64,000 nucleotides of DNA, taken from positions 18,389-82,388 of the IMG/VR virus record IMGVR_UViG_3300032288_005778. One strand, 5' to 3'. The notes below the pieces were generated by a model. That model did no database searches. It had not been told where the DNA came from and saw only the letters and a list, made by a program, of their open reading frames with translations. Position numbers and translations under genes: made by a program. Origin of the DNA: a virus. This document shows positions 1-64,000 of the stretch, in pieces; positions within the stretch are counted from its first letter, which is position 1, and each line of letters begins with the position of its first letter.

Positions 1-8152: not shown

Positions 8153-9886
8153 TGCCGTATCCCAGATCGTAAGCTGTGTAAAGGTTTCATCCCCCGATCG
8201 CGCGGATCTCTTATTTTTCTTTGTTCCAGGCTTTTGAGTTTTCGCTGAATTAGCTGAAATGCTTACTGGGTAAGGTGCGCGGGTGCTTGGTAAATTGTCA
8301 AGGTTCAGATTGCTTACGGTGTCTGCTTTTGGGGTTATTTTCACGGCTTTAGAGGTTTTTACATCCCCCCTTCCGCGCTGAGTTCCCCTTTCGGGGTTTA
8401 ATTGGGAGGAATATCCATCTTCCGGTGGTGCTTGCACACCTTCCTGGTGACATTCTTTCTCAGAATCAGAGCCAGGCTTTCGGGTTTCCCCATGTTCCCA
8501 CGCCCAAGCGCGGTACACTGCTGATAATTGTTTTTTGCCTTTGAGTAAGATGTTCTTGGCTGCGTTAGAATCACGTCCTTCAGTGTGACCACATTCTGTA
8601 CAGCGGTGAGTTCTTTCGCTCAATGCTTTCTTTATTTTAGCACCACATTTTGAACAGTCAACCGTAGTGAAATGAGCAGCAACTTTTACAAACTCTCTAT
8701 CAGTATCTTTACACTTTGTTTCAATCTTACTGATTAAATCACCCAGCGCTGAATCAGCAAAACTTTTGTTTAACCCGGCTTTACGTTTTGCACCGTTCTG
8801 TTCATAGCCATTGCCGTCTTCACGCTTTTTGGCTTTGGGTTTACGGTTCAGATTTTGTATCTTTAAGTCTTCCATCACAATCCCAGAATACTCACGCACA
8901 ACCTTAGTAGATAACTTATGGTTAAAAGCGTTGCGGCTGCGGCGGATCTTCTCATGGTGTAGGGCTATTTTTTGATAGGTTTTCTTCTGATTACATCCTC
9001 CTTTCTTCTGCCTAGATGCTTTACGCTGTAACCGTTTTAGCTTGGTTTGTTGTTTCCTAAATAACTTAGGCGGCTCAACTTCTCTACCCTGATCTGTGGT
9101 AATAACTGACAGTAAACCCGGATCAATTCCCACTGATTTATCAGATTTTGGCAATGGGTCATTGGGAATATCAACACATACATGAAGATAATAACCTGAT
9201 GGTTCTTTAACTATTCTAGCTGACCCCCATTCCTGCCAATCATATCTATCAAATAATCCCTTAACTTTAATTTTACCAAGCTTAGGGAACTGGACATAAC
9301 CATTATTTGAACCGGGTATTTTTTCTGGTTTTAGTTCTTTGAGTAAACCCCCGGCATTGAGATTAACAAGTGACTTGATTTTATCATTTCTCCCTTTGAA
9401 TTTTGGCTTTCTACCGGGGTGTTTTGGGGTGACGTAAGCTTTCCATGATTTCTTTAAAGAATCAATCACCCCTGCCTTAAATTTAGTGGGAACATCTGCC
9501 ATAAAGTCAGGAATATTGTCACTCCTATAAAATTCACATTGCCCATATTTATCAGGGTTTTCAATGTGTAAATATTGCCTAATTTCACAATAGGGATGAC
9601 CGTTCTTAGGTCTGATGACACCTGTACCAACCAAGCGGACTTTCTCCCATTTCTCAGTAGACTTACCCTTTTTATCTTCAGTAACAACCTTTCGCCATTT
9701 CCACTGTAGAACCACACCATCGGGAATAACGCGATCGCCTATTTCTTTTTCTCTGTAATATTTCTGTCTTCCTGCTAACTTTAAGGATAGCCCTGTATTC
9801 CACACCCATTTAAGTTTGTTCAGCCATTGCTCAATAGTTTGTGCCTGGGCAATAGTAGGGTACATTTTAAATTCAAGGGTCTTCAT
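8123..9886 (-). CDS. TnpB-derived type V CRISPR effector (Cas12 V-U, C2c8/V-U2-like), 587 aa, RuvC triad intact
   Basis: N-term MKTLEFKMYPT; RuvC-I GIDPG, RuvC-II MEDL, Zn finger CSKC..CTEC, RuvC-III RDSNAAKNI; abuts the array; no tnpA or IS ends seen. Subtype assignment is tentative. Confidence 0.85.
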   Translation of the reverse strand: MKTLEFKMYPTIAQAQTIEQWLNKLKWVWNTGLSLKLAGRQKYYREKEIGDRVIPDGVVLQWKWRKVVTEDKKGKSTEKWEKVRLVGTGVIRPKNGHPYCEIRQYLHIENPDKYGQCEFYRSDNIPDFMADVPTKFKAGVIDSLKKSWKAYVTPKHPGRKPKFKGRNDKIKSLVNLNAGGLLKELKPEKIPGSNNGYVQFPKLGKIKVKGLFDRYDWQEWGSARIVKEPSGYYLHVCVDIPNDPLPKSDKSVGIDPGLLSVITTDQGREVEPPKLFRKQQTKLKRLQRKASRQKKGGCNQKKTYQKIALHHEKIRRSRNAFNHKLSTKVVREYSGIVMEDLKIQNLNRKPKAKKREDGNGYEQNGAKRKAGLNKSFADSALGDLISKIETKCKDTDREFVKVAAHFTTVDCSKCGAKIKKALSERTHRCTECGHTEGRDSNAAKNILLKGKKQLSAVYRAWAWEHGETRKPGSDSEKECHQEGVQAPPEDGYSSQLNPERGTQRGRGDVKTSKAVKITPKADTVSNLNLDNLPSTRAPYPVSISANSAKTQKPGTKKNKRSARSGDETFTQLTIWDTAGETGLGELG

Positions 9887-10006
9887 GTCCGTTGTCTTCC
9901 TGTTGTTTTTGTCAATTGGTGTTAATACAAATAGCTACTCAAGTAATCTTGGGGTGTTTCCCTCTGATGCAGATATTAGCAAGTAATATTTGCCAATCAT
10001 GTTCAT

Positions 10007-10894
10007 TCAGTTCACCATACTTATCTTTGAATTTTCAAGTAAAACAGCATCAGCATTATGTAGCCCGACAGAGCGAGTCCAGTAACGAAGCTGACAGGGT
10101 TTAATAATATATATGTTTTTACCCGCGTAAACCTTTAAATTACGTTGTGTAAAAACGTGATCAGCAAACTTTGATGGTACTTGTTTTGCAATACTTTCAA
10201 GCACGGTTATCAAGTCATCAGCGTGAACAGTTTGTATAATTTGCTCACGACCCGGATATGGTACTATACTAAATTTAACTACTTGCAGTGGTGCATCAGT
10301 AATATCAAATATGTCCGCAGCTATGCTTTTTTCCTTGAGCGTATCAAAAAGTGGTTGAATCACACCCATAAAGCTCAAGGTGTATGCTTCTAGATCAGTA
10401 ATTTCAGGTTTATTGAATGTTACTGATGTCTTATTTATATACAGATGAGTTGTATCTTCAACTAAGACGCGCTCACCATTACTTAGTCCGTAGAGATCAA
10501 ATACAGTCTGATCCAATTGGTGTTTCAAATCTTCAACAGATTTAGGAAAAGATTCACGTAGCTTACTTTCTGCTTCAACGATTTGATTAATCAATCCTTT
10601 ATTGTCTTCCGAGGGCTTAGGCACAGAAAGTCTCACCAAGTCCTGTGTTTTTGTTCCTAAGCACTCACTACTCAAGGTGGCAAAGATGAAGTAACTGGCA
10701 ATTGACGAATTAATTACCCCATTCAAGTAAGAGTAATTTTCTATTTCCTCAATTTTGGAGAATGAGTTTAATTTTTGGATTAAGTGCATATCCCTGGTTG
10801 TCACTACTACCTTGTCTTCTTGGATCTGCTTAACATATTCCTGAATCACATTAAATAATTGATAATAGGAATTTTCAATTTTGTTGATGCTCAT
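10007..10894 (-). CDS. Stand-alone C-terminal (TRD-like) part of a type IIG/Eco57I-like restriction-modification protein
   Basis: 'YLNGVINSSIASYFIF' and 'LDQTVFDLYGLSNGERVLV' typical of TaqI_C/Eco57I C-termini; no MTase motifs. Confidence 0.6.
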   Translation of the reverse strand: MSINKIENSYYQLFNVIQEYVKQIQEDKVVVTTRDMHLIQKLNSFSKIEEIENYSYLNGVINSSIASYFIFATLSSECLGTKTQDLVRLSVPKPSEDNKGLINQIVEAESKLRESFPKSVEDLKHQLDQTVFDLYGLSNGERVLVEDTTHLYINKTSVTFNKPEITDLEAYTLSFMGVIQPLFDTLKEKSIAADIFDITDAPLQVVKFSIVPYPGREQIIQTVHADDLITVLESIAKQVPSKFADHVFTQRNLKVYAGKNIYIIKPCQLRYWTRSVGLHNADAVLLENSKISMVN

Positions 10895-11425
10895 GGTGTT
10901 TTGTGTTATATTATCAGTTGCCGCTCCCCCAAACTAGCGGCTAAGTACCTGGTAATAGAAACGTGGTTATTGGTACTAACCGCGTTTTTGGGTATTTATT
11001 TAGAATAGCACAAATCTGGTAATTTAAAAATATTTTTTATATTAAAAATTAGACATTAACTGATAGTTGCATACACCTTAAATTTTTACCCCAGTCATGT
11101 TTCAACTGATCCCTGCTTTCTTTTGTAAGACAATAATGTCAGACAATGTAAACAATGTAGACAAATAAAAACAACCACAAAACCCGTCAATTTAACCACT
11201 GGGTTCTTATTACTTATTGAGAATTGGTAGATTAATAAATGTCTGCTTAATCAGCAGACAGTATTGCACAGGTGACAACCAAGTTATTAGTATAGCATTT
11301 ATAGCAAGTTATTTATACAACAATTAAGCAGTTACAAAATTCCGTATACTTTAGGGTTGGCACTGGAAAACTATAAGGATATTATAGGGATATAGAGACA
11401 AGAGAGGCTAGGCTAAAATAACATT

Positions 11426-11680
11426 ATGACTAGAAAACAAGAGAGTATCACGCTCTCCATATCTGAAGAAGAAAAATCAAAACTGGAGAAGCACTGCTTG
11501 GAGTTCGATTGCTATTGGGGGAAAGATAAGCCCAACATATCTAAACTGTTTAAGCAAGTAGCAAATGGAGACATAATTTTATCCCGTCCTGATGTCCCCA
11601 AGGACAAGCAAGCTTCTTTGATCAAGCAAGCGATCGCACTTATTCAAAAAGGATTGTCAATTTTAATAGAATTAATTTAG
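11426..11680 (+). CDS. RHH-like regulator corresponding to the N-terminus of cyanobacterial WYL-domain proteins, WYL domain absent
   Basis: MTRKQESITLSIS...LE...EF..YWG.DKPNISKL pattern; 84 aa; followed by a terminator. Confidence 0.7.
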   Translation: MTRKQESITLSISEEEKSKLEKHCLEFDCYWGKDKPNISKLFKQVANGDIILSRPDVPKDKQASLIKQAIALIQKGLSILIELI

Positions 11681-11685
11681 TTTTT

Positions 11686-11712
11686 AAAGCGCTCTTGACA
11701 GGGCGTTTTTTG
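11686..11712 (+). terminator. Intrinsic terminator
   Basis: aagcgctct-tgac-agggcgttt hairpin plus T tract. Confidence 0.65.
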
Positions 11713-12191
11713 TTGTTTAATGAAAGTGTTTGATAAATTTTGGGAACTTGAGGAATCCATAAAAGCCATTAGAGGGACTAGATTAATGGAGTTAATAATT
11801 ACGTCGCTCAACTACAATCAAGTGCCGTCGTGGCGGAAATAAAGCCAATTCCTGTAATTCCTGTTTCTCCCACGAGTCCAGACAAATCAAATCCAGTTCA
11901 CTTACCGTCTGTTTTAGCAAAAACCCTTATAATTCCGATCCGTTAAAATCAACGCTGGAGTCCTTAAAATCAACATTGGAGTCGTTAATTTTAAGGTTTC
12001 ATCTATACTATTAAACAATCTTAATTAACAATCTTAATTAAGGGTCTCTAGTTTAAGTACAAGTTAATAAAATGCTCACCAAGGTGCATGGTGAGCATAA
12101 TATGTTGAAACCTACTCAATGCAAGTATAGCAAATTTAACCATAAAAATAAAAAACTATTATAATAAGAATAAATTTATCGTTTTTATTTT

Positions 12192-12653
12192 ATGTACTTT
12201 TTAACATTCTTCATGGGATTTGATCGAGACAAGGGACTTGATAATGGCCGCTTAAACTTGCGACATCTTGAGTTGGGAACAATAAATACATGGGTTGCCA
12301 CTAGCTCTGTAGAAAGTAAACAGGGTGCTGAGGATTTTCACGAAAGAGGTGGCTTAATTCCCCCTGAATATCGCGTCCCTGGTTTAAAGAACTGGACTGT
12401 AGCAACCAAGCCAATTCCCATGCCACAAACCAAGGGAGTAGAGGGCAATTTCTACAAAATTGATCCGCACAATGTAACGACTGACAAAGGTGGTACTAGA
12501 GGCGATTTTGGCATACATTTAGATGCAAATGTACCTGGCAGTATGGGTTGTATTGTCATGACAAAAGAGCGATTTAACGATTTTGAAAAGCAGATGGATT
12601 TATTCGCTGACCAAGGCGTTAAGTCCATCCCTTTATTCGTAACCTACAGTTAA
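12192..12653 (+). CDS. L,D-transpeptidase-fold (YkuD/Tlde1-like) protein, possible cell-wall enzyme
   Basis: RGDFGIHLDANVPGSMGCI: His...S.GC motif. Confidence 0.7.
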   Translation: MYFLTFFMGFDRDKGLDNGRLNLRHLELGTINTWVATSSVESKQGAEDFHERGGLIPPEYRVPGLKNWTVATKPIPMPQTKGVEGNFYKIDPHNVTTDKGGTRGDFGIHLDANVPGSMGCIVMTKERFNDFEKQMDLFADQGVKSIPLFVTYS

Positions 12654-13639
12654 ATTACATTTTTAATAGCTTCACAAATTCGTTGCATAAGCAATGGGGG
12701 AATGGAATTTCCAATTCCCCTAACATCAACCGCAGATTTACCCGACCATTTATAAGAATCAGGAAAAGATTGTATCCGTGCTAGTGCATGGGTACTTAAA
12801 CTCTTGCAGGTATCACCACAGACAATATCAATTATTTTAGAGCGGTTGCCATTGTGTCCATCGTCACCTAACACTGCACGAATAGTCCAACATGGTTCTA
12901 CTGGTGTTTTTACCTTGGGTTTATCACGATATCCAATTCGTTCTACTAATACCATTGAGTCGCCATAGAGTGCTACAGCGTCCTTCTGTCGGGGTGTTAT
13001 CTGTGATTCGGTGAAGTGGGGAATCAGATCACAGATTACTTCATACCACCCAATCCAGTTTTTCTTAAATAGATTAATTTGCCCACTAATTGCTTTTCCG
13101 TACTCAGGAATGATAGCAGGAAAGTCAAGTCCATCAGATACGGCAATACTTAAAAACCGCTTTCGGGATTGAGGTACGCCATAATCAGCAGCATTGTAAA
13201 TACCTTTGCCAATCCGATATCCTCTGTCTATTAAAAATGCTTCAAAGTCCAGATAAACCCTTGATTTAGAATAACTGGGGACGTTTTCTAAAACTATAAA
13301 TTCAGGTTCATATAAACTGTAAAATTCATGGGTTGCACTCAATATATTAGCGCGAACGCTGTCTTTATTGGTAGCTCCGTTAACCACTGAAAAATCTTGA
13401 CAAGGTGGTGAAGTTTGGTGAACTAAAATATCGCCATTCCGGTCTTTTTTAGCGGGGATATCTAGATTCCTAAAGTTAACTTTGGCAATATCTTCTATTA
13501 ATACATCCCCGCAATTAGTTTGATAAAGTTCTGCTATTTTAGGATCAAATTCAATAGCAGATATTGGTTTTAATGCAGTGGACATTGCACCTATAGTTGA
13601 GCCACCGCACCCTGAAAAATGAGTAGAGTAATAAATCAT
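12650..13639 (-). CDS. C5 cytosine DNA methyltransferase
   Basis: FSGCGG, SPPCQDFS, ENV, YGVPQSRKR, RIQSFPD, IGNSIPP. Confidence 0.95.
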   Translation of the reverse strand: MIYYSTHFSGCGGSTIGAMSTALKPISAIEFDPKIAELYQTNCGDVLIEDIAKVNFRNLDIPAKKDRNGDILVHQTSPPCQDFSVVNGATNKDSVRANILSATHEFYSLYEPEFIVLENVPSYSKSRVYLDFEAFLIDRGYRIGKGIYNAADYGVPQSRKRFLSIAVSDGLDFPAIIPEYGKAISGQINLFKKNWIGWYEVICDLIPHFTESQITPRQKDAVALYGDSMVLVERIGYRDKPKVKTPVEPCWTIRAVLGDDGHNGNRSKIIDIVCGDTCKSLSTHALARIQSFPDSYKWSGKSAVDVRGIGNSIPPLLMQRICEAIKNVI

Positions 13640-13899
13640 CTATGTTTCACCTGTATTGCACCTTGAATTATCAAAAATCTCCAATCAATATTATCTCTGA
13701 TTTTGTTAGAATCACGCTTAAACATGAACCAACTTTGAAGTAATGTTCCACGCCAAAATATTGTATCTAAAATCATAACAAAATGCTCTATGTTTAGGAG
13801 TTTTAAATAAAGCCCATCGGGCTTTAAGTTAAGAACAAAGATGGTTTGTCCATCTTTTTCTATTGCAAAACCTATGTCTTTAGTTCTTTGAATTTTCAT
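13636..13899 (-). CDS. Hypothetical protein
   Basis: ATGA overlap with the MTase start. Confidence 0.55.
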   Translation of the reverse strand: MKIQRTKDIGFAIEKDGQTIFVLNLKPDGLYLKLLNIEHFVMILDTIFWRGTLLQSWFMFKRDSNKIRDNIDWRFLIIQGAIQVKHR

Positions 13900-14073
13900 G
13901 TTTTTTAAGTTAATTTACTATTGTTAAAAACAACATTACCGCTTACGTAGCGGTTTTGTTGCGGCAGTCTTACGACGACCCCTAGGCTGTGCCTATTTGA
14001 ATTTTAGCACATACTTAGTTGGGTTTCATTGTTTTAAAAGTACCCACTAATGCGTATTAGTGAGTAGCCTTAA

Positions 14074-14823
14074 TTAAATCACGTCAACCACAGATGGATA
14101 CCACTGTAGGGACTGGACGGTTTTATTATGTCCTTTGGCAGTATCTAGAACTATTTGAGAATATTCCTTACCCTCTTCCGTTGGCAACCACAACGGGCTA
14201 GAACTGCTGGTATTTTTAGTTTGCATCCCTTTTTCCATCAAGAGTAAATTCATCCTTCTAGCGGAAATTTCTAGCCCTGTTTTTTGAGCATAAAGTTCTG
14301 CCAATTTACCGGGACGCACCAGTTCCTTTTCCACAGGAATGCCTAAGAGGGTTTTTGATTCTTCCATGGCAGATGCTAACGCAGGATAGTTTTTGGCAAT
14401 CTGATTAGCTTTGACCCCTGCTATTAAACGTAAGTCTATGACTGTACAAGCAAATACCAAGTCTATTGCTGTAGCTATTTGTTGCATTTCCGGTTGCATG
14501 GGAGTCACGCCCGGATAACTACCCGACTTCCTGATCGCTGGTAATACTTCCTCAAATACCCAATCTTGGAACTTTTCAGCACTTGGTAATTTAGAACTAA
14601 AGATGAGTTGGTAAATACCAGCTTCCTCAAGTACAGTCACAGACTGCATTCCGCCAGGGGTCTGGGTTTTACAGACCCCTTTATTTTTATCCTTCACTAG
14701 TCTAAAAACAGCATCAGCGGGGTTTTTAAATCCCAATACTGTAGCTACATCATTAGCGACGGGTTTGCCGTCCACAAATCTAATTTCTTGACTGTCAAAT
14801 TGAAAAACTGCTAAACTATCCAT
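14074..14823 (-). CDS. BRO-N family phage antirepressor
   Basis: DVATVLGF.N, TPGGMQ, EAGIYQLIFSSKLPSAEKFQDWVFEEVLPAIRKSGSY. Confidence 0.92.
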   Translation of the reverse strand: MDSLAVFQFDSQEIRFVDGKPVANDVATVLGFKNPADAVFRLVKDKNKGVCKTQTPGGMQSVTVLEEAGIYQLIFSSKLPSAEKFQDWVFEEVLPAIRKSGSYPGVTPMQPEMQQIATAIDLVFACTVIDLRLIAGVKANQIAKNYPALASAMEESKTLLGIPVEKELVRPGKLAELYAQKTGLEISARRMNLLLMEKGMQTKNTSSSSPLWLPTEEGKEYSQIVLDTAKGHNKTVQSLQWYPSVVDVI

Positions 14824-14874
14824 ATTGGCCTACTTTACTTAGGTTGATTACCAGTGATATCGCCGTTGGGAATG
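14803..14874. repeat. 72-bp direct repeat copy 1 (BRO 5' end plus leader); copy 2 at 16413..16484
   Basis: Identical from aaaaactgctaaactatccat to cgccgttgggaatg. Confidence 0.9.
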
Positions 14875-15108
14875 TTGATACCATTCTTAACGGTGCTGGT
14901 ATTTTAATTATAACACTTAATCGCAAATATAACTACACTTATTGATATAATAATCATGTACTTTTATTGATAGCCATGGGTAATCAAAGGACTACAATCC
15001 AAGCTGATTAATAACTGAAGATTTAGGTGGTTTTATTCTTCAGCAGATGCTTTTAAATAATTGACAAAAAAATTCTTCTGCATATTATTAAGTGATTTTT
15101 GTGGCTAG

Positions 15109-15498
15109 TCAATCTTCAACAAATGATAGATAAAACTCGCCCGAGAACTTCCATCCATCAATCCTGGAATAGGCATTGCCATAGGAAAAGATATCTTTTT
15201 TGAATATTTTAATAAAGCATTTACCATGTTTTTCCTCTTGGTAATCTTCAATAAAAACACCATTTAAACCAGTAATTGAAGGGCAAAATCTGACATAAGG
15301 AGGAGATATAACAACTGCTAGTTTGGGAGTAGTCAGGGGAGGGCTAGAGCATTTGTAAGTTATTACTCCATACTCAGCTAATATATTAATAGCCGTCTCA
15401 CCCCCAATCAGTCCTACGTCTTTTGCCTTTTGCAATGCGTAGTCCCAGTCAATTAAAACAGCTACATTGGTGTTTTTGAATGGATTTAAAGTTTTCAT
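15109..15498 (-). CDS. Hypothetical protein
   Basis: 129-aa ATG ORF. Confidence 0.55.
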   Translation of the reverse strand: MKTLNPFKNTNVAVLIDWDYALQKAKDVGLIGGETAINILAEYGVITYKCSSPPLTTPKLAVVISPPYVRFCPSITGLNGVFIEDYQEEKHGKCFIKIFKKDIFSYGNAYSRIDGWKFSGEFYLSFVED

Positions 15499-15755
15499 AG
15501 TTTTAGTTTGTTTGCTATTTAAATAGTGAAGCCGATTAATGAATAATGGATTTTATGTTAAAACTCTGTTGTAAATATTATAATATATTTAGATACTGGA
15601 ACAAATACCATAAACAAAGTTTTAATATAACACTTAATTGCAAATATGACTACAGTTATTGATATAATAAATACCCACTAAAGCGTATTAGTGGGTACAA
15701 AAGATTCAAGTTAAATCGTTAATCGAGTTTTGCGACGCTTAAATCTGTATTCGAT

Positions 15756-16112
15756 TCAAGGCATCAAGATATGCTTTCTTTGGGCATCCTGCTGCGGTAT
15801 CTGCTCAAAGATTTTATTAAGAACATCATAATCCAAGAACTGAAGATGTCCTTTGATTTCATCAATAAGGTGTTCCCTTGCTTGAAGACCCTCAATATTA
15901 TCTAACTCATCTGATGTCAGAGTCCTTAGTATATACGGGTGTCTTGGATTGCCAACCATCCGTCCTGTTTTAATGTTGAACCTTCTTTCGTTTTGAACGA
16001 TTATTTGAGCAGGCGTTTTACCTTGCACCTTGACAAGTTCTTTATAGCCTGAGAGGTTGCAGATAATAATGGCGTGATCGCCGGGGTAAAGTTCTTTCAA
16101 TGTATACATCAT
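15756..16112 (-). CDS. Phage hypothetical protein (beta-barrel-like; distantly similar to 22357..22677)
   Basis: ATGA overlap with the upstream ORF. Confidence 0.6.
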   Translation of the reverse strand: MMYTLKELYPGDHAIIICNLSGYKELVKVQGKTPAQIIVQNERRFNIKTGRMVGNPRHPYILRTLTSDELDNIEGLQAREHLIDEIKGHLQFLDYDVLNKIFEQIPQQDAQRKHILMP

Positions 16113-16303
16113 TTTACTTCCTTGACTGTGATATTTTGTTCATTGTGCCGACCAGCAGACATTATCCTTTTTGCAGCATTAGCAGCGATCGCCTCTGACT
16201 TATATTCTTTCGCCTTTGATTGCGAGTCATCCCAAGTTTTCCCAGTCCAATAATCACTAAAATTAAGATTTAGTGATTTATACTTTCTCATCAAAATGTA
16301 CAT
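16109..16303 (-). CDS. Hypothetical protein (start revised to MYILMRK)
   Basis: GAGG RBS before ATG at 16303. Confidence 0.55.
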   Translation of the reverse strand: MYILMRKYKSLNLNFSDYWTGKTWDDSQSKAKEYKSEAIAANAAKRIMSAGRHNEQNITVKEVK

Positions 16304-16433
16304 AGCTTTCCTCAATATTTGAAACCTTGAAAGTATTGCTGCTAAAGGATTCCGCCAAAATGGCGGAATCCAAATCAATCATCAAAACACGGACTTGATT
16401 GCTATTGAAACTAAAAACTGCTAAACTATCCAT
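16278..16433 (-). pseudogene. Truncated BRO-like ORF (51 aa, MDSLAVFSFNSNQVRVLMID...)
   Basis: Shares start and leader with the BRO gene at 14823, diverges at the palindrome 16347-16371. Confidence 0.65.
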
Positions 16434-16659
16434 ATTGGCCTACTTTACTTAGGTTGATTACCAGTGATATCGCCGTTGGGAATGCTGACTACATTCCTGA
16501 TGTGCGCTGGTATTTTGTTATTATAGCACACAGATAGAAAATATGACTAGATTTTGTTACAATAGATTTGGATGACTTGATTTAGTAGTTAGCGGTCAGG
16601 GTCGTTGGGAACAACTGGGATATTCTTGACGACACTGATTTTATTAAGCAGGTTTTTTT

Positions 16660-17340
16660 ATGACAAAAGCCACTCAAGGTCAAGCACAAAGCATTTTTTA
16701 TCCTACCAACACTCATATATTTGTTGGTAATTCACTGATGGTTGCATTGACAGTTTTGTTGGTATACCTAATATATTTATGCCATAGTAAAATCATTCCA
16801 TCGTTGCAATTATTGAATAATAAAGCTTTTAGAAAAAATAATAACAGGCCACAATTATCCCCAGATCAGGAATCAAAGATCAAAGGATACATGAGAGAGA
16901 TGTTAGCAATCACAAGCTTCAATCGTGTGTCACTTTATTTTTTAGATTCACCCTATTTGTGCAATGGTTCTGTACAAGCGGAATCTTACACTTTGTGGAT
17001 AGAAGCATCTCAAACTATTCCCATGCGAAAAGATACTAAATTATCTTTTGCTTATATCAGTGAAGAACTTAACCGTGCAATAGAAGCAAGAGCCAAGTAC
17101 AAATACTACCAATACGCTAAGGACGGATTGGTATGCCAGGTATGGTTGCGCGATCGCAAAACAGCAAGTTATACATTCTATATAATTCATAAGTTTTCAT
17201 TTTTACTATTAGAAAGAACCTCTGTAAGCAACATTTTAACTAATCTTTTAAGACACAAAGAAAAAGATGATTATCTTAATCTTTGTGAATCTATTGAGTC
17301 TATTATTATCCCCAAACTTAATCCTATTGGTAGGCTGTAG
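16660..17340 (+). CDS. Membrane-anchored GAF-like protein (paralog of 3157..3963)
   Basis: One TM segment; 'FNRVSLYFL', 'GLVCQVWLRDRKTASY' align with 'AVRISLFKF', 'GEVCSTWLSSRDTGRY'. Confidence 0.5.
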   Translation: MTKATQGQAQSIFYPTNTHIFVGNSLMVALTVLLVYLIYLCHSKIIPSLQLLNNKAFRKNNNRPQLSPDQESKIKGYMREMLAITSFNRVSLYFLDSPYLCNGSVQAESYTLWIEASQTIPMRKDTKLSFAYISEELNRAIEARAKYKYYQYAKDGLVCQVWLRDRKTASYTFYIIHKFSFLLLERTSVSNILTNLLRHKEKDDYLNLCESIESIIIPKLNPIGRL

Positions 17341-17392
17341 TTATTGTGAATTTATTTTTTAGCAATGTCTGCGGGCTTGTCTTTTGCTTTCA

Positions 17393-17704
17393 TTACACAT
17401 TGCGATCCAAAGACATTACAGAATTAAGGCTAGTAGTCAATGTTGCCTTGATGGATCTATCCAAAGATTTGAGATAAGCATATACCAAAAAGCACGCAGT
17501 GTTAAAGCTTGCTCTTGACTCAATGGAGACTGAATAAACAATTTGTTTATTGATTGTAACCAAGCCACGGTAAACGCCATTTGAACCGCAAACGAGAATA
17601 CAATAGCGTACTGTTTGCAGCATAAAATTAATCTGATTACCCTCAACCTTAAAATTGTCCTGGGTGCAGACAAAGTACCTAGATGCTGTTTCCAACAAGT
17701 CCAT
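17393..17704 (-). CDS. Hypothetical protein
   Basis: Starts 2 nt after the nblA stop. Confidence 0.55.
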   Translation of the reverse strand: MDLLETASRYFVCTQDNFKVEGNQINFMLQTVRYCILVCGSNGVYRGLVTINKQIVYSVSIESRASFNTACFLVYAYLKSLDRSIKATLTTSLNSVMSLDRNV

Positions 17705-17706
17705 AC

Positions 17707-17907
17707 TTATTCCTCTTGCTGAAGTGGCTCATCAAGTCCCCACTGATGGGCTAAAAGTTTTTCGTAGCTTAATCTTTGGATCTCGTGATGCTTAAACAAA
17801 TTAATCAAAACCTGTTGAGTTTGTTCGTGGGACATCTGCTTAACCTGTTGCTCAAATGCAACTATCTTAAATTGTGAAGCAAGTGGTAATTCTTCAAATT
17901 GGCTCAT
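17707..17907 (-). CDS. nblA: Phycobilisome degradation protein NblA (phage auxiliary gene)
   Basis: LPLASQFKIVAFEQQVKQMSHEQTQQVLINLF...YEKLLAHQWGL matches the NblA pattern; start revised to MSQF. Confidence 0.85.
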   Translation of the reverse strand: MSQFEELPLASQFKIVAFEQQVKQMSHEQTQQVLINLFKHHEIQRLSYEKLLAHQWGLDEPLQQEE

Positions 17908-18157
17908 AATAAGATCCCAGAAATACATCTAAAACTTCACCCAACACTTCATCAAAAATTTCCTCTACAGTCGCGCCCTGTTGAAGTTTACGACTCCAAT
18001 GATCAACGACAGAATCTAAGTCCTGTGGCAACCAAAGATCAAGGGACGCGAGCCTTTTTCTTAACAAATCCTTTTGCCAATTAAACCAAAAATTGTCAAT
18101 CATATTTAATTCCCAAACTATTAAACATATTATTGCAAATTTCTGGTAAAATAGCAA
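17894..18157 (-). CDS. Hypothetical protein (true start may be the internal MIDN)
   Basis: Overlaps the nblA start. Confidence 0.45.
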   Translation of the reverse strand: MLFYQKFAIICLIVWELNMIDNFWFNWQKDLLRKRLASLDLWLPQDLDSVVDHWSRKLQQGATVEEIFDEVLGEVLDVFLGSYYEPI

Positions 18158-18180
18158 GCGAATTTTACACAGGTGTCATC

Positions 18181-18726
18181 ATGAAATACGTTAACTACAT
18201 TAATGCAATCTCTAAAGAAATAAGATTTAAACCGCTAAACACAGTTGAAATAAAGATAATTGAATCATTATGTTTGGGCGAAACATACTTGCAGATAGCT
18301 ACAGAGATAAACTACGACCACGGGTATATTGGACAACTAGCCCGCGAGATTTACGGATTGATTGGACAAAAACACAAAGTAAAAATCAAAAGAGATAACT
18401 TTGTGGCTGTATTAGATTCAGTCATGGGAGGGGAATTAGAGGATGATTTCTATGGCTGCCACGGGATTAATCCTAAAAGTATTTTTAACGCCAATGTTCT
18501 TGAATTTAAGCAAAGCGAGATATTAATTAACGTGACTACTTTTTGGAAATTTGATGCTAAAAATGAGTGCTTAGTTTTAAAGACCAAACATCCAATAATC
18601 TTAAAGTTAAGTGACCTAAAAACCAACTCATTCAACACAATTTTAAATGCAACTAGACAAGAACAAATGTCAGGAGATGCGCTACTGGAATTGTTTAAAA
18701 TCTTAGATAATTATTTCAATAAATAA
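18181..18726 (+). CDS. HTH protein resembling the N-terminal HTH of cyanobacterial NACHT/vWA-MoxR-associated proteins
   Basis: LNTVE..II.....GETY.QIA....Y..GYI...AREIY..I......KI.R.NF. Confidence 0.65.
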   Translation: MKYVNYINAISKEIRFKPLNTVEIKIIESLCLGETYLQIATEINYDHGYIGQLAREIYGLIGQKHKVKIKRDNFVAVLDSVMGGELEDDFYGCHGINPKSIFNANVLEFKQSEILINVTTFWKFDAKNECLVLKTKHPIILKLSDLKTNSFNTILNATRQEQMSGDALLELFKILDNYFNK

Positions 18727-18781
18727 CTTATTTATTGGTAAAATGATAATGTTTTAAAAAACCTACATCACGGCATTTACT

Positions 18782-19333
18782 ATGAGGATAAGTGAGCTTC
18801 CAATAGAGACATTACAGATTATTTTGAAAGGGAGAACCTGCGATTTAGTTAATAAACTAAATCTACCAAGACACACAATTGATTACATCAGAAGAACAAT
18901 TAAGAAGGGGATAGCAAGGGTAGATTATTCAAAGCTAGACATAAATGCTACCCCTCAAAAAATAACAAACAAGGTCATTGAGTCTCGACCTTGGAGCAGA
19001 GAATCAGATAATTTTCTGTTAGAAAAATCAGGCTTAAAAGACTTAAACTACATAGCTCGTTTTCTGAGAAGAAGCCTGGAAGACGTAGAGGCGCGGTTGG
19101 AATACTTAATAAAAATAGAGCAGCAAAAGTATCCAATTGAACGGATACTTGCTAATTATCCCAGTCTATTGCCAGGGCAGATTGAACAGGCTCGAAGCAT
19201 ATACAAATACAGCCCGGCAGGCGTAGTGGAATACTGCAAGATAGTGAGTGCCTATAAAAATCATCGGACTGAGTTAAACAAAACTTTTTCCAAGGAAGGC
19301 TGGGAACAATTACGAAAGAAATTACAAAGGTAG
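18782..19333 (+). CDS. Hypothetical DNA-binding protein (Myb/HTH-like)
   Basis: PWSRESDNFL...IARFLRRS..DV..RL. Confidence 0.55.
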   Translation: MRISELPIETLQIILKGRTCDLVNKLNLPRHTIDYIRRTIKKGIARVDYSKLDINATPQKITNKVIESRPWSRESDNFLLEKSGLKDLNYIARFLRRSLEDVEARLEYLIKIEQQKYPIERILANYPSLLPGQIEQARSIYKYSPAGVVEYCKIVSAYKNHRTELNKTFSKEGWEQLRKKLQR

Positions 19334-19558
19334 TGACGAGTCAAAAGCCTTATCCTGACTAGGTTTTAGCGGTAGTGACGGGGAAAGCTGACCTACATCC
19401 CTATATATAGGATCATTTTTCTTCCCTGGGGTGTTAGTGGGGTGAATGGGAATGAGTGGGGATGTGGCTCTAAAAATTCTTTCTTTTACGCAATAGGACT
19501 TTAGTTCTCCTGTCACTATCCTTAAAACCCTTACAGAGAGGGACTTTTGACCCGTCAC
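19333..19558. repeat. About 55-bp imperfect inverted repeats (19333-19387 / 19504-19558)
   Basis: gtgacgagtcaaaag...ggttttagcggtagtgacgg vs reverse complement gtgacgggtcaaaag...ggttttaaggatagtgacag. Confidence 0.7.
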
Positions 19559-19627
19559 AGCTTCTAACATTTGACCTGCCACAGTTGAGTGAAGGATGAC
19601 TCAAAAATATTTTTAAGTAAGTTTAGT

Positions 19628-19714
19628 GTATATATAAATTATTTATTTTCGGTATTGACAGTTGTTTCTTTATGCTTTATTATAGAAATATATAACAACA
19701 AGGAGACAAAAACT
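19628..19714 (+). promoter_or_regulatory. Repeated sigma70-type phage promoter + RBS cassette (copies at ~20174-20260 on + and ~23772-23860 on -)
   Basis: gtaTTGACAgttgtttctttatgctttaTTATAGaaatata...GGAG; near-identical copies. Confidence 0.8.
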
Positions 19715-20131
19715 ATGTTAATTTCAAAAAGTGAAGCATTAAATCTGTATCCCAGTCTAGGAATAGAACTTTCTGATTACGACAAAACAGAATCACAAGT
19801 ATATAGCTTTGCAGGACTAACCTCTCACCAAAAACGCGCTGCTGTGTTAGCAGAAAAGAAAAGTGGATGGCACAGAGTTCATGTAATGGAAGTATGTCCA
19901 GCATCTCGCCCACCCCTGGAATACAATCACACAGTAATGCTAAAGATGTCATTGGAAAAATGGCATCAAAGAGCGCATTACTGGGAAACCGAACACAAAA
20001 AAAGTGTGGAACTCTTGTCCAAAGAATGGTCGGAGGAAATGAATAGCGGTCGGATGGATAGAGTGTTTGAGCCGCTTTGCACTAACTCGCAGGGATTAAT
20101 AATTTCCGCCCACGACAGCGAGCTTTACTAA
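19715..20131 (+). CDS. Hypothetical protein (start revised to MLISKS)
   Basis: AAGGAG RBS and promoter directly upstream. Confidence 0.7.
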   Translation: MLISKSEALNLYPSLGIELSDYDKTESQVYSFAGLTSHQKRAAVLAEKKSGWHRVHVMEVCPASRPPLEYNHTVMLKMSLEKWHQRAHYWETEHKKSVELLSKEWSEEMNSGRMDRVFEPLCTNSQGLIISAHDSELY

Positions 20132-20260
20132 TCGTTAAACGAGTAAATCTTTAAGTGATTTACTCGTTTTTTTGTATATATAAAATTATTTTAATTTCAG
20201 TATTGACAGTTGTTTCTTTATGCTTTATTGTAGAAATATAGAACAACAGGGAGGCAACAA

Positions 20261-20809
20261 ATGACTGCTACCACTTCTTTTAAAATCCGCACTGTCAAGC
20301 ATCAAATTCAAGCCTGCCTGCGGGCTATTAAGAATGGCTTGCGGTCATTTGTAGATAGACTAATTGTTTTGGAGTCCAGATTAGAAGAATTAACAATGAA
20401 GACCCAAGAAACAACACGGCAGCCAGAGTCTACAAATTGCGGAAGTGGAGGCTTTGCTAAGTCACAAAAAACACAACAACCAATGAAAGTTCAGATCAAA
20501 ACCGGATCTGAGCATCACACAACAAATTGGCGCTCTGCTATGGTTCGTGTCAATGGAAAGCCCATTTACGAAGTTTTGAAACCACTTTCTAAACCAGATT
20601 GGGAAATGGTTGGGAATAGGGGCAATCACGGGAAGTGGTGCGTTGCTGAATACGAATTGCCTGTAGGGGCAATAATTGAGTTTGTTGCAAAGGCAAATTC
20701 CCAACAACCAATTGAGTTTAAATTCAAAGTTGGACAAGTTTCTTCAATTGATATTGAAGGATATAAATACGGTGGTGATATATGTGGATGGATTGTCACT
20801 ATTGACTAA
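20261..20809 (+). CDS. Hypothetical protein
   Basis: GGGAGG RBS and promoter copy. Confidence 0.7.
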   Translation: MTATTSFKIRTVKHQIQACLRAIKNGLRSFVDRLIVLESRLEELTMKTQETTRQPESTNCGSGGFAKSQKTQQPMKVQIKTGSEHHTTNWRSAMVRVNGKPIYEVLKPLSKPDWEMVGNRGNHGKWCVAEYELPVGAIIEFVAKANSQQPIEFKFKVGQVSSIDIEGYKYGGDICGWIVTID

Positions 20810-21312
20810 TGAAATACAAAACTTTGATATACAGGGCAGTTCACGCCTACACAAGCTATGCCAGGCTTTCAGCCAAAGAAGCTGACAGGATAGCTTCTCA
20901 AAATTACAATGACATACCAGATGTCATTGTAACAAACTTAGACAATATAGATATTGCTAATGATGTCTATATGGTAGATGCTTATGAGAACCCAGGAAAA
21001 ACCTGGAATCACAGCAAGAAATCCGATTGGTATACTCATGTACCAACCGGAATTAAAGTAAAAAAAGTAGTCAAAAAGTCCCATGACTACGACAAACCCA
21101 ACGGAGAAGGGGTTTGTGAGACGACCCTAACAGTTAAAATCCCATTGCCATCCAGAAGGGGGCAAAACCCCAACTCTCACCACAACAGGGAAAAAACGGG
21201 AAATGTCTCCCGTAGCATCAGATTATCTGTAGAGGATTGGGAACTTTTAGCACTACTGGGAAATGGCAGCCACTCCCAGGGAATCAGGAACATCTTAAAT
21301 TCCCGTAATTAA
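20809..21312 (+). CDS. Hypothetical protein with C-terminal RHH-like motif
   Basis: TAATG coupling; SRSIRLSVEDWELL..LG.G..SQGIR. Confidence 0.65.
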   Translation: MKYKTLIYRAVHAYTSYARLSAKEADRIASQNYNDIPDVIVTNLDNIDIANDVYMVDAYENPGKTWNHSKKSDWYTHVPTGIKVKKVVKKSHDYDKPNGEGVCETTLTVKIPLPSRRGQNPNSHHNREKTGNVSRSIRLSVEDWELLALLGNGSHSQGIRNILNSRN

Positions 21313-21314
21313 TC

Positions 21315-21346
21315 AAAAACCCTGTAATTGACTTACAGGGTTTTAT
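21315..21346. terminator. Intrinsic terminator (bidirectional type)
   Basis: aaaaccctgtaa-ttgac-ttacagggtttt. Confidence 0.75.
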
Positions 21347-21682
21347 TTTGTCACTATTCAATCGTGCCGTTGACAAGTTTTTAACGAGAATGCGTTGTTT
21401 CAGCCGCGCCTCTAGCAGTGTCAATCATGCCAGATGATGATTCTATCGTTATCAATCGTGCCGTTTGTTCCTGGGGATTTTAAGAAGGGCAGCGTGAATC
21501 TATCGCTGTACAAGGGTTTTAGGCAGTGACAAGTGAACGGTACGATTGAATCATGAAATCAAAAGTGCCTGTTTTTGGGGTTTTCGGGTTCTTATTCCCA
21601 TAAAAAACGCAATCGCTCAACGGAAAAGCGATCGCGTTAAAGGTGTTTTCAGAAGGTACTACTATGCTATTGTAGCACAGCC

Positions 21683-22348
21683 TCATGGCTTAAAAATTAA
21701 TGTTGATACTGAATGGTTTTTTCCTAATCTAATATCAAAAACAGCGTCGTAACATTGACGACCACTGTTCATGAGAGGTTTTCCGTTCTTAAACTGCGGA
21801 ACGCCATTAATTATTTTTTGGCACTTACTCATGGGAATACCTTCCTTGAGGTAATCCACTCTATCCGCGATCGGATAGATGTGATGAATATGTGCGTCCA
21901 AAGCATCCCACACTTTTGACTTTTCCTGAGAGCAATTCCAATCCAATGGCATTAGAAACAAGAGACGAGAATTGGGGCTATCATTGAGTAGTCGCAAAGA
22001 TTTTGCAACTGCTTCAACGCACAAAGAAAAAGGTGGGTTGGTGATGATAAGGTCGCATCCCCATATAGAAACATCATTGAAAAAGCAGCCATTAACCCAT
22101 GTAGCAAATGGGGCATTATTTATTCCTTGTAAAAATCGGGAATACTTGATTTCCACACACTCTACCGAGCGATCGCTCGGTAGGTATTTAGCTATTTGTC
22201 CAGAACCAGCAAAGGGTTCTAGTATCAGCCTGTCTGTGGGTAAGACCAGTCTAGACATGGCGACGGCAAGCCAGATAGGTGTTTCGTAGTCATCTTTTGT
22301 GAAGTCATCTGTGGTGACTTGTTCTTCAAAAAGCGCTAGTTGGTTCAC
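21683..22348 (-). CDS. Amino (N6A/N4C) DNA methyltransferase, phage type
   Basis: DDYETP, LEPFAGSG, IITNPPF. Confidence 0.88.
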   Translation of the reverse strand: MNQLALFEEQVTTDDFTKDDYETPIWLAVAMSRLVLPTDRLILEPFAGSGQIAKYLPSDRSVECVEIKYSRFLQGINNAPFATWVNGCFFNDVSIWGCDLIITNPPFSLCVEAVAKSLRLLNDSPNSRLLFLMPLDWNCSQEKSKVWDALDAHIHHIYPIADRVDYLKEGIPMSKCQKIINGVPQFKNGKPLMNSGRQCYDAVFDIRLGKNHSVSTLIFKP

Positions 22349-22356
22349 GTGGTAAG

Positions 22357-22677
22357 CTACTCCTCTATAATTGCTAAAATACGCCGTACCTGATCCGGCG
22401 TGAGTAAATCTAATCTTCTAAATGCAATCTCAAACTTTTTAAGGTTTTCTTTGTGTTTTAAATAGTCATTGAATAATTCTTGCGAATTAAACAGCATGCC
22501 ACTGTATTCCTGGACGACAATAGGAAAGTCCCCCTCTATCTTGACTTTTATCAGGTCATATCCAACACGGACATAAAAGTATGTCCGTCCTATTTTTTCT
22601 ATAATACCTTGAGAAATCTTACCTCTTGTTTTGTTGTAAGAGGTGTCCAAAAAGATCAAACTGTTACCGACTTCCAT
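22357..22677 (-). CDS. Phage hypothetical protein
   Basis: IEKIGRTYFYV motif common in small phage proteins. Confidence 0.6.
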   Translation of the reverse strand: MEVGNSLIFLDTSYNKTRGKISQGIIEKIGRTYFYVRVGYDLIKVKIEGDFPIVVQEYSGMLFNSQELFNDYLKHKENLKKFEIAFRRLDLLTPDQVRRILAIIEE

Positions 22678-22750
22678 GCCTACTTTAAAAAAACTGAATT
22701 TTAAACTTTACAGACTGCATAAACAGTCTGTAATCAAACTTTGATGCAGG

Positions 22751-23152
22751 TTATGCTTGTTTTTCAGAATAATAAATAGCAGCAGCTATTACAATTATTT
22801 TTCCAAAGATTAGTCGTTCAGAGCGCTCTAAATCTTTGGGAATTTTTATTCCCAAAAGCAGGTTAATGCCTGGGCGGTACACACTCCACAAAACCTTTTG
22901 CAGCAAGCTTGTCTTTTCTGCTGACAGCAAATCAAATGTGGTCTCCCAGTCCAAATTTATGTCTTTTAAGCTTTTGTTGAAAAAACTTTCTTGCGGATTT
23001 ACTCTTGCGAGTATAGGCAATATTTTGTTCTCTGCAATACTCAAGACAAAGCTTGATGTTGCTTTGCTTTTGTTGCATTCTTGGAGAATGCAACGGACCG
23101 TTGCCTTGTCTTGTTCTGGTAGTTGGTTATAAATTGCTGTCAACGTTACCAT
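22751..23152 (-). CDS. Hypothetical protein
   Basis: 133-aa ATG ORF bounded by hairpins. Confidence 0.55.
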   Translation of the reverse strand: MVTLTAIYNQLPEQDKATVRCILQECNKSKATSSFVLSIAENKILPILARVNPQESFFNKSLKDINLDWETTFDLLSAEKTSLLQKVLWSVYRPGINLLLGIKIPKDLERSERLIFGKIIVIAAAIYYSEKQA

Positions 23153-23223
23153 ATAAAATACCCTTCATAGGTTTAATACTTTACAAGAGTTACTTGCGGA
23201 TCATGAGAGATCCGCAAGTAAAG

Positions 23224-23451
23224 TTAAAATACATCAACTACGGGATTACCGTAGCCCCAGCGGGCATTCCAGGAAAGCCCTGACCAAGTGGTGATACGGG
23301 TAATTTTCCCGCTCTCTACTGTAATACTTGCCTGCTCTGTGGGAACTTCGCCAAAGTGAAATTCATCATTCTTGGGAAAATCAGCACCCAGTAAAGTGCG
23401 AAGTGCTGAAGCACTCTTCCAATTAGCAATAATAAATTCTTTAACGTCCAT
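23224..23451 (-). CDS. Hypothetical protein (start revised to MDVKEF)
   Basis: AGGAG RBS 7 nt upstream; lies just 3' of hammerhead A. Confidence 0.65.
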   Translation of the reverse strand: MDVKEFIIANWKSASALRTLLGADFPKNDEFHFGEVPTEQASITVESGKITRITTWSGLSWNARWGYGNPVVDVF

Positions 23452-23476
23452 GTCTGTCTCCTGTGGGGTGTAAATT

Positions 23477-23533
23477 TGGCTTCCCACTACTTGGTAGTTT
23501 CGTCCGGTAGCCAGCCGGACTCGTCAGGTGGGG
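23477..23533 (-). ncRNA. Type I hammerhead ribozyme A (pseudoknotted)
   Basis: CCCAC CUGACGA GUCCGG-cuggcua-CCGGAC GAA ACU-acca-AGU A^GUGGG aAGCCA; complete core; predicted cut 23488/23487. Confidence 0.9.
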
Positions 23534-23534
23534 A

Positions 23535-23771
23535 TTAAAAGTGTTTAACACCCCTTCTTCTTCTGACTTTTTCTATGTCACTGTAGAAAAAGTCCTTGGC
23601 ATCAAAACTAACACGATTACTGCGGGCAAAAGCCGCAGCTTTAATCGGACAATTAAAGAAGTGAAAAGAACACTGGTGTTCTTTATTTGCGTCAAGGTAC
23701 TCAACTTGTACTTCCCAAAACTTCTGTTCTGGGGCTTTGCTTAAATAATCTGGTCTTTGTAGAGCTTTCAT
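23535..23771 (-). CDS. Hypothetical protein (78 aa) between the two hammerheads
   Basis: GGGAG RBS and promoter cassette upstream. Confidence 0.7.
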   Translation of the reverse strand: MKALQRPDYLSKAPEQKFWEVQVEYLDANKEHQCSFHFFNCPIKAAAFARSNRVSFDAKDFFYSDIEKVRRRRGVKHF

Positions 23772-23888
23772 GTTGCTTGTCTCCCTGTTCTTTGATATTT
23801 CTATCTTATTCTATAAAGAAACAATTGTCAATACTGAAATTAAAATTATTTTATTTGACAAGTGTTTTTATTATAGTGGGTGTAAATT

Positions 23889-23952
23889 TGGCTTCCCACT
23901 ACTACCAGGGCGGTAGTTTCGTCCGGTAGCCAGCCGGACTCATCAGGCGGGG
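23889..23952 (-). ncRNA. Type I hammerhead ribozyme B (pseudoknotted)
   Basis: CCCGC CUGAUGA GUCCGG-cuggcua-CCGGAC GAA ACUACC-gcccu-GGUAGU A^GUGGG aAGCCA; predicted cut 23900/23899. Confidence 0.92.
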
Positions 23953-25197
23953 TTAAGCGGCTTGCAACCACTTTTCAAAAGATTTAATAGGGCGGTTGGC
24001 AGTCTCCTGAGTCTTTTTATAAGCCTCATAAGCTTCTTCTATCGCTCGTTTTTCGGCGAATTTTTTACTCGCTTCTTCTTGAAAGAAGCTTATCCGTGCC
24101 ATGACAGCATCTCTATCAAAACCGATGGACACTGAAGTCCTGACTCTATTGGATAAACCGTGTGTCCGGTCGTCAAGGTGTTCCCACACCGTGCCGTCCC
24201 TTTCGCTCCAGTTGAATGAAACGACCATATCATCGCCAACCCAAAAGCGGTTTAAAAATTTGTTATAAACCTCTTTCCGAAACCATTCTGGTTCAGGTAT
24301 AGCCAACTTGGCAGCTTCTTCAGATGCTATTTTTGCCAGTCTATCTTGCTCCCAACGAGCGCGGATAGACTCTATCTTGAACACCAACTCAGCAAATGTA
24401 ATCTTCTCACGTTTACAATATTCGTACACATACCCTTGCATCAATGCAAGGATTTGTTCTTCAGTGTTAATTTGAAGAAGATTAAGCTTTTCGCTGCACC
24501 ACAGAGTACGCCCATCTGCATGGGCGTACTCCCAGACGGTATAGTAGGTTTTATCTGAGTAGATGTCCCCTGAAAAACTTAGGGACTGATTGTAAGTTGA
24601 TTTAGTTCTTTCCTTTCCCGTGGGAACAAAGGTTTCCCCCCAGTATTTTCTGGGGAGGTCATGGCAGTAGATGTCTACTGCTGACTCCAAAGATTTTTGG
24701 TTAAACATAGCGCACGGTGCAGCGCTATGATGATATTTATGCCAGTCGTTCAAGCAGGTCAACGCTGACCGAACTTCTTTCAATAGAGGATCAATTTTTT
24801 GCTTTTCCTGGACTTTATCCCAGGAAACACATTCGTGTAACCTATCAGAATCGCTATCAATATCGCCATAGATAGCGACTTCTAAGTCGTACCAATCCAA
24901 ATCTTCTGGATTTAGGCTGGTGGTAATAACAGCCTTTAGTCCAGAGGTGTTTAGCACTCCATTTAATTCATCTGCTAATTTTTTTTGAATTTCAGGGTGA
25001 AGTTCACTTACATTTATTTTAAACATTATTTTTGTCTCCTGTTTTTGCTGTACCTGTTTTGTCTGTTCCTGTTGCTCAATCTGAGCATCAATACTGATTA
25101 ACTCATCTACCCAGCGGTAGATGTTTTGTTGTCCCCTCCCGACGCGGGAGATCAAGTTTACTAGCACCTGTCTTCTGTTTACCAAGTCCATGTCCAT
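23953..25197 (-). CDS. Hypothetical protein (414 aa)
   Basis: GGGAGG RBS, TTGACA promoter; possible internal start at QETKIM. Confidence 0.75.
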   Translation of the reverse strand: MDMDLVNRRQVLVNLISRVGRGQQNIYRWVDELISIDAQIEQQEQTKQVQQKQETKIMFKINVSELHPEIQKKLADELNGVLNTSGLKAVITTSLNPEDLDWYDLEVAIYGDIDSDSDRLHECVSWDKVQEKQKIDPLLKEVRSALTCLNDWHKYHHSAAPCAMFNQKSLESAVDIYCHDLPRKYWGETFVPTGKERTKSTYNQSLSFSGDIYSDKTYYTVWEYAHADGRTLWCSEKLNLLQINTEEQILALMQGYVYEYCKREKITFAELVFKIESIRARWEQDRLAKIASEEAAKLAIPEPEWFRKEVYNKFLNRFWVGDDMVVSFNWSERDGTVWEHLDDRTHGLSNRVRTSVSIGFDRDAVMARISFFQEEASKKFAEKRAIEEAYEAYKKTQETANRPIKSFEKWLQAA

Positions 25198-25254
25198 AAC
25201 CCTCCCGCGTCGTCTGTTTCTATATTTCCATTATGTATGGATAGAATTATTTTG

Positions 25255-25461
25255 TCAAGTCTTTTCTGAAACTTTTTTTTCGCTTTCCAGAAAAGCAGCC
25301 ATACCCCTTGCTACATCTGGGTTTCGGACGAGTCTCTCAATTAGCTCACCAAAGGCTATACATAAATGATCAGCGTAGCACTGATATACACATTTAGCTG
25401 TTGGAGTAAGCCTAAGCGTAAGTTTTGCCTTGTTTTTAGCGTAGTCTGATTGTCGTGCCAT
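25255..25461 (-). CDS. RHH-like small regulator (paralog of 33004..33225)
   Basis: KLTLRLTPTAK...ELIERLVRNPDVARGMAAF. Confidence 0.65.
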   Translation of the reverse strand: MARQSDYAKNKAKLTLRLTPTAKCVYQCYADHLCIAFGELIERLVRNPDVARGMAAFLESEKKVSEKT

Positions 25462-25469
25462 AGTCTTCC

Positions 25470-25832
25470 TTAATTGTTGGTGTCTGTCAATTCTATCATT
25501 ACATCTTGCTTACTGCTCAAATATTCAACATACTTAGCAGTTATTAGAGAGATTAATCGTTGCTGCTCTATGGGTGGTAGTCCCAAGACCACACCTAAAA
25601 CATCTTCTGCTGTTTTGGGTTTTGCCTTGCCTAAGCCCAAATATTGATCCAACTCAAAACCAGGACGGCAGCCCAAAGCTAAACACAACTCTATGTATTT
25701 CTCTAATCCTGGAGATACCTTACCTGACTGCCATTCACTAAGCGTGCCTTGAGACACGCCAGATAACTTTGCGGCTTTATTTGTGCTTTGAGCGCGTTTG
25801 CATATACTAGTAATCAATGCGCCTAAGTTCAT
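25470..25832 (-). CDS. XRE-family HTH regulator
   Basis: AAKLSGVSQGTLSEWQSGKVSPG. Confidence 0.85.
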   Translation of the reverse strand: MNLGALITSICKRAQSTNKAAKLSGVSQGTLSEWQSGKVSPGLEKYIELCLALGCRPGFELDQYLGLGKAKPKTAEDVLGVVLGLPPIEQQRLISLITAKYVEYLSSKQDVMIELTDTNN

Positions 25833-26440
25833 AACAACCTGATGTAGAAATCATCCCCACTGGCAATATCTATGAAGTTGTAGATATCCAGTACGCTACC
25901 AGTATTGTCCTCAAAGAGTTCAGTATCAGCGATCGCCTCTAAGGTATTGAAACTAGGAATAACCCGACCACTTTCAATAGTCCAGATGGTTCTAGAAATC
26001 AAGGAAAAATCTTGAGAAGAACACATATCTGCTAATACTTGCTTAGTTATTCCCTTCTTTTCCCTAGTGGATTTAATTAATCCCCCTAACCTGTACAACC
26101 CGTCCTTGACCCATCTTTTTCTTTGCTTAGATACAGGGAATTCAACGTAGGGTGTTTGGCTAATAATATCTATGCACTCATAAATGCCTAAGAGCTTACC
26201 TGAATCATCACGAAGTAAACCTGATGCTGCTATAGCTTCTATTAGGTTATACGCAGGACAAGTTTTCCCCTGTTCCATTTGCTTTAGCGCAGTGTAATTA
26301 ACCGCAAAAAACTTGTCAGAACATATCTGCGAGAAGTACCGCAGACTCATTTTTGCATCCTGGCGAGAACGTTTGACCATTACTCCCAGTTTAGCCATTC
26401 CCTCTTTTGTCCATTTTTTTCTGTATCCTGTTCTGTTCAT
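25829..26440 (-). CDS. Tandem XRE-HTH regulator (two similar halves)
   Basis: W...G...LG..(V/I)K..R... and E.G...P..N..EAIA repeated twice. Confidence 0.8.
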   Translation of the reverse strand: MNRTGYRKKWTKEGMAKLGVMVKRSRQDAKMSLRYFSQICSDKFFAVNYTALKQMEQGKTCPAYNLIEAIAASGLLRDDSGKLLGIYECIDIISQTPYVEFPVSKQRKRWVKDGLYRLGGLIKSTREKKGITKQVLADMCSSQDFSLISRTIWTIESGRVIPSFNTLEAIADTELFEDNTGSVLDIYNFIDIASGDDFYIRLL

Positions 26441-26550
26441 ATTTTTTTACCGTTCACATATTCACACAAAATATCATAAATTTTTGTAATTCTCTTGTGT
26501 ATCATGAGATATTATGGTATTATGATATTGTGATACACGAATAAGGAGAA

Positions 26551-26742
26551 ATGAATTTAACAAGAATCAAAGCTAGAGACAAACAACAGATTAGGATTGA
26601 CCCTAAATTGCACCAAAGAATTAAGATTTTAGCCGCAGAACATCACACTGAAATAGGTTTATTAGCTGAACAATTAATTCTTTTAGGCATAGAAAGCTTG
26701 AAAGATGAAAGTACAAGACATGATCAAAAATCATCGCGGTAG
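26551..26742 (+). CDS. Arc/RHH-like regulator divergent from the XRE genes (Cro-equivalent position)
   Basis: AAGGAG RBS; QIRIDPKLHQRIKILAAE. Confidence 0.75.
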   Translation: MNLTRIKARDKQQIRIDPKLHQRIKILAAEHHTEIGLLAEQLILLGIESLKDESTRHDQKSSR

Positions 26743-27082
26743 TGGTCGTTTAGAAGCTTATGCAGTGGCTTTCTCAAAAGAAGTTAGTCAATGGTTTCAG
26801 GTTGGTTTAAAGTTCCTTGAGAGCGATCGCACTATAGTCAAGATTGATTATCTTGATTCAGCGGTAGAGCCAACAATAGAGTTTGATTGTCAAGAGTTAC
26901 TTGAAGAATATCCATTGTCTGTTACCAGCAATAACTACAACGGAAAAACCATTATTATTCAATTTCCGTATATATGGATTGTAAAGCCAAGTGATTTAAT
27001 TTTTTGGAGTAGTGAAGTGGGAAAAAAAGATGCTCAATTCATATTAAGAAAAACAGGTCGCATTAAGTCAGTATCTAACTAA
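26705..27082 (+). CDS. Hypothetical protein
   Basis: Within the early rightward operon. Confidence 0.6.
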   Translation: MKVQDMIKNHRGSGRLEAYAVAFSKEVSQWFQVGLKFLESDRTIVKIDYLDSAVEPTIEFDCQELLEEYPLSVTSNNYNGKTIIIQFPYIWIVKPSDLIFWSSEVGKKDAQFILRKTGRIKSVSN

Positions 27083-27334
27083 ATGATACCACCATTAAGA
27101 TTACCGCCAAAGGATTTTGCTATCCTACCGCGCCCAACCAATCCCCAACCTTGGGAACGGATATCAAAGCCAGCTTATTGGTTTGGAGACAGGCTAAGGA
27201 CAAATCTAGGATGGGGAATATGTTCAGGAGTTAAACGTATAAGCGCAGGGGATTGGCTTTACTACATTGACTTAGACGATAGCTTTTGTCCACATCCGTT
27301 TGCAGAATCAGAAATTAAGGAGAAATTAAAATGA
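27083..27334 (+). CDS. DUF1392-like cyanobacterial phage protein
   Basis: W..IS.P.YWFG......G...G......W.Y.I pattern. Confidence 0.5.
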   Translation: MIPPLRLPPKDFAILPRPTNPQPWERISKPAYWFGDRLRTNLGWGICSGVKRISAGDWLYYIDLDDSFCPHPFAESEIKEKLK

Positions 27335-27855
27335 GACAAATTGCCAAAATCAAAACAAAGAGAAACGATGATGCAGAAATGGTAACAATTGCTTACACCA
27401 TTTTTAACGAAGATAGTGAAGAGCAAAAAACCGTGACTGTACGCAGCAAAGAAGAAGCATCGGAGAGTTTTTACCAGGCACTAGACAGCCTAAGAAGCAT
27501 TTTGATAGATGCAGTGGGATTAGATGCTGATATCTGGAAGGAAGGATTTGTTACTGATTTTGCAATCAAAGATAAAAAGGATTTGGTAGCAATTGGCATT
27601 GGCGGAACATGTGAGATACAAGGCAGATTTGTCACCGTTTTCAGTAAAGATGTATTGATTGAGAAATCTGCTTATGAACACAAGATTGTGTCTGCGGTAC
27701 TAGTTGAAGCTTCTGAATATTTGGATGGTGAACGCGATGGTTGGAAACAGCCCTCTTTGTTCACAATGGAAAGCCTAGTCAATGCTGATGAAGACGAAGA
27801 TGAAGGCGTTGAAGCAGAAGAAGAAAAAGTGGCGGAACTAGCTATTGGCTTTTAG
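27331..27855 (+). CDS. Hypothetical protein with acidic tail
   Basis: AAGGAG RBS; YLDGER..QPSLF. Confidence 0.7.
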   Translation: MRQIAKIKTKRNDDAEMVTIAYTIFNEDSEEQKTVTVRSKEEASESFYQALDSLRSILIDAVGLDADIWKEGFVTDFAIKDKKDLVAIGIGGTCEIQGRFVTVFSKDVLIEKSAYEHKIVSAVLVEASEYLDGERDGWKQPSLFTMESLVNADEDEDEGVEAEEEKVAELAIGF

Positions 27856-27936
27856 TTTGTATACAAAAAACTCCGTTGTTTGACGGAGTTTAAAAAACAA
27901 ACAAAAAATATTAGCATCTATTATCTTGTCAAAAAT

Positions 27937-28143
27937 ATGGTACAAACAACAATCAAAGAAAGTGATTACAAAGTAGGGGATAAAGTTGAGTACAAACATC
28001 CTAGTGATGGGTGGTTGAAAGGTGTTTTTATTGGTTTCCATACCCCAGGATTAGCCCCTCCGGGGTGTAGATGGAGTTTTATAGAGATTTGTATCAACGG
28101 GAAATTACACAAGGCTTATTCTTTAAATCAGATTAGAAAATGA
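27937..28143 (+). CDS. Hypothetical protein (SH3/Tudor-like)
   Basis: YKVGDKVEY...W..G; ATG at 27937. Confidence 0.55.
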   Translation: MVQTTIKESDYKVGDKVEYKHPSDGWLKGVFIGFHTPGLAPPGCRWSFIEICINGKLHKAYSLNQIRK

Positions 28144-28367
28144 AAAGCTGTTTAAATTGTACCCTGTCAGGGTTTATCATTGAGAAACATGGCGAAATTT
28201 ACACTTACGAAGGCGACTGCAACAATACTTATTTCCCTCTCACGGAAATAATCAAAGTTCTTAAATGTAAAAAGGATGATAAGCAAGAACTGAAAAATGA
28301 ACTAGAACCAATATTTGCAAAAGTCGGGAGCAAGTGCAGGTTTTACGATCCTGTATCCCAACAATAA
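28140..28367 (+). CDS. Small Cys-containing hypothetical protein
   Basis: CxxC...C...C; ATGA overlap. Confidence 0.55.
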   Translation: MKSCLNCTLSGFIIEKHGEIYTYEGDCNNTYFPLTEIIKVLKCKKDDKQELKNELEPIFAKVGSKCRFYDPVSQQ

Positions 28368-28373
28368 GAGTTA

Positions 28374-28402
28374 GCAGCCACCTAAGCGGGTGGCTTTTAT
28401 TT
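28374..28402 (+). terminator. Intrinsic terminator
   Basis: agccacc-taagcg-ggtggct-tttattt. Confidence 0.7.
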
Positions 28403-28503
28403 GCACAAGTGTCTTAAAAGCGGAGTGTATAAAATTAATATGCAATCACTTATTGACAAACGGTAGTGAACGGTAGTAAGATAATCTTATTCAATAAAAT
28501 AGG

Positions 28504-28764
28504 GTGGTTATGAGTAAGAAAAATGAGTTCGATTACAGTACAATTGATACTTATGGAGTAGCCGTCATTGTAGTATTGGCAGTGTCAGGTCTCTTTGCGA
28601 TTTTTTTAATCTTTGCCATATCCCAGCTTCAGTTTCAGGCAAATAATTCAAACCCTGAAGTAGTTGCACAAAAAGCAGGAGATTTTCGTGCAAAAAACTC
28701 TGATACGGAAGAGTTGATCTTTCATAATTTTGTTTTAAACGAAGCCATTAGCAATGATTGGTAA
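28504..28764 (+). CDS. Small membrane protein
   Basis: One TM helix; TTGACA promoter upstream. Confidence 0.55.
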   Translation: MVMSKKNEFDYSTIDTYGVAVIVVLAVSGLFAIFLIFAISQLQFQANNSNPEVVAQKAGDFRAKNSDTEELIFHNFVLNEAISNDW

Positions 28765-28785
28765 ATTTTTTGGAATAAAGGCAGC

Positions 28786-29175
28786 ATGATAGACAGTAAG
28801 GGATCTGGAGAAATTGGTGTAAATCCACGCACACCAGATAAATGGTATCTGGTTTTCCAACAAGAGCCTGGTTTTTTAACAACTCTTTGTTTTGATCCAG
28901 AAACACGCAAGATTTACCCGCAGGAAATCACTGACGAAAATTTTGTTGCTTCACTGGAAGTACCAGAGGATATCGTCGGGATATTCAAAACGATGTTAAA
29001 TCAAAGCGGTTGGACTAGAATAGCAAATAAATTAGGTGGTGAGCCAAAAAAAGTAACTTGGAAGGATGGGGAATACAAGCTTTGCTTGACCTGCAAGAAG
29101 CAGGGGATGGAAACCAGAACCAGGAGCAAAACTGGTTACTGTCGCAAACATAGACCAAATCCAAAATATTTGTAG
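28786..29175 (+). CDS. Hypothetical protein with C-terminal CxxC..CxxH
   Basis: CLTC...YCRKH. Confidence 0.6.
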   Translation: MIDSKGSGEIGVNPRTPDKWYLVFQQEPGFLTTLCFDPETRKIYPQEITDENFVASLEVPEDIVGIFKTMLNQSGWTRIANKLGGEPKKVTWKDGEYKLCLTCKKQGMETRTRSKTGYCRKHRPNPKYL

Positions 29176-29186
29176 GAGCAAAAGTA

Positions 29187-29438
29187 ATGACTCATTTTAT
29201 TTGTGTACCAAGAGGATCTGACAATGACCTTATTGGTGGTTTTCAACTCGACGCTATGAAAGCGTATCAATATACTCCCAAAGGTTTTATCGACAAAGCA
29301 TTAGATAAAGCCAGGGAAACAGCATTGTTGAAAATTGTGATTGGACCAGAAAATCAAACACTTTATTTCTTTGGGGAAATAGCTGATAATCTTTTATCTC
29401 AAATAGAGGATAAGCTTTTTGACAAATTAAATAAATAA
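29187..29438 (+). CDS. Hypothetical protein
   Basis: AGGAG RBS. Confidence 0.65.
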   Translation: MTHFICVPRGSDNDLIGGFQLDAMKAYQYTPKGFIDKALDKARETALLKIVIGPENQTLYFFGEIADNLLSQIEDKLFDKLNK

Positions 29439-29589
29439 TTAATATTCAACTCAAACATACAAAAGCCCTGGATGATTCCGGGGCTTTTCTTTTGCAAAAC
29501 TATTAGATAGCATCAAAACCATGTATATCAATGGTGGTTTTAGTTAATTCTTTAAACTAGCCTTTAGTTTTCATCTTTTATTCTCCAAA

Positions 29590-29880
29590 TTATTGACTTC
29601 TAAGGACTGATGAGTTGTATTCTTTTTCTGTAATTGGCTGCCACCCGCCAGGGACTTTCTTTAAATTCGTACAGCAGCACGGTATTTGTCTAAAGCTATG
29701 GCACATCCACACTTTTTGAGATTTAATCATTTCCCTTATTTCCCAGGGGTCAGGGATTCCGCAGGCTTGTCCAGCACCTTCAAAAGGGCAATATTCGTCA
29801 CAGGGTAATCTATTCTCATCCACTAATTCTGGGTCTATAGACCCTAATGTATCAGCATCAAGACCATATGTATTAATCAT
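29590..29880 (-). CDS. Cys-rich hypothetical protein
   Basis: PC..YCPF...CH...C. Confidence 0.55.
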   Translation of the reverse strand: MINTYGLDADTLGSIDPELVDENRLPCDEYCPFEGAGQACGIPDPWEIREMIKSQKVWMCHSFRQIPCCCTNLKKVPGGWQPITEKEYNSSVLRSQ

Positions 29881-30066
29881 GTTTTTAGTTATTTAATGCG
29901 TCCCAAACTATAAACAATAATAACAGGAAAACAATTCAGGTCAACCTCTTTTAGCAAAGGATCACCTTTACTTATTTTCCACTTAGTATATAAAAATCTT
30001 TTATGGTACTATCCCCAAGTTACTAGCGATTAAGTTATTGTAGTTTTGTTGAACCTCAAAAAAGTT

Positions 30067-30255
30067 ATGGCAAATAAGAATGCTGTGCCACCTAAAGAAG
30101 CACAGTTTAAACCCGGATGGAAGTCCGGCAAAACCAAGGCTATCAAAGTTCCAATGGCTTTGGAGAAGGAAATTAGAGCGATCGCTTTAATACTGGACGA
30201 AAACCCCAGTATTTTCCCTGAAATACTAGAATTTGCCAAAACACTGGCGAAATAG
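30067..30255 (+). CDS. Small DNA-binding-like protein
   Basis: FKPGWKSGKTKAIKVP motif common in cyanobacterial mobile elements. Confidence 0.55.
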   Translation: MANKNAVPPKEAQFKPGWKSGKTKAIKVPMALEKEIRAIALILDENPSIFPEILEFAKTLAK

Positions 30256-30397
30256 TATAATATACAAAAAGCCACCGCACTGTTGTCAGCAGCACGATGG
30301 CAGCCCCTACTCACGTCTTTATAACTAGGAGCATCTTAATCATGAATCAAAATCAAAAAATTGTCAACAGACTGTTGCACGTCCGTAGAGGTGTGTA

Positions 30398-31459
30398 ATG
30401 GGGGAAACAATAAGAGTCCAGCATTCCAAGAACTATACTGTAATAGCCAACGCGGCTATTAGAGATACGCGGTTGAGCTTCAAAGCGCGTGGACTACACC
30501 ACTTGTTACTTTCTTATCCAGATGGATGGAAAGTCAGTATAGAACATCTGTCTACACAGTCCATAATGGACGGCGAAACAGCCGTGAAAACAGGTCTTCA
30601 GGAACTAGAAAGACTTGGGTACTTAACCCGTGAACAAGTGCGAGAAAAGGGGAAAATCGTGGGATACGAGTCCACGATCAGAGAAGTACCGAGCGAAAAT
30701 CCGCCTGCGCCCAAAAGCAGGCGAGGTAAACCACAAGTGGAAAATCCACAAGTGGAAAATCCACAAGTGGAAAATCCACAAGCGGAAAATCCACAAGCGG
30801 AAAATCCACAAGCGGAAAATCCAGTACATAATAAATACTTATTCCAAGAAGTATTTAAGAAAGAAATATCTAAAGAAAGCACAGAAGAGGATTTAAGCGG
30901 ACAAGAGTTAACTGGACAAGAGTTAAACCTAAACCACTCTAGACCTTCTGATTTAAAAGGAAGTCTTTCCCATAAACAGATATCCCCTCTAGAGGGTCAA
31001 TTTGCGCCCGCCGCGCCGGGGCGTCTTGACAAAGCGAATATTGCTGAACCGTTTGGAAGACCGCGCAAGACGGCTAAAGAAATAGCCTGGGAATGGCTAC
31101 CAGATGGGCCGTGGAAGAAAGAAGGACAACTGGACAATGAGTTTTGGCAATGGCTCGCGCTGCAGTGGATGTCGCAGTTTGCCACTGACATCCACCAGGC
31201 GAGGGCTAACGTCTACAGCCACTTCAAAAAAGACAGTAACAACCTAGAAATCCGATGGAAGGAATATTCCATCAAAACTAAAAAAGAAGTGGCTTTAGTC
31301 CCTCTTCCTGAAGCTGTATTGATATGGCAGCCAGGGCAGCACCAAAGAAGATGGGAGCAGTACATCAACTGCAAAAGCCTAGAAGAATTTTACCAACAAT
31401 GCAGTTGGAATCAAGCGTATTTGGAGTACGCATTAATCAATCAACCCAGTTTTGATTAA
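30398..31459 (+). CDS. Phage replication initiator (HTH) with internal iteron-like repeats
   Basis: NYTVIAN..IRD.RLSFKARGL..LLS.P.GW; directly upstream of dnaB. Confidence 0.85.
   Translation: MGETIRVQHSKNYTVIANAAIRDTRLSFKARGLHHLLLSYPDGWKVSIEHLSTQSIMDGETAVKTGLQELERLGYLTREQVREKGKIVGYESTIREVPSENPPAPKSRRGKPQVENPQVENPQVENPQAENPQAENPQAENPVHNKYLFQEVFKKEISKESTEEDLSGQELTGQELNLNHSRPSDLKGSLSHKQISPLEGQFAPAAPGRLDKANIAEPFGRPRKTAKEIAWEWLPDGPWKKEGQLDNEFWQWLALQWMSQFATDIHQARANVYSHFKKDSNNLEIRWKEYSIKTKKEVALVPLPEAVLIWQPGQHQRRWEQYINCKSLEEFYQQCSWNQAYLEYALINQPSFD
30731..30823 (+). repeat. 6 x 15-bp tandem repeat CCACAAG(T/C)GGAAAAT, putative ori iterons
   Basis: Three GTGG then three GCGG units, followed by an AT-rich stretch. 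Confidence 0.85.
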
Positions 31460-31504
31460 TCCAAGCATTTATCCGCATAACAATTAACAGCACCCAGGTC
31501 AACC

Positions 31505-32842
31505 ATGTTTACTCAAGAAACTTTAGTACCCCCTCAAAGCATTGAGGCTGAAGAAGCTATTTTAGGCGGGATCTTATTAGATCCCGAAGCTATTGGACGG
31601 GTGCGCAACCTTTTGATACCCGAAGCTTTTTATGTTGATGCACACGCAGCCCTTTATAAGGCTGCTTTATACCTTCATGCTCAACACAAACCTACAGATT
31701 TACTGTCTATGGCTAATTACTTAGCTGATAACGATCAACTAACAAGAGTTGGCGGTAGGAATAAATTAGCTACATTGATAGACCGTACCGTTTCGGCTGT
31801 CAACATTGACGCTTTAGCAGGGTTGGTTGTGGAAAAATACCAGCGACGACAACTAATCAAGACCCTTAACGAGTCATTAAAAATAGCATGGGACGCTTCT
31901 TTACCTATCCATGAAGCTATTGAAGAATGTCAACGGAAGATTCTGGATACAAGCACTACCGAAACAAAATCAGAATTAGTCCACATCAGTAGTGCTGTGA
32001 CATCTTTGTACACAGAAAAATACGAGATTCAAAAAGGGGAGCAACCCGCCCCTATCAAAACAGGATTTTATGATTTAGACAATCGTTTAGGAGGGCTGCA
32101 TAAAAAATTACTTTACATCTTGGCCGGGAGACCAAGTATGGGGAAAACCGCTTGTGCCATGGCGATCGCGTGGCACGTTGCTAACTCTTTAAGAGAAAAT
32201 GTTTTTGTATTTTCCTTGGAAACATCCAAGGAAGATTTAGCGGTTAGGTTAGCCGCCAAGATCACTCGAACCTGCCTAAATCAGTTTGTAAAAAACCAAC
32301 TCACCCAAAGTGAATGGAATGAGTTTTTCAGTCTAACTCAGTCACAAATACTTGCTGATTCAAGACTGTTTGTTTGTGACAATTTTAGTATCTCTCCTAT
32401 GGAAATGAGAAATACAATTAGGCAAAAAAGAGCCAGGACTGGGGACGTGGGACTGATTGTGGTGGATCATCTCACCTTGCTTGCTAGAAATGACAAGTCC
32501 AACGGCAGGGACTTTCGGATCAAAGTTGGTGACACGAGCCGGATGCTTAAAGAATTAGCAGGAGAACTTAATTGTCCGGTGCTGGCTTTGTCTCAATTGA
32601 ATCGAGCTACTGAAAGCCGAACAGACAAGAGGCCTACCATGGGTGACTTATCCGAAAGCGGGAATATTGAACAGGATGCAGATGCAATCACGATGATCTA
32701 TCGTGATGAATACTATAATAGAGAAACCACAGATGTAGGTGTAGCTGAATTGATTACCACAAAGGCACGTAACGCCGAAACGGGAACAGATAGGCTGCTA
32801 TTTGACGGACAGTATTCTGAATTTAAGAACTTAGCTTACTAA
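31505..32842 (+). CDS. dnaB: Replicative DNA helicase
   Basis: PPQSIEAEEAILGG, AGRPSMGKT, FSLE, VVDHL, LSQLNR, DLSESGNIEQDAD. Confidence 0.96.
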   Translation: MFTQETLVPPQSIEAEEAILGGILLDPEAIGRVRNLLIPEAFYVDAHAALYKAALYLHAQHKPTDLLSMANYLADNDQLTRVGGRNKLATLIDRTVSAVNIDALAGLVVEKYQRRQLIKTLNESLKIAWDASLPIHEAIEECQRKILDTSTTETKSELVHISSAVTSLYTEKYEIQKGEQPAPIKTGFYDLDNRLGGLHKKLLYILAGRPSMGKTACAMAIAWHVANSLRENVFVFSLETSKEDLAVRLAAKITRTCLNQFVKNQLTQSEWNEFFSLTQSQILADSRLFVCDNFSISPMEMRNTIRQKRARTGDVGLIVVDHLTLLARNDKSNGRDFRIKVGDTSRMLKELAGELNCPVLALSQLNRATESRTDKRPTMGDLSESGNIEQDADAITMIYRDEYYNRETTDVGVAELITTKARNAETGTDRLLFDGQYSEFKNLAY

Positions 32843-33003
32843 CACATCAACAAAAGTAAATAATTACCAATTACCCGCTTATACCAAAGTGGGTAATTTT
32901 ATCTATATGTCTATAAACGTATTTTTATTCCTATAAGTATTTAACATTTGATTTTATCATGCTAGATTGATTGCATCCATACACAATCACAAAGCGAGAA
33001 TTT

Positions 33004-33225
33004 ATGAGCGGAAAGCCAGAATACGGTGAGATCAAGACTCCTAAGCAAATTATGATTACCAACGACGCTAAACAAGCCTATAGTGCTTATGCACGTTCTA
33101 TAGGCACTAGCAGAAATGACTTGATTGAGCAAATGGCGCGAAACCCTGATGTATTAAGGGGTTTAGCCGATTTTGTGGAAAACAGAAAAAGTTTTCCAAA
33201 ACCACTTGACACTTCCATCTTGTAA
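33004..33225 (+). CDS. RHH-like small regulator (paralog of 25255..25461)
   Basis: YGEIK.PKQIMIT...LIEQMARNPDVLRGLADF. Confidence 0.65.
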   Translation: MSGKPEYGEIKTPKQIMITNDAKQAYSAYARSIGTSRNDLIEQMARNPDVLRGLADFVENRKSFPKPLDTSIL

Positions 33226-33319
33226 TGATATTATAGATATATAAACAAAAACGACCGCCCCTCCGACCAAGAAGTAAGCAGCCGCTTTGTTTTTATCCCA
33301 TAAACAGGAATAGTTTATC

Positions 33320-34129
33320 ATGGCACATCAAGTCTATACTGTCAAGTTTTTACTTAAAAAAGGAATTAGCTACTGCAAAATGGTAGCTAAAGAGTTAGGT
33401 GTTACCCCAGAGGGTGACAAAAGACAATTATTCACCTGGGCTGATGCTATCGTCAGTCACCAGGCTAATTTACAGTTTGTAGAAACTCAAAAACAGCAGG
33501 TTGTTATTGAATACATCAAAGGTTTGACAACCTGCGACTTGGCAGCGTATGTCGTCAAAGATTTAGACGGGAAAATTGTCAGAGACGATTTTCGCACTTA
33601 TCTCAGTGCGGAGTCTTGGGCTGCCAAGAGATTTAAAATAGTTGAGCAACAAACTATCGCCCAACAAGAGATTGTGAATCTCTTGGAAGAACAAATTAAT
33701 GAAGTCACCGAAAAGGTGACAATTCATGAAATAGACTTCGGCGTAACCGAAGTCCGTCAAGGACAAGACATTGTAGCTACCATTAGCCACAATCTTGATA
33801 ATGGGAACTGGGATGTCCAGTTCTTTGATAGACTTGAAAGTTTTTTAACCTACGCAGAGGCAGAAGCCTTTGCAATTAATTACATGGATGATGGGCGGGG
33901 TAGCGGCAGGATTCTACCTATATCCCAAGCTGAAAATTATACTCTTGAAGATCAGCGGGTCTGTGATCCGCTGGGCGAGCGCTACACAGTTCGCTTAATG
34001 GGACATTTAGCAGGTAATATCTGGCTAGATATTGACAGAGGGTGGACACTCGGGAGTGACTACTATAGCGACCCAATGCAAGCCGCCAAAGCACTAGCTC
34101 TTTTAACTAGAAGAGAGTTGGTAGCATGA
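33320..34129 (+). CDS. Cyanobacterial phage hypothetical protein
   Basis: Own TTGACA promoter; GV.PEGDKR..W..AI and DGRGSGR motifs. Confidence 0.7.
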   Translation: MAHQVYTVKFLLKKGISYCKMVAKELGVTPEGDKRQLFTWADAIVSHQANLQFVETQKQQVVIEYIKGLTTCDLAAYVVKDLDGKIVRDDFRTYLSAESWAAKRFKIVEQQTIAQQEIVNLLEEQINEVTEKVTIHEIDFGVTEVRQGQDIVATISHNLDNGNWDVQFFDRLESFLTYAEAEAFAINYMDDGRGSGRILPISQAENYTLEDQRVCDPLGERYTVRLMGHLAGNIWLDIDRGWTLGSDYYSDPMQAAKALALLTRRELVA

Positions 34130-34341
34130 AAACAACCAAAACCAGAGCCTACCAAAAGGCTTTAGAAAATGCTGGAGTGCCAAAAAATCTAGCCCGCAAC
34201 GCAGCCGTTGTGCTGCGGGCTGATGAGTTCAAAGTTCCCCGTACAGAGCGGGGACAAAGGATAATTGAAGAGTTATTCACCCAGCATCCCAAGACGCTGT
34301 TTATGATATCGAAGATCAGACGAGTTTTGTTCTCATCATAA
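34126..34341 (+). CDS. Hypothetical protein
   Basis: ATGA overlap. Confidence 0.55.
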   Translation: MKTTKTRAYQKALENAGVPKNLARNAAVVLRADEFKVPRTERGQRIIEELFTQHPKTLFMISKIRRVLFSS

Positions 34342-34529
34342 AAACAGTGAAACTACTGGGAATAGTGGTATACTATCCAGCAGTTCCAAGCTCCAAAGAA
34401 CCCTTTCTTTGCGAGCAATATCAGAGGACAAAGGACTCTGATTACCTTCCTTTTTAATCCGACTAGGCTGGGTGCGATGCCTTTATATCCGCACACTTGA
34501 AACAATGAATCAGGCAAGAAACCAAGATT

Positions 34530-35396
34530 ATGTTAACCCTAGATGTTCTGGCTCAAGACGAATTTCGTGGAAACGTTGGCAAGCTTCCAGTTTGCCAACT
34601 ATTAAATGACAAATCAAAACCGGGCTTGTTTATCAAACTGAAAGACGCTAAGTTAGCGGGCTGGACTGAAAAAAGCCAAGTAGAGGTGTATACCCATACC
34701 TATAACGACGAATCTTCAGAAGCGGGGTATTTTTTTTCCAACCCCAAAATCCACATCCTGGGTATCAGCCCCAGGCTGGTCGAAGTGACCAAAAAAGGCG
34801 CTCAAGACAAAACCTTCCCGTTTTGGGAACAAGGTACACTCATAGCAAATTATGAAACCCCTGAAGGTCAGGTGGTACACCACAATAAATTAACTAAATA
34901 TTGTACAACCCTTCGCACCTACTACTTAATTCAGCTACTCGATGCTGAAAATGAGTTTTTCCACAAACTCCCGTTATTGTTGAGTGTCAAAGGCGCGGCT
35001 GCTGCCGAGTTTGGCAAGGCCTACACTGCATTCTGTCAGATGGCCGAGGCAGCGTTAACTCAACTGAAGTCTCCTGATGGGACTTACTTGACGTTGAACG
35101 ATCAGGCTAGAGCAGTCCTAATATTTAGCCCCAAGTTTAAGTGGGTGTTAGCAGGGGATAAAGAAAAGTCGCCAGTATGTGCCGTTGAGTCCTTTTTAGA
35201 GCCTAGCGGCAAAGACGAAGCTGAGTTAAACAAAAGCTTTAATTTAGCCAAAAGTAAGCAAATTGTGGGAACTCAAAAATCGTTCCAATCTTTCACAATT
35301 GCTGCTCTCAAACAACTGGAGCGATTTCATCCTGTACCTGAAAACATTGACCTTGGACTTAGATCAGCGCTACCACCAAGCGACGTTGATTGGTAA
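34530..35396 (+). CDS. DUF5895-like protein (possible ssDNA-binding/recombination function)
   Basis: LP.CQLLN...GLFI......AGW; LLD.EN...H..PL.L..KG.A...F; acidic-aromatic tail DVDW. Confidence 0.55.
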   Translation: MLTLDVLAQDEFRGNVGKLPVCQLLNDKSKPGLFIKLKDAKLAGWTEKSQVEVYTHTYNDESSEAGYFFSNPKIHILGISPRLVEVTKKGAQDKTFPFWEQGTLIANYETPEGQVVHHNKLTKYCTTLRTYYLIQLLDAENEFFHKLPLLLSVKGAAAAEFGKAYTAFCQMAEAALTQLKSPDGTYLTLNDQARAVLIFSPKFKWVLAGDKEKSPVCAVESFLEPSGKDEAELNKSFNLAKSKQIVGTQKSFQSFTIAALKQLERFHPVPENIDLGLRSALPPSDVDW

Positions 35397-35485
35397 TTAG
35401 CAATACAGCGTTAGTCAAGTTAACAGATTTGACTAACGCTACAAAGTAGTCAATTTAACAATAAATCCGCCCTAAGCGTCAAACC

Positions 35486-35695
35486 ATGAAAAAGCAATAC
35501 AGAATTGACGAAAGCGTAACCAAGCCCGATTGGTGGCGCGAAGAAGACAAGCTAAATGAGAGTAATCCAAATAACAAGATATGGGTTGAAGAAGGCGTGA
35601 TGATTTTTGGTCAAATTCATTACACAGAAAAGTATCGATTGATATCCCGAAAAAAATGGAAATTACTAAGCCAGCAGAAAAATAAGTTTGGTTAG
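35486..35695 (+). CDS. Hypothetical protein
   Basis: 69-aa ATG ORF. Confidence 0.5.
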   Translation: MKKQYRIDESVTKPDWWREEDKLNESNPNNKIWVEEGVMIFGQIHYTEKYRLISRKKWKLLSQQKNKFG

Positions 35696-35787
35696 ATACA
35701 GCAACGATGGTAAACCCATATCTCCCATATCTGAGTTTTTCTTGTCGTTACATTTTTGGTAGTAATTGAAGTATTTGGAGTTCAAAA

Positions 35788-36117
35788 ATGTTGATTAATG
35801 ATTCAGACTTAGAGCTTACTGAAAAGCTAAAAGCAGCAAGAGGAAAGCAGTTTTTAGTTTTATTAGATATGGCGATTGATAAAATTGGTCCATATCTTCA
35901 GGCTGAAATTAAAAAAAGAAACGGAAAAGTAACTGTTTTAGATATAGCACAGTTAAGTGTAAGCTATAACTTACACTTTAAAACCTGTACTGAAATGTTG
36001 GAAAAATTAAAAATATTGCCGACGGGTACTTTCTTGTCTCTAAAAGACAGAGGACTCAATGTTAAAAAAGTCATGGCGGAAGCCGCTAAAAAAGATGTAA
36101 ATGAGCAAAATACTTAA
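35788..36117 (+). CDS. Hypothetical protein
   Basis: GGAG RBS. Confidence 0.6.
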   Translation: MLINDSDLELTEKLKAARGKQFLVLLDMAIDKIGPYLQAEIKKRNGKVTVLDIAQLSVSYNLHFKTCTEMLEKLKILPTGTFLSLKDRGLNVKKVMAEAAKKDVNEQNT

Positions 36118-36164
36118 AAGTTAAAACAAGGGTAACAACATTATGTCTAGCATAAATACAGGCA

Positions 36165-36554
36165 TTGAATGAACAGGATTGGAAACTAAACATGAACATT
36201 GACTTAATAGAGCAAACCATTAAAACTGGTTTAAGCTTTTACGACACAGTCTTGAGTCCTGGGTTTACTTCAGACAGCCAAGACCCTAATCATTCAATAA
36301 AACTCAACATGGTCAGGGAAGTTTTAATGCTAAAAGCCGAAGCTGAATCTGAAAATATTGCTTGGGAAACAGCAGTATTGATGATGAATGTTTACAAAGC
36401 AAGAAAGACGTATTCTAGAAACGATGAAGACGATTATTTCTTCAGTCTTTTGATGTTTAAGATGGGAAACGAACTGGGAATAAGTATAAACCTCAGTTTT
36501 TCCCTTAACGTTATTTCGATTGCCAAACTATACAATAAGATGGAGTTGTTTTAA
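36165..36554 (+). CDS. Hypothetical protein
   Basis: Coupled to the next gene (TAATG). Confidence 0.55.
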   Translation: MNEQDWKLNMNIDLIEQTIKTGLSFYDTVLSPGFTSDSQDPNHSIKLNMVREVLMLKAEAESENIAWETAVLMMNVYKARKTYSRNDEDDYFFSLLMFKMGNELGISINLSFSLNVISIAKLYNKMELF

Positions 36555-36898
36555 TGTACAATCTACAGGATATTCCGCATTACGAACGCTCAGTGCTTTA
36601 TCATATTATCAAGGTCTCTTTAAACGAGCAAATAGCATTGATGGATAAAGAGGCAACTTCAGAAAGATGGAATTTCATAAAACTCCATTATCAAGTTTTG
36701 GAGAAATTAACTGACATCACCTCTCCGTTAATGGTTCTTCAAGAAGAACTGGATTTCATGGTATTCATCGGGCAAACAATGATGAATACTAGCTCACCAG
36801 TATTAGAGCAAAATAGAAGATTAGCAGAAAAACTTGTCACCAAGTGGACGTCTCAAGCCTGGCTTCAAAAACAGGCAAAAAGGGCATTTAGTGTATAA
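36554..36898 (+). CDS. Hypothetical protein
   Basis: GGAG RBS, coupled. Confidence 0.6.
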   Translation: MYNLQDIPHYERSVLYHIIKVSLNEQIALMDKEATSERWNFIKLHYQVLEKLTDITSPLMVLQEELDFMVFIGQTMMNTSSPVLEQNRRLAEKLVTKWTSQAWLQKQAKRAFSV

Positions 36899-37347
36899 GG
36901 AAACAAAGCTTAAGTTAATCCAAAGTGAGGAAAAAATGATCTATTCAGATTACATGAATTATCTTCATGAGTTATATCTTGAAGAACAGTACGAAGATAT
37001 AAAAATGCGCGAACGCGCACTCTACCACAAGGCAATTTTGTTCTTTGTGTGTCAACTGATTACAGACTAATTAATTACGCGATCGCCCAACAAAAGAGCG
37101 ATCGCACTCACAGTAACCAAAGGAAAAAATGCAGCAGTACATTGGATACCTTTTGATTGACAAGGAGAAAATAAAAGTCCTTGTTAAAGAAGGACAAGCA
37201 TACCGCTCCTTAAAAATCAGGGAAACTGGATCGGACAGTAACTTTCTCCAGAGAGAAAGCGATCTTTTTTCTAATTATCCCTCTATGATCAGGGAGCCAA
37301 AAATGGGAAGGCAGATTTTTGTTTAAAAATAAGTTAACAGAGGTAAC

Positions 37348-38106
37348 ATGGCTAGTACAAATACAGGTATTGAGTGGACAGATAAAACCTGGAATCCTAC
37401 CACAGGTTGTGATAAAGTTAGCCCAGGTTGCGTACATTGTTACGCAGAGATTTTAACTAACCGATTCTCCAAATCTTTTCCTTATGGATTTGATTTAACC
37501 CTATATCCAGAAAGATTGAAAGAGCCTTTAAAATGGCGTACTCCCAGTAAAATCTTTGTTAATAGCATGAGTGATCTTTTTCATGAAAAAGTACCTTTAG
37601 ATTTTATTCAAGAGGTCTTTAAAGTCATTCAAGCTACCCCTCACCATGTCTATCAAATATTAACAAAAAGACCGGAGCGATTAGTTGAATTATCACCACA
37701 TCTAGAATTTCATAAAAACATCTGGTTAGGTGTATCAGTGGAAAATCAAAGTTATGTTTCTCGTATTGACTTACTGCGTCAAGTGCCGGCAAATGTGCGG
37801 TTTCTATCCTGTGAACCATTGCTAGGTTCATTAACCCTTGACCTCGCAGGCATTGATTGGGTCATTGTTGGTGGGGAATCTGGACAAAAACACCGTCCGA
37901 TGAAAATTGAATGGGCTGAAAGTATCCGTGATCAATGCCAAAAAGCAAAAGTAGCATTTTTCTTCAAACAAGTTGGTGGTAGTACATCTAAAGCTGGTGG
38001 CAATCGCTTAAACGGGGAGTTGCTGCAAAACTTCCCGCCAGCCTGGGAAAAACACCAAGCTACTGCTTGGCTTAAACAGCCTAAGCAAGTTGCTTTATTT
38101 AACTAG
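37348..38106 (+). CDS. Phage Gp37/Gp68 (DUF5131) radical-SAM-like protein
   Basis: IEWTDKTWNP.TGC.KVSPGC.HCYAE, FVNSMSDLFH, QILTKR, SCEPLLG, WVIVGGESG, FFFKQ. Confidence 0.92.
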   Translation: MASTNTGIEWTDKTWNPTTGCDKVSPGCVHCYAEILTNRFSKSFPYGFDLTLYPERLKEPLKWRTPSKIFVNSMSDLFHEKVPLDFIQEVFKVIQATPHHVYQILTKRPERLVELSPHLEFHKNIWLGVSVENQSYVSRIDLLRQVPANVRFLSCEPLLGSLTLDLAGIDWVIVGGESGQKHRPMKIEWAESIRDQCQKAKVAFFFKQVGGSTSKAGGNRLNGELLQNFPPAWEKHQATAWLKQPKQVALFN

Positions 38107-38162
38107 TTCAAAAGGGTAGGTTTTGCCTGGCGGACACCTACTGCCATTAAAGTTACAGGAAG

Positions 38163-38375
38163 GTGAACAAAATGACTGATTACATCGCCCAATTTGCCTA
38201 TTGTTACATAGATGAAGATGACTCACCGACTGAGGAAGAAATGCAGGTGAGACTGAGCCTGGCAGAATATTATCTAGATATCCCTTTCGACACAGACGGA
38301 AACACTGAAAGACAATATCAAAGTATGATAAGCCTTTGTTTTAAAAGATGGGATTCTCGCCCAGTGATTGATTAG
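38163..38375 (+). CDS. Hypothetical protein
   Basis: 70-aa acidic ORF before the terminator. Confidence 0.5.
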   Translation: MNKMTDYIAQFAYCYIDEDDSPTEEEMQVRLSLAEYYLDIPFDTDGNTERQYQSMISLCFKRWDSRPVID

Positions 38376-38417
38376 CCACTAACCAGCCAATCCCTTGACC
38401 CGTTTCTTCCCTGATAC

Positions 38418-38447
38418 GAAACCCGCTAGTAGTAGCGGGTTTTTTTA
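38418..38447. terminator. Terminator between the convergent early and tail operons
   Basis: aaacccgct-agtagt-agcgggttttttt. Confidence 0.75.
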
Positions 38448-38455
38448 ATGATTAA

Positions 38456-38950
38456 TTACGGATTAGCGATCGCACTAATTTGATGTATGCGTTTTACTAG
38501 TAGTCCGTTGTCTATTTCCGCTTGCTGCTTTTCCAGTGCTAGTGTGCTTAGTTGCTCACTCAATTGTTTTAGCTGTAGTAGTAATTGTCCATACTTGTCC
38601 TGAGTTTCAAGTAACTCTGTCTGTAATTTTTCCTTCTCAGATTGCAATTGATTAATCTGCGTTTGTAATTGCAAATTGTGTTTAAAACTGATAATTCCTC
38701 TTACTTCATCTAAGTCGCAATCATAATTAGGGACTACCCAAGATTCAACAGGAAGAAAAGCACCATCACGAGATAAAGAGTAGTCCGCTAAAAATACCCT
38801 GTCTTGAGGCGTGGGTGGCAATTCAATAGTAATTTCCCCTTCATTAATTTCATAGGTATTAATGCCCGCCGTTACCCCAAGAAATGGAATATTTGGCTTG
38901 AGTCTAACAAAGCCTCGCTGAATATCTAATGACCCTGATATTTTGACCAT
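38456..38950 (-). CDS. Hypothetical protein with C-terminal coiled coil
   Basis: L/Q/E heptads; last gene of the tail operon. Confidence 0.65.
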   Translation of the reverse strand: MVKISGSLDIQRGFVRLKPNIPFLGVTAGINTYEINEGEITIELPPTPQDRVFLADYSLSRDGAFLPVESWVVPNYDCDLDEVRGIISFKHNLQLQTQINQLQSEKEKLQTELLETQDKYGQLLLQLKQLSEQLSTLALEKQQAEIDNGLLVKRIHQISAIANP

Positions 38951-38951
38951 C

Positions 38952-39584
38952 TTAACCTCTTATCCTTGCAACTGCGGGGAAACCACCAAATTTAAGTGTG
39001 TGGCTATGATACTGCTTACACATCTCTAAATCCTTGCGACAGGCTCTTTTGTCTGATGTTGTTGTTTGCCCAAAGATATCAAAATGTACATTAGTGGATG
39101 CTTGGCAATCACCATCACTTAAAGTATACTGACATCTTTTAGAGTAAGTCCGGGCTGGTAGCTTTTTCCTTTCTAGGGAGTAGGGAGAAAGGGCAAAGCT
39201 AAATTGATTTTGATACTCACCTGTATACTGAGATACCTCTAGTAGAAGCGGGAAAAACTGACTGCTATCTGCCGTGGGTTGTCCGTCTAAAAACATCGGT
39301 AATGTTTGCTTAACAGCAACTTCAGCCTTAATAACTTCGTGAGCATCAATGATATCCCCTACTAATCCAGAAATATCGGATACAATCAAGGAAGTACGCG
39401 CCTCAACGCTTTCCCCACTTCTACCAAAGCTCCCTAGTTGGCAGGGGTAGCCTTGGTAGAAAACACCACCAAAGGATACCGAGCCATAATTGCAGATTTT
39501 AATATCAAAGTCGTTGGTTTTGATTTGAATCAAGTCAATCAAGACCTCAGAATCTAATGATTGGTTGGCTGCTATTAATGTCAT
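38952..39584 (-). CDS. Minor tail protein L-like (lambda gpL)
   Basis: Y..YP, LDGQPTAD, LPAR...C.Y....C...C.K....C...FGGFP Fe-S cysteines. Confidence 0.85.
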   Translation of the reverse strand: MTLIAANQSLDSEVLIDLIQIKTNDFDIKICNYGSVSFGGVFYQGYPCQLGSFGRSGESVEARTSLIVSDISGLVGDIIDAHEVIKAEVAVKQTLPMFLDGQPTADSSQFFPLLLEVSQYTGEYQNQFSFALSPYSLERKKLPARTYSKRCQYTLSDGDCQASTNVHFDIFGQTTTSDKRACRKDLEMCKQYHSHTLKFGGFPAVARIRG

Positions 39585-40021
39585 GATTGCGATTTTAATT
39601 CCTCAATCTCGTGGACATAAACAACATCAAAACCTGCTAATTCTGTATCACTTCTTTCTATAAAAGGCTGATAATTTGGGTCGGGTTCGATGCGTTGCAA
39701 TAAAGCAAAAATAGCGTTAAAAGTTTCTTCTGAAATTAGTTCACCTTCTTTTAAAATTACAAGATTTGCCAATGCAAAATCAATTGATCTACTTTGGATT
39801 GATTCTACAAATCTTTCGTAGGTTTTTGTTTCGACAACTTTTATTGTATTCTCGTCAATCCCAATTTTAATTATGTCTTCTAGCGTGGGAACTATTGATA
39901 TTTGCTCCTGTGGTTTAGGATTGGGGATTAACTTTTTTTCATTCAATTTTCCAGTTAATTCCCTGGCGGATAATTCAGGGAATTGTGCGATTTGAGAAAG
40001 TAGCCATTGTTGTTTTGTCAT
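39581..40021 (-). CDS. Hypothetical tail-region protein
   Basis: Coupled within the tail operon. Confidence 0.6.
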   Translation of the reverse strand: MTKQQWLLSQIAQFPELSARELTGKLNEKKLIPNPKPQEQISIVPTLEDIIKIGIDENTIKVVETKTYERFVESIQSRSIDFALANLVILKEGELISEETFNAIFALLQRIEPDPNYQPFIERSDTELAGFDVVYVHEIEELKSQS

Positions 40022-40033
40022 GGTTTTAAATTT

Positions 40034-40786
40034 TTAAATATACGGGGGTGAGAATTTAAAAGGATGGTTGTTTACTAAGTTTGCTTGTAGTTCCCATCGC
40101 CAAGCAAAATAACCTTCAAAGTGCTGGCGGTTTGCAGTGGAGAGCGCGGACCTGATTAGCAAAAGTTCCGAAATATTTGCGTTAAGAAATTGGGCAGACC
40201 AAGACCTCCTCCCAATTTCTATTGTGCTGTCATTAGCCGTGTTTATGCTATTTGGAGCCGCTGTTATTTGCTGCAACAAAGTCCCGTTTCTGTGCCCTTG
40301 TCTAACCCCGGCATTAAAAGAGTAGCTTTGTATATCTGCGTTGTCAGTAAAAGGGATATTGATTGGTGCAGTATTGTTGATCCAAAAGGCACCGCCCGAC
40401 TCGATGCTAAATTGTGAGCCGTTGTTACCGGTGGTATTGATTAGAGTACCAGAAGTACCTCTTATGACGGTTGATATTGTCAAACCGCTCAGTCCAGAAA
40501 TTAAACCATCCCACCCCGAAGAAGACAAAAAATCATCGACCCCGTCAAACGTCAGCACAGGCTTCCCGTTTAGTCCATTGGGTGTGTATGTTGGCTGGTT
40601 TGCTTTGGTTGCTTGTGTTGCGTGCCTGCCATTTCCTGATATATCTCTCCACTGAGAAACCGTTGTACCATTAAGAATCACGCTACTTGATTCCATAGCA
40701 TCAAACCATGCAGTAATATTAATTCCTGGTATTTTATCAGGAGTCAGTAGCCTTCTCGTTATCACAATCAATTTATTGTTTCTCAT
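40034..40786 (-). CDS. LamG/concanavalin-like virion protein
   Basis: WFDA...VSQWRDISGNGRHATQ...QPTY...FDGVDD..., EGYFAWRW. Confidence 0.75.
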   Translation of the reverse strand: MRNNKLIVITRRLLTPDKIPGINITAWFDAMESSSVILNGTTVSQWRDISGNGRHATQATKANQPTYTPNGLNGKPVLTFDGVDDFLSSSGWDGLISGLSGLTISTVIRGTSGTLINTTGNNGSQFSIESGGAFWINNTAPINIPFTDNADIQSYSFNAGVRQGHRNGTLLQQITAAPNSINTANDSTIEIGRRSWSAQFLNANISELLLIRSALSTANRQHFEGYFAWRWELQANLVNNHPFKFSPPYI

Positions 40787-40787
40787 G

Positions 40788-41642
40788 TTATGCCAAGAAA
40801 GAATTTACAGTGATTGTACCTGTCTCTGCACCGCTTGTGGGTGTAAATGCGTTTGGAGTTACTACGTACGCCCACAAAGAAGTGCTATTTATGGCTAATT
40901 TAACCTGTCTGTTGATGTTTGATGCCATAGCAAAAAAGCTACCACCACCTCTCATCGTTGCAATTGATAAAATAATTCCATCTTCAGTTAAGTGAAAATC
41001 TCTATCAGCAGATGCACCATTAAAAACAAGATTATCGGCGATCGCAGATGGAGGTGAAGCGCTGTATAAATAAATTACAAGGGTAGTCATTCCACTAGGA
41101 GGCGTGGAAGTATTGAACATGATTTTTATATTATTAATAAAAATATTACCCCCACTAGGACCAATATTTGATAACTGGATTATTGAGCCATATACGTCAT
41201 TAGCTGTATAAGCAGTTGCTCCTGATGGTCTTTGAATAGTTGCGGTACTAGCAAATCCAGTTCCGTTGCTTAGTGTCCTAAAGATAGCTGATAGCCACCC
41301 TAAAATACCTCCCCCGCCCGCAGGCATGGTTGCATCGGTGATTTGAGTACCAAAACTAATTTGATTCGTTACGTCTACTGGTAATCTGTTATTTATCGGT
41401 GAAGGTAATCTGTCGGTAATTGTTTTCCAAATTCCAGACAGCCACCCTAAATTACCTACACCACCCGCGGGCATGGTTGCATCGGTGATTTGAGTACCAA
41501 AGTCTGCTGTAGTAGTACCACCTCCCCCTGTACCACCACCTTCTACTTGAACAATGGGAATATAAGGAGATTCAGGCGTACCTTCTCCTGTAGCCTTAAC
41601 ATATTCCGCCGTTCCTCTTACTCCTAAAATAGGCTGATTCAT
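40788..41642 (-). CDS. Tail fibre/receptor-binding-like protein with internal repeat
   Basis: ATGEGTPESPYIP; duplicated FGTQITDATMPAGG.G.LGWLS; paralog of 43097..43669. Confidence 0.6.
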   Translation of the reverse strand: MNQPILGVRGTAEYVKATGEGTPESPYIPIVQVEGGGTGGGGTTTADFGTQITDATMPAGGVGNLGWLSGIWKTITDRLPSPINNRLPVDVTNQISFGTQITDATMPAGGGGILGWLSAIFRTLSNGTGFASTATIQRPSGATAYTANDVYGSIIQLSNIGPSGGNIFINNIKIMFNTSTPPSGMTTLVIYLYSASPPSAIADNLVFNGASADRDFHLTEDGIILSIATMRGGGSFFAMASNINRQVKLAINSTSLWAYVVTPNAFTPTSGAETGTITVNSFLA

Positions 41643-41689
41643 TGCTTTGTTTTACAAGAATATTGGTTCAATGTTAGCACAGAACCATC

Positions 41690-42613
41690 TTAATTTGCTA
41701 CTCTCATTAATATGTAATCTCCCGTTAGATCCTGTGCATTAGTATTACCTAATCTACCAACTACAACACAATGAATTACGCCATGGTTTTTGTATGCTGA
41801 TGTGGCATTAGCCATATTTAAAGATACAATATCCCCTAGTTGGGGGGCTGGTTCAGTGCCGTCAACCTTCCATTTAAAAACATTAGGAATATATCCTAAT
41901 GGAACCGTGTTTAAAGTTGGTCGCCTGAGATATAATTCAACCTCGCTTTGAGTGGCTGTACCATTAGTTTTTGTGTGAGCATAGTTAGCGATCGTCCCTG
42001 TAGTTGCCACCAACAGATTGTCTACTAAAGTCCCCGCCAGACACTGATTTTGGCTTGACGCATTAAAAAATCCATCAGATGCTTTTCCAGTATAAAAACA
42101 ATAGGAATTAAGCGGAAAAGCAAAATCTGAATTACTCAAAACTCCGTTGCTAAAAAAGTAATAATTATTTGCATTTTTAAATATGAAAATGCTAAAAGAC
42201 GAATTGTTTGCAACCATCCAACAAATTACTTGAGAATTTGTTGATGGATTCATCACAGGCGTACTACTGTAAGTCCTGACTAAATTTCCGTGAATTATAG
42301 CACTTGCATTAACTGCTCCCCCGTTCCCCATCTGAAAAACAAATCTAGTTGTATCTGTATTTACAGAAATAGGTATATATTGCGGGGAAGCAGCTATAGC
42401 TCCGGCAAGGGTTTCTTGAGTAATATTCGGTCTCCAATCAATTCTAAAAAAGAAGTTATATGTGTTAGAATTATCGCCAAAAGCCCCATTAGCTCTATCA
42501 TTAGAACCTAGTGCCTGTCTGATACAAGTTAATATTTCAGCCCAATCAATAGGAGTAGTCCCAATTTTATTACCTATATAATGATTTCCAAAAGCATCAT
42601 TAAAAATAGTCAT
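41690..42613 (-). CDS. Hypothetical virion protein
   Basis: N/T/G-rich; coupled to the gpM-like gene. Confidence 0.6.
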   Translation of the reverse strand: MTIFNDAFGNHYIGNKIGTTPIDWAEILTCIRQALGSNDRANGAFGDNSNTYNFFFRIDWRPNITQETLAGAIAASPQYIPISVNTDTTRFVFQMGNGGAVNASAIIHGNLVRTYSSTPVMNPSTNSQVICWMVANNSSFSIFIFKNANNYYFFSNGVLSNSDFAFPLNSYCFYTGKASDGFFNASSQNQCLAGTLVDNLLVATTGTIANYAHTKTNGTATQSEVELYLRRPTLNTVPLGYIPNVFKWKVDGTEPAPQLGDIVSLNMANATSAYKNHGVIHCVVVGRLGNTNAQDLTGDYILMRVAN

Positions 42614-43095
42614 GATAAGTCCCCTTTGTTTTGTTCTTCAAAGTTTAGTAAACTAACTTGCTGTGATATAAATATTTTTTGTTCTGTAAAGGTTGCGGTT
42701 ATTTCCCATAAGTTAGTTCCTTGATTTGTGGCACTCCATTTATCACAGATAAAATCTTTGTATCTAAAAGCATCACTGGGTCGCCACTGAAATCTAGCAA
42801 ACCCCCCATACTGTTTAAATGTAGATACAATTTCATCTTTTAAGATTGTACTTAAATTGGGGATTGCTATTTCATAAGCTATCCTCGTAGATGCAGGATT
42901 AATCAGTATTTGGCTATAGTTATCCCCTAATCTTGTGGTTTGCTGAAATATTGTTTTATTACCAGAATAACTCCATTTTATAGGTGGTAAATTCAAGATA
43001 GGTGCATTGGAACTGGGTGGTGGAAAAAATGTCGTGCCACTTATTGCACCCTTACTTTGTTCCTCAAATTCTAGTGCGGCTATTGGATTAATCAT
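42610..43095 (-). CDS. Minor tail protein M-like (distal tail)
   Basis: LGDNYSQ...IN, F.W.P, F.C.KW, ITATF.E. Confidence 0.8.
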   Translation of the reverse strand: MINPIAALEFEEQSKGAISGTTFFPPPSSNAPILNLPPIKWSYSGNKTIFQQTTRLGDNYSQILINPASTRIAYEIAIPNLSTILKDEIVSTFKQYGGFARFQWRPSDAFRYKDFICDKWSATNQGTNLWEITATFTEQKIFISQQVSLLNFEEQNKGDLS

Positions 43096-43096
43096 A

Positions 43097-43669
43097 CTAC
43101 TTAGCGTATAATCGAACTATGAAACTACTACTAGCATTGTGACTAAAAGCAGATAAACTTACCAAATATCCCCATAGAGATGTACTGGCATTGGCTAACT
43201 TAAACACTGAATTAATTAAGATTGTTTCAGCGACAACCGTTCCTCCGCCCCTGGCTAAGTTTGCGGTTAAGTTAATTCCATTTAATGTTAACAAGGATGC
43301 TCTGTTGTTGGTAGGAACACTAAATAATTCATTGTTAGCAAATGCAGTTGCAGGACTAGAATTAAATAAGTACAATGCAAACTCGCTCATACCAGCGGGT
43401 AAAGTTGCTAAGTCAAAGATGATGCTCATACTGGTTAATTCAATGATTCCCCCGCTACTTCCAATATTAGGAATTTGGAATAAGTTGCCATAAACTTTGT
43501 TAATATCATAAGCTGTTGTTGTGGCTGGTTTAGTGACAGCAACCTCAGAAAAATATTTTAGCCCATTAGCGAGGGAAAACACTGGTATGTAAGGTGTAGC
43601 TAAACTTCCATTGCCGGTCGCTTCTCTGTATTCTGTGTTTCCGTTTGATCCGATGTAAGGTTGTGGCAT
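43097..43669 (-). CDS. Tail-associated protein (paralog of 40788..41642)
   Basis: EY.EATGNGS..TPYIP; T.Y..N.VYG; RGGG; STSLWGYLV. Confidence 0.6.
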   Translation of the reverse strand: MPQPYIGSNGNTEYREATGNGSLATPYIPVFSLANGLKYFSEVAVTKPATTTAYDINKVYGNLFQIPNIGSSGGIIELTSMSIIFDLATLPAGMSEFALYLFNSSPATAFANNELFSVPTNNRASLLTLNGINLTANLARGGGTVVAETILINSVFKLANASTSLWGYLVSLSAFSHNASSSFIVRLYAK

Positions 43670-46143
43670 TAGAAATCCCCTGCAAAAAATGAGTTATTTT
43701 TGTTGTCAAAAGATGCTATTAATTTATTAATACTAACAGCTTGAATGTATTGACTAACCTTGTTATTTGTGGTAACTGCGGCTATTCTTACAATATAATC
43801 CCCTGGACTTAAATTATCCCATGCTGCGAATAAATCGTTAACTTCTAACAAGCTACTCCATTCAGAATTATTTGATTTTTTGTACTGCAATCTGTAGGAT
43901 TTTGTGTAGCTTTCTTCTGTCAATCTTACAGCAGTAATAGTCCCGGTAGCAGGGTTGACGGTTGAGTTATTGAAAGGAAATGTAAATTGAGTATTGCTGA
44001 TTTTAGTAATGATAAATTTATCATTGTAAATGCTTTGATTTGACCCGCTAATCAAGATTAAATCATTACTTTGATAGTTGTGAGTAGTTGACGTGGTAAC
44101 GGTTGCTATCCCTTGGGAGAAACTCAAATTAGAAACAGCAAATTTAGTTCCCACCTGTTCTTTCAAGGGTCGTTGCCAGGATGCAACTAAAGAGTAAGTG
44201 TCATTACCATTAACTACAACTTTTAATAATTGTACAGAGAAATTATTAGGCGGATTAACCTCAGTTGGGAGTGGGTTTTGATCGCTATCACTAGGTATCT
44301 TGATTCCTGTTTCTACTTGGGTAAAAAAATCTTCACTGTAGGTTTTAGCCGTTACCTCAAACAAGGATCTATTTTCGCCATCAGGAACTACATCCGTGAT
44401 CCTGTACAGCTTTACTCTGCTAATTTCATCTACTATCTGCCATGGTGAGTGTACAAGCGGTAATGTAGTCAATGGTGTACTGAGATTAATTTCCGTGAAA
44501 GTTCCGGCGGGGTTAGCGATCGCTCTCTCAATTACAGATTCATCAGGAAGGGTTAAATAAATCTTTTTTCCTGTATTTGCGGTCAGTGTAATAGGTGCAT
44601 CTAAAGTAATTTTATTGGCTGTGACCGCAGACACCAATCCCCCAACCCTAACTTTGTTCCTGGCGGTATCAGATACTTGGATCACGTCACCAGGTTGGAA
44701 AAACATAGCCCGCGCTCTAATCTTGCAAGTCAAGGTAATGACGTTAGGTAAAGAGCTTAAAATAGTCCTGCGCCCCGATCTAATAGCAGCGGCTCGCCTA
44801 GTTTCTCCTAATAGCGCATATTCTTCCGTTTGATACCCGTACTTGTCAATAGAAGCTGGTTCTTCGACGATCTCTGGAACTAACTCCCAATCCTCAATGG
44901 TTGACTGGTAAGATACCTTGGCTACAGTGGTTACGGCATTCAGTTCCCTGGTTTGGTAAATAAATTTCCCTTCCTCTACATCTGCGTTAGTCAATATTTT
45001 TGGTAAGGCACTCATTGGACGCTCCTGCCAAAAGCTGATTTGTGAGCCATTCCAATAAGGTTTGACGTACATTGTGGAACAAATAGCCCGCACCATTTCT
45101 AGTACTGATTCTTGACCCCCAGAACCCAGGATAGTATTAAATAAAAATCTTCTTTCTGTTCCCCCGTCGCCATTGGAAACAAATTGGTTGTTGTACACAC
45201 TGCATTGATAGAGTGCAAATTTATCAATATAGGATTCAGGTATGCCTAATCTAGATCTGGGGTTAGTCAGCAAGTAGTAAACAATCCAGGCAGGGTCTGC
45301 GGTTGCTTTACTGGGCGTGTACAGCGTCCCATCCCAACCACCATTAAAGTCTGTTCCTCTGTCAGTTGTGTTAATAGTTGCGTTACTGGGTATCTTGCAA
45401 TCCTTGATGCCTTTAACCTTTGCCCAAACTTCTGGATTAGATTCAAAAGTTTTAGCAGGAAAAGCCAAGGACAATAATGCAGTGTTTGAATAAAGCACTT
45501 GGTCCAAGGAAACTTCAGTGTAGTCCGCCCATTTTACCACTACTATATGTTTATCTTTTCTTTCGTCAGGATTTGGTGGCTCTTCTGGCAAAGTTTTCTT
45601 GACTCTAACCTCAAAATAATCTTTGCTAGAATCAACAGGAAAAACGAATTTAAAGGTTACAAAATCAGGGTATCTGGCGTTTACACATTTGGCGACCCGC
45701 GTCACAAAAGTTCCATTAAGTCCCTCTTTTATTTCTATGCTAAAACAAAAATCTGTTCTTTTTCTATCCCCATCTTCTTCTTGGTATTCTGCTAAAAAAC
45801 TTAATCTAATATTAATTTGATTAATATCTGCATTAGTAATACTTCGAGTAATACCAACACCATCGTTTTTTACAACCAAATTAACTGGATTAACATTAAA
45901 TGTGCCACCAATGCTATCACTAGCAAACATCCAAGGTAGTACGGGATCTTTCGCCCCGTCACTAGCATTTAAACCCACGTCTTTAAAATTTGGCGTACCG
46001 CTATTATTAAGGTAAGGAGTTTTATCAAGGTAAATATCTTTTAAGGATGAAATACCTTCTATTTGCCCTTCACAAATTCCTAATAATAATTTAACGGTAT
46101 CATCCGTAGTTCCAGTAATTGGCTGAGAATCTTCCTTTGGCAT
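43669..46143 (-). CDS. Host-specificity / tail tip protein J-like
   Basis: ICEGQIEG, IYLDKTP, DPAWIVYYLLTN.R..LG, IDKFALY, F.PGDVI.V.D, FNIII-like C-terminus. Confidence 0.9.
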   Translation of the reverse strand: MPKEDSQPITGTTDDTVKLLLGICEGQIEGISSLKDIYLDKTPYLNNSGTPNFKDVGLNASDGAKDPVLPWMFASDSIGGTFNVNPVNLVVKNDGVGITRSITNADINQINIRLSFLAEYQEEDGDRKRTDFCFSIEIKEGLNGTFVTRVAKCVNARYPDFVTFKFVFPVDSSKDYFEVRVKKTLPEEPPNPDERKDKHIVVVKWADYTEVSLDQVLYSNTALLSLAFPAKTFESNPEVWAKVKGIKDCKIPSNATINTTDRGTDFNGGWDGTLYTPSKATADPAWIVYYLLTNPRSRLGIPESYIDKFALYQCSVYNNQFVSNGDGGTERRFLFNTILGSGGQESVLEMVRAICSTMYVKPYWNGSQISFWQERPMSALPKILTNADVEEGKFIYQTRELNAVTTVAKVSYQSTIEDWELVPEIVEEPASIDKYGYQTEEYALLGETRRAAAIRSGRRTILSSLPNVITLTCKIRARAMFFQPGDVIQVSDTARNKVRVGGLVSAVTANKITLDAPITLTANTGKKIYLTLPDESVIERAIANPAGTFTEINLSTPLTTLPLVHSPWQIVDEISRVKLYRITDVVPDGENRSLFEVTAKTYSEDFFTQVETGIKIPSDSDQNPLPTEVNPPNNFSVQLLKVVVNGNDTYSLVASWQRPLKEQVGTKFAVSNLSFSQGIATVTTSTTHNYQSNDLILISGSNQSIYNDKFIITKISNTQFTFPFNNSTVNPATGTITAVRLTEESYTKSYRLQYKKSNNSEWSSLLEVNDLFAAWDNLSPGDYIVRIAAVTTNNKVSQYIQAVSINKLIASFDNKNNSFFAGDF

Positions 46144-46150
46144 GGTTTTA

Positions 46151-47116
46151 TCAAGGGTAAGTTTGAGATTGTACTAATACAACACATTGCTTGTAGTGCA
46201 TTTTTGCAAGATTAATTGATGTAGAGTATCCACTCAATCGCTCATCATCAAATCCTGTGGGATTGCAATATAATTTAGTATCACCAATATTAAAATGGCT
46301 CATAACAGTTAGCGCCGTAGGGAAAGCTTCATCATAAAAAAAAGGATCATAATAAAAAAAGAATGGATGATTTCCCCCAAACACAACTAGCTGTAAATTT
46401 TCTCCTGCTAAGATAGGTGATTTTAAAGTTGTACTTTTGACAGTCAAAGTGATTACATGATTTGGGTTTGGATAGTTACTGCTATCATCTTCATAATCAT
46501 CAATAAACATAATCGGACACTTTGCAAAAGCGGCCATATTTTGCTCTTGACTGAGCAGATCAACAAAAGGAAAAAGCGGGGAACTGATTTCGTTGGACAA
46601 TACTTGAAAATTCTTAACTAGTACCTCACCAAACACTAGCGGTATAGGTGTCCCTTCTTTGACGTTGTACCCAGCCGCTTGAAAGAAGGTCGATCTAGCT
46701 TCTTCTTTCTTGGGATTGCCATTGACTAGTGAACTAAGCAGGGATGTAGCACCGCTTAATATCAAGGATATACCTAGTCCGCTCGCTGCTCCTGTAGCTA
46801 CCAGTGCAATACCAATACCAATCATAGCGATACTGGTTAAGGTGCGTCCTGAACTTTCAACTACTGGGGTAATTTCTACTACGCATCCAGTGACAGGCAG
46901 TATGACAGACGGGGAATCTTCTATGATGCAGCGTTCCCAATTGTTGCCCTTCACTACCATTGTGTAGTGCCATTCAGATCCTAGTACGTAGTGCCTAAAA
47001 TCAGGGAAATTACAGCACAGAAAATTAATAACCTCTTGGGGTGTATTTAGTCCCCCTTTTATTTCCGGCGCAAATTCAACACCCAAGATCCCATTTAACT
47101 TTATTGTTGTTAGCAT
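46151..47116 (-). CDS. Tail assembly protein I-like with C-terminal extension
   Basis: IKLNG.LG.EF, L...FPDF, I.PV..SG, G.PIPLVFGE. Confidence 0.85.
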   Translation of the reverse strand: MLTTIKLNGILGVEFAPEIKGGLNTPQEVINFLCCNFPDFRHYVLGSEWHYTMVVKGNNWERCIIEDSPSVILPVTGCVVEITPVVESSGRTLTSIAMIGIGIALVATGAASGLGISLILSGATSLLSSLVNGNPKKEEARSTFFQAAGYNVKEGTPIPLVFGEVLVKNFQVLSNEISSPLFPFVDLLSQEQNMAAFAKCPIMFIDDYEDDSSNYPNPNHVITLTVKSTTLKSPILAGENLQLVVFGGNHPFFFYYDPFFYDEAFPTALTVMSHFNIGDTKLYCNPTGFDDERLSGYSTSINLAKMHYKQCVVLVQSQTYP

Positions 47117-47886
47117 AAGCGTTTTAATCGGTAGTGAGCCACAGTTCTTTGTCTTAGATATCTTCCATAAGGTTCGATTTTACTGCAAGACTGTGGGGAC
47201 ATTGAGTGTAGAATTAGGTTCTGTTCCGCATTAACTAATACTGCGGCGTGATTTGGTTCTGTTCCATCTCTAAGTGCGATCGCAAAGATATCATGCTGCT
47301 TAATTTTCATCCCTGGTGGCATGAGTATTAGTTGCCGACTAAGATCAAGTGGACACTTATAGTCTTTACTGGGAAAATTGTCAGTATCGGTTCGAGTAAA
47401 TTCCCCAAGGTCAACCCCAATCACGCCTAAGCAATATCTTCTGACTATTGAGAAACAGTCAGAGCGCCCCCACTGAAAGGGTATGTTTTGATAAAATTCT
47501 GTTTGTTTAGGATTAAGTTGTGTATATTTAAGCGGGAACGGGTTAGGGTTGTTAGGTTCGTAGTAGTCCCAAGCGTCTGAGCGTGGGTGATACAAGATGA
47601 TAGGTTTTTGAGTTTGGTGACTCATCTCAATATCGGTATAGGTGAAGTGATTGGGATGAGAACCTAGGTGAGTATGCCAAAATGCCTTGATATTATCGTA
47701 GCTAAATTTTGACAAGTCCCTATGATCTATCCTGCTATTATTTACCGGATCTGGATGCACGTTTTTCAGTGCAATGACACTGGTTTTTAATAAGCCGCCT
47801 AACACCAACCCACAGGACTCTATTTGAATATTAGCCTGGGAATCAAGGATGTTTTTGATTTGTTCTTTGATTAAACTATTAATCAT
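47110..47886 (-). CDS. Tail assembly protein K-like (JAB/MPN + NlpC/P60)
   Basis: ESCGLV, WHTH...F...D; FQWGRSDCFS..R; NHAAV..ILH. Confidence 0.88.
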   Translation of the reverse strand: MINSLIKEQIKNILDSQANIQIESCGLVLGGLLKTSVIALKNVHPDPVNNSRIDHRDLSKFSYDNIKAFWHTHLGSHPNHFTYTDIEMSHQTQKPIILYHPRSDAWDYYEPNNPNPFPLKYTQLNPKQTEFYQNIPFQWGRSDCFSIVRRYCLGVIGVDLGEFTRTDTDNFPSKDYKCPLDLSRQLILMPPGMKIKQHDIFAIALRDGTEPNHAAVLVNAEQNLILHSMSPQSCSKIEPYGRYLRQRTVAHYRLKRLC

Positions 47887-47957
47887 TTGTGGTCAGGAAA
47901 AGTCGGATTTTACTTATTAAGTATGATAGCATATCTAATATTAATTAATAAAAAAAT

Positions 47958-49868
47958 ATGCTAAACACAACATTATTGTCACCCGCAGTTCAGGCGCTTG
48001 TTTCTACTTGGATTGGGGTAATTAGACAATCTGATCAGAACCCAGTGGATAAATATGTAGAAATGCTTAAAGAGTCCCCTGTGGCTTCAGCAGCTAACGA
48101 TCTGCGGACACTTTTAGGTGTTTCCATGATGGGGAAATACCAGCACCTTGATGAGAATATTCAGGAATTTGTATTAACTTCCATTAACAGAATGGATGGG
48201 AGTTGGTCAAGTGTAATTGCGGAAATCTTAACCTTTGTTCCCTTTGGTAGGTCGTTCTCAGAAGTCAGTTATGCCATTAAAAAACGCAAAGCTTATTTGG
48301 ATAAAATCAGAACCATTGACCCTCGCTACTATTGGTTTGAAGGTTATTCTGGCAACATCAAACAAGTCCATTATTTAAAAAATACTGATATTTATATTCC
48401 CTATGAGAATGGCGTTCATTTAATTAATCAACCACACCTAGCATTGGGTGGCGACCCCTATGGAGTAGCAACCTGTCGTAAAGCTTACCCCTTCTGGGAG
48501 TTGACTAAAATCATCAATGCCTGTTTAGCAATCATTAGTGAAACCCAGGGTAAAATGCTGGTTGGTAAAACAGACACAGCGAATAATTCAGCAGTCATGA
48601 TTAACCCGGATACAGGTTCACCCTACTTAGATCCTGCAACGGGAGAGCCTAAGCTGTACAACCAAGGTTATGTAATGTCTAAGAGCCTTGCCGAAAGCAG
48701 AACTAACGCTTTTGCGGTGATTGATATTGCTGATGAGATATTTGCAGTTGCCAACGAAACTAATGGTGATTTTTGGATTAATATACTTAGCTACTTAGAG
48801 TCTATGATTATGCTGTCGTGGCTAGTGCCTAAAACCGTTACAGGCATGGGTATGAGTGGTAGTGGTGACAGCAACCTCAACGCTGGCCACAGAAATATCC
48901 TAGAACTGGTAATCAAGTCACAGATGGAATTAGTGGGGGATACCTTAGTTGAAAAGGTGATCCGTCCCATGATTGAATTTAACTTTGGCGAGCAAAAAGA
49001 CTACGGTGTTTTTCCCGTCAAAACTCAAGACAATGAAGACGCGATCGCTCTTTTAAGTGTTGTCAATAATTGCGTGACCAGTGGTACTTTCAGTAGTGAG
49101 GATTTAGCGGTGGTCAATAGGATGAGGGAACTAGCAGGGATTGTTCCTTTAGAGTCGTTAGAAACCAGTGTAGACACAGAGGAGGACGTGACTGAAAAAA
49201 AGTATAGTTCCTGGGCAACTAAGTCTACCCAGGAGTCAAATAGCTTTTATTGGAACGCTAATAGCCAACGATACCACTATGCAAATGGCAACAAGAAAGG
49301 GCAATTTGTCAGAGAGAAGGATGTAGCCAGAATTACAGAGAAAGCCATAGAATACGAATTACAAGTAGGGAACAAAATCACTAAAGATTTGCTATCAGGC
49401 AAAATCAATGTCAGCACGTGGGAACAGCAGACAGCCCAATCCATCAGGAATCTAGCCATCTACCAATACTCATTAGGTATAGGTGGTATCAAACAAATGG
49501 ATTGGCGAGACCATGCCGAAATAAGTGGTAAAGTAAATTTGCAATACCAATATCTGCGTGGTTTTTCTCGTGACATTATCCAGGGTAATTTGTCAGAAGC
49601 ACAGATACTAGCCAGGGTGCAGATGTATTACAACAAAACCAGGCATTTCTATGAAGATGGCAAACTAGAAGGTCACGCAAGAAATGGGTTCTTGTGGGAA
49701 AGAAGGGTTTTAGCGGCTTTCCATAGTTGCGATGATTGCGTGCGTTATAGTAGCGTAGGGTGGGCAAAGATTGGAACGTTGCCCAACCCAGGAGAAAATT
49801 GTCAATGTCGGGCAAATTGCAAATGCGTCAAATACTACTCAAAATCACCAATTTTACCCAGTCTCTAA
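47958..49868 (+). CDS. DUF935-type portal protein fused to a phage MuF-like head morphogenesis domain
   Basis: FGRSFSEV.Y, GGDPYG, IRPMIEFNFG; C-terminal W.R...HSCDDC...LP.PG..C.CRANCKC. Confidence 0.75.
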   Translation: MLNTTLLSPAVQALVSTWIGVIRQSDQNPVDKYVEMLKESPVASAANDLRTLLGVSMMGKYQHLDENIQEFVLTSINRMDGSWSSVIAEILTFVPFGRSFSEVSYAIKKRKAYLDKIRTIDPRYYWFEGYSGNIKQVHYLKNTDIYIPYENGVHLINQPHLALGGDPYGVATCRKAYPFWELTKIINACLAIISETQGKMLVGKTDTANNSAVMINPDTGSPYLDPATGEPKLYNQGYVMSKSLAESRTNAFAVIDIADEIFAVANETNGDFWINILSYLESMIMLSWLVPKTVTGMGMSGSGDSNLNAGHRNILELVIKSQMELVGDTLVEKVIRPMIEFNFGEQKDYGVFPVKTQDNEDAIALLSVVNNCVTSGTFSSEDLAVVNRMRELAGIVPLESLETSVDTEEDVTEKKYSSWATKSTQESNSFYWNANSQRYHYANGNKKGQFVREKDVARITEKAIEYELQVGNKITKDLLSGKINVSTWEQQTAQSIRNLAIYQYSLGIGGIKQMDWRDHAEISGKVNLQYQYLRGFSRDIIQGNLSEAQILARVQMYYNKTRHFYEDGKLEGHARNGFLWERRVLAAFHSCDDCVRYSSVGWAKIGTLPNPGENCQCRANCKCVKYYSKSPILPSL

Positions 49869-49870
49869 GC

Positions 49871-50050
49871 ATGAAAGAAGATTTAATACCATTAACGCTA
49901 GGCTTATTCAGCGCATTGATTGTAGTTACGGTTCTTGTGATACCAAACACAAGTGACAGCAAAGTCAACGGTGCGTACAACGTGGCGCTGGCATTGGGAT
50001 CAGGAGCAGCAGGGATGGCAGCCCCCAAGGGAGGTAAGAAAAGTGACTAA
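49871..50050 (+). CDS. Small two-TM membrane protein (holin-like)
   Basis: MKEDLIPLTLGLFSALIVVTVLV...AYNVALALGSGAAGMAA, basic tail. Confidence 0.5.
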   Translation: MKEDLIPLTLGLFSALIVVTVLVIPNTSDSKVNGAYNVALALGSGAAGMAAPKGGKKSD

Positions 50051-50203
50051 CTTTAAACCTGAATTTGAAGAGTTGCCACCTTTAGAGGAGCTAATAGAGG
50101 CACTCAAGATTAATGAGAACGTAGTCCAGGAAGTAATTACAGAGTTTGTTCAGAACCCTCCAATCCCTGAATTAGCAAATCTACCCTTAGCGGAATAAAC
50201 ACA

Positions 50204-50227
50204 GAAGCGGGATTTACCCGCTTTTTA
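50204..50227. terminator. Terminator between the portal unit and the tape measure gene
   Basis: aagcggg-attta-cccgcttttt. Confidence 0.65.
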
Positions 50228-53200
50228 TTACCGCTTGTAAGGATTACCTCTGCTGATAGAACCACCGGGTCTTAGTTGCCTACGGATACCATCGCTCACA
50301 AGTGCCTCTACAGTTTGTGCCAATCTAGCGGAATCAACCTCTGAATCATTGCCACTTACGGATACACTGACAGGCACATTAACAGTAGTAGTATTACCAA
50401 TCCTTGAGGCCATCTCACCCTTACCACCACCGACTATACCACCATCAGCAAAACCAGTAATACCAGATTGCAACCTATTCCAGATAGCTGTTTCCCTGTG
50501 ATTAAGAATACGCTCACCTTCAGAAGCTACTACCAGGTGTGGTGTCCTACCAGTGAGAGAGCGTTCCTTGTTCATTGCTCCCACAATCCCCCCGTTGGCA
50601 AAATTCTGGATTTTACCCAGGGTATCTTCATCAATCATGCCACCCTTAGCAAATCCTGAGAGGTCCAGTGAGCCAAAGTCAGCAGATCCTAGTGCATCAA
50701 AATCAAAGGAACTAAAATCAAAATCGCCTGGGGAAAAGGAATCAATATTGCCAAGTCCCATGGTGCTAAGAACACTAGAACCAGCCATACCGGGGAAATC
50801 AGGCATAGGGGAATTACTACCAATTGCAGACAGAGACGCGGCTGCTTGTTGTAGTTGCAATGCTGCTGTGTTTAGATTTTGGGCTGGTGGTTGTATCCAG
50901 TTAAAGAGCGCATCAGTCATGTACTTGGATGCAATTTCAGCCAAACTATCAAGGATAGTATTAGATATTCCCTTCCAAAGCTTATCCAGTGAATCAGCCC
51001 AACTACTTCCTTCTTTGTTCCAAATAAATTCTTTAAGGGCGCTCTTAAAGCCACCTGTGAAAGACTTGAGAACCTGACTAAACTCTGAATATTGAATCTT
51101 AATAGCTTCTGATTTTAATGCCATTTCCGCGTCTAAATTTTCTCTAAGCGCGATCGCATTTTCGTTACTGATTCTCATGTTTTCAATATCTTGTTTTAGT
51201 TGCATCCTCTTCTGTGCGTACTCATGGTTTAAATTAATTTGGGCTATCTGCTTATCAATTCTTTCCCCAGCCAGTTCAAGTCCTAGTGCCTTAGCCAGAT
51301 TACCTTTACCCTCTAATACAGTCTTAGCGGAATCAGATACCTTAATACCAGCGTCTAATTCTGCTTTTTGATTTTGTAGTTCACCCTTGCGAGTATCGCG
51401 CTCAGATTGTTTTCTAATTGCACCTAACTCAAGTCCACTGTTTACCTTGAGAGCATCTATGCGTTGTTGCCTTTGTTCTGCGGTGAGTTTAGTATTGTTT
51501 TGGGTATCGAGGATTTCTCTGTTAAGTCTGTTTAATGCACTTTCCTGTTCCAAGGTAGCCCGCTTAGAAATATTAGCAACATCTACCATGCCATCTGCGG
51601 CTGTGGCTGCAAACATCTTTGCCTGTAAATCTAAGTTTTTAATACCAACATCCTCAATCAAGATTTTGACATCTAAAGCATTTATTTCTCGTTCAATTTG
51701 TTTGGCTAAATTGTCAGTATTGTACTGCATATCAATTTTTTCTATTCCTAGTTTATAGGTTGTTTCAATCGCTTTTCTTCTGCGCTCAAAATCCTCTTTA
51801 GTCATTGTTCCCCGCTTAGTTCTCTGTTGCTCTAGTAATTCATTCTCAGATTTTAGTTTTTGATTTTGTAAACCGACGATCGCTACTATTCGCTCCATTG
51901 ATGGTATCTGCAATATATCTTTATTTAATGGGAATGATTTTTCAATTTGTTTAAGCAACTCTAGCTGACTTTGCAGTACGCCTATATCAATACCAAGATT
52001 GTCAGATGTACGGGTGTTTTGTGCTATTTTTTGCCTAATTTTAAAATCATCTAAAAGTCGTTGTAGGATAATAGGTTTGTTTTTTACCAGGGCATTTAAT
52101 TGGTTTTGGGCTGACTGGGCTTCTTTGGTATTGGAACTTTGCAAAGCACTATAGAGTTTTTGCAGTTCTTTCCCGTCCGTTTTTATGCCAAGTGATTGAA
52201 GTCGCTTAACCAAATTGTTAATTTCTTCTCCAGACAGATTGGGCATTTGGGATGCGCGAACAATCTTTCTGCGGTTATTAATTTCTTCATCTATCCTGAG
52301 TGATTCCTCTGCGTATGCTAGATCAAATTTTTGCTGTTCAGTAGCAGCAGGGTCACTGTCAAGAAACATTTTCCTGGTATTTAGTTTACCGCGTCGTGTA
52401 CGTAGGTCTGTATCAGCAATTTTGTTTTCAGTCTCTATTTTTAATTTTCTCAGATCCGTTAAGGCTCTGATTATGGTGGACCTCTCCTGTTCTTTTGAGA
52501 GTCTAATTTGTTCCTTTGTTAACTGTGTCTTTGTCCGTGTATTAGCAGTGGATGCTTCAGGAATAAGTCGTTGTTGTGTTTTGGGATCAAGTGTTTGCCC
52601 TCTTATCTGTTTTTCTGTTAGTTCTCTAGCAGTGTTTTGAAGGGTTTTTGTTGGTGTAGTTTTTGGTGTAGTTTTTTTTGTGGTTTTTTTTGTGGTTTTT
52701 GGTGTAGTTTTTTTTGTGGTTTTTGGTGCTTGTTGTTGATTTCTCTTTTGTTGTTCATCATAAGGTTTTTTTACCGGTCCTATTGGAGCTTGGTTAGGCC
52801 GAGAACCTGGGTTATTTTCAGCTACTCTTTTGCCAAATCCAAACACTGAAGTCGTCATATTCCATGCTCCTCTTCCAAGATTTTTTAGCCAGGATGGACT
52901 AACATTTTCAAGCTTTTTTAGCCAGGATGGACTAACATTTTGTGGAACTAAACCCAGTTTTTCAGTATCAGGATCTATTTCGTCAAAAAACCAATTACCA
53001 AATCTAGTTATAGGGTTTCGCCGTTTCCCTTCAACTGCATCTCGGAAAAATTTGCTAGGATTTTTTTTGATACCGTCTATTGTCACAGAAACATCAACCC
53101 CGCCGCTTCCTTCTAACATACCATCCTGCGTACCTAAGACTTGTCCAGCCGTAATAGATGCTCTCTTGTCTTTGCCGAACTTGATGTTTTTGTCTATATC

Positions 53201-56200
53201 AAGTCCTTCATATCTGATTTTCAGTAATCTTCCATTAATCTTTTTTTGTACTTCTACTGTATTTGCGTTCACTTTTAATAGCGACCCCGTGATAGACGAA
53301 AGCAATTTTTGGGTTTCACCACCATAAATTGTTATTTTTTTATCTGAATTAACCGAGTAATTTTCCTTATTAAATTCAGAGATATTCATTCCGTCAATCG
53401 GGGAGACAATGGCATTATCGGGAGGCTTGGGTTTATTATTTTTTGGTTTGCCGCCAGGCAGGGCTTGAGCCACTAATTGAGGCTGTGGAGGTAGGTAAGG
53501 AACGTCACTGGCAATCCCTGCCACTAAGACCCCTTTGCTCATGGATGCGATCGCTGTCGGATTAATGGCGGGTAATTCTGATTGCTTTGTTGGTATTCCC
53601 AACTGCCTGTACAGATCGTTGTTGGGTTTTTTGGGATTAGATATAGGTGTAATTGGATCGCCAGGTACGAATAGCGAAGGAGGTACAGGCGTGTTAGGGT
53701 TGCCTGGCAATGAAATAACAATGCTAGGCATGGAGTTAAGATTAGAAAATGTGTTAGACACCCTTGTTAGTGCCATGTTTAACCCGTTGGTAGAATTAAC
53801 CACATCTACCCCTAGCATTTTGTTGATGCGCTCAATCTCTTTACCAATGTCCAATAAAGTGCCACCAATACCTTTTAAGGATTGATTGAATTGCCCAAGT
53901 TTACTGGGGTCTAAACCAGGAATACTACGCTGCAACTCAGACATTTTTAACTCCATGTCTGTAATACTATTTCGGTATTCTAGTTTTTGCCTTTCCTGAT
54001 CAATTCTGATGTTTTCAATCTCACCAAGTTGCTGAAATATATTAATTAAACCTTCTACAAACTCAGTAACAATGTTAGTTCCCGCTCCAATTAATGCCTG
54101 TCTCAACCTGTTAGCAAATCCCAGGTTTTTGATACTGACAATGGCTTTTTTGTATTCAATAACGGCTAATTCAGATTCTCTAATATTTGTCCGGTAGTAT
54201 TCCGCCACCTGTTTAGTCTGGTCAATTAACGCTTGATTAGCTTCGCGTCGGGCTTTGGCAATCTCAAGGACATTCTGGCTAATCTGTTCCTTATCCTTCA
54301 TGATGTCCTGCTGTAGCTTCTCTATCTCTGATGTCAGCCCAGCCATGTCACCGACCCCTAACGCAAGGGCAACATTCAGATTTTTTAGGTTAGATTCCTT
54401 AACTGTTAAACTCTTGTTAAGCTCAGATTGTTGAGTCTCCAGATCCTTGATTTGTTGCTTGGATAATTCAGGAGCAATCTGCTGAGATGTCAAATTGGTT
54501 TTGTTGTAAATTTTGGATTGGGATAGGTTCGATGCTATCTTATTGGCATTCATGTTTGCATTGTACTTAGTCTCAGCGTCCTTGAGTGCGTTGGTTGCCT
54601 GAGTGTACATACTTTCAGATATTTCTGCAATACTAAACTGATTTGCAGTCGCCAACATCTTTTCAAGTTGATTTAGCGTTTCTCTAAGTTGCTTGGTAGT
54701 AACCTTCCTTTGTGCTTCTGGAACATCGCTCTTAGTCTGAATTTCAGCTATTTTATCTTTGGTATCTTTGATCGATCTCTTGAGTGCGGGCGTGATGTCG
54801 CCAAAGCTGCCAACAAATCCCTCCCTTTGCTTTTGCAGTTGTTTAATCAGTTCCCTGGTTGTTCCTGCTTTAGAGCGTAAAGCAGAGCTAGGGTTTGTTC
54901 TTAGTTGTTCCTGTAAGTCCACAAACTCAGTAGCAGCTTTCTTGAGTCTAGCGTCAATATTCTTGATCTCATCATAGTTAAGTCTGCGTTGGGCTGAAGC
55001 ACCAATATTTGTTTGTAAGGTGGCTTTTTGTTTTTTTAAGTTCTCTAATTCTTCTTTTAATCCTTCTCTTACTGCTATTTGTTTTCGATTCTCAGGATCA
55101 CGTATACCTCCTCTAGTATCAATATACTTGTATGTAGAACGATGATCTGCTATCTCTTTTTCTTTCTCTTCAATCTGCTTATCAATTGCATCCATTTTTG
55201 ACTTATTGCCATAATTAGCCATGAAGTTCAATTGCATCAACTTTTTATTTTTTTCAAGTTGAGCGAGTTCAGCTTGTACCTTTTTATAAGGATCTCCTGA
55301 TCTTGCTGCTGACTTTTCAACTTCCGTGTCTGCATTGTCTTCTATTGCTTTCAGTGATTTTCTTTTGTTTTCAATATCAGTATTAATGTTTTTTACTTTA
55401 TCAGTATCTTCAAATTCTTTCCTTTGTTTTTCAGACATAGTAGCCCGTGGTGCAACAAAGTTATTGGGGTTGCCATCTAGTCCTGCTGAGTTGGCAAATT
55501 CGCGTAGTCGCTCATTGTTCAATTTCTGATCATTGTAAAGTTTAATAACCTGTTGTGACGCTAAATCTAATCTTTCGCCTTCTTTCTTGGCATTGATAAT
55601 CTGCTTGATTTCAGGTGGCAACCCACCCTGGTTTTCTGCGTTGTTTAGTTGTGCTTCAGTAATCTTAGGAGCAAACAAATCTAAAGCAACAGTAGTTAGT
55701 CCTATGGCGGCGACAAGTCCTGCGATCGCTAAACCCCAGGGTCCCATTATAGCAACCACAGGAGCTATCGCTGTAGCAAGTCTGCCGAAAAGAGGAACAG
55801 CCATACGTGGTCCAGCCGCCGACCCTAGTGCTGCATTTGAAGCCAAGATTGGACCTGCTTTTACCGCAAGGTCTACAATTGCTTTTGCTGCTTTAGCACC
55901 AGCAGCATAACCATATCCAGCACCTCCGGCATATAAAGCACCAGTTCCTATAACATCCATTGCGCTTGGACCCTGTGGACTCCCGCCTTTACCATCTGTT
56001 CTGTATTTCGCGTTAGTTTCCCGTACTGCATCGTCCCATTTCCAATCACCGCCACCCCAGAGACTTCTAATATCTAGTTGCACACCCTTAGATGGTAAAG
56101 CGTTAGCAATACCATTGCCCAGTTCCTCTACTGATTTAGTGGCTTTGTTAAACGCTTCGGTGGTTTTGTTGATATTTAGTCTGACATCAGTTAAGTGTCT

Positions 56201-59200
56201 GTTAATGTCTGCGGTAGACTTATTAATTGATTCTCTCATAGGGTCGCTAAAGTCACCCTTAGAAAACATGAGAGCAGCATAGCCTATGCTAAAGTGCAAC
56301 AACGCTTTACTCAAGAAGGCCAGCCCCCCCTGAACTATTGCCATACTTCTTGCGTTTCTAACCGCCACATCGTTCATAGCGTTTCCAGCAACAGCAGAAG
56401 ATGTCATCATTAATTCAGTAACAGATTTAATTGTCCCCATTACTCCATAAAATGCTTTTGCCGTAGCACCAAATATTCCGGTAATGCCTCCCCACAAGCC
56501 TTTAATAGCAGGCCACAGAGCCGCAACCATTAAGCCCGTCCCCTGTTCTAGCATGAATACTATAGCGAGTAGTTCTACCAATCCAGATGGAATAATTTTA
56601 AAGAATCCTGCAAACACTCCTTTAAGCCATTCCATGATATTACCAGCCTGTTGTGCGCCTTGGATTAAGCCACCAAACATACTAGAAAAACTAAATTGAT
56701 TGTTACTCATGGAACGCATGACTGAATCTATAGTCCCAAAAACAGTGACAAACATATTGCTAATGCCTTGGAACATATTGTCCATAAGGTTCTTTTCTGC
56801 ACCTAACCAGCCATCGGCAACGTCAGACATTACACCAATAACCATAGGCATCATATTGGTGGTAATAGCGGAAAAGGTAGCTAACAAGAAGCTTTGCAAG
56901 CTTGTCATTACAACTAAGAATGGCTTAAATTTGGAAAGAATGATTGTTAATCCTATGCTGATTGTGGCCGCAAATCCAATCATAAAGGATTGGGCTAGTG
57001 GTATTAAATCTTTTAATGCACCGCTAAGTACGCCTAAAATATTAGCAAAGCTGTTTACAAAGAATGCTAGTGTGCCACCAAGTTTATCAGTAAATATTGT
57101 TGTAATCTCAAAGCCTACATTACCTAGTTTGTTAAGCGCAACTACCAGTCCCCCGGCTTGGTTAGCGGCAGCGTTACCATAATCTTCTTTTAATACTTTG
57201 GCTACTTTAGGTAAAATATCTTGGGACAAAATCCCGCCAGATGCTACCAGGGCATTCATTTCTGGCACTGATACACCCATAGCTTTGGCAAATACAGCCA
57301 TGGCAGGAGGGAATTTTTCACCTAACTGCTGCCTGAGTTCTTCCATGGATAATTTGCCTTTAGCCAATATTTGTGTATATGCCACGAAGACTAAACTAGC
57401 ATCTTGTCCATTAATACCTAACGCGCTTAAAGATGAGGTGATACCTTCAAATAGTTCCTTAACCCCTTGACCTTCCATCTTGCTGTCTTTAGCCGCGATC
57501 GCTAGTTGGGAATAAGAGTTAGCAGCTACTTCTGAAGGCACATTAAGTTTGTTGGCAATATCTTTTGCGTAATTAAATTCTGCTTTTCCGCCCTCTGTTG
57601 ATCCGCCTAAAAACTTAAATCTTCTCTGTAGCGCCTCTACCCTTTGAATGCCATCTATTAATTTAGCTACGTGGGGTGCAACCATGTTTACAGCCATGCC
57701 TATACCTGTAATGATTGGAGCTAAAGGTAATAACAATGGCGTGATTGCACCTATCATGGTAGTAATTGGTGCTAAAGTGGTAGCAATTGAGCCAAAGAAT
57801 TGAAGAACATTGGGGAACATCTCATCGCCTTGGCTGCGATCTTTAAACAGCAAGTTTTTCACCCCAGACCCCATCTGGTTGTACATTTCTGTAAATTGGG
57901 ACTGAGTGGCTGCTGTACCCCTAAACATACGGCGGAATATTAATCCCACGGAGTCACCAAAATTAGCTTGTCCTAATGCTTTTTTGGCGTTGTACTCTAA
58001 ATCATCTTTGGCGTTAGCTAAATTCACCATTGAGTCTTTTAAGCCTTTAGCCAAGGCTTTACCCATGTCAAAGCCTTTTTCTCTAAATTTAGCCTGTAGC
58101 CCGCTCAACGTGGTCATCAATCCTGCGGTGGCTGTGTCTAAAAGCTTAGGGTCGATGTTGTTAATTTGCTTGGCAGACATCCCAGTTTTTCTTAACCCTT
58201 GCTTGACCAGTTCCTTCATTGCATCCTGGTCATTACTGGCGTAAGCTTCTGTGAATCTACCCATGAATCCGCCTGTACGGGGATTGTCTCTCAAGTTGTC
58301 AGCAAAATTGCTTAAACCTTGTCCGCCCTGTGACTGTTGAACCTGCTTTCTTTCAGCGCGACTCATTCCGCGCTCTTGCAAAACAGACATTGCCATAGCA
58401 TCCCGTTTTCTTGTGGCTACATCATTTCCCATCCTTGCTGCATGAGATTCAAAGTCACCCATAAACTTCAGAAGTTTACGCTCTCTAGCGGTTAAATCAA
58501 TTGGGGATTTAGTTATTTTTTCACGGGCTGCGGCTAATTGTTCCGGTGTCATGGCATTACGCACAGATTCAGTGACACCACGCTCTCTTAGTATTTGTTT
58601 AGTGAGTATGTCTGCTCTTGCACCAACATCTGTTCTACCTGATTGAACGGTTTTTTCTAATAATTGTTCAGCCTTGCTTTTTTCAACTCCAAACGCATTA
58701 ATAGCATCTGCTATTGTTGCTGATCTCTCTCCCATTTTCCTGCCAATCAATTTTTGAATTACAGACCTAGGAATAACAGGAACATCAAGGCTATTCAAAA
58801 CACTATTTAGTAAAGTATTTCCTAGGTTTTCTACTAGTTCTTTACTAGCAATACTGGCATTAGCAGCAAGATTTTGTCCTACCCCTGTGTTGATATTGGT
58901 GCTAGTACCAACTTCTTTGACATCACGCAAGAGAGCTTTTTTTCTGTTGATTTTAGTCTGGTCTTGTAATACTTTTTCAATAGTAGGAGCTTGTTTTTTG
59001 GGGTTGGGATTCACTGATTTATCTAGTCCTAAAATGCCACTAAAAGCGTCATAAAGCGGGCTTGCGCTTGATATCCCTAGCCCCAGTAATGGATTAAACC
59101 GTGAACCAACCAACAGAGGTACTGGACTTGCAATATTTTTCAAAAACCCTGCAACGCCAGCAGTTTTAGTTCCCGACAAAGCCGATAAATCTATTCTAGT

Positions 59201-62200
59201 AATGGAACTCAGTAGATTTGTTAAGAAACCACCTTCTTTTAAGATATTGTTTTCCAGTAAATTCTTAACAATTGAATTACCCAGTCTTAACACCATACCA
59301 CCAACAAAAGGTATGGCAAAACTTAGTTTAGGAAGTAGTTGAAAACTGCGAGGTATAAATTTTAAGAACCAAGGCAACATACTCCTGGTTTGAGACAATA
59401 AAGCCTGATGTAGTGGTTGTTTAAGCGTGTCTGCCAAAGAAAACAAAGCTGCGTTAACAGCATTCCGCATGACTTGACCCAATGAAGCATAACCAGACAA
59501 GGTGCTTTGGCGGATGCTTGCACTAACGGCATTAAAAATATTTGTCACCAAATCAGTACCTAAATTTAAATACTGGTTTAATAATGTAGGTGGCAAGGGT
59601 CGTACAGGGTTTAAGTTGGGGTTGTCGCTTATACTTGGGACTGAACTTGTGCTTGGATTTGGGTTAACAGGAAATGTGTATGCTGGTACGGTACTTCCAA
59701 GAGTTTGAGGCGGGAAAACATATTTTGGCGCAGTAGTACCAGCAGGTTGGGGAATAAAGGATGGTACGGTAGACGAAAGTGTAACAGGTATTTGTCCAAT
59801 AGGCAATTTACTAGCTTGTTTAAACGCTTGAGTAGAACGCAGTGATGTTAGCCAAGAGTCAGGTATTGGACCATATTGCCCAGCCATTTGATTGCTTAAT
59901 TGTTTGACTGTTTGCGTAGGCAAAGGTGGTGTAGACAAAGGTGGTGTAGTCCAAGGATCTGGTATGGGCGCAAAACGAGAAGAGACCGTTACCTTATTCC
60001 CGGCAATGGTAGCTTGTATTTGTTTGTTAGCAGCAATTAAAGCACTTATACTATTTTGTGCCAGTGAATGAGTTGATCTTATGGCTGGTGACAGCCCTTG
60101 AACAACCGGTAAAATCAATTGTGCATCGGGTTTAGGCGTAAACTTTTGAGATGAGATGATCTGTGCGTTAGGATTGGGTGCAAAGTTCTTGCCGGAAAGT
60201 ATCTGTACGTTAGGATTGGATACAAAGTTTTTGCTAGAAAGTATCTGTGCGTTGGGATTGGATACAAAGTTCCCTGGTAAAATTATTGGGCTAGTACGCT
60301 GTGTTGTTGGTGGTTGGGATCTTGATAGTTGCGTCATCGGTTGTTGAGCAACGATTTCTCTAGCCAATCTCTGTAGATTAGACTGAGTTTGTACAAACGA
60401 ATTGATGTTTAAACGTTCTCTAGCAGGTGGCAATAGAAATTGAGTTTTTGTTGTTTGCTTGACAGTGTTAACTAGTTGCTCAACTGAATCGTTCCAAGGA
60501 TCTGGGATTGAAGGAATGGTAGTTTGTGTCCGCTGAACTGGTGGTACATTGGTTACGGGTTCAATAATCTCTCTTGCATAAACGGGGACAGGAGGAAGTG
60601 CTGGCAACTGGGTTATTTTTGGTGTTGGGGTGTCATTAACGCCCAGCATCATTCGGTTGTATGCGTTTCTAGCCTTACGATAATTATTGTTATCTTCTGC
60701 TAAAGCGCGTTTTACAGCTTGACTGTATTCTTGATCTGTTTGTCCTGGCTGTCTTTCCGGCACTGGGGTTTTAGGTGCTACAAATCTAGGTGGTTGGTAA
60801 GCTGCTGTGTTTACAACTGACCGATTTGATGCTAATAATTCGTCAATCGACTGACCTTTTATCCCCAGCCTTTTTGAAAATTCAACTATTCTTAATAATA
60901 TAGAATTAAAGCCCGCATCAAGACCCCTGAGAACATCGGGATCTATTGGGTTTCCATCAGCGCGAGCGATCGCAAAATGATGAGCAGCTAAAGTTCTTTG
61001 TTCTTGAAAATCATCAACAAGTCTGTTGTGAACAATGCTTTGAAGTGGGGTGAGATTTGCCGATTTCTTGTTTAAATAACCAAGTAAATTAGAGCTAGAA
61101 AGAACATTACTGGCAATACCTTCATGCCCAAAATCGGCACCAAAGTTAACACCAACGTCGGACAATAAATCTTGAATCTTGAGTTTTTGGAAGTGTTCTT
61201 TGGTGGCTTTGATATGGGCTTGTGCTTGGCTTTCTAAATCTAAATCTTGTTGGAATACAGGGTTCATTGGAAGAGGAGTATCCCAAGGATCAGCGATCGC
61301 GTTCCTAATGTCTTCTGCCATGTTTCTAGCAGCATTAACAGCGGTCTGGGCTTGGTTGTTAATACCAATAGCATGGGAACTGGCGTAATTTTCCCCAGTA
61401 TCAATACCTTCACCTGATGGTGATGCTATTCTAAATACTTTTTTGATCGCACTGAGTATGCCCTTGGCAAACTTGGTGACTATTCCTAGTACACCGCCAT
61501 TTGCAGACATAAACCCTTGTGCAAAAGAAGATATTAAGTTGCCGCCTATTTCTTTAAGGTTAAATCCACTATTAAATAAATCTTTAACTTTATTTATTTT
61601 GTCACCAATACCTTCACTACTTGGATTATTCGCTTTAAACTGAGCTAACAAAATATTATGCAACCGAGATTGCATATCGCTATCACCTCTTACCCCTGCC
61701 ATTCTATGAGCAGAAATCAAAGACAATGCGCTTTCTTTTGTCATATCATTATTTGGGTTTTCAAGCTTATCATATATATCTTCTGCTACCAGCCTATTTT
61801 TGTAATCGCCGGATTTTTCTTGTTGATCAAGTTGTTGATAATACTCTTCATATTGCTTGTTTAGTTGACTAGAAACAGGATCAAAAATATTATCAAATAC
61901 CTTTTTAAATTTACTTCCTTCTCCAAAATCTTTTTTGACTGCTGAAACAAGGCTTTTAATGCCTCCTTCATCACTTGACTGAGTGGCTTTAATATATTTT
62001 GATATCTCTGGATGTTCCAAGAATGATTTTAAGTTTGGATTACCTTTAATGCTTTTAGATTTTAAATAAGGTTTTGTTGCTAAATCAATAAGATCATCAA
62101 ATTCATCTTTATTTAAATTATGGGTTTGAATATAGGGTGATCCGCCTATTACGGACGAATGAACAGAATGCCCTAACTGAAAATCATGCTTTTCTTTATT

Positions 62201-64000
62201 CAAAAAAGAAAATAGTTCTCGCCCAGTATTGGTGTCATACTTAGAATAAGCTTTTGAGCCACCAAAGTCAGTAGACTCTAACCCCAGTAAATTAACTAGC
62301 CACTGGTTTTTATCAAGCATTGAATATATTTTTTTACCAAAATTATTAGGTAAACTAAATGGAGTATTTTTGTCAGTTTCCTCGCTATTGTGCCAGTCAT
62401 AAACATCATTAATCTGTAATCCACCATCTTTAGTTTGGGTGTAATTAAATCCGCCTAATGTATGTGCAAGGGTAGGTAAGTTTTCATGCTTAACCATATT
62501 CACAAAGCCACCATCAGGTAAATAACCTTCTTTTTCCGCAGCTTGCATCATATTAAAAATGGTGGCAATCTCTGCCTCTCGCGCTAAAGCAGAATTAAGT
62601 TTATGCACTTGTGCTGTTCCTTGATAGAAAGCCCCTAAATGCCTTAAAGGCGTTTCAATATTTTTGGGTGTCAATCCTGAATTAGCTAAACCCATCATAA
62701 TAGTTCCAATCATAGAACCAAACGCAGTAGGCTTACTTATTCCTTTGGACTCATCGTAAACTTTTTGGGTTAATTCAGAATTTGGACTAGATGCGTTTAA
62801 AGTTGCTTCCTGAAAAGCCTCAATATTTTGTGACGGCAAAGATTGCAAGGACTTCATCTTGTTGATTACCATGTCCGTTAATCCATCAGTGGCACTGGAA
62901 ACATCAATAACACCTTTTTTAATCCCTATAGCCAACCCTGACGCTATCATTAATCCCAATGCTATCATCACCTTCGATGGTGAACTAATGCCCATGTTCT
63001 GCTTGATTTGGGACTGAATTGAATCACCTAATCCAGTGATCGCATTAGTAGCAATACCAGCATTTTTGAGTATACCCTGTTCTAATCCTTTGACAACATC
63101 CTTACCCGTCTGGACAAAATTAGCTACTGGTGCAAACTTACTTATAGCTGCATTACCCAGAGAAGCTGCTGTTCCCATTGCCACAGCCCCAGCGTTGTAC
63201 AGGTTAGCGTCGTTGCCACCGTGCATATCAGGAATTACTTTTAAGCCACCACCAAACATTTTTAACGCTTCGGCGCGTCCTATTTTATTTGCTTTTAAAT
63301 ATTGAGGAAGTACATTTTTAAATGTACTAGCGTAATTCAGTGTAGAGTCTTGTTGTGTTTGTTGCTTAGTATCTTGGTGTGCTTGTTTTAAGGACTTAGC
63401 GATCGCCATAGTTCTGAAAGCAGCCGCTACGCCGTCGTTAGCCGATCCTATGGGATTGGTGAAAGCCTTTAATCCTAGTGGAGTAACGAGTTCCGTGCCA
63501 AATTTAGCGATGTTGACTAAATGGTCAACAGCTTCTCTAGGTTGGGTAAAGGTCTTGTCTGTTACCGCATCTTTAACAAAGTTTTTGGCTGTCCCATAAG
63601 TAGCTTGGAATAAAGTCTGATCTGGGTTAGCCGCGTGGTGTTCCCCAACCTTATCAAGCATATTTAAACCCGTGCTAGTGGCGGACATAGCAATCATAGC
63701 TTTGTTGCTAATGTCGCTTAAATTGGGTATCATATACGTACCCGCCAAGCCTAAGCTAGATAAATCATTGAGAGGGTCAAATGCAGATTTAACGGTTGTC
63801 ACCATTTTCCTAGCACCCTCGGACACTTTGCTGTTCCCCTTCTGCATCCCAAAGAACAACCCAGAAGCTATCATCATCCCAATCTCAAACATCACCCAAG
63901 ATGGAGACTGGATTTTCATTTTAGCTTCAACAGTTTCAATTAAGTCATCAAGCATCTGTCTGGCAGCAGTTGACACGCCATCAGAGCCATGCTTAACACC
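50228..64000 (-). CDS. Giant tape measure protein (>4590 aa), 5'-truncated by window
   Basis: Tape-measure domain QILAKGKLSMEELRQQLGE; I.SPS motifs; long coiled coils; C-terminal FA.GG.V...EGE.IL...RPGG; frame open to base 64000. Confidence 0.92.
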   Translation of the reverse strand, partial: GVKHGSDGVSTAARQMLDDLIETVEAKMKIQSPSWVMFEIGMMIASGLFFGMQKGNSKVSEGARKMVTTVKSAFDPLNDLSSLGLAGTYMIPNLSDISNKAMIAMSATSTGLNMLDKVGEHHAANPDQTLFQATYGTAKNFVKDAVTDKTFTQPREAVDHLVNIAKFGTELVTPLGLKAFTNPIGSANDGVAAAFRTMAIAKSLKQAHQDTKQQTQQDSTLNYASTFKNVLPQYLKANKIGRAEALKMFGGGLKVIPDMHGGNDANLYNAGAVAMGTAASLGNAAISKFAPVANFVQTGKDVVKGLEQGILKNAGIATNAITGLGDSIQSQIKQNMGISSPSKVMIALGLMIASGLAIGIKKGVIDVSSATDGLTDMVINKMKSLQSLPSQNIEAFQEATLNASSPNSELTQKVYDESKGISKPTAFGSMIGTIMMGLANSGLTPKNIETPLRHLGAFYQGTAQVHKLNSALAREAEIATIFNMMQAAEKEGYLPDGGFVNMVKHENLPTLAHTLGGFNYTQTKDGGLQINDVYDWHNSEETDKNTPFSLPNNFGKKIYSMLDKNQWLVNLLGLESTDFGGSKAYSKYDTNTGRELFSFLNKEKHDFQLGHSVHSSVIGGSPYIQTHNLNKDEFDDLIDLATKPYLKSKSIKGNPNLKSFLEHPEISKYIKATQSSDEGGIKSLVSAVKKDFGEGSKFKKVFDNIFDPVSSQLNKQYEEYYQQLDQQEKSGDYKNRLVAEDIYDKLENPNNDMTKESALSLISAHRMAGVRGDSDMQSRLHNILLAQFKANNPSSEGIGDKINKVKDLFNSGFNLKEIGGNLISSFAQGFMSANGGVLGIVTKFAKGILSAIKKVFRIASPSGEGIDTGENYASSHAIGINNQAQTAVNAARNMAEDIRNAIADPWDTPLPMNPVFQQDLDLESQAQAHIKATKEHFQKLKIQDLLSDVGVNFGADFGHEGIASNVLSSSNLLGYLNKKSANLTPLQSIVHNRLVDDFQEQRTLAAHHFAIARADGNPIDPDVLRGLDAGFNSILLRIVEFSKRLGIKGQSIDELLASNRSVVNTAAYQPPRFVAPKTPVPERQPGQTDQEYSQAVKRALAEDNNNYRKARNAYNRMMLGVNDTPTPKITQLPALPPVPVYAREIIEPVTNVPPVQRTQTTIPSIPDPWNDSVEQLVNTVKQTTKTQFLLPPARERLNINSFVQTQSNLQRLAREIVAQQPMTQLSRSQPPTTQRTSPIILPGNFVSNPNAQILSSKNFVSNPNVQILSGKNFAPNPNAQIISSQKFTPKPDAQLILPVVQGLSPAIRSTHSLAQNSISALIAANKQIQATIAGNKVTVSSRFAPIPDPWTTPPLSTPPLPTQTVKQLSNQMAGQYGPIPDSWLTSLRSTQAFKQASKLPIGQIPVTLSSTVPSFIPQPAGTTAPKYVFPPQTLGSTVPAYTFPVNPNPSTSSVPSISDNPNLNPVRPLPPTLLNQYLNLGTDLVTNIFNAVSASIRQSTLSGYASLGQVMRNAVNAALFSLADTLKQPLHQALLSQTRSMLPWFLKFIPRSFQLLPKLSFAIPFVGGMVLRLGNSIVKNLLENNILKEGGFLTNLLSSITRIDLSALSGTKTAGVAGFLKNIASPVPLLVGSRFNPLLGLGISSASPLYDAFSGILGLDKSVNPNPKKQAPTIEKVLQDQTKINRKKALLRDVKEVGTSTNINTGVGQNLAANASIASKELVENLGNTLLNSVLNSLDVPVIPRSVIQKLIGRKMGERSATIADAINAFGVEKSKAEQLLEKTVQSGRTDVGARADILTKQILRERGVTESVRNAMTPEQLAAAREKITKSPIDLTARERKLLKFMGDFESHAARMGNDVATRKRDAMAMSVLQERGMSRAERKQVQQSQGGQGLSNFADNLRDNPRTGGFMGRFTEAYASNDQDAMKELVKQGLRKTGMSAKQINNIDPKLLDTATAGLMTTLSGLQAKFREKGFDMGKALAKGLKDSMVNLANAKDDLEYNAKKALGQANFGDSVGLIFRRMFRGTAATQSQFTEMYNQMGSGVKNLLFKDRSQGDEMFPNVLQFFGSIATTLAPITTMIGAITPLLLPLAPIITGIGMAVNMVAPHVAKLIDGIQRVEALQRRFKFLGGSTEGGKAEFNYAKDIANKLNVPSEVAANSYSQLAIAAKDSKMEGQGVKELFEGITSSLSALGINGQDASLVFVAYTQILAKGKLSMEELRQQLGEKFPPAMAVFAKAMGVSVPEMNALVASGGILSQDILPKVAKVLKEDYGNAAANQAGGLVVALNKLGNVGFEITTIFTDKLGGTLAFFVNSFANILGVLSGALKDLIPLAQSFMIGFAATISIGLTIILSKFKPFLVVMTSLQSFLLATFSAITTNMMPMVIGVMSDVADGWLGAEKNLMDNMFQGISNMFVTVFGTIDSVMRSMSNNQFSFSSMFGGLIQGAQQAGNIMEWLKGVFAGFFKIIPSGLVELLAIVFMLEQGTGLMVAALWPAIKGLWGGITGIFGATAKAFYGVMGTIKSVTELMMTSSAVAGNAMNDVAVRNARSMAIVQGGLAFLSKALLHFSIGYAALMFSKGDFSDPMRESINKSTADINRHLTDVRLNINKTTEAFNKATKSVEELGNGIANALPSKGVQLDIRSLWGGGDWKWDDAVRETNAKYRTDGKGGSPQGPSAMDVIGTGALYAGGAGYGYAAGAKAAKAIVDLAVKAGPILASNAALGSAAGPRMAVPLFGRLATAIAPVVAIMGPWGLAIAGLVAAIGLTTVALDLFAPKITEAQLNNAENQGGLPPEIKQIINAKKEGERLDLASQQVIKLYNDQKLNNERLREFANSAGLDGNPNNFVAPRATMSEKQRKEFEDTDKVKNINTDIENKRKSLKAIEDNADTEVEKSAARSGDPYKKVQAELAQLEKNKKLMQLNFMANYGNKSKMDAIDKQIEEKEKEIADHRSTYKYIDTRGGIRDPENRKQIAVREGLKEELENLKKQKATLQTNIGASAQRRLNYDEIKNIDARLKKAATEFVDLQEQLRTNPSSALRSKAGTTRELIKQLQKQREGFVGSFGDITPALKRSIKDTKDKIAEIQTKSDVPEAQRKVTTKQLRETLNQLEKMLATANQFSIAEISESMYTQATNALKDAETKYNANMNANKIASNLSQSKIYNKTNLTSQQIAPELSKQQIKDLETQQSELNKSLTVKESNLKNLNVALALGVGDMAGLTSEIEKLQQDIMKDKEQISQNVLEIAKARREANQALIDQTKQVAEYYRTNIRESELAVIEYKKAIVSIKNLGFANRLRQALIGAGTNIVTEFVEGLINIFQQLGEIENIRIDQERQKLEYRNSITDMELKMSELQRSIPGLDPSKLGQFNQSLKGIGGTLLDIGKEIERINKMLGVDVVNSTNGLNMALTRVSNTFSNLNSMPSIVISLPGNPNTPVPPSLFVPGDPITPISNPKKPNNDLYRQLGIPTKQSELPAINPTAIASMSKGVLVAGIASDVPYLPPQPQLVAQALPGGKPKNNKPKPPDNAIVSPIDGMNISEFNKENYSVNSDKKITIYGGETQKLLSSITGSLLKVNANTVEVQKKINGRLLKIRYEGLDIDKNIKFGKDKRASITAGQVLGTQDGMLEGSGGVDVSVTIDGIKKNPSKFFRDAVEGKRRNPITRFGNWFFDEIDPDTEKLGLVPQNVSPSWLKKLENVSPSWLKNLGRGAWNMTTSVFGFGKRVAENNPGSRPNQAPIGPVKKPYDEQQKRNQQQAPKTTKKTTPKTTKKTTKKTTPKTTPTKTLQNTARELTEKQIRGQTLDPKTQQRLIPEASTANTRTKTQLTKEQIRLSKEQERSTIIRALTDLRKLKIETENKIADTDLRTRRGKLNTRKMFLDSDPAATEQQKFDLAYAEESLRIDEEINNRRKIVRASQMPNLSGEEINNLVKRLQSLGIKTDGKELQKLYSALQSSNTKEAQSAQNQLNALVKNKPIILQRLLDDFKIRQKIAQNTRTSDNLGIDIGVLQSQLELLKQIEKSFPLNKDILQIPSMERIVAIVGLQNQKLKSENELLEQQRTKRGTMTKEDFERRRKAIETTYKLGIEKIDMQYNTDNLAKQIEREINALDVKILIEDVGIKNLDLQAKMFAATAADGMVDVANISKRATLEQESALNRLNREILDTQNNTKLTAEQRQQRIDALKVNSGLELGAIRKQSERDTRKGELQNQKAELDAGIKVSDSAKTVLEGKGNLAKALGLELAGERIDKQIAQINLNHEYAQKRMQLKQDIENMRISNENAIALRENLDAEMALKSEAIKIQYSEFSQVLKSFTGGFKSALKEFIWNKEGSSWADSLDKLWKGISNTILDSLAEIASKYMTDALFNWIQPPAQNLNTAALQLQQAAASLSAIGSNSPMPDFPGMAGSSVLSTMGLGNIDSFSPGDFDFSSFDFDALGSADFGSLDLSGFAKGGMIDEDTLGKIQNFANGGIVGAMNKERSLTGRTPHLVVASEGERILNHRETAIWNRLQSGITGFADGGIVGGGKGEMASRIGNTTTVNVPVSVSVSGNDSEVDSARLAQTVEALVSDGIRRQLRPGGSISRGNPYKR

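Follow-up and report, generated by a model that had tools for sequence, protein, structure and literature searches.

Clustered hammerhead ribozymes in phage DNA are the closest described counterparts of the locus analysed here. Perreault et al. 2011 (PMC3088659) reported prophage hammerheads that occur in clusters and flank genes, proposed that long transcripts are processed by them into mRNAs of one gene each, and raised the possibility of circular products. Tandem sets were reported to cleave in vitro and one set in E. coli, and fast cleavage required a pseudoknot (PMC3088659). Processing of polycistronic transcripts was also suggested in the review by Weinberg 2019, where it is treated as unproven, and both sources, in the sections drawn on here, still describe the biological role of hammerheads in phages as unknown (PMC3088659; Weinberg 2019). 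A second related group is formed by retrozymes and viroid-like RNAs, which are described as carrying two type I hammerheads in direct repeat around a unit of a few hundred nucleotides, whose ends, once both sites are cleaved, could re-form the ribozyme (PMC7761336).

The locus lies in a 64,000-nt stretch of a phage record of 82,388 b; the whole stretch is called the window throughout. Its minus strand carries two complete type I hammerheads, HH-A and HH-B, at gene boundaries, both on the coding strand of an operon and with a single 78-aa gene (ORF78) between them (Table 1). As in the clusters described by Perreault et al. 2011 (PMC3088659), closely spaced hammerheads with a stem I-stem II pseudoknot are found on the coding strand, where they flank single genes or short blocks in phage DNA. 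Unlike the clusters as that paper presents them, the hammerheads studied here belong to cyanophages related to Aphanizomenon phage CL131, one of the two ribozymes precedes a promoter-like site and not a gene start, the 5' strand of stem I recurs as a conserved second copy in the 3' product, and relatives have a 2H phosphodiesterase nearby. We found no report of hammerheads in CL131-like cyanophages, the genome paper of CL131 does not mention ribozymes, and the hit lists of Perreault et al. 2011 may already include members of the group. The direct repeat, the length of the unit and the ends that could re-form a ribozyme are shared with retrozymes and viroid-like RNAs. In contrast to the retrozymes as described in PMC7761336, the present unit is part of a DNA phage operon and carries a protein gene with a promoter-like site of its own. 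Nothing pointed to reverse transcription or to copying by a rolling circle, and no circle was found in the RNA contigs, none of which spans a hammerhead.

The explanation that we favour, with moderate confidence, is that HH-A and HH-B are genuine type I hammerheads with a pseudoknot between loop II and the 3' tail, and that they act at the gene boundaries of the operon to uncouple its cistrons into single-gene RNAs. What is observed is the motif, its covariation and the way it recurs between stop and start codons in relatives; judged from the sequence, the two ribozymes probably cut a long phage transcript into single-gene pieces.

Table 1. Coordinates of the hammerheads, genes and predicted RNA elements in the window
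Feature	Position	Strand	Description
HH-A	23886..23952	minus	type I hammerhead; fold, core pattern, covariance model, covariation
HH-A stem I	23951-23947 with 23899-23895	minus	CCCGC with GUGGG
HH-A core	23946-23940	minus	CUGAUGA
HH-A stem II	23939-23934 with 23926-23921	minus	GUCCGG/CCGGAC, 6 bp, loop CUGGCUA
HH-A GAAA	23920-23917	minus	
HH-A stem III	23917-23912 with 23906-23901	minus	ACUACC/GGUAGU
HH-A predicted cut	A23900 / G23899	minus	GUA/G
HH-A pseudoknot	23932-23928 with 23893-23889	minus	loop II UGGCU with tail AGCCA
HH-B	23474..23533	minus	type I hammerhead; fold, core pattern, covariance model
HH-B stem I	23532-23528 with 23487-23483	minus	CCCAC/GUGGG
HH-B core	23527-23521	minus	CUGACGA
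HH-B stem III	23498-23496 with 23491-23489	minus	ACU/AGU, 3 pairs only, loop ACCA
HH-B predicted cut	A23488 / G23487	minus	GUA/G
414-aa ORF	23953..25197	minus	no assigned function; stop TAA 23955-23953, then 1 nt, then HH-A stem I
78-aa ORF (ORF78, MKALQRP...)	23535..23771	minus	no assigned function; stop TAA 23537-23535, 2 nt before HH-B stem I
75-aa ORF (MDVKEF...)	23224..23451	minus	first gene downstream of HH-B
Promoter-like site	23803..23831	minus	TTGACA-17 nt-TAAGAT, within the 412-nt unit, upstream of ORF78; 10/12 consensus positions
Predicted 5' hairpin of HH-A 3' product	23876..23899	minus	GUGGG / 14-nt loop / CCCAC; predicted fold -6.3 kcal/mol
HH-B 3'-product leader	23449..23487	minus	predicted hairpin GUGGG...CCCAC 23487-23463, fold -7.2 kcal/mol
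Shine-Dalgarno sequence	23462-23457	minus	AGGAGA, after the HH-B leader hairpin; ATG 23451-23449

Structure and covariation of the two hammerheads

The conserved hammerhead core is present in both copies, as CUGAUGA...GAAA...GUA/G in HH-A and as CUGACGA...GAAA...GUA/G in HH-B. The first-pass annotation had placed two type I hammerheads on the minus strand, and the core, stems and cut sites that it described were all recovered where it had put them, as were the start of each hammerhead within 2 nt of a stop codon (1 nt for HH-A, 2 nt for HH-B) and the 412-nt unit between the two cuts (23899..23488). HH-A and HH-B are identical over 34 nt of core and a 25-nt tail, stem II and its loop are the same in both, and stem III of HH-B carries a 7-nt deletion. 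Stem III was said to differ between the copies and yet to pair in each, which holds for 6 bp in HH-A and 3 bp in HH-B. Both copies have a three-way junction as their minimum-energy fold, in which loops close stems II and III and stem I is left open; the three pairs of HH-B stem III are lost in the centroid fold. With a stem III of only 3 bp, HH-B is probably the weaker ribozyme, and a short helix III often blocks cleavage by monomeric type I hammerheads, as stated in two papers, PMC7761336 among them. A dimeric rescue of HH-B was also considered; judged by eye, pairing between the stem III strands of the two copies would benefit the HH-A site alone.

A 34-nt pattern occurred twice, compared with no occurrence in 100 shuffles, and a structural scan of the 82,388-b record, type II hammerheads excepted, returned HH-A and HH-B only, with no hit in each of 20 shuffles. 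A chance origin of both motifs is excluded. Comparison with hammerhead models had been named as a check in the first-pass annotation. Over the whole window there was no Rfam match at gathering scores, and in E-value mode HH-B was matched below threshold by Hammerhead_1 (RF00163) with 22 bits against a cut-off of 34, and HH-A only by Hammerhead_3 (RF00008) with 17 bits. HH-B was aligned end to end with Hammerhead_1, over model positions 1-45, and agrees with this model in its core, in having three helices and in its open stem I; unlike the model, the hammerheads of the window have a long loop II, a longer stem III and a pseudoknot. A covariance model (R1) was built from 22 relatives with the window copies left out. 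It scored HH-A at 83.3 bits (E 6e-22) and HH-B, in which it matched only 3 of the 6 stem III pairs, at 69.5 bits (E 6e-18), and gave no further match up to E 10.

Covariation was assessed in two alignments, A2 with 19 and A3 with 22 sequences, of roughly 35-40 distinct subfamily members. The loci L017/L156, whose stem III has a 60-nt insert, were excluded from both alignments and L080 from A3. In A3, 95.4% of the cells pair and 16 of the 22 pairs vary on both sides, values that were reached by 0 of 500 shuffles, a count that is not a probability because the rows are related. Slid controls, in which the relatedness is kept, were 28-46% paired. Alignment A2 agrees with A3, with 13 of 22 pairs varying on both sides. 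The pairing between loop II UGGCU and AGCCA 3' of stem I, also put forward in the first-pass annotation, is complementary, and both-side changes were found in 3 of its 5 pairs in A2 as well as A3; among relatives, UGGCU/AGCCA is replaced by UGACU/AGUCA, UGGUUA/UAACCA and others. At least 4 Watson-Crick pairs between loop and tail were found in 20 of 29 distinct combinations versus 22% with the tails swapped. The 21 of 64 loci listed as 'NOFIT' rows were set aside. At the level of sequence, covariation backs stems I-III and the pseudoknot between loop II and the 3' tail, and it shows selection on the RNA fold and not on the DNA sequence alone.

Placement at gene boundaries in the window and in relatives

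The operon begins with two HTH regulators and a 68-aa ORF, continues with the 414-aa ORF, HH-A, ORF78, HH-B and the 75-aa ORF, and ends with a 133-aa ORF, a ProQ-C-like protein and a DNA methyltransferase. We propose that this operon, which runs leftward on the minus strand, belongs to a CL131-like cyanophage and is of the early or regulatory kind. The 414-aa, 78-aa, 75-aa and 133-aa ORFs matched no Pfam or PHROG family; in the Protein Data Bank ORF78 had no match and the 414-aa ORF two only, with E about 0.5. The 75-aa ORF is listed as 87 aa from an upstream GTG, and the ATG at 23451 comes after a Shine-Dalgarno sequence. Homologues of the 414-aa ORF (about 365-431 aa) lie directly upstream of a hammerhead in the related loci L003, L005, L010, L014 and L015. 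ORF78 shares 41% identity (E 2e-17) with an ORF of 77 aa in L010; this ORF, too, lies between two hammerheads and has a promoter-like site ahead of it. We infer a cyanobacterial host from the match to CL131 and from the palindrome GCGATCGC, which we take to be a mark of cyanobacteria and which occurs 27 times versus 0.13 expected. A scan of genome contigs gave only a Gorillibacterium MAG and a Verrucomicrobiia MAG.

Placement next to stop and start codons recurs in the relatives. In the GUGGG subfamily, an ORF stop lies -1 to +12 nt from stem I, mostly at 0-5 nt, in 29 of 33 distinct hammerheads, and the distance from the cut to an ATG is mostly 31-41 nt. When all distinct type I matches in the loci compared were taken together, a stop within -6 to +12 nt was found for 108 of 187, compared with 76 of 594 random positions, and an ORF with an ATG no more than 150 nt from the cut for 167 of 187 (median 31 nt). 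Relative records hold 2-5 hammerheads each, the cultured Aphanizomenon phage vB_AphaS-CL131 having 2, at record positions of about 105182 and 98390. The arrays in relatives comprise 2-4 hammerheads. Single small genes bracketed by hammerhead arrays, in units of 344-457 nt, were found in L003, L006/L015, L010 and L011/L013. In the first-pass annotation, cleavage of read-through RNA into single-gene pieces was suggested, which is in line with these comparative data and with the proposal published by Perreault et al. 2011 (PMC3088659). Among metagenome contigs at 64 loci, a few end 10-13 nt past a cut (L137, L179) and none ends at the cut itself.

The processing reading would involve the following steps. 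The RNA would fold during transcription and cut itself 3' of A17, as suggested by the fold and the core. By hammerhead chemistry, the upstream mRNA would then carry a 2',3'-cyclic phosphate at its end, just past the stop codon, where the ribozyme forms a compact fold. A 5'-OH would mark the start of the downstream RNA, followed by a short GUGGG...CCCAC hairpin, whose layout is taken from the sequence and whose folding is predicted. At HH-B this hairpin would stand immediately ahead of the next gene's Shine-Dalgarno sequence and ATG, and at HH-A ahead of a separate ORF78 promoter. In this way neighbouring cistrons would be uncoupled into single-gene RNAs with defined, protected ends, in an insulator-like manner. 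In synthetic insulators of the RiboJ type, a short hairpin and a ribosome-binding site come after the hammerhead, and cleavage fixes the 5' leader whatever lies upstream. The order of hammerhead, hairpin and ribosome-binding site resembles that of RiboJ; unlike RiboJ, the present arrangement is natural and insulation is predicted.

The 14-nt loop of the predicted hairpin of the HH-A 3' product contains the pseudoknot partner, and the CCCAC of the hairpin, a second copy of the stem I 5' strand, is kept in most subfamily relatives. As a general rule for hammerheads the 5' hairpin was rejected: it was found in 11 of 110 clusters versus 2.6 expected, but with the sequences reversed there were 8, and 9 of the 11 came from a single subfamily. 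The hairpin is retained as a putative feature of the subfamily only, with two independent cases, L058 and L080. A promoter-like TTGACA-17-TAnnnT layout after a hammerhead was found in four sequence versions, namely in the window, in L014/L136/L177, in L010/L180 and in L150. Because a promoter-like site and not a start codon follows HH-A, expression of ORF78 would need no upstream processing. Transcription from TTGACA-17-TAAGAT is predicted to start near 23796.

RNA data comprised six runs, each with 0.09-0.13 of the stretch, and four of them (X15-X18) were aligned to positions 21600-26600 at 90% likeness. The sequences from X15-X18 are Logan contigs, and because they are mostly 90-95% alike they appear to come from relatives. 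None covers 23474-23533 or 23886-23952, and no joints or end pile-ups were seen in these contigs, which span neither hammerhead. RNA contigs over 23564-23771 stop matching at the ORF78 start codon and continue into unlike sequence, and a contig of run X17 matches 23786-23867 (82 nt) exactly and has other flanks.

Other explanations and the meaning of the locus

A tentative alternative, which we hold to be clearly less likely than processing, is that the hammerheads are repeats at module boundaries. A cassette of promoter, ORF78 and hammerhead would have recombined into a single hammerhead after the 414-aa gene, the ribozyme sequence serving as homology for gene swaps and duplications between phages, and HH-A would be functional and HH-B decaying. 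The identity of the two copies over core and tail and the deletion in stem III of HH-B are consistent with such an origin. So are the closest relatives, L005 and L014, which have one hammerhead after the 414-aa homologue, with a tail and a Shine-Dalgarno sequence that resemble those of HH-B. The promoter-like spacer precedes differing genes across contigs, MKAL(E/Q)RP in the window and L014 and MK(V/I)YFFS in L136 and L177, the 82-nt promoter piece is found in other flanks in the RNA contig, and tandem-duplicated paralogous genes, each with its own hammerhead, are present in L006/L015 and L010. On the other hand, L010 has the same layout of hammerhead, promoter, ORF78 homologue and hammerhead, and its downstream copy has a complete stem III of 6 bp; the layout is therefore kept and is not just a recent accident, and the covariation shows selection on the RNA fold. 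Since recombination of this kind would explain the origin of the pair and not the role of the ribozymes, it is compatible with processing into single-gene RNAs.

The first-pass annotation had also suggested a circular mRNA, for which no support was obtained and which we regard as very improbable. The 412-nt piece, cut at both hammerheads, would be closed either through the reverse hammerhead reaction or through a host ligase of the RtcB type, and the circle would hold ORF78 with its ribosome-binding site. Because the stem I 3' strand and the pseudoknot tail are shared by the two copies, the 5' end made at HH-A would fit HH-B exactly; the excised unit retains the parts to re-form HH-B around its own two ends, and in its centroid fold the CCCAC of HH-B is the partner of the 5' GUGGG. 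In its minimum-energy fold, however, the nearby CCCAC is used, which would keep the 5' end from HH-B; with its 3-bp stem III, HH-B may in any case cleave poorly. Moreover, because the promoter-like site within the unit is conserved, many ORF78 transcripts would begin with a triphosphate downstream of HH-A. In metazoan retrozymes tandem type I hammerheads are reported to yield circles (PMC7761336), whereas Perreault et al. (PMC3088659) examined clustered phage hammerheads for products that were circular or spliced without detecting any.

Among enzymes for joining and end handling, RtcB, RNA_ligase, AAA_33 kinase and the 2H cyclic phosphodiesterase (CPD) families were absent from the 82-kb phage record, and RtcB was found in 0 of 5 relatives; it was found in 10 of 14 control genomes, the cyanobacterium Synechococcus elongatus not being among the 10. 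A CPD gene lies 0.5-1.4 kb downstream of hammerheads in 4 of 5 relatives, and the CPD proteins of the relatives, one of which is encoded at 2134-2562 of L006, matched no PHROG family. Together with a CL131 gene annotated as polynucleotide kinase/phosphatase, these genes hint at enzymatic handling of such RNA ends, but in the window the CPD gene is reduced to a 21-codon remnant. It is similarly doubtful, and to us very unlikely, that in CL131-like phages these candidate enzymes act on the ribozyme-made ends and a host ligase joins them, giving circular or re-joined mRNAs or RNA units mobile between phages, with the window as a variant without the phosphodiesterase. Least probable of all is that the ribozyme folds only on untranslated RNA, because stem I lies 1-2 nt after the stop and the footprint of a terminating ribosome would cover stem I and core, and that it severs or marks poorly translated transcripts and not all; the short gaps between stop and stem I in the subfamily and the frequency of stops near stem I among the type I matches would fit, but the tight spacing may just reflect compact phage genomes, and hammerheads fold and cut in seconds to minutes during transcription, possibly ahead of ribosomes.

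Under the processing reading, the arrangement is of an already known kind, phage hammerheads at gene boundaries having been known since 2011 (PMC3088659). What is added here is a well-defined cyanophage subfamily with clear covariation, in which the layout is strict: the ribozyme comes after a stop codon and is followed by a promoter or by a leader with a start codon. In the relatives, the association with a 2H phosphodiesterase deserves to be tested. The same family occurs twice in the cultured pair vB_AphaS-CL131 / Aphanizomenon flos-aquae 2012/KM1/D3, which therefore offers a natural system in which the effects of such ribozymes on mRNA stability and translation, and the healing or joining of the ends, can be tested.

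Two hammerhead ribozymes and their relatives

The source record, an IMG/VR virus record of 82,388 b with a completeness rating of 83%, includes the window as its bases 18389-82388. The first-pass annotation described two complete type I hammerheads on the minus strand of the window, here HH-A and HH-B, and all the features it named were found in the sequence (see table). Both ribozymes start within 2 nt of a stop codon, as claimed. They share 34 identical nt of core and 25 identical nt from the cut site onward. Stem III was said to differ between the copies and yet to pair in both; it does, with a 7-nt deletion in HH-B relative to HH-A that leaves three pairs. The proposed pseudoknot between UGGCU of loop II and AGCCA, 1 nt beyond stem I, is possible by complementarity in both copies and covaries in relatives. 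The coordinates of the 412-nt unit between the two cuts, holding a 78-aa ORF (ORF78), also agree.

The 34-nt pattern occurs twice, versus 0 in 100 shuffles, and when the full record was searched by structure for type I and III hammerheads, HH-A and HH-B alone came up (0 in 20 shuffles). Minimum-energy folds contain the three-way junction in both, while stem III is absent from the centroid fold of HH-B. At Rfam gathering scores the window had no match; in E-value mode HH-B reached 22 bits with Hammerhead_1 (cut-off 34) and HH-A was seen only as a 17-bit Hammerhead_3 match. As an independent test, covariance model R1 was built on 22 aligned relatives with the window copies excluded (alignment A3). 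HH-A obtained 83.3 bits with this model (E 6e-22) and HH-B obtained 69.5 bits (E 6e-18), with no further match in the 64-kb window up to E 10. The reported observation of two hammerheads is confirmed.

Coordinates of the ribozymes, neighboring features and related loci (window positions unless a record or locus is named)
Feature	Position	Strand	Details
HH-A	23952-23886	minus	1 nt after stop codon TAA (23955-23953) of 414-aa ORF; stem I CCCGC with GUGGG, one G-U pair included; core CUGAUGA; stem II GUCCGG/CCGGAC, loop CUGGCUA; GAAA, then stem III ACUACC/GGUAGU
HH-A predicted cut	23900/23899	minus	between GUA and G
HH-B	23533-23474	minus	2 nt after stop codon TAA (23537-23535) of ORF78; stem I CCCAC/GUGGG, A-U pair where HH-A has G-U; core CUGACGA; stem II and loop identical to HH-A; stem III ACU/AGU, three pairs only, loop ACCA
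HH-B predicted cut	23488/23487	minus	
Promoter-like site	23831-23803		TTGACA-17 nt-TAAGAT in AT-rich spacer between HH-A and ORF78; 10/12 consensus positions
ProQ C-terminal-like phage protein	22357-22677	minus	106 aa; PF24203, E 2.5e-8; three genes downstream of HH-B, same operon
Strong terminator-like hairpin	21638-21606		last in order in leftward operon
CL131 hammerhead 1	record 105169-105233		between gp142 and gp141
CL131 hammerhead 2	MG209611.1 98377-98442 = L201:35584-35649	minus	directly after gp131; 63.3 bits
2H cyclic phosphodiesterase-like protein	L006:2134-2562	plus	122-142 aa in the two loci, two HxT/S motifs; PF08302
2H cyclic phosphodiesterase-like protein	L004:630-998	minus	as above
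Further PF08302-like loci	G001:3854-3997; G002:12969-13130; G004:19539-19700		
Further PF08302-like locus	MG209611.1:96808-96993	minus	

Exact-pattern scans with the stem II of the window yielded 13 loci in IMG/VR and, elsewhere, 64 metagenome loci and 2 genome contigs; a looser pattern yielded at least 120 loci. Among the matches listed, the type I fold fits 116 of 145 distinct ones. In A3, 95.4% of cells are paired and 16 of 22 pairs show both-sided changes, values reached by 0 of 500 shuffles; because the aligned sequences are related, these counts are not probabilities, and controls with slid partners or swapped tails are the fairer comparison. Sliding the partners lowered pairing to 28-46%. 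Inclusion of the window copies (alignment A2) gave the same covariation picture. Stem II GUCCGG/CCGGAC is replaced in relatives by GGGAGG/CCUCCC, GGGCGG/CCGCCC and GGACGG/CCGUCC, and the pseudoknot UGGCU/AGCCA by UGACU/AGUCA, UGGUUA/UAACCA, GGGAUA/UAUCC and others. At least four Watson-Crick pseudoknot pairs are formed by 20 of 29 distinct loop/tail combinations, versus 22% with tails swapped.

Variants were also observed. Three loci (core starts L010:2519, L014:5751 and L200:2507) carry an extra U between core A9 and stem II (CUGAUGA-U-stem II) with all helices kept. A copy in L004 (minus strand, core at 6677) and L188:563, upstream of a homologue of the 414-aa gene, keeps the core and stem II intact but lacks both a cut site and a 3' strand that would match stem I. 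The hairpin CCACCUCG...CGAGGUG takes the place of its 3' part, and the ribozyme is probably dead or rearranged.

Gene context and recurrence of the layout

A leftward operon carries HH-A and HH-B on its coding strand, and a rightward operon diverges from it at ~26500. The leftward operon encodes, in order, two HTH regulators (203 and 120 aa), a 68-aa ORF and the 414-aa ORF, followed by HH-A, ORF78, HH-B, a 75-aa ORF, a 133-aa ORF, the ProQ C-terminal-like protein and a DNA methyltransferase. ProQ, namesake of the PF24203 family, is an RNA chaperone.

The palindrome GCGATCGC occurs 27 times in the whole window versus 0.13 expected, no tRNA genes were found there, and among GenBank phages similar DNA occurs only in Aphanizomenon phage vB_AphaS-CL131 (MG209611.1; CL131). 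A filamentous cyanobacterium is the probable host. CL131 has two copies of the same ribozyme family, the second of which overlaps the annotated 75-nt CDS gp130 (record 98349-98423); gp130 is therefore probably not a gene. The words 'ribozyme' and 'hammerhead' are absent from the main text of the CL131 genome paper, and a literature search on hammerhead and cyanophage returned nothing on phage-borne ribozymes.

R1 matched four, five, two and four times in the related records G001 to G004, respectively, and twice in CL131. Many of the hammerheads in related records are arrayed around single small genes: four in L010 (units of 448, 395 and 398 nt), three in L006/L015 (457 and 346 nt), two in L003 (344 nt) and two in L011/L013 (384 nt), while two in L014 surround two genes (886 nt). 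L010 contains the direct counterpart of the window unit: hammerhead, promoter-like site, a 77-aa ORF (41% identity to ORF78, E 2e-17) and a hammerhead, here with a full 6-bp stem III. In the subfamily of the window pair, with GUGGG as stem I 3' strand, an ORF stops near stem I in 29 of 33 distinct hammerheads, mostly 0-5 nt off, and the next ATG mostly follows the cut by 31-41 nt. Among the distinct type I matches listed, stem I is close to an ORF stop in 108 of 187, versus 76 of 594 random positions, and 167 of 187 have an ATG-ORF within 150 nt (median 31 nt). Dense arrays were also seen in L112, an unrelated IMG/VR contig with nine type I hammerheads in ~5.5 kb (1341-6891, plus strand; units of 288-1693 nt; a start codon ~20-40 nt beyond each), and in L027, with four in 1.5 kb.

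Four of five relatives encode a PF08302-like protein on the strand of a hammerhead and 0.5-1.4 kb downstream of it, with a score above cut-off in three; the L004 and L006 proteins score 27.6 and 32.1 bits (cut-off 23). It was found in none of 14 control genomes and PHROG had no family for it. The gap that separates the 133-aa ORF from the ProQ-like gene (22678-22750, minus) translates to PASKFDYRLFMQSVKFKIQFF*, which resembles the C-terminus of this 2H phosphodiesterase (71% over 21 aa, E 2e-4, tblastn). The window has apparently lost the gene, leaving a 21-codon C-terminal remnant at about 22688-22750. In CL131 one gene is annotated as polynucleotide kinase/phosphatase. Both enzymes act on end types made by hammerheads. 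The 2H protein might heal RNA ends, repair tRNA or degrade cyclic-nucleotide signals; for the pair of enzymes, tRNA repair or anti-defence would be equally possible uses.

Predicted cleavage at gene boundaries and a possible circular alternative

Self-cleavage at the gene boundaries of the leftward operon is predicted, and is the best-supported reading. The upstream mRNA would end in the ribozyme fold and carry a 2',3'-cyclic phosphate, and the downstream RNA would begin with a 5'-OH hairpin leader, whereby neighboring cistrons would be uncoupled. Perreault et al. 2011 (PMC3088659) made the same proposal for clustered prophage hammerheads, and reported that tandem sets cleaved in vitro, one set in E. 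coli, and that pseudoknots of this sort were required for fast cleavage. The purpose of such hammerheads is described as still undefined in the Weinberg 2019 review. According to two papers, one of them de la Pena et al. 2020 (PMC7761336), type I hammerheads with a short helix III often fail to cleave as monomers, and the three-pair stem III makes cleavage of HH-B a concern.

Both 3' products open with GUGGG and carry a second CCCAC 14-15 nt further on. The isolated leaders fold into a predicted 5'-terminal hairpin (-6.3 kcal/mol for HH-A, -7.2 for HH-B), which in HH-B ends 1 nt before AGGAGA, followed by ATG at 23451. CCCAC is retained in most subfamily members around a variable loop; the corresponding pair in L080 is UGUGG and CCACA, while L058 combines GUGGG and CCCAC in a ribozyme that differs elsewhere. 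As a general hammerhead rule the 5'-hairpin fails controls, and we therefore infer it as a feature of this subfamily only.

Promoter-like sites in the region are not above chance (14 versus 11.3 expected). The layout TTGACA-17-TAnnnT after a hammerhead nevertheless exists in four sequence versions (window; L014/L136/L177; L010/L180; L150), with different downstream genes. An exact copy of 23786-23867 (82 nt, 0 differences) is present in a 793-nt RNA contig from metatranscriptome run X17 with both flanks unlike, and this AT-rich piece is apparently a shared module. We take the TTGACA-17-TAAGAT spacer to be a genuine promoter module. Such a promoter within the unit would mean that HH-A serves the 3' end of the upstream gene or shields the promoter from read-through, and that it does not release ORF78.

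The interpretation offered earlier is partly supported: cutting at gene boundaries agrees with the recurrent layout, but the circular mRNA gained no support. Closure of the 412-nt unit into a circle after cutting at both hammerheads is physically possible, as the 5' end from HH-A fits HH-B, and the two are paired in the centroid fold of the unit. In the minimum-energy fold, however, that end pairs with the nearby CCCAC instead. Several findings speak against the circle: the promoter-like site would be internal to it, the RtcB, RNA_ligase, AAA_33 kinase and CPD families gave no match in the phage record, RtcB was found in none of five relatives, and a remark in Perreault et al. 2011 (PMC3088659) is negative on circular products of clustered hammerheads. 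We consider the circle very improbable. None of the metatranscriptome RNA contigs aligned to the region covers a hammerhead, so they neither support nor refute it.

Cleavage at gene boundaries remains the favored account. The window pair, in cyanophages, belongs to a kind known since 2011, and what it offers is a clean subfamily together with a cultured system, CL131, for testing function.
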